Below, piece after piece: positions 1 to 21,114 of a DNA stretch of 21,114 nt (position 1 is its first letter; every line of letters begins with the position of its first letter). The notes below the pieces were generated by a model. The model searched no databases, was not told the origin of the DNA, and worked only from the letters and a program-made list of their open reading frames with translations. Source of the stretch: Fidelibacterota bacterium (GTDB lineage Bacteria > Fidelibacterota > Marinisomatia > Marinisomatales > UBA2128); contig JBHHUM010000035.1 in the NCBI GenBank assembly GCA_046861645.1, positions 1 through 21,114 of the forward strand, written 5' to 3'. The position numbers and the translations under genes are program-made.

Positions 1-9
1 ACAGGGAGG

Positions 10-107
10 TTATAGACATTTGACTCCTGACGGAGTCTTTAAATATGAATAGAAATCCCGTAGGCTTACAGTCCCGTACTTCATGTCGGGAGATTGTATG
101 TCTATAA
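10..107. repeat. Inverted pair of REP-like palindromic elements (REPIN-like doublet); the right copy is interrupted by a 27-bp hairpin insert
   Basis: TTATAGACAT (10-19) and its reverse complement ATGTCTATAA (98-107). Each is separated by 2 nt from a 6-bp hairpin: GACTCC-tgac-GGAGTC (22-37), and AATCCC-gta-GGGATT once 65-91 is removed. Confidence 0.6.
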
Positions 108-129
108 AGGCACTGAACACGGTAAACAC

Positions 130-156
130 GAACTCCGTCGGAGTTCCACAGGGTAG
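130..156. repeat. Short palindrome GAACTCCG-T-CGGAGTTC followed by CACAGGGTAG; REP-like
   Basis: Perfect 8-bp inverted repeat at 130-146. The ACAGGG tail at 148-153 recurs at window positions 1-6. Confidence 0.45.
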
Positions 157-210
157 TGTAAACAACATGCAAATCAGTTTATCTTTAGAACATAGCCTAA
201 TTTTTCAATA

Positions 211-243
211 ATTAAAGAGGGTCGGTTGACCGACCCTCTTAAA
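211..243 (-). terminator. Rho-independent terminator downstream of the HMA gene
   Basis: Perfect inverted repeat AAGAGGGTCGGT (215-226) / ACCGACCCTCTT (229-240) with A/T-rich flanks, 25 nt past the stop codon at 266. Confidence 0.8.
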
Positions 244-265
244 CTCACAAATCAGTTATTCTTCG

Positions 266-658
266 TCAGATTGACTTAGTTTTCTTGTTATTACAGCATG
301 CTTTAAGCTTGCTGCAGCTCTTCTTGGATTCAGTCTTTTTCTCTAATTCACAATGGTCAAAAGCCGCCTTGATATCATCTGCAGAGTAGCCAATCTTAGT
401 GATAGCTGTCCTAATATCATCCAGCTTCAAAACTTCGTTGTTAAAGGTTACATCTGCTGAACCTCTCTTAAGATCAACGACTGCTTTATCCAATCCATCA
501 AGTTTTAGCAAGGCCGATTGAATCCGATCAACACAATCGTTACATCTCATTCCACTGATCTTTATTACGGCAGATTCAGCCTGAATAGGTTGAGCTACAC
601 TGCCGAATATCAAGACAAGTGCAATTCCTAAAATGACAATAAAAGATAATTTCTTCAT
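266..658 (-). CDS. Secreted heavy-metal-associated (HMA) domain protein, MerP/CopZ-like, with a Cys/Lys-rich tail
   Basis: Sec signal peptide (MKK, hydrophobic core, IQA|E), GMRCNDC metal-binding motif, terminal 'IGYSA' typical of HMA domains, GGAGG RBS upstream. Confidence 0.85.
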   Translation of the reverse strand: MKKLSFIVILGIALVLIFGSVAQPIQAESAVIKISGMRCNDCVDRIQSALLKLDGLDKAVVDLKRGSADVTFNNEVLKLDDIRTAITKIGYSADDIKAAFDHCELEKKTESKKSCSKLKACCNNKKTKSI

Positions 659-683
659 CGTGTTACCTCCATTAATAATATCA

Positions 684-712
684 AATTTAAATCACCTGTT
701 AGTTGGATGCAA
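684..712 (-). promoter_or_regulatory. Candidate sigma70 promoter for the HMA gene
   Basis: Minus strand: TTGCAT (712-707), 17 nt, TAAATT (689-684), then GGAGG RBS and ATG. Confidence 0.5.
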
Positions 713-734
713 GTTTGTAACCCTAGGATTCAAA

Positions 735-2015
735 TTAATTTACTAGAAATTCCTTAGCCATCTTTTCCCCTTCAGTGATATCAACCTTTCGTAGAAGGTA
801 CCAACCTATGGCAAATAGAATCAGGATAGATAGGATTCCAAGACGGGCATCCCCTGTCAAAATTGTTACCGAACCCATGAGCAATGGACCCAACACTGCT
901 GCGAATTTTCCCAACATATTAAAAAAACCAAAGAATTCGGCTGATTTCTCCACAGGTATCAATCTTGTATATAGACTACGACTTAAAGCCTGAATACCAC
1001 CCTGGAAAAGACCCACTAATATTGCCAAAACATAAAAATGAAGTTCTGTCCTCATAAAGTAACCCAGTAAAGTGATAAATCCATAAGCCATAATTGCAAT
1101 TTCCACAGCCAGTTTTGTTCCGATTCGTGAAGCAAACCAGTTATACAATAGAGCCGCAGGAAAGGCCACAAATTGAACAATGAGCAAGGCAGTTATTAAA
1201 GCGCTGTCATCAAATTGTAGGGACTTCCCATAATCGACAGCCATTTTTACAATGGTATCCACACCATCGATATAAAACCAGTAAGCAAGGAGAAAAAGTC
1301 CCACTACTTTCAGATACTTGATGTCCCGGAGAGTGTCCTGAAGTTGTCTCCAACCGAGAGGAAATGCCTTAAGAATTGAAGTCTTCTCATAGATTACCGG
1401 TTCACGTACAAACAACAGTACCGGCAGGGAAAAAACAGCCCACCAGATAGCAACCGAAACAAAGGCTAACTTGATAGCAGCAGCGCCATCACTGATACCA
1501 AATTTCTCCGGATGCAGGTACATTAAAACATTCACTAAAAAAAGCAGGCCCCCGCCAATATACCCCAGTGCAAATCCCAGTGAAGAGGCATAATCCACCT
1601 TGGATTTATCTGCAATTCCCGGCAGTAGAGAATCATAAAATATATTACCTCCCGCAAAACCGATAGACGCTACCACATAAAAGAGGACAGCCATCTGCCA
1701 GTACCCTTGAGCTACCAACCATAGACCGCCTGTCATAATGATACCCAGAAATGCAAATATGAAGAGAAACTTTTTTTTAGCCGTACCCCGGTCTGCTATC
1801 GCTCCGAGGAAGGGAGCCAAAGCAGCAACAATTATTGAAGCAAGGGAGTTAGCTAAACCAAGATAAAATGTACTCTCTTCAGGATTAGCCGGGTCAGCCC
1901 AGTATGCTTTGAAAAAGAGGGGGAAAAAACCTGCCATGACTGTCGTGGCAAAGGCAGAATTAGCCCAGTCGTACATGGCCCAGCTCCAGATGGTTTTTCT
2001 GGAGCCATTTATCAT
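735..2015 (-). CDS. MFS transporter, UMF1/Atg22-like family
   Basis: N-terminal WAMYDWANSAF, GAIAD, FYDSLLP, SSLGFALGYIGG, GGIQALSRS and EFFGFFNMLGKFAAVLGP motifs; about 12 hydrophobic segments. Start overlaps the upstream stop (TAATG). Confidence 0.85.
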   Translation of the reverse strand: MINGSRKTIWSWAMYDWANSAFATTVMAGFFPLFFKAYWADPANPEESTFYLGLANSLASIIVAALAPFLGAIADRGTAKKKFLFIFAFLGIIMTGGLWLVAQGYWQMAVLFYVVASIGFAGGNIFYDSLLPGIADKSKVDYASSLGFALGYIGGGLLFLVNVLMYLHPEKFGISDGAAAIKLAFVSVAIWWAVFSLPVLLFVREPVIYEKTSILKAFPLGWRQLQDTLRDIKYLKVVGLFLLAYWFYIDGVDTIVKMAVDYGKSLQFDDSALITALLIVQFVAFPAALLYNWFASRIGTKLAVEIAIMAYGFITLLGYFMRTELHFYVLAILVGLFQGGIQALSRSLYTRLIPVEKSAEFFGFFNMLGKFAAVLGPLLMGSVTILTGDARLGILSILILFAIGWYLLRKVDITEGEKMAKEFLVN

Positions 2016-3916
2016 TATTCTACTCCCTTCATGGTAACATCCATCCTTCTAATCACAAAATAGAACGCAATTCCAGCCGTAAAAACGAAGATGACCCCCA
2101 ACGATATATCTCCAAAGATCAGCTTACCAATCCCAAATAGAAAGCCCCAGACTACAACTGCACCTAGTGTTACATTCAGAAATGCTGGTAGCAGAGATTC
2201 AGATTCTATATCGGTAAATAATTTCCATCCGGGACCTCCCGGCTGCACCCGTAGGTAGAATTGCTGTAAAGTTTCAGTTTTCTCAGGATCAGTAAGGAAA
2301 GTAGTGATAAGCCAGATAACGGTCGTAAAAATGGTTGTAAAGATCATTTTTTCAGCAAAACCGCTGAAACCAAGGGATCCTGAAATAGAAGCTCCCACAA
2401 AGGCTGCTGTCATGGCTGAAATTTCACTCCAAGCATTAATTCGCCACCAGAACCAACGCAACATATACACTAATCCAGTACCTGCCCCCAGGGAAAGGAT
2501 CATTTCCCAACCCCCTTTAACACTTTCAAAAAAATAGGAAACTAAGATGGCAGCCATAGCCATCAAAATGATGGACAGACGGGAAACCAGAACGTAATGC
2601 TTCTCGGCAGATTCAGGAGAGTCAAACTTATTCCTTGGCTTCACAAATCTGATATAAAAGTCGTTCACCACATAGGAAGCTCCCCAATTGAGATGGGTGG
2701 AAACAGTGGACATAAAGGCTGAAATAAATGCCACTAACAGGAGTCCAAAGAGTCCCGGTTTCAATAAAGTCTTCATCAAGTAAGGGTATCCTTTTTCCCT
2801 ATCCGTTGCCACAAGGGTAGTACCTTTTTCAAACTTTTCGCCCTGAGTTACCTTGGATTCAGAAAACCAGCCGTCTAGTAGTTCTTCAATAGAAATATCT
2901 TCCAGTTCTCCGTTATCGTACTGGACAATAACGCTGTTTCCATCCACCTCCTGGACTATACCCGACTGCTGCGCCTTTTCGGTGACCTGAGGCAGAATGA
3001 CCAGGGAGACAAGTCCCACGAGAATCCATGGCCAGGGGCGTAAGGCGTAATGGGCAATATTAAAAAAAAGTGTAGCTTTTACGGCTTCTTTTTCATTTCT
3101 AGTGGAAAACATCCGTTGAGCGATGTAGCCACCCCCCCCTGGCTCTGCACCCGGATACCACGACACCCACCACTGCATCCCAATCCACACCAGTACAGTG
3201 CTGATCATGAGTGTAGGGTGATTAATAGGGGAAAATTGGATATAGGAATGACTTTCTCCAAAAGTTTCAACGAGTTTCTCCATAAGACCAGATACACCAT
3301 CTGTTTTTCCTAATGCTGCCACCATCAAAATAATTGATCCAGCCATAGCAACCATGAATTGCAGGAAATCAGTCACCACTACCCCCCACAAACCAGACAG
3401 GGTAATGTACACAGCTGTCATTCCATAGAGGATCAGAATAGTTTGCCAGGGTTCCACTCCCGTAACGACCTGTAGTACTTTTGACATACCAAGGGTTACC
3501 CATCCGAGGATTACACAATTTATAGGAAAAGCCAGATATATAGCCCGGAAACCTCTTAGTATGGAAGCCGGTTTACCTCCATAACGTATCTCAATAAATT
3601 CAACATCCGTCATCACCCCTGCCCGGTGCCACAGTCGGGCAAAGAAGAACACGGTGAACATCCCGGAAAGGACAAAATTCCACCAGATCCAGTTACCAGC
3701 AATACCATCCGAAGCCACGATACCGGTCACAGCTAAGGGCGTATCTGCAGCAAATGTCGTAGCCACCATGGATACTCCTGCTAACCACCATGGGATACTG
3801 CGTCCAGCTACAAAATACTCAGAGATATTCTGCCCGGCCCGCTTCATAAAGTACAGACCAATCCCCATGGCTATGAGGAAATATACCACTATTACAATCC
3901 AGTCAAGTGTTACCAT
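2015..3916 (-). CDS. Sodium:solute symporter (SSS/SLC5 family) with a large loop insertion
   Basis: EYFVAGRSIPWW, SMVATTFAADTP, GGGGYIAQRMFS and Na-site-like AFMSTVST motifs; many transmembrane segments; GGAG RBS. Confidence 0.88.
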   Translation of the reverse strand: MVTLDWIVIVVYFLIAMGIGLYFMKRAGQNISEYFVAGRSIPWWLAGVSMVATTFAADTPLAVTGIVASDGIAGNWIWWNFVLSGMFTVFFFARLWHRAGVMTDVEFIEIRYGGKPASILRGFRAIYLAFPINCVILGWVTLGMSKVLQVVTGVEPWQTILILYGMTAVYITLSGLWGVVVTDFLQFMVAMAGSIILMVAALGKTDGVSGLMEKLVETFGESHSYIQFSPINHPTLMISTVLVWIGMQWWVSWYPGAEPGGGGYIAQRMFSTRNEKEAVKATLFFNIAHYALRPWPWILVGLVSLVILPQVTEKAQQSGIVQEVDGNSVIVQYDNGELEDISIEELLDGWFSESKVTQGEKFEKGTTLVATDREKGYPYLMKTLLKPGLFGLLLVAFISAFMSTVSTHLNWGASYVVNDFYIRFVKPRNKFDSPESAEKHYVLVSRLSIILMAMAAILVSYFFESVKGGWEMILSLGAGTGLVYMLRWFWWRINAWSEISAMTAAFVGASISGSLGFSGFAEKMIFTTIFTTVIWLITTFLTDPEKTETLQQFYLRVQPGGPGWKLFTDIESESLLPAFLNVTLGAVVVWGFLFGIGKLIFGDISLGVIFVFTAGIAFYFVIRRMDVTMKGVE

Positions 3917-3925
3917 AGTTTCTCC

Positions 3926-5221
3926 CTAGTAAAGTAGAAATTTCTTTCGGAATTGGCTGAATCGGATTATGTCATGAGTCCATGTTGCAGACAGTTTAGC
4001 TGGATCCCGGTGCTGGGCCAGGAAAATTCGTAAGTAATCGTGTCCAAAGAGTTTATCAACATAGAAATTACCCGTCCATCGAAATTCATTGGGATAACTA
4101 CCAGAAATAATGGATAAAATAGTACTAGCAGTCAGGAGTGGATCAAACTTGTTCCAGTCAGTAACATTAATTTTAAGGCCATCACACACTTCACCACGAA
4201 AAACAGGTGATGGTAGATAGGGATTAAGAGAATCTGGGGTAAAAGTACCGGCTTCAAATTGGACACCAGGAAGCCAAATTATCTTTAATGTATTCAGAAT
4301 GGCTGTAGCGGAAAACCAGGGAGCTCCAACGAGAAAATAGGGATTATCGGTACCTAATCCAATAGAGAGGTTAGTACCTTGCAACAGTCCCATCCCTTCA
4401 TAAATCCTTAACGTTTCAAAATCCGGGATACCTGGTGCAGGAGGAATCCATGGCAGCTCTGTATCTGGAAAAACCATTCTACGTACCCATCCTATCAGGG
4501 GAATAACCTCAAGATTCACCCGTTGCGCCTGACGAGTCCATCCGGTTTCATTAATCATAATGGCAAACTCTCCCACAGTTAAACCGTGACGAATAGGAAC
4601 CAGATGATAACCGACAAAGGATTGGTATTTAGGCCGTACTATGGGGCCATCAATCTTAACACCACCCAGGGGATTGGGACGATCCAGGACCATTACTGGT
4701 ATTTCAGCAATAGCTGCAGCTTCCATCATCTTCGTTATCGTGGTCATAAAACTGAAATAGCGCAAACCTGGATCCTGGATGTCAATAAGAATTAAATCGA
4801 CACCATATAGATCAAGATTATCAGGTCTGAATCTGTGACCCCATAAATGTTTAATAGGGGCATCAAATCGCGGATCCTTACCACCTGCTGGTAATTGGAA
4901 TACATCTTCCGAGAAAGAAAAAATACCGTATTGTGGTGTAAAGATGACTTTTACAGATAGACTATCCTGATATTGAGCGAGAAGATCTAAAAGATGTATA
5001 CCCTTTCTATTAATAGAAGTTTGATTGGTCAGTACTGCCAGGGTCTTTCCATATAAGGGTTGAAACGAAAGTTCTTCCAGCACATCGAGCCCGGTTAGTA
5101 CCTGCTGTACAAAGCCGGTTTCTGGTAAAGGAAAAACTTTTGAATACTCGTACTTTTGAGAATAAGAAACAGAGTTTAAGAAAGCTATTATTAAGATTAC
5201 CAGGAAAACTTTAAGTTTCAC
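3926..5221 (-). CDS. DUF1343 / NamZ (exo-beta-N-acetylmuramidase, GH171)-like secreted protein; conserved glutamates appear substituted
   Basis: TGLDVL, TNQT, DIQD, VLDRPNPLGG, PIRHGLTVGE, GAPW, DKLFG and terminal FLLY match the DUF1343 pattern. N-terminal signal peptide; GTG start. Confidence 0.85.
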   Translation of the reverse strand: MKLKVFLVILIIAFLNSVSYSQKYEYSKVFPLPETGFVQQVLTGLDVLEELSFQPLYGKTLAVLTNQTSINRKGIHLLDLLAQYQDSLSVKVIFTPQYGIFSFSEDVFQLPAGGKDPRFDAPIKHLWGHRFRPDNLDLYGVDLILIDIQDPGLRYFSFMTTITKMMEAAAIAEIPVMVLDRPNPLGGVKIDGPIVRPKYQSFVGYHLVPIRHGLTVGEFAIMINETGWTRQAQRVNLEVIPLIGWVRRMVFPDTELPWIPPAPGIPDFETLRIYEGMGLLQGTNLSIGLGTDNPYFLVGAPWFSATAILNTLKIIWLPGVQFEAGTFTPDSLNPYLPSPVFRGEVCDGLKINVTDWNKFDPLLTASTILSIISGSYPNEFRWTGNFYVDKLFGHDYLRIFLAQHRDPAKLSATWTHDIIRFSQFRKKFLLY

Positions 5222-6638
5222 CTGAAGTCCTTATTTCTTCAAATCCTTTTGAGGCAAAAACCATGGATATTAAACCAATTGCAGTAAACAGTGGCCACGC
5301 TACAGATGTAAATCTCACTACGGCAATCATCACAACTAATGCCATAATAAAACCAAAAGTAACACTATTACGGTGGATATCTGGGGCTTTACGGCCTAAA
5401 TAGAAAAATCCTAACAGACCTCCATAAGTAAAAGAAGCGATAGACAAACCTACTTCTACTAGAGGGGTTTCTTTGGATGTGAACAACATTGCTCCCCCTA
5501 CCAATACCATAGCCCAAAATATTGACAAAAGTCGTGACATGGACACATTATATCTATCAGGGCGATTCTTTTTAAGCCAGTCGGTCATCGTGGAAGATGC
5601 CAAAGCGTTGATAGAGGAACTTAGTGTGGACATGGCAGCTGAAAAGATACCAGCAACAATAAACCCAGCTAGACCAGCCGGTAAATAATCTATGATGAAA
5701 GTAGAAAATACCTCGTCTGACTTCATACTACGCCCTCCAAAAAAGACCCAAATTCCAGCTCCAATCACCAGGAAAATAGCAAACTGAATAAAAGCCAAAA
5801 TGCCACTCCCAACCAGAGCTTTTTGTGCGCCTTTAATATTCTTGCATGAAAGTAAACGCTGAACCATCAGGTGATCTGTTCCGTGGGAGGCCATAGAGAG
5901 AATCATCCCACCAATTACAGCCGTTAGGAACTGGTAAGGATAAGCAATGATCTCATCGAAGCCACTATCAAAGGAAAAATGAATCATCGTTAACTTCCCT
6001 TTTTCCCCAGCTTCAATAAGTATTGTAGTCCAGCCACCATCCACCAGACCATTCAAAACTATAAAAACGGAAATAGCGCCTAACAGGTAAATACCAAATT
6101 GGATGGAGTCGGCCCAAATCACAGAGCGGATACCTCCTATCAGAGTATAAAAAAGGGTAAAAAGCCCAATGATGGCGATAGAGAGAGGATACGACCACCC
6201 CGTAATGATGGAGAGAGGAATAGCCGTCATAAAAAGGCGAACACCATCAGCAAGAATGCGCGTCCCCAGGAAAACCAGTGAAGCAAACCGCTGTACAAAA
6301 GATCCCCACCTGTTCCTGATAAATTCGTAAGTCGACTCTATCCCTTCCTCAAAGTAATGGGGAAGTAGCGCTTTAGCGATAAACCACCGGCCAATGATAT
6401 ATCCCAAAGCTAACTGCAAAAAGCCCAGATCTGTCTTGTATGCCAAACCGGGAATGGAGAGAAAAGTTAATACAGAGGTTTCTGTGGCAACCACAGAGAA
6501 CATCACCATCCACCAAGGTAGATTCCGGTCTCCAAGGAAAAAACTGGAGGCTGAGGTCTGCTTCCTGCCAGCCCAGGCGGCGATTAAAGTCACCAGGATC
6601 AGGTAAGTAAAAAGAACTATGAAATCAGCTTGCTGCAA
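5211..6638 (-). CDS. Sodium:solute symporter (SSS family), putative amino-sugar/PG-fragment uptake
   Basis: FFLGDRNLPWW, SVVATETS, GGIRSVIWAD, SHGTDHLMVQRLL and AAMSTLSSSINALAS motifs; TTG start. Substrate is inferred from gene context. Confidence 0.88.
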   Translation of the reverse strand: MQQADFIVLFTYLILVTLIAAWAGRKQTSASSFFLGDRNLPWWMVMFSVVATETSVLTFLSIPGLAYKTDLGFLQLALGYIIGRWFIAKALLPHYFEEGIESTYEFIRNRWGSFVQRFASLVFLGTRILADGVRLFMTAIPLSIITGWSYPLSIAIIGLFTLFYTLIGGIRSVIWADSIQFGIYLLGAISVFIVLNGLVDGGWTTILIEAGEKGKLTMIHFSFDSGFDEIIAYPYQFLTAVIGGMILSMASHGTDHLMVQRLLSCKNIKGAQKALVGSGILAFIQFAIFLVIGAGIWVFFGGRSMKSDEVFSTFIIDYLPAGLAGFIVAGIFSAAMSTLSSSINALASSTMTDWLKKNRPDRYNVSMSRLLSIFWAMVLVGGAMLFTSKETPLVEVGLSIASFTYGGLLGFFYLGRKAPDIHRNSVTFGFIMALVVMIAVVRFTSVAWPLFTAIGLISMVFASKGFEEIRTSGET

Positions 6639-6645
6639 TAATCTA

Positions 6646-9522
6646 TTATTCTGAAAGTAGAATTTTCATAACCTCATTGTAGAACGCCCGTCGAACTCCC
6701 CACATCTCAGCTTTCCACTTCTCAAATTTTTCGGGAGTTTCTCCCCGGGATGGATACACATGGTTAGTGAGTAATATGACGGCAATCTTTCGGTTAGGGT
6801 CAATCCACATGGAGGTGCCAGTGAAACCAGTGTGACCATAGCTGCCAGGTGAGAAATAATCTCCTGCCAGACTTCCCTCTTCCGAGGGAGTATCCCACCC
6901 TAAAGTCCGCTCGCTGTCTAATGGTATTCCCTGTCGACGGGTGAACTCCTTAATAGTTGAACGTCTAAAATAGCGGCGTCCAGCAAAAAAACCTTCATCC
7001 ATCATCATCTGCGCATATCTAGCCAGATCCAATGCTGTGGAAAACAATCCTGCATGTCCGGCTACTCCTCCCAATTGCCATGCTCTTTCATCATGGACAA
7101 TACCACGTACAAGACCTCTTTGATATCTTCTGTCTATTTCCGTTGGTGCAATTCGGGGTAGTAACGAAGGATCAGGATTAAACATGGTACTTTTCATTCC
7201 TAAAGGACGAAAAATGTAGCTCTCCGCCAGGTTATCTAAAGATCTTCCGGTTACCTTCTTTATTATCTTTCCCAGCAGAATGGGACCGAAATCGCTATAG
7301 ATGTACTTCTCACCCGGTACAGCTACAAGCGGGCGTTCTATTATGCTGGTCAGGATTTCTTCACCAGATGACCCCAGGGGGAATTCATCATAGGCCTGCA
7401 GCCCCGCAGAATGTGTGAGCATCAGTCGAATAGTAATCCTCTCTTTATCACCTCCTGAAAATTCAGGAATGAAATCTTTGATAGGTTCATCAAGGGGTAA
7501 TATTCTCTGTTCTACTAATTTCATCACAACTGGTGTCGTGGAGGTTACTTTCGTCAAGGAGGCAACATCATAGATAGTCTCAGCAGTCACCGCTGGTGAA
7601 TTATTATCGTAAGTTTGCCCGCCGGCTTGATAAGACCAAACCAGCTTTCCCTCCCTGATTACGGCTACCTGAGCACCAGGGAAAACGGAATCAGAAATGG
7701 CTTTATCCAAAATGTCTCTGGCCAGAGTGAAATCAAAAGTATCAGTCGTCATGGGCAGGATTTGTGGTTTGGATCGCATTATACCGTAACCAGTTGGTAG
7801 ATTGGCGCTAAGTCTAACCGGCAATTTCCCACTAATTGAAGTGGCACCAAAAATAGCATCAGCCATGGCATATTGGGAAATACTTCCATAACTATAACCA
7901 CATAAATAGGTGTCCAATTCATCAACATCAGCAACATAAGGACTTCCAAAGGAGACGACCACCACTGGGAGGCCTGAATCCTGTAGTTTTGTTATCAGTC
8001 GACGGTGAGATTGGTCTATGGAAACTGTTCCAAGATTCATCCTCACGCGGATTAATAAGGTAACCAGTATAAAATCACTTTCTACAGCACTTTCAATAAT
8101 TTCATCAACCATCAGCTCTGTTAGCGGTTGATAATAAAACGAGGTTTCCACATTTCCATGGGTACGAGACACAAGCGATCGAAAGGTACTTGAATAAGAG
8201 AGCATGCCATCACTGGTGGCTAGAAGAATATGGGACATTTTACGGCTTTTTCCCACGGGAATGGGAATCAAATTATTTTCATCCTTAACCAGTGTAATAG
8301 ATTTAGATGCAATCCGGGAAGCTATCGACAGATGCTCGTTATTCCCTATGATTTCCTTTGCTTCTGACAGGGAGACGAATCGATTATCAAATAATCCTAA
8401 TTCCTCTTTGGCTGCCAATATTCTCGAGACTGATTCATTAATTCGAGCTTCAGAAATTCTCCCCTTTCTAACAGCTAAGGTCACTTCAGACATCGCCTTA
8501 TCTACATCCATGGGTAGAAGAACTATATCTGATCCAGCTTCAATTGCCCGGATAGCTGCTTCGCCAACCCAAAAAGATTCCGTGATTCCTCCCATCTCCA
8601 GAGCATCAGTTACAATAAGACCCTGGTAACTTAATTTATCCCGTAAAAGGTCGTGACTCAGTGCAGGGGACAACGTAGCAGGAAGGCGAGTATCATCTAA
8701 AGACGGAACCGCAATATGAGCCGTCATTATCATTTTAACCCCAGCATCCACTGCTTTGCGGAAGGGAACCAGATCAATAGCTTCAAATTCTTCACGTCCT
8801 GCTGTAATTACCGGTAATGATGTGTGAGAATCCGTACCGGTGTTGCCATGACCTGGAAAATGTTTAGCAGTCGTAATTAAACCATTTTCCTGGGCACCTC
8901 TTATGAATTCCACTCCGAATTTAGAAACGGTTTCAGGAGAATCGCTGTAGGATCTGAAATTAATGATGGGGTTATCAGGATTACTATTCACATCCATCAC
9001 AGGAGCAAAAGTGATATGGACACCTGTTGCTCTGGCTTCTCTAGCGGTTATCTTGCCTTGTTGATAGGCAAGTTCCGGTTCTCCGGTTGCCGCTAAAGCC
9101 ATATTGGAAGGAAAAAGAGTCCCTGTATCCAACTGTTGACCTACACCTCGTTCATAGTCAGCAGCCACAAAAATAGGAATTTTTGCTAATGACTGCAGTT
9201 CATTGACATTGGAAATAGTACCGTGGATGTTACCAAAAAACTGGATGACACCTCCTATACCCCTCTCCTTTACTAATCGTTTGACTTCCCGGTAAGTATA
9301 ATCGGAACTGTTGTAAAAATTACCAGAATACCTAAGCATGAACATCTGTCCGACCTTTTCTTCTAAGGTTAGGTCCTCTAAAGAGGGTGGTCCCTTGATT
9401 TCTTCTGGTGGTTGAACCTTTATCTCCTCGGGAGGAGGTCCAGTAACTACTTCAGGAAGTGGCTTTACTGCACATCCTGCAATAAATAAAATCTGGATAA
9501 GACTTAAAAATAATTTTTGCAT
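6646..9522 (-). CDS. Lipoprotein: GH3 beta-N-acetylglucosaminidase (NagZ-type) fused to a C-terminal beta-lactamase-family serine hydrolase (AmiE-like)
   Basis: Lipobox IAGC. GH3 motifs ADYERG, FAPVMDVN, KHFPGHGNTGTDSH (NagZ Asp-His motif) and nucleophile TDALEM, then a GH3 C-domain. Serine hydrolase motifs ASLTK (SxxK), LTHSAG, YSD, GVAGHAGLFS and GHTGFTG. AGGAGG RBS. Confidence 0.92.
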   Translation of the reverse strand: MQKLFLSLIQILFIAGCAVKPLPEVVTGPPPEEIKVQPPEEIKGPPSLEDLTLEEKVGQMFMLRYSGNFYNSSDYTYREVKRLVKERGIGGVIQFFGNIHGTISNVNELQSLAKIPIFVAADYERGVGQQLDTGTLFPSNMALAATGEPELAYQQGKITAREARATGVHITFAPVMDVNSNPDNPIINFRSYSDSPETVSKFGVEFIRGAQENGLITTAKHFPGHGNTGTDSHTSLPVITAGREEFEAIDLVPFRKAVDAGVKMIMTAHIAVPSLDDTRLPATLSPALSHDLLRDKLSYQGLIVTDALEMGGITESFWVGEAAIRAIEAGSDIVLLPMDVDKAMSEVTLAVRKGRISEARINESVSRILAAKEELGLFDNRFVSLSEAKEIIGNNEHLSIASRIASKSITLVKDENNLIPIPVGKSRKMSHILLATSDGMLSYSSTFRSLVSRTHGNVETSFYYQPLTELMVDEIIESAVESDFILVTLLIRVRMNLGTVSIDQSHRRLITKLQDSGLPVVVVSFGSPYVADVDELDTYLCGYSYGSISQYAMADAIFGATSISGKLPVRLSANLPTGYGIMRSKPQILPMTTDTFDFTLARDILDKAISDSVFPGAQVAVIREGKLVWSYQAGGQTYDNNSPAVTAETIYDVASLTKVTSTTPVVMKLVEQRILPLDEPIKDFIPEFSGGDKERITIRLMLTHSAGLQAYDEFPLGSSGEEILTSIIERPLVAVPGEKYIYSDFGPILLGKIIKKVTGRSLDNLAESYIFRPLGMKSTMFNPDPSLLPRIAPTEIDRRYQRGLVRGIVHDERAWQLGGVAGHAGLFSTALDLARYAQMMMDEGFFAGRRYFRRSTIKEFTRRQGIPLDSERTLGWDTPSEEGSLAGDYFSPGSYGHTGFTGTSMWIDPNRKIAVILLTNHVYPSRGETPEKFEKWKAEMWGVRRAFYNEVMKILLSE

Positions 9523-9530
9523 TTTCGATA

Positions 9531-9563
9531 CCTCCTGGATTCTATTCAGTTGATGGTATTATA
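9531..9563 (-). promoter_or_regulatory. Possible internal -10 box and RBS upstream of the GH3 fusion
   Basis: TATAAT (9563-9558) and AGGAGG (9536-9531) in the 71-bp gap, the only sizeable gap in the cluster. No convincing -35. Confidence 0.35.
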
Positions 9564-9593
9564 GAGTCCCCGTTCATATTTCTATTAATGTTC

Positions 9594-10697
9594 CTAAACA
9601 TATACCCGTTCGGTTCGACCGCCAATAGCTGTCATTAGCACATAGGAGGTTGAGTCAATATCCACAGCAATATCTTCAATTCTGATGCGGTTTGTTCTAT
9701 CATCTCCAAAGAGCAAAACTTCCTCACCTTTCTCAGGATATTCATCGCCGAAGTTTACCATGAACTGGTCCATACATACTCGACCAGCAATAGGATAATT
9801 TTTCCCTCTGTACCCGACATAACCATGCTTATACCAATTCCTTGGAAACCCATCCGCAAATCCAGTTTGGATTACAGCAATATTCGCATCCGAGTCCGGA
9901 GCATAAACAGAACCATAACTAATGGGAGTCCCAGCCGTTACTCTCCTTACTGCTACTATAGGCCCTTTCAAGTTCATGACTGGCTCCACTTCAATGCATT
10001 CTGTAGTTTCATCAGAAGGATAAGCTCCATACATCAACATCCCTACTCGAACGAGGTTAAAAAAAGAGGTAGGTAAATTTAGAACACCTCCACTGTTGGC
10101 AATGTGAAAATATTTCACTTCAAAATGCAACTTCTGGCATAACTCAATTACCTTGTTAAAACGTGATATCTGCAGTTGAGCATACGCAGGATCACCTTCA
10201 TCCGAAGTGGCAAAATGGGAGTAAATTCCTTCTAATTCTACCAAAGGTACGCTGATTAATTTCTTCAAAACTCGTTCTACTTCTTCGAAGGGAATACCCA
10301 GACGTGACATTCCCGTATCTACTTTTAGATGGAATTTAGGACCCTTACCAGTTTTGCTAATGAATTGGGTTACTAATTTAAAGTCCTCTTTAGATGAAAA
10401 ATTGAGTGTAAAGTTTTGCTCAAGTGCTGGTGCTAACATATCCTCAGTTATCCGACAGAAAATCATAATTGGTTTCTCAATACCGCTTCGACGGAGCTCC
10501 AATGCTTCAGCAAGTGTAAAGACCCCGAGATAAACAACATTTTCTTTCTGAAGTCTTTTAGCAACTTCAATAGCACCATGACCGTAGGCGTTAGCTTTGA
10601 CTACTGGCATGACCTTAGCCTCGTCTACATGGGCTTGAATCTTTTGCAGATTACGAACTAAACGATCCAGATGAATTTCAGCGATGGGATTATACAA
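9594..10697 (-). CDS. alr: Alanine racemase
   Basis: PLP lysine motif VVKANAYGHG, HLKVDTGMSRLG, SHFATSDE, ISYG and GRVCMDQ. Start placed at TTG 10697 (GAGGT 5 nt upstream; 8-bp overlap with the upstream stop) rather than 10724. Confidence 0.92.
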   Translation of the reverse strand: MYNPIAEIHLDRLVRNLQKIQAHVDEAKVMPVVKANAYGHGAIEVAKRLQKENVVYLGVFTLAEALELRRSGIEKPIMIFCRITEDMLAPALEQNFTLNFSSKEDFKLVTQFISKTGKGPKFHLKVDTGMSRLGIPFEEVERVLKKLISVPLVELEGIYSHFATSDEGDPAYAQLQISRFNKVIELCQKLHFEVKYFHIANSGGVLNLPTSFFNLVRVGMLMYGAYPSDETTECIEVEPVMNLKGPIVAVRRVTAGTPISYGSVYAPDSDANIAVIQTGFADGFPRNWYKHGYVGYRGKNYPIAGRVCMDQFMVNFGDEYPEKGEEVLLFGDDRTNRIRIEDIAVDIDSTSYVLMTAIGGRTERVYV

Positions 10698-11652
10698 ATT
10701 GAACCTCAATGTGCTCAAAGTCAACTGGAGTGTAATTGCTTGAAGACAGAACTAAGCCACCGTATACGGGAAGGTAGGCAGATACTACCCATTCCACAGA
10801 ATTAAATTCATAGCTAAGTGATATTTCCATGCACTTTCGGTAGAAAAGTGATTTCTTAATTACCGATCCAGTGCATCCTAACTTGAGTTCTCCCTTTTGT
10901 TTATTCATTTTCTCATATAGTTCTATAATTAGATCTGCTAAATAGTCTGCTCCCCGTCGTACCAGATGATTAGCAACCATATTTCCATTTTCAGCAGCAT
11001 TCAAGATTACCGGTGTGCCTGAAGCTATCACTGGGGGTGGAGTTTCATCTCCAGAAAGTTCAGTTAAAAGTTCCTCGTAGTCATTGAAACCGAAATGTTT
11101 TACCAGCGCATTCCTGAGCTGAATATCGTCATCATTTAGGGATCGTTCTTTTGTAATTAACTCCATCAATGCAGTTTTTACTAACCAGTAACCACTCCCC
11201 TCATCACCAATTTTATGACCTAAACCTCCTGTAAAATAGATATGACCTTTTTCATCTGTCCCGATACCGACTGAACCCGTACCAGATAGAATCGTGATTC
11301 CAGCATTAGTACCCCAAATACCTCTATGAGCTAATTCAGAATCGTTTATCTGCAAAATATGAGCATGGGGAAAGAGGATATCCAGTTTTTCCTGGAATGC
11401 CAGTCGATTTTGAGGATTTCCTCTTCCAGCCATTCCGGCGACGACTTCATCTACATCATCTCGAGAAACACCCAGCACCAATGTTGCCTTGTGGATCAAA
11501 CGGTCCAATTCATCCAGGCAATCTTTACCGGTTACATTTGGATTTGATCCCTTCCCCGAGACTATAACACCAGACGACAATGATCTTTGTAATAACAGGA
11601 GATCAGTTGAAGTAGCCCCTCCATCTATCGAGACCGTTAGTCCTTTAGCCAT
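10690..11652 (-). CDS. BadF/BadG/BcrA/BcrD-type ATPase; GlcNAc/MurNAc kinase (NagK/MurK-like)
   Basis: IDGGATST, GMAG, IND, SGTGS and GGLGHKIGDEGSGYW motifs of this ASKHA kinase family. Substrate inferred from context. Confidence 0.8.
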   Translation of the reverse strand: MAKGLTVSIDGGATSTDLLLLQRSLSSGVIVSGKGSNPNVTGKDCLDELDRLIHKATLVLGVSRDDVDEVVAGMAGRGNPQNRLAFQEKLDILFPHAHILQINDSELAHRGIWGTNAGITILSGTGSVGIGTDEKGHIYFTGGLGHKIGDEGSGYWLVKTALMELITKERSLNDDDIQLRNALVKHFGFNDYEELLTELSGDETPPPVIASGTPVILNAAENGNMVANHLVRRGADYLADLIIELYEKMNKQKGELKLGCTGSVIKKSLFYRKCMEISLSYEFNSVEWVVSAYLPVYGGLVLSSSNYTPVDFEHIEVQFV

Positions 11653-12106
11653 AAGTTTGCTTCAGATATTTTTTCAATTCATCAAAATCACCAAACACTT
11701 TTGTACTACAGCCAAGGATCCAGGAACTCACCTGTGACAATGGCATGCCAAGGACGAGATATACAGGAATGTCTCGATGATAAGCGATGGTCACTTCCCC
11801 ATGCGTACCAGCACCTTTCCTGACGGCACGGTCCCAATAGCAAATCAGATAATCAATATCAGAACATAACACATCCAAATCCCGATCGATAAAGCGACGT
11901 ACTACTTTAAGAAATCTCTCGTAATCAGTCATTTTCCAAGAACGAAAATTCTGCTGTTCTTCCGGGTCAATCAAAGTTGCATCCACATCAAGAGGATTGA
12001 ACACTTCATGATTCAGACTCCCGAGCAACCAGCGTGACATTTCCTCTCGCCATTTTTTACCTTCATCGGGAGCATTTTCTATGGCACCAGATAGATATAC
12101 TTTCAT
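11645..12106 (-). CDS. Nucleoside 2-deoxyribosyltransferase-like (NDT superfamily) protein
   Basis: MKVYLSGAIE, WR, VFNP, IDRDL and GAGTHGEVTIAY...IPVY pattern. Start placed at ATG 12106, which overlaps the upstream TGA (ATGA); 153 aa. Confidence 0.7.
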   Translation of the reverse strand: MKVYLSGAIENAPDEGKKWREEMSRWLLGSLNHEVFNPLDVDATLIDPEEQQNFRSWKMTDYERFLKVVRRFIDRDLDVLCSDIDYLICYWDRAVRKGAGTHGEVTIAYHRDIPVYLVLGMPLSQVSSWILGCSTKVFGDFDELKKYLKQTYG

Positions 12107-12852
12107 CGGGAGCGGACCTTTCGGAACTGAGATGCAGACAAAATCACCAAAATTGCTATTTCGATTATCACTAATAACCACGACCAATCAGAAAGACTGC
12201 CCTCAAGAAACAAACTCCTTCCCGCAGTCATCAATTGGGATGTCGGAAGCCATGAAAGTATTGATGCCAAGTTAGCCGGATAGACCATTATCGGAATCAG
12301 CCATCCAGAACTAAAAATGATAAAGAGAATTACAGTAAATAGTCCGAAAAAATGACTACTCCTGCGATGACCAGTTAAAAGCCATAAGCAGACCAGGCTT
12401 GAACCCAAAATACCCACAACTACCGCGAACATCAAGGTACCCAGTAGGGGTAGAATATCAGGTAAGTGTCCTACCAAAATTATCAAAATGATCATTCCCC
12501 CTAAAGTCCGAAATAGAATTTCAAATGCACTGGAAGCAATTAATGAAATAACTATTAAAAAACTTCCATTTGGTGATGCAGCAAGATTATCAACAAATCC
12601 AGTGGAAATACTACGCTGTAAATCACTCCAGAGTGGCAGGATGCCGGCTAAAAGAGCTATAATGAAAAGTAAACCCGGAAAAAGCCAATCATCGGTAATT
12701 CCACTCATCTCCGTGTGTAACCATGTACCCATACTCATCTCCAGAGTAAAATAAAGAGCCAGAGGAAATAAAAGAAGAGTGGCTAAATGACCAGTCCAGT
12801 GGTGACGAATGTGCCAGACGCGTCGTCTTAGAAAGAGAAATACTAACATCAC
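12103..12852 (-). CDS. ABC-2 type transporter permease
   Basis: About 6 transmembrane segments, 'LFPGL', 'ASP' and 'FSSGWLIPI..YP' resembling ABC-2 permeases; translationally coupled to the upstream ATPase. Confidence 0.75.
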   Translation of the reverse strand: MMLVFLFLRRRVWHIRHHWTGHLATLLLFPLALYFTLEMSMGTWLHTEMSGITDDWLFPGLLFIIALLAGILPLWSDLQRSISTGFVDNLAASPNGSFLIVISLIASSAFEILFRTLGGMIILIILVGHLPDILPLLGTLMFAVVVGILGSSLVCLWLLTGHRRSSHFFGLFTVILFIIFSSGWLIPIMVYPANLASILSWLPTSQLMTAGRSLFLEGSLSDWSWLLVIIEIAILVILSASQFRKVRSR

Positions 12853-13772
12853 TCTTCCAGAAGTTCGGTGGCAGATATCAATAAGGTATCCAAACCCACT
12901 TTCTCAGACTTATAATCTACTAGAGAAGATTGAATGGCAAGTTTCATTACATCAAAGAGTACCTGACGGTCTCGACCGTAAAAATCGAAGGTTTCACCAA
13001 TCCGCTCCGGGCGGACAACAGTGCTAATATTGGAAAGAATTTTCAACATATCATCAGTCAAGTCACGAAAGTGAATCTGGAAGTGGTGTAACTCCCCCGT
13101 AGTCTCTAAGAGGCGATCTAAGGTGCCATCCAGAACGGTTTTACCGTGATGGAGAATCATAATTCTATCATGCAGCCTTTCTGCTTCTCCAACCGATTGA
13201 GTAGCATAAACGATGGTTTTACTACCCCGTAGATTTTGAAAAAAGTCCCATACCATATACTTTCCTCTGACATCAAGGGAAGTGGTCGGTTCATCTAAAA
13301 AAAGTATAAGGGGATCATGAAGCAAGGTGCGTACCAACATGGCTCTCTTAAGATACCCCTGTGAAAGTTCATCGGGAAACTGATCCAGTACATCTTCAAT
13401 GTTTAGTACATTGGTCAATTTAGCAATCTGACTTTTAATTATACTATCCGACAGTTGATATAAAGCGCCTTGAAATAAAAAGTTTTCCCGGAGGGTAAGC
13501 TGAGGGTCGAAATTCGGTGTCTGTGGCATATAACCTACAATACGTTTAGTCTCAACAGGTCTCAATTGAACATCCATACCATTGATAAAGACGTTACCAT
13601 ACTCGGGTTTAGTCACCCCTGCCAGTACGCGTAATAAGGTGCTTTTTCCAGCATCATTTGGACCCACCAACGCCATAATGGACCCCCTTTCAATGCCAAA
13701 TGATAATCCTGCCAAAACCGAACGACCATCTAACAGTTTGCCAACTTTTTTAAGTGATACAGATGCTTCCAT
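12849..13772 (-). CDS. ABC-2 type ATP-binding protein (DrrA/NodI-like) with non-canonical motifs
   Basis: Walker A-like GPNDAGKST, Q-loop YMPQ, signature-like LSQGY, Walker B LFLDEPTTSLD, C-terminal extension. Confidence 0.88.
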   Translation of the reverse strand: MEASVSLKKVGKLLDGRSVLAGLSFGIERGSIMALVGPNDAGKSTLLRVLAGVTKPEYGNVFINGMDVQLRPVETKRIVGYMPQTPNFDPQLTLRENFLFQGALYQLSDSIIKSQIAKLTNVLNIEDVLDQFPDELSQGYLKRAMLVRTLLHDPLILFLDEPTTSLDVRGKYMVWDFFQNLRGSKTIVYATQSVGEAERLHDRIMILHHGKTVLDGTLDRLLETTGELHHFQIHFRDLTDDMLKILSNISTVVRPERIGETFDFYGRDRQVLFDVMKLAIQSSLVDYKSEKVGLDTLLISATELLEE

Positions 13773-14000
13773 TTTTTATCTACTATTTTCTATTATCCAA
13801 GTGACTTTTGGGGACTATTTTCATGTCATAATTTAATTCATTGACAATATGCATCTTTCGATTATCATTTAAACTCACTCCAATTGCAGTGTTAACTCCA
13901 ACATAACGATCAGAAATTTGATGATTTCTCAAATTTCATCTATCTTTTTTATAGCGCACTGCTCACCATCGGAAAATAAAAAACCCAAAATTATCAATCC

Positions 14001-16721
14001 TCAGTGCGCTTCGTACCATGATTCCCCTGCTCCGCAATCTACTACCACCGGTACATTCAATGGTAAAGCGCTCTCCATCTCCTCAACAACCAGACTTTTC
14101 AGATCATCTAATTCTTCTTGAGGGACTTCAAACAGTAATTCGTCATGAATTTGCAGGATCATCTTCGATCTAAGTTTCATTGACTTTATTTTCTTATCTA
14201 TAGTAATCATGGCCAACTTTATCATCTCAGCAGCAGTTCCCTGAATAGGATGATTAATCGTCGCTCTTTCAGCCGCCATTCTGACACGAGAATTCGAATG
14301 GTCAATATCATAACAGAACCGCTTTCTTCCCAACATAGTTGTAACAAACTTTTTATCTCTTGCTATAGTTAAGGTTTTATCAATAAATGATTTGATCCCC
14401 GAATAGCGGTTGAAGTATGTTCCAATGATCTGATCGGCTTCACTCAATGACATACCAAACTCCTGGGATAAACGATACGGTCCAGCTCCATACATAACTC
14501 CAAAATTAACGACCTTCGCCATCCTACGCATTTCCGGTAGTACATCATCTAAAGGTACACCGTAAATATCACTAGCTGTACGAGCATGAATGTCTTCACC
14601 TCTTTCAAACGCCTCTTTAAGCACCTTATCTCCACTCAGATGTGCCATAATACGTAATTCTATTTGAGAATAATCTGCAGAAAATATCTGCCATCCTTTT
14701 TCTTGAGGACGAAATGCTTTCCTGATTTCACGACCTTCTTCTGTTCGTATGGGAATATTCTGAAAATTAGGGTTGCTGCTTGCCAGCCGACCAGTCGCAG
14801 CTACTGTTTGACTGAATGATGAATGAATGCGACCTGTTTGAGGATGGACCAGCTTGGGAATAGCATCCACATAGGTTGACTTAAGTTTTTGGAATTTCCG
14901 GTAATCCAGCACCATTCCTGGAAGGGGGTGTTCATTCTTTAATTTCTCTAAAACCGTAACATTTGTAGAACGTTTTCTGACCGGTTTCAGTCCGATGTGA
15001 TCAAATAGGATAGTTGCCAACTGTTGAGTGGAGTTGAGGTTAAATTCCATGCCTGCCAAAGTAAAAATCTCCCGTCTGAATGCATCCAGTTTCTTTTCCA
15101 TCCAACGAGACATTGTACCCATCATTTCACTGTCCACATATACACCATTTTGTTCCATCTGCAAGAGCGAGGGAATTAACGGTAATTCCACTCTTCTCAT
15201 AAACTCCACCAGCTCCATCTCAATCAGTTTTTTACGGAGGATAGATACCAGTTGTATTACCACGTCAGCATCTTCTGCAGCATAGAAGGCAATCTTATCT
15301 AATGCAACATCAGCCATCGAAATTTGATTTTTCCCGCTCCCGATCAAATCCAGAATAGGTTGCATTCTATAGCGCAGGTACTCTTCACTTAGATAGTCTA
15401 GTTTATAAGAACGTGCCGCAGGTTGAAGAAGGTGAGCCGCTAAAAGAGTATCAAATTCTATTCCTGCTACCTCAATTCCATGATTTTTCAAAATCAAACA
15501 GTCATATTTAAGATGCTGACCACATTTAGCTATGGAATCATCCTCCAAGATGGGTTTTAATATTTTGAGAACCGTATCAAGATCATTATCACCTTCAAAG
15601 AGTTGTTTTTCTTTTTCAGGAAACTGCACAGGAATGTACCAGCCTGTATGAGGTTCTATGGAATAACTGAAACCGACAATCTCTGCCCGCATTGGGTCCT
15701 GACTGGTGGTCTCTAAATCTAAAGAAACCAATTCTGCATTTTTTAGTTTTCGAACCAACTCAACTAACTTATCCTGCGAATCAATTAATGCATATTTCTT
15801 CTCTCTTAAGGCTGAATCTTCATAAGCCTCTTCTGTTTTAAACTCGTTCAATTGATCCAAGAGTCTAACGAATTCTAGCTTTCTGAAAATTTCTGTAACC
15901 GCATCAAAGTTGAAAGACTTTCGTTTCAAATCATCTACTTTCAAGGTAAGAGGTAAGTCAGTCTTAATGGTTACCAAATCTCTGGAGAGATAAGCTATAT
16001 CGGCATTGTTCAACAATCCCTCACGGGCTCGCTTATTTTTTACCTGCTCAGCATTGGCCAGAACTGTGTCCAGGTCACCATATTCCTGCAAAAGAGCTAC
16101 GGCAGTCTTTTCACCAATGCCCATGACACCCGGAACATTATCAGAGCTATCCCCCATAAGGCTTAGAAGATCAATTATCTGTTCAGGTTGAACTTTCCAT
16201 TTCTGTTCCACCTTCTGACGATCTACAATTTCTGCAGAAGCTCCTTGACGACCTGGTGTATAAAGAAAAATGTGATCATTCACAAGTTGCATGAAATCTT
16301 TATCGCCGCTGACGATGTAAGCCTCTATCCCCTGTTTTTTAGCTGTAATCGCCAGTGCACCGATGATATCATCCGCTTCAAAACCAGGCATTACTAATTG
16401 GGGAATATTCAAAGCTTCAATCAGTCGCCACAGTTCGGGAAGTTGCTCCCTGAGTTCATCTGGCATTTTTTCCCTGGTGGCTTTGTATTGTGGATACATT
16501 TTGTGTCTAAAAGTTTTTTCTTCAGCATCAAAAACTGCAGCAAGATAATCGGGTTTCTCGTCACGAAGGATTTTGAAAATGGAATTAATGAACCCGAATA
16601 ATGCACTGGTATGACGTCCATCCGATGTCAGGAGAGGATTCCGTATCATGGCAAAATGTGCCCGATAAACCATAGCATAGCCATCGATGAGGAAAAGACG
16701 TTTTTTATCTGGGGATGACAT
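14001..16721 (-). CDS. polA: DNA polymerase I (5'-3' exonuclease, apparently intact 3'-5' exonuclease, polymerase)
   Basis: LIDG..YRA, EADD, SGDKD, GDSSDN, GIGEKTA; Exo motifs DLETT, HLKYD, YAAEDAD; TGRLASSNPNFQNIP; motif A DYSQIELR, motif B KVVNFGVMYG, motif C QIHDEL. Confidence 0.98.
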   Translation of the reverse strand: MSSPDKKRLFLIDGYAMVYRAHFAMIRNPLLTSDGRHTSALFGFINSIFKILRDEKPDYLAAVFDAEEKTFRHKMYPQYKATREKMPDELREQLPELWRLIEALNIPQLVMPGFEADDIIGALAITAKKQGIEAYIVSGDKDFMQLVNDHIFLYTPGRQGASAEIVDRQKVEQKWKVQPEQIIDLLSLMGDSSDNVPGVMGIGEKTAVALLQEYGDLDTVLANAEQVKNKRAREGLLNNADIAYLSRDLVTIKTDLPLTLKVDDLKRKSFNFDAVTEIFRKLEFVRLLDQLNEFKTEEAYEDSALREKKYALIDSQDKLVELVRKLKNAELVSLDLETTSQDPMRAEIVGFSYSIEPHTGWYIPVQFPEKEKQLFEGDNDLDTVLKILKPILEDDSIAKCGQHLKYDCLILKNHGIEVAGIEFDTLLAAHLLQPAARSYKLDYLSEEYLRYRMQPILDLIGSGKNQISMADVALDKIAFYAAEDADVVIQLVSILRKKLIEMELVEFMRRVELPLIPSLLQMEQNGVYVDSEMMGTMSRWMEKKLDAFRREIFTLAGMEFNLNSTQQLATILFDHIGLKPVRKRSTNVTVLEKLKNEHPLPGMVLDYRKFQKLKSTYVDAIPKLVHPQTGRIHSSFSQTVAATGRLASSNPNFQNIPIRTEEGREIRKAFRPQEKGWQIFSADYSQIELRIMAHLSGDKVLKEAFERGEDIHARTASDIYGVPLDDVLPEMRRMAKVVNFGVMYGAGPYRLSQEFGMSLSEADQIIGTYFNRYSGIKSFIDKTLTIARDKKFVTTMLGRKRFCYDIDHSNSRVRMAAERATINHPIQGTAAEMIKLAMITIDKKIKSMKLRSKMILQIHDELLFEVPQEELDDLKSLVVEEMESALPLNVPVVVDCGAGESWYEAH

Positions 16722-16727
16722 TGGATA

Positions 16728-16757
16728 AAGTTAACCGATTCACCCCTCTATCTTCAA
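16728..16757 (-). promoter_or_regulatory. Candidate polA promoter, possibly leaderless
   Basis: TTGAAG (16757-16752), 18 nt, TAACTT (16733-16728), ending 6 nt before the polA ATG. Confidence 0.35.
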
Positions 16758-16836
16758 TCTAATTTCCTGTCGACAATAATAATCATTTCGTATTTTTGAT
16801 AAATTCAACATGAACTATAGGAGTGGATTGCAACAA

Positions 16837-17481
16837 ATGGAACAAAAAACAAGAAGCAATATAAATCGACTTGCTGAAAGGGGCAGTTACGATAAAGATG
16901 TAATCAACAAGATTATTGACGACGCATTGATTTGCCATGTGGACTTTGTCCAGGATGGCCAACCATTTGTCATCCCGACTATTCATGCCCGAGCTGAAAA
17001 TAATATTTAGCTTCATGGATCAAAGAGAAGTCGCCTGCTGAAAGTGGTAAAGTCTGGAGCACAAATCTCCAAATGCATTACGCACCTTGACGGGCTCGTC
17101 CTAGCCCGGTCTTCCTTCCACAACTCTATGAACTACCGATCAACAATTCTCTTCGGTACCGGTCGGGGAATCACGGATGATGGTGATCAACTACAGGTGC
17201 TGGAAATCATCTCAGAACATCTCTTCCCAGGCCGTTGGAAGGAAACCAGGCAACCTACTCAGAAAGAACTGGACATTACATCTGTGGTAGCAGTAGACAT
17301 CGAAGAGGTGTCCGTTAAAATTCGCACGGGACCTCCCATCAATAATAAGGATGACCATGATCTTCACATCTGGACTGGAGTATTACCTTTCCGCATGTTA
17401 GCTGGTACCCCCGAGCCTGATCAGGGATTGGATGAAGAGGTTGAAATTCCCAGTTACCTACGCTATTTTGGTTATAGGTAA
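16837..17481 (+). pseudogene. Pyridoxamine 5'-phosphate oxidase-like flavin-nucleotide-binding protein (NimA-like superfamily) interrupted by an in-frame TAG
   Basis: ORFs 16810-17010 and 17044-17481 share a frame. Read-through gives ...PFVIPTIHARAENNI*LHGSKRSRLL...DGLVLARSSFHNSMNYRS...PGRW...GPP...WTGVLP, one continuous family pattern. Stop at 17008-17010. Start taken as ATG 16837 after AGGAG. Confidence 0.85.
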
Positions 17482-17495
17482 AAATTAATCTTCCA

Positions 17496-18026
17496 ATGTC
17501 AAAAATACCTATCATCTTTCTTACCATATTTCTTCTTCTCTCTCCTGGATTTTCGCAAAGTGCGGGTAAAATGTCAATTGGAACTGACCTCATGTCGGTC
17601 GCCTACTATTCACTTTCATTAAATGCTACCTTCTCACATAGAGCCTCTAATCGAGAACATATTGTAAGTGGATATGTATATTTACCCATATCTGATAATG
17701 ACTCTATCATAAAAGCGTTTATGGCCTCATATTATACACGAAAATATTGGAAAACGGAAAAAGAGGGACTCTTTCTCGCTTGGGGAAGCAGGATGCTTTA
17801 TTGGGAATGGAATAAGTTTTTTGGGATCAGTGATATTCGAACGATTCTTGCGTCTTTTGATGGCCAAATTGGATATAAGTGGACTGTTACCAATACCTTT
17901 TTGATCACACCAACTGTCAGTGCAGGACCGATGTTTGGAATATTACTAAATAATCAAATTTCGAGATTTCCGATAGTCATTATCTCACCCTGGGCAACTC
18001 TAGAGTTAAGTTACAGGTTCAACTAA
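17496..18026 (+). CDS. Putative small outer-membrane beta-barrel protein (DUF3575-like)
   Basis: Signal peptide, amphipathic aromatic-rich strands (GYKW, LITPTVSAG) and a C-terminal LELSYRFN resembling a beta-signal. Confidence 0.6.
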   Translation: MSKIPIIFLTIFLLLSPGFSQSAGKMSIGTDLMSVAYYSLSLNATFSHRASNREHIVSGYVYLPISDNDSIIKAFMASYYTRKYWKTEKEGLFLAWGSRMLYWEWNKFFGISDIRTILASFDGQIGYKWTVTNTFLITPTVSAGPMFGILLNNQISRFPIVIISPWATLELSYRFN

Positions 18027-18108
18027 CCTGTATAACTATCATAGATTTCTTTCTAGAGTAAGTGGAAGTTGTGAGAAAACCCTATTTATTCACAGAAGGG
18101 TAGTAAGA

Positions 18109-20379
18109 CTAAAAGGAATATACCAAGTATGCTCTGGCTATCAAAGAAGTAGATTCCGTTCCGTTTGCAGTCTTGTCTCTAAGTTCGCCTGTAGCTTTCA
18201 TATCGAGGTTCTCCAATATATTCCAGTTTAAACCCCCTTTGAAGCCCACCCAGGAAACCTCTGTAATACCGGTCCCGGAAGCAATATTGATACCTCCCAG
18301 TACCGTTAAACCTAACTTTTTAAATTGATAATCTCCATTCAATGATGTGGTAAAGAAAATCTGTTCGACTCTGTCATCAGGACCAATATTGAATCTACTA
18401 TTGTTGTTTGTCACCGTCAAATTAGTTGTTAGCGGGAATGGAAAACGGGTAGTTAAAGTCGAACTGATCACCTGAGAAGTTAATGAGGGATCGACGAAAT
18501 CCGGATCCCACTGCCGGTCTTTGTATTGATCTTCCTTATCCACCTGAACAAAAGTACCCATTAAAGTATGCGAAGCATTAAGCAGGTCGAAACGATAATT
18601 GAAACTAAGTAAAATGTTATTGAGGTGAGTTTTCTCCCTATTATCAGAAAATGTTACACTATCCAGTTCTGTTACCTCATTTATTCCATTATCTCGATCC
18701 ACTGTTTTAAAAGATAAATTAGCAGATGGTAATCCTGGTCCAGGCAAAAAGTTTAGTCCTGCCGAAAAGGTATTTTGATTGCGGACATTATCCGATGATT
18801 CCGAAATACCATTATTCTGGTGACGATAGCTAAGGGTCAGAAACAGGCGATTCTGTAGCAGGCGCAGTTTATCAGCAATTTTCCATTCACGATTGTCTGC
18901 TACAAGATAGGGATTAGCGAGTGAATTGAATTCTGGACCAACTTGAATAAATTCAAAATCGATCAAATTATCAAAATAGTTTAGTGAAGCCTTGGCTCTC
19001 AGAGCTAATGAAGGCATGGAAAATATAGCATCGCCAAGAGAGATAGCTGCACTATCAGAGAATAATTCTGGAGAAATAGGTGAGATAGGAACCATGTTAG
19101 GATTAATCACAAAAATATCCTCGAAGTCAGCAGGATCTGGAAAAGCACTGAGATCCATGAATCCACCAATAGAATTGTCTTTAAGGGTATCCAGGAGAGT
19201 GTCAAGTCCAGCCAGGGTTAGTGCCCCCTCAGAGATATCATTATTCAGTAAACTGAAGGCTGCTTCACCTTCCAGGGCGATACGTTTGTGATCAAAGAAG
19301 AAACCCAAATCCGTCGAAAGTACAATATTGTCCTTGGGTTTTACACCTGTCCAATCACTTACATCAGACACTACCATTTGAGCACCTAACTGGTTAGATA
19401 ACTCTGCATAGGTAAGTTTATCTCCCTCCTGTAACCCAAAAACGGAATCCGCAGAAGATATTTCAATCAAAGCATCATTAATTATGGGATCTACACTATT
19501 TACATTATCCTTTGTCTTCAAAAATGACAACCCGAATCGGAAAAGTTCACCTCGCCCAAATCCCAACCTTCCAGCTAAAAGTTCCTGGCGAAAAGTGTGA
19601 CCTTTACGTTGTAGAGTTAGAAATCTTGTTCCACCTGTATCTGACTCAACAGAATGTGAATATGCTTTATCAACTTCTTTACTACCCTGAATTGCACGAT
19701 TGATTTCACCCCTGATAAAACTGAGATTGATGGGACCTAACATCAGATGGAGATCTAAACCTCTTATTCTTTTACCATTTAAAGTAAAATAGGACAGGCG
19801 GGGATTAGAATCTCCAAGGTTTAGTGTGCCATATTTTCCAAAAGTCATTCCAAAACCATAAATATTACGGGGTTGCACCAGAGGATCCTCATCAGATGTG
19901 ATCTTCACTTTGGTTTTGAACTTTATTTCTTCCAAGACTGTACCTGACAATCCTATGGAGAGCTGGTTGACATTTAGAGATTCTTCATCAATCCGATCTA
20001 AACTGCTACTGGAAGTAACATTTCCGGAAATGCTAAACTTTGAACTTGCTGCCGCAGCCTTCCTTCCCAAAACGTCAAAAGACCAGGTAACAGAATCAGC
20101 TTTACCAGCGAACAGTTCTATATGGTGTGTACCGGGAACTAGTAGAGGAGGAACATAGCTGATCATATCAGGATCTATATAAGCACGAGCTGTAATATCT
20201 ACACCATCTACTCTTAACGTAATATCTTCTTTTAACACATTTTCCAGGCCAAAGAGTGATGCGGCAATCAGAATTTCATCTGCTTTCTGTTCAGAATTTG
20301 GCTCAGGACTCATGATTAGAATCTGCTGGCTGAACAAAACAGAAATAAGAAATGGTAGTTGGAAAAAAACTTTTTTCAT
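18109..20379 (-). CDS. Large hypothetical outer-membrane beta-barrel protein with an N-terminal Ig-like domain
   Basis: Signal peptide; ~100-aa beta-sandwich-like N-domain (SPEPN...LRVDGVDIT...PGTHHIEL...TWSFDV); many alternating beta strands; C-terminal AYLVYSF. Confidence 0.7.
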   Translation of the reverse strand: MKKVFFQLPFLISVLFSQQILIMSPEPNSEQKADEILIAASLFGLENVLKEDITLRVDGVDITARAYIDPDMISYVPPLLVPGTHHIELFAGKADSVTWSFDVLGRKAAAASSKFSISGNVTSSSSLDRIDEESLNVNQLSIGLSGTVLEEIKFKTKVKITSDEDPLVQPRNIYGFGMTFGKYGTLNLGDSNPRLSYFTLNGKRIRGLDLHLMLGPINLSFIRGEINRAIQGSKEVDKAYSHSVESDTGGTRFLTLQRKGHTFRQELLAGRLGFGRGELFRFGLSFLKTKDNVNSVDPIINDALIEISSADSVFGLQEGDKLTYAELSNQLGAQMVVSDVSDWTGVKPKDNIVLSTDLGFFFDHKRIALEGEAAFSLLNNDISEGALTLAGLDTLLDTLKDNSIGGFMDLSAFPDPADFEDIFVINPNMVPISPISPELFSDSAAISLGDAIFSMPSLALRAKASLNYFDNLIDFEFIQVGPEFNSLANPYLVADNREWKIADKLRLLQNRLFLTLSYRHQNNGISESSDNVRNQNTFSAGLNFLPGPGLPSANLSFKTVDRDNGINEVTELDSVTFSDNREKTHLNNILLSFNYRFDLLNASHTLMGTFVQVDKEDQYKDRQWDPDFVDPSLTSQVISSTLTTRFPFPLTTNLTVTNNNSRFNIGPDDRVEQIFFTTSLNGDYQFKKLGLTVLGGINIASGTGITEVSWVGFKGGLNWNILENLDMKATGELRDKTANGTESTSLIARAYLVYSF

Positions 20380-20388
20380 CTCGGGATC

Positions 20389-21063
20389 CTACTCAGTAAA
20401 CTTAATAATAAGTTCTTTGGTATTTCCGCTATCATCCTCGAATTGGAAGCGTAATTCTCTAATTTCTTCTTCCTCATCTCCACCGGTACTTTCCAATTCT
20501 TCTTCTGTGGTAGTGTGAGTTTCCAGCTCACCAGTAGTGGATGAAATGGCTGTTTCGCCCCCACTAAGACTGGTTATTTCCCCACTAACGCTATTCTCAA
20601 CATCTACTAATCCTTCCAGTAAAATAAATACATCACCTCCAGTAGGATCACTGGAAACAATAATTTCTGTACCTTTAATAGAAGCCACAGAGGTAGGAGT
20701 AGAGATAATAAATTGCTTACCTTCCTGAGGAGATACATTAGCTCTTAACACACCATAGCTCAGGTCTACAGATTTGGAAATACCATCAGTTGTCCGTTGA
20801 CCGCCCACTGTAAATTCAGAATCCTCTCGAATTTTAAGTACACTTTTATCATCAAGGAACATAATCATAGCCATTGATTTCTTCCCGGTAGAAATCTTAT
20901 CCTGATCTTGGACAGGATTTCCAGGCTTCAGCGGTTTTTTTTCAGTTTCATCAGACCGCTGAAGTACGGCATCACCTTTAGCCTTTATTGTCATAGCTAC
21001 TTTATCAGCTCCAGAAAGAAAAGAACACCCTATTATGAGAATAATTATTTGGAGTCGTTTCAT
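20389..21063 (-). CDS. Secreted FecR-domain protein with an acidic C-terminal tail
   Basis: Signal peptide; FecR-like pattern DKISTG...FLDDKSVLKIREDSEF...LSYG...FIISTPTSVASIKGTE...LLEGLVDV...LSGGE; GAGG RBS. Confidence 0.85.
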   Translation of the reverse strand: MKRLQIIILIIGCSFLSGADKVAMTIKAKGDAVLQRSDETEKKPLKPGNPVQDQDKISTGKKSMAMIMFLDDKSVLKIREDSEFTVGGQRTTDGISKSVDLSYGVLRANVSPQEGKQFIISTPTSVASIKGTEIIVSSDPTGGDVFILLEGLVDVENSVSGEITSLSGGETAISSTTGELETHTTTEEELESTGGDEEEEIRELRFQFEDDSGNTKELIIKFTE

Positions 21064-21114
21064 TCCGAAACCTCTATTGCAGTAATTTTTTCACTTAAAC
21101 CTTCAGCTACCATT
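21060..21114 (-). CDS. 3' end of an upstream gene running off the window (partial)
   Basis: Open frame ...MVAEGLSEKITAIEVSE* whose TGA overlaps the FecR ATG (ATGA), typical of translational coupling. Confidence 0.55.
   Translation of the reverse strand, partial: MVAEGLSEKITAIEVSE

Follow-up and report, generated by a model that had tools for sequence, protein, structure and literature searches.

The NamZ-like protein encoded in the window (the whole stretch of 21,114 nucleotides analysed here, from a Fidelibacterota genome, G000) has as its recurring partner a sodium:solute symporter without an insert, SSS2. The clade to which this protein belongs, here called NamZ*, has lost many of the residues conserved in its family, and on this evidence its members are probably not normal muramidases. 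Our tentative reading is that NamZ* may be a non-catalytic periplasmic helper that captures a MurNAc-type wall sugar at SSS2. If this is true, a sodium:solute symporter would have gained a binding-protein-like helper with which to scavenge dilute cell-wall sugar.

The frames of SSS2, the NamZ-like protein and the second symporter, SSS1, are all open on the minus strand (Table 1). They sit in a co-directional run of polA, ABC genes, a 180-aa open reading frame without annotation, a BcrAD/BadFG kinase, alr, a GH3 plus beta-lactamase-fold fusion, SSS2, NamZ-like, SSS1, an ATG22-like MFS gene and an HMA protein gene, and the order kinase–alr–NagZ/AmiE–SSS2–NamZ–SSS1–MFS recurs across the class. 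An earlier note on this DNA described three tightly coupled genes and two distinct symporters, and both descriptions held: an 11-bp overlap (5211-5221) joins SSS2 to NamZ, 9 bp (3917-3925) separate NamZ from SSS1, and SSS1 and SSS2 share 25% identity over 291 columns. Both symporters exceed the Pfam SSF cut-off and are slightly below that of TIGR00813 (139 and 175 vs 184), and SSS1 matches SGLT1 and vSGLT. Matches to named proteins point to Marinimicrobia/Fidelibacterota. Contigs of 4 runs from a single sample, which may be where this DNA originates, cover the stretch with 0 indels and no variant at the Gln97, Gln281 or Leu289 codons.

Table 1. Features of the salvage operon in the window.
Feature	Positions	Strand	Basis
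ATG22-like MFS transporter, conserved downstream member	735..2015	-	Pfam; synteny
SSS1, 633-aa sodium:solute symporter, second subfamily	2015..3916	-	Pfam SSF
59-aa acidic SSS1 insert, residues 312-370; 13 D/E, 4 K/R	2807..2983	-	Comparison with closest insert-less relatives
NamZ*, 431-aa GH171-fold protein, N-terminus signal-peptide-like	3926..5221	-	Pfam NamZ_N + NamZ_C
Leu289 codon; Arg in 130/139 reference proteins	4355..4357	-	Alignment
Gln281 codon CAA; Glu in 131/139 reference proteins	4379..4381	-	Alignment
Gln97 codon CAA; Glu in the family (PEHG)	4931..4933	-	Alignment
SSS2, 475-aa sodium:solute symporter without insert	5211..6638	-	Pfam SSF, TIGR00813; synteny, fusions
GH3 (NagZ-like) + beta-lactamase-fold (AmiE-like) fusion, operon member	6646..9522	-	Domain matches; KHFPGHG..D.H and SxxK motifs in translation
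Alanine racemase (alr), operon member	9594..10724	-	TIGR00492 above cut-off
BcrAD/BadFG-family sugar kinase, operon member	10690..11652	-	PF01869

The operon is very likely devoted to peptidoglycan-sugar salvage, which bears out the note's view that the locus scavenges cell-wall sugars. We take KHFPGHG..D.H and SxxK in the fusion to be family motifs. Elsewhere, the genome carries murA, anmK and murQ. SSS1 orthologues lie between GH3 and anmK in 4 genomes, directly beside anmK in one, and they occur in both GH3-SSS1-AnmK and GH3-SSS2-SSS1 arrays. SSS2 shares the gene context of MurT-type importers, being encoded with NamZ and a MurNAc-processing kinase. Judged from these neighbours, SSS2 is likely a MurNAc importer and SSS1 likely an importer of anhydro-MurNAc or GlcNAc, which nominates two SSS subfamilies for these roles. 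In the scheme we propose, wall fragments would be cut down to periplasmic monosaccharides by the NagZ/AmiE-type fusion together with an intact NamZ encoded elsewhere, as their families suggest; SSS2 and SSS1 would import their respective sugars, and processing would fall to AnmK, MurQ and the operon kinase. The whole operon would then be a trim-and-import salvage system with two importers. The phylum's one isolate is described as dependent on muropeptides, i.e. wall fragments of other bacteria (PMC11652737).

The logic of such an operon is already known from B. subtilis (PMC8054146) and T. forsythia. As described in PMC8054146, the B. subtilis operon reads murQ-murR-murP-amiE-nagZ-namZ; there, as in the window, exported NagZ-, AmiE- and NamZ-type proteins are encoded with an importer of their product. 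However, B. subtilis combines PTS uptake by MurP with an active NamZ, whereas the window has SSS importers, a fused NagZ/AmiE and a decayed NamZ. In the T. forsythia salvage operon, namZ1 neighbours murT, murK and murQ (10.1101/2021.12.02.470905; PMC5790795; PMC7670621), and MurK is assigned to the BcrAD/BadFG family in PMC5790795. As these sources present it, this system and ours both place an exported GH171 gene beside a MurNAc importer that does not depend on the PTS, and both include MurQ and a BcrAD/BadFG kinase. It differs in that TfNamZ1 is active, whereas here the adjacent NamZ is decayed, an intact copy lies elsewhere, there are two SSS, and ampG was not found in the G000 genome (94% completeness). 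We liken SSS2 to MurT by gene context and description, and the description itself varies within PMC5790795, whose introduction places MurT in the sodium symporter superfamily and whose discussion calls it an MFS protein.

The NamZ-like protein appears to be secreted, as the note had supposed, since its N-terminus resembles a signal peptide when judged by eye (MK-K, a hydrophobic run and a polar end). It has the NamZ_N and NamZ_C domains and the two-domain Rossmann-like fold of the GH171/NamZ family, with a model pLDDT of 91.5. BF0371 (4K05) and BF0379 (4JJA) share this fold (TM 0.85 and 0.77, 28% identity) and keep PEHG and a second Glu, where PQYG and Gln281 are found in the window protein. 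The claim that conserved acidic residues are lost was right for Glu97 and Glu281, both now Gln, and wrong for Asp147, Asp150, Asp180 and Glu218, which are retained. At the end of strand 2, the window protein has Gln97 where 134 of 139 references and 30 of 41 orthologues have Glu; its Leu289 stands in place of a cleft Arg that is kept in 130 of 139 references and in only 3 of 41 orthologues. By position, these would correspond to Glu92 and Arg279 of B. subtilis NamZ. PMC8054146 describes Glu92 as putatively catalytic, from a homology model, and Arg279 as a conserved C-domain Arg pointing into the cavity.

Loss of family residues extends across the order. Matches to the NamZ-like protein were found in 52 of 61 genomes, and in 44 of the 61 there is a close orthologue with an open frame (E below 1e-116); 40 of the 43 loci other than the window's own were retrieved, which with the window makes a set of 41. 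As references we used 139 full-length NamZ domains from 149 cluster representatives, found with the canonical paralogue of the window's genome, and decay was scored over 29 polar columns conserved in at least 85% of these references. The window protein keeps 18 polar columns and the 41 orthologues keep 16-22; the corresponding figure is 26-29 for 19 syntenic intact copies of other orders and for 21 unlinked paralogues. Conserved non-polar columns are kept by the window at 33 of 34 positions. The combination E97, H98, E281 and R289 occurs in 0 of 120 NamZ* matches vs 120 of 139 references. From a shortlist of nine residues chosen post hoc (E97, H98, S125, Y127, Y156, S262, N264, E281 and R289, window numbering), the window keeps none, each orthologue at most three, and 19 of 19 syntenic outgroup copies all nine. 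With 18 of 29 polar columns kept and two Glu-to-Gln changes, the protein that the note had called a dead hydrolase does look catalytically disarmed. The Glu-to-Gln change does not define the decay: drift affects the entire cleft throughout the order.

NamZ trees (two FastTree runs, 117 and 82 sampled rows) place NamZ* as one branch (SH-like support 100) inside a group of intact, SSS2-linked NamZ (support 95 and 98). Second NamZ copies in the order were fully intact in 20 of 20 cases checked, as is the one in the window's genome (L001), and they form a separate branch; a third copy in that genome (L003) loses much the same residues as NamZ*. A single decayed branch within an intact SSS2-linked group, together with intact unlinked copies, suggests that the catalytic signature was most likely lost from the operon NamZ at the root of the order and kept in the unlinked copy. 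NamZ annotations in these genomes would overcount muramidases. NamZ* is under purifying selection (within genus, pN 0.13-0.15, with pS saturated at 0.76-0.82), and it evolves slightly faster than SSS2 and the MFS protein (pN 0.08-0.10).

Within NamZ*, residues differ in how far they have drifted. Position 97 is only ever Glu or Gln (120 of 120 matches and 41 of 41 orthologues), with 30 Glu and 11 Gln among the orthologues and both glutamates (97 and 281) kept in 8 of 41; this restriction would fit hydrogen bonding rather than acid catalysis. Position 98 is aromatic and position 127 mostly so. D147, Q149, D150 and R154 are near-invariant in the clade, and D147, D150, D180, E218 and R154 are invariant or nearly so in the 41 orthologues. 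At position 289 there is no consensus (H, I, L, Q, K, R, F, E, V or T), and several C-domain cleft positions drift without a new one.

The retained acidic residues and R154, together with purifying selection, could also mean that NamZ* is an enzyme with altered chemistry or substrate, e.g. a slow or disaccharide-releasing muramidase that works through other residues. The family's catalytic residues are only putative, the specificity of TfNamZ1 was not predicted by its sequence, and Val takes the place of Arg at the equivalent of position 289 in BF0371/4K05, which among solved structures is nearest to the active TfNamZ1. However, 4K05 keeps the PEHG, SLYG and SP motifs and the second Glu, whereas the window protein has neither glutamate and the drifting cleft positions show no new consensus, and we consider this reading rather unlikely. 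D147, Q149, R154, D180, R181, N183 and E218 are also retained in separately decayed N-terminal fusion domains (described below), so the kept acids may be structural.

Ten residues are near-invariant specifically in NamZ* (K164, R196, Q200, Y205, H206, E225, W228, W382, Q403 and F424; 97-100% of 120 NamZ*, at most 27% in references) and could mark a protein interface. In that case, NamZ* might be a dead enzyme that serves as a protein scaffold and does not bind sugar; it would contact the intact NamZ paralogue, the NagZ/AmiE fusion, SSS2 or a downstream exported protein through a new surface. B. subtilis NamZ is described as dimeric in PMC8054146. The exported family (with a Phenol_MetA_deg-like lead, from 24% of one Atlas cluster) occurs in 31 of 61 genomes, in 30 of which it lies on the NamZ* contig directly after NamZ*. 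But it was not found in the genus of the window's genome or in four other families that keep NamZ*, and the Glu/Gln-only position 97 and the aromatic positions 98 and 127 suggest that the pocket is still used, which leaves the scaffold a rather unlikely alternative.

Returning to capture at SSS2, we considered how often the two genes travel together. Upstream of NamZ*, across 40 loci, SSS2 was directly adjacent in 28, one gene away in 1 and absent in 8; 2 loci had a divergent SSS and 1 met the contig end. The bond is not one of necessity: another gene is upstream in those 8 loci, no SSS2 orthologue was found in two genomes that keep NamZ* (G004 and G044, 96% and 94% complete), and SSS2 is also present without an adjacent NamZ in some loci. 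GH3 and kinase genes have been lost from many loci, and the SSS2-NamZ* adjacency survives. Among 80 SSS2 loci, ~10 from Chlorobiota have an intact namZ directly before SSS2; the genes upstream in two loci tested were AmgK-like and MurU-like, with these models the best or near-best matches, below curated cut-offs.

Gene fusions, together with this synteny, uphold the note's claim that a NamZ-type protein is linked to an SSS. Among the matches listed (the best 120 of 239 longer SSS2 relatives, and one more), 104 of 121 long SSS2-like proteins, counted as clusters, carry a NamZ domain, of which 76 are C-terminal and fully intact and 28 are N-terminal and decayed; grouping at 70% identity reduces these redundant sets to 19 (C-terminal) and 2 (N-terminal). 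One additional hydrophobic helix precedes NamZ in the C-terminal fusions, and the N-terminal ones have a signal-like start and a ~10-residue linker to the first helix, so that the NamZ domain of both types would be periplasmic. Some C-terminal joints look like cleavable signals; by eye, 2 of 18 inspected end in a lipobox-like Cys and most have no clear cleavage motif. In the tree, the decayed N-terminal domains are separate from NamZ*, although they have lost largely the same residues, and 0 fused NamZ domains fall within the NamZ* clade. In one genome (G037), an SSS2-NamZ fusion lies directly upstream of NamZ*.

NamZ* keeps its fold and the N-domain half of the pocket and loses the C-domain half (S262, N264, E281 and R289), a pattern with which it would hold, not cut, sugar. 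A broader version, which we find somewhat doubtful, is that a glycosidase cutting MurNAc at the mouth of a sodium symporter became a non-catalytic capture subunit at least 2 times, as the free, order-wide NamZ* and as the tethered N-terminal domain. Several observations count against capture. The equivalent of Arg289 drifts freely, where its retention would be expected for tight MurNAc binding, Glu97 persists in most orthologues, some of them with both glutamates, and the acids that NamZ* retains may be structural. Capture at SSS2 specifically is weakened by the loci and the two genomes in which SSS2 is missing, and by the exported protein following NamZ* as often as SSS2 precedes it (28 of 40 loci each). 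The fusion argument loses force because the fused domains are redundant in count and fall outside the NamZ* clade, and because some C-terminal joints may be cleaved.

The position of NamZ* was inherited from an ancestral operon and neither of its neighbours is obligatory, as would be the case if adjacency to SSS2 were inherited gene order only and NamZ* had an unrelated moonlighting role. We think this quite improbable, as a decayed NamZ domain was independently fused to SSS2 and the adjacency outlasts other rearrangements, such as the GH3 and kinase losses.

A non-catalytic helper at SSS2 would have a partial parallel in TRAP systems, which are binding-protein-dependent secondary transporters in which a periplasmic protein feeds an ion-driven carrier. 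TRAP differs in its carrier and binding-protein folds; the helper proposed here would derive from a glycosidase, and SSS2-family transporters do not always have it. To our knowledge, SSS carriers are generally thought to function without periplasmic helpers, and a search of the papers available found neither a NamZ-SSS fusion nor a NamZ pseudoenzyme. Should NamZ* raise the affinity of SSS2, it would show a new way for an enzyme to become a binding protein, and the phylum's one isolate lives off wall fragments of other bacteria. Even otherwise, comparing intact with repeatedly decayed copies yields a short list of candidate GH171 active-site residues, the nine given above; the GH171 literature found names only two such residues, both from a homology model (PMC8054146).

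From its distribution, the insert in SSS1 was apparently gained recently, in just two genomes of a single genus, and it shows no sign of being tied to NamZ*. The note correctly saw a soluble insert, which spans 59 aa relative to the closest insert-less relatives, not 62. It was found in 2 of 307 class genomes, the window's and G003, with one marginal match in another protein. The expected co-occurrence of Glu-to-Gln NamZ with an insert-bearing SSS failed: only the window's genome among the 11 orthologues with Gln97 has an adjoining SSS1, and G003 has Glu97. SSS1 follows NamZ* in these two loci and adjoins it in none of the other 39; in two further genomes of the genus (G001 and G002), NamZ* is followed directly by the MFS gene. 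The note's link between the NamZ-like protein and an insert-bearing SSS1 is also contradicted by three genomes (G077, G096 and G148) with SSS2-NamZ-SSS1 in which NamZ is fully intact and SSS1 has no insert. In another class, three genomes carry GH3-SSS2-SSS1 and lack a NamZ between the symporters. The loop varies freely at the insert site (39, 41, 51-52 or 98 residues in 30 relatives), and in all 28 paralogues inspected from other classes it carries an insert unrelated to this one. The remainder of SSS1 evolves ~3.5 times more slowly than the insert (dN 0.10 vs 0.35). The idea that a dead NamZ docks on the inserted domain and so passes sugar to SSS1, for which one could cite the adjacency in two genomes, the predicted periplasmic placement of both parts and an insert pN (0.28) below pS (0.57), is already largely refuted by these co-occurrence data, and we regard it as highly improbable.

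The insert immediately precedes the part of SSS1 matched in alignment by the SGLT1 'IAYPTLVVELMP' loop, which we take to be outward-facing in SSS topology, and our guess is that it is passive or forms a local lid over the outer gate. In the Atlas model, its fold resembles a small RNA-polymerase-beta domain (TM 0.76-0.84 between predicted models, with sequence support below threshold), presumably a barrel-sandwich hybrid.

Some relatives of SSS2, the insert-less symporter encoded upstream of the decayed NamZ-like protein NamZ*, carry a decayed NamZ domain fused to their own N-terminus (loci L096, L206, L207 and L208; proteins P0272-P0299), in which the loop with the PEHG family motif is not alignable. 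A separate NamZ* gene directly follows the fusion gene in L096, L206 and L208. In other SSS2-family proteins, the NamZ partner is replaced by beta-lactamase-fold domains (PF13354 or PF00144). Symporters of a ~640-aa SSS subfamily from other classes of the phylum (L144-L171) have a different acidic insert in the same loop as that of SSS1, the second symporter, and this insert terminates in a conserved (E/Q/D)-K/N/T/R-YEN-T-(V/I)-DPG motif.

Features and their locations
Feature	Location or proteins	Strand	Remark
NamZ-SSS2 fusion	L096:9648-12317 (G037)		
SSS2 + beta-lactamase-fold fusions	P0304, P0305, P0308, P0311, P0339, some of P0358-P0370		
Third NamZ copy	L003 (G000:C111:22871-24133)		
Chlorobiota array	L218:1848-6392		also L235 and other loci
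Exported protein 3' of NamZ*	L073:10596-12209		and 27 other loci
HMA gene	window 266-658	-	
ATG22-like MFS	window 735-2015	-	
180-aa ORF	window 11645-12187	-	no Pfam or NCBIfam match
756-aa exported protein	window 18109-21063	-	unannotated; after FecR-domain gene

The third NamZ copy in the source genome, G000, decayed separately (18 of the 29 conserved polar residues are kept) and derives from the branch of the unlinked paralogue. In L128 and L132 (G080, G122), two NamZ genes flank a ~815-aa gene, and the first is a different variant with SPH/MEE..V instead of SPN/Y..E..R. The Chlorobiota array of amgK-like, murU-like, intact namZ and SSS2 genes would give these green sulfur bacteria a short, clustered pathway for salvaging MurNAc.

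Directly 3' of NamZ*, 28 of 40 loci encode an unannotated exported protein of ~380-590 aa, which was not found in the genus of G000. The Atlas lead for this protein is to Phenol_MetA_deg-like outer-membrane proteins, and it is a candidate outer-membrane channel for wall fragments. Class-wide, most loci place the ATG22-like MFS, which may be an additional wall-fragment carrier, 3' of NamZ* or of NamZ, and the HMA gene frequently accompanies it.

Alternating polar and hydrophobic runs are abundant in the 756-aa exported protein, which is possibly a beta-barrel. The 180-aa ORF, presumably similar to nucleoside 2-deoxyribosyltransferase-like proteins, is kept adjoining alr in many orthologous loci.
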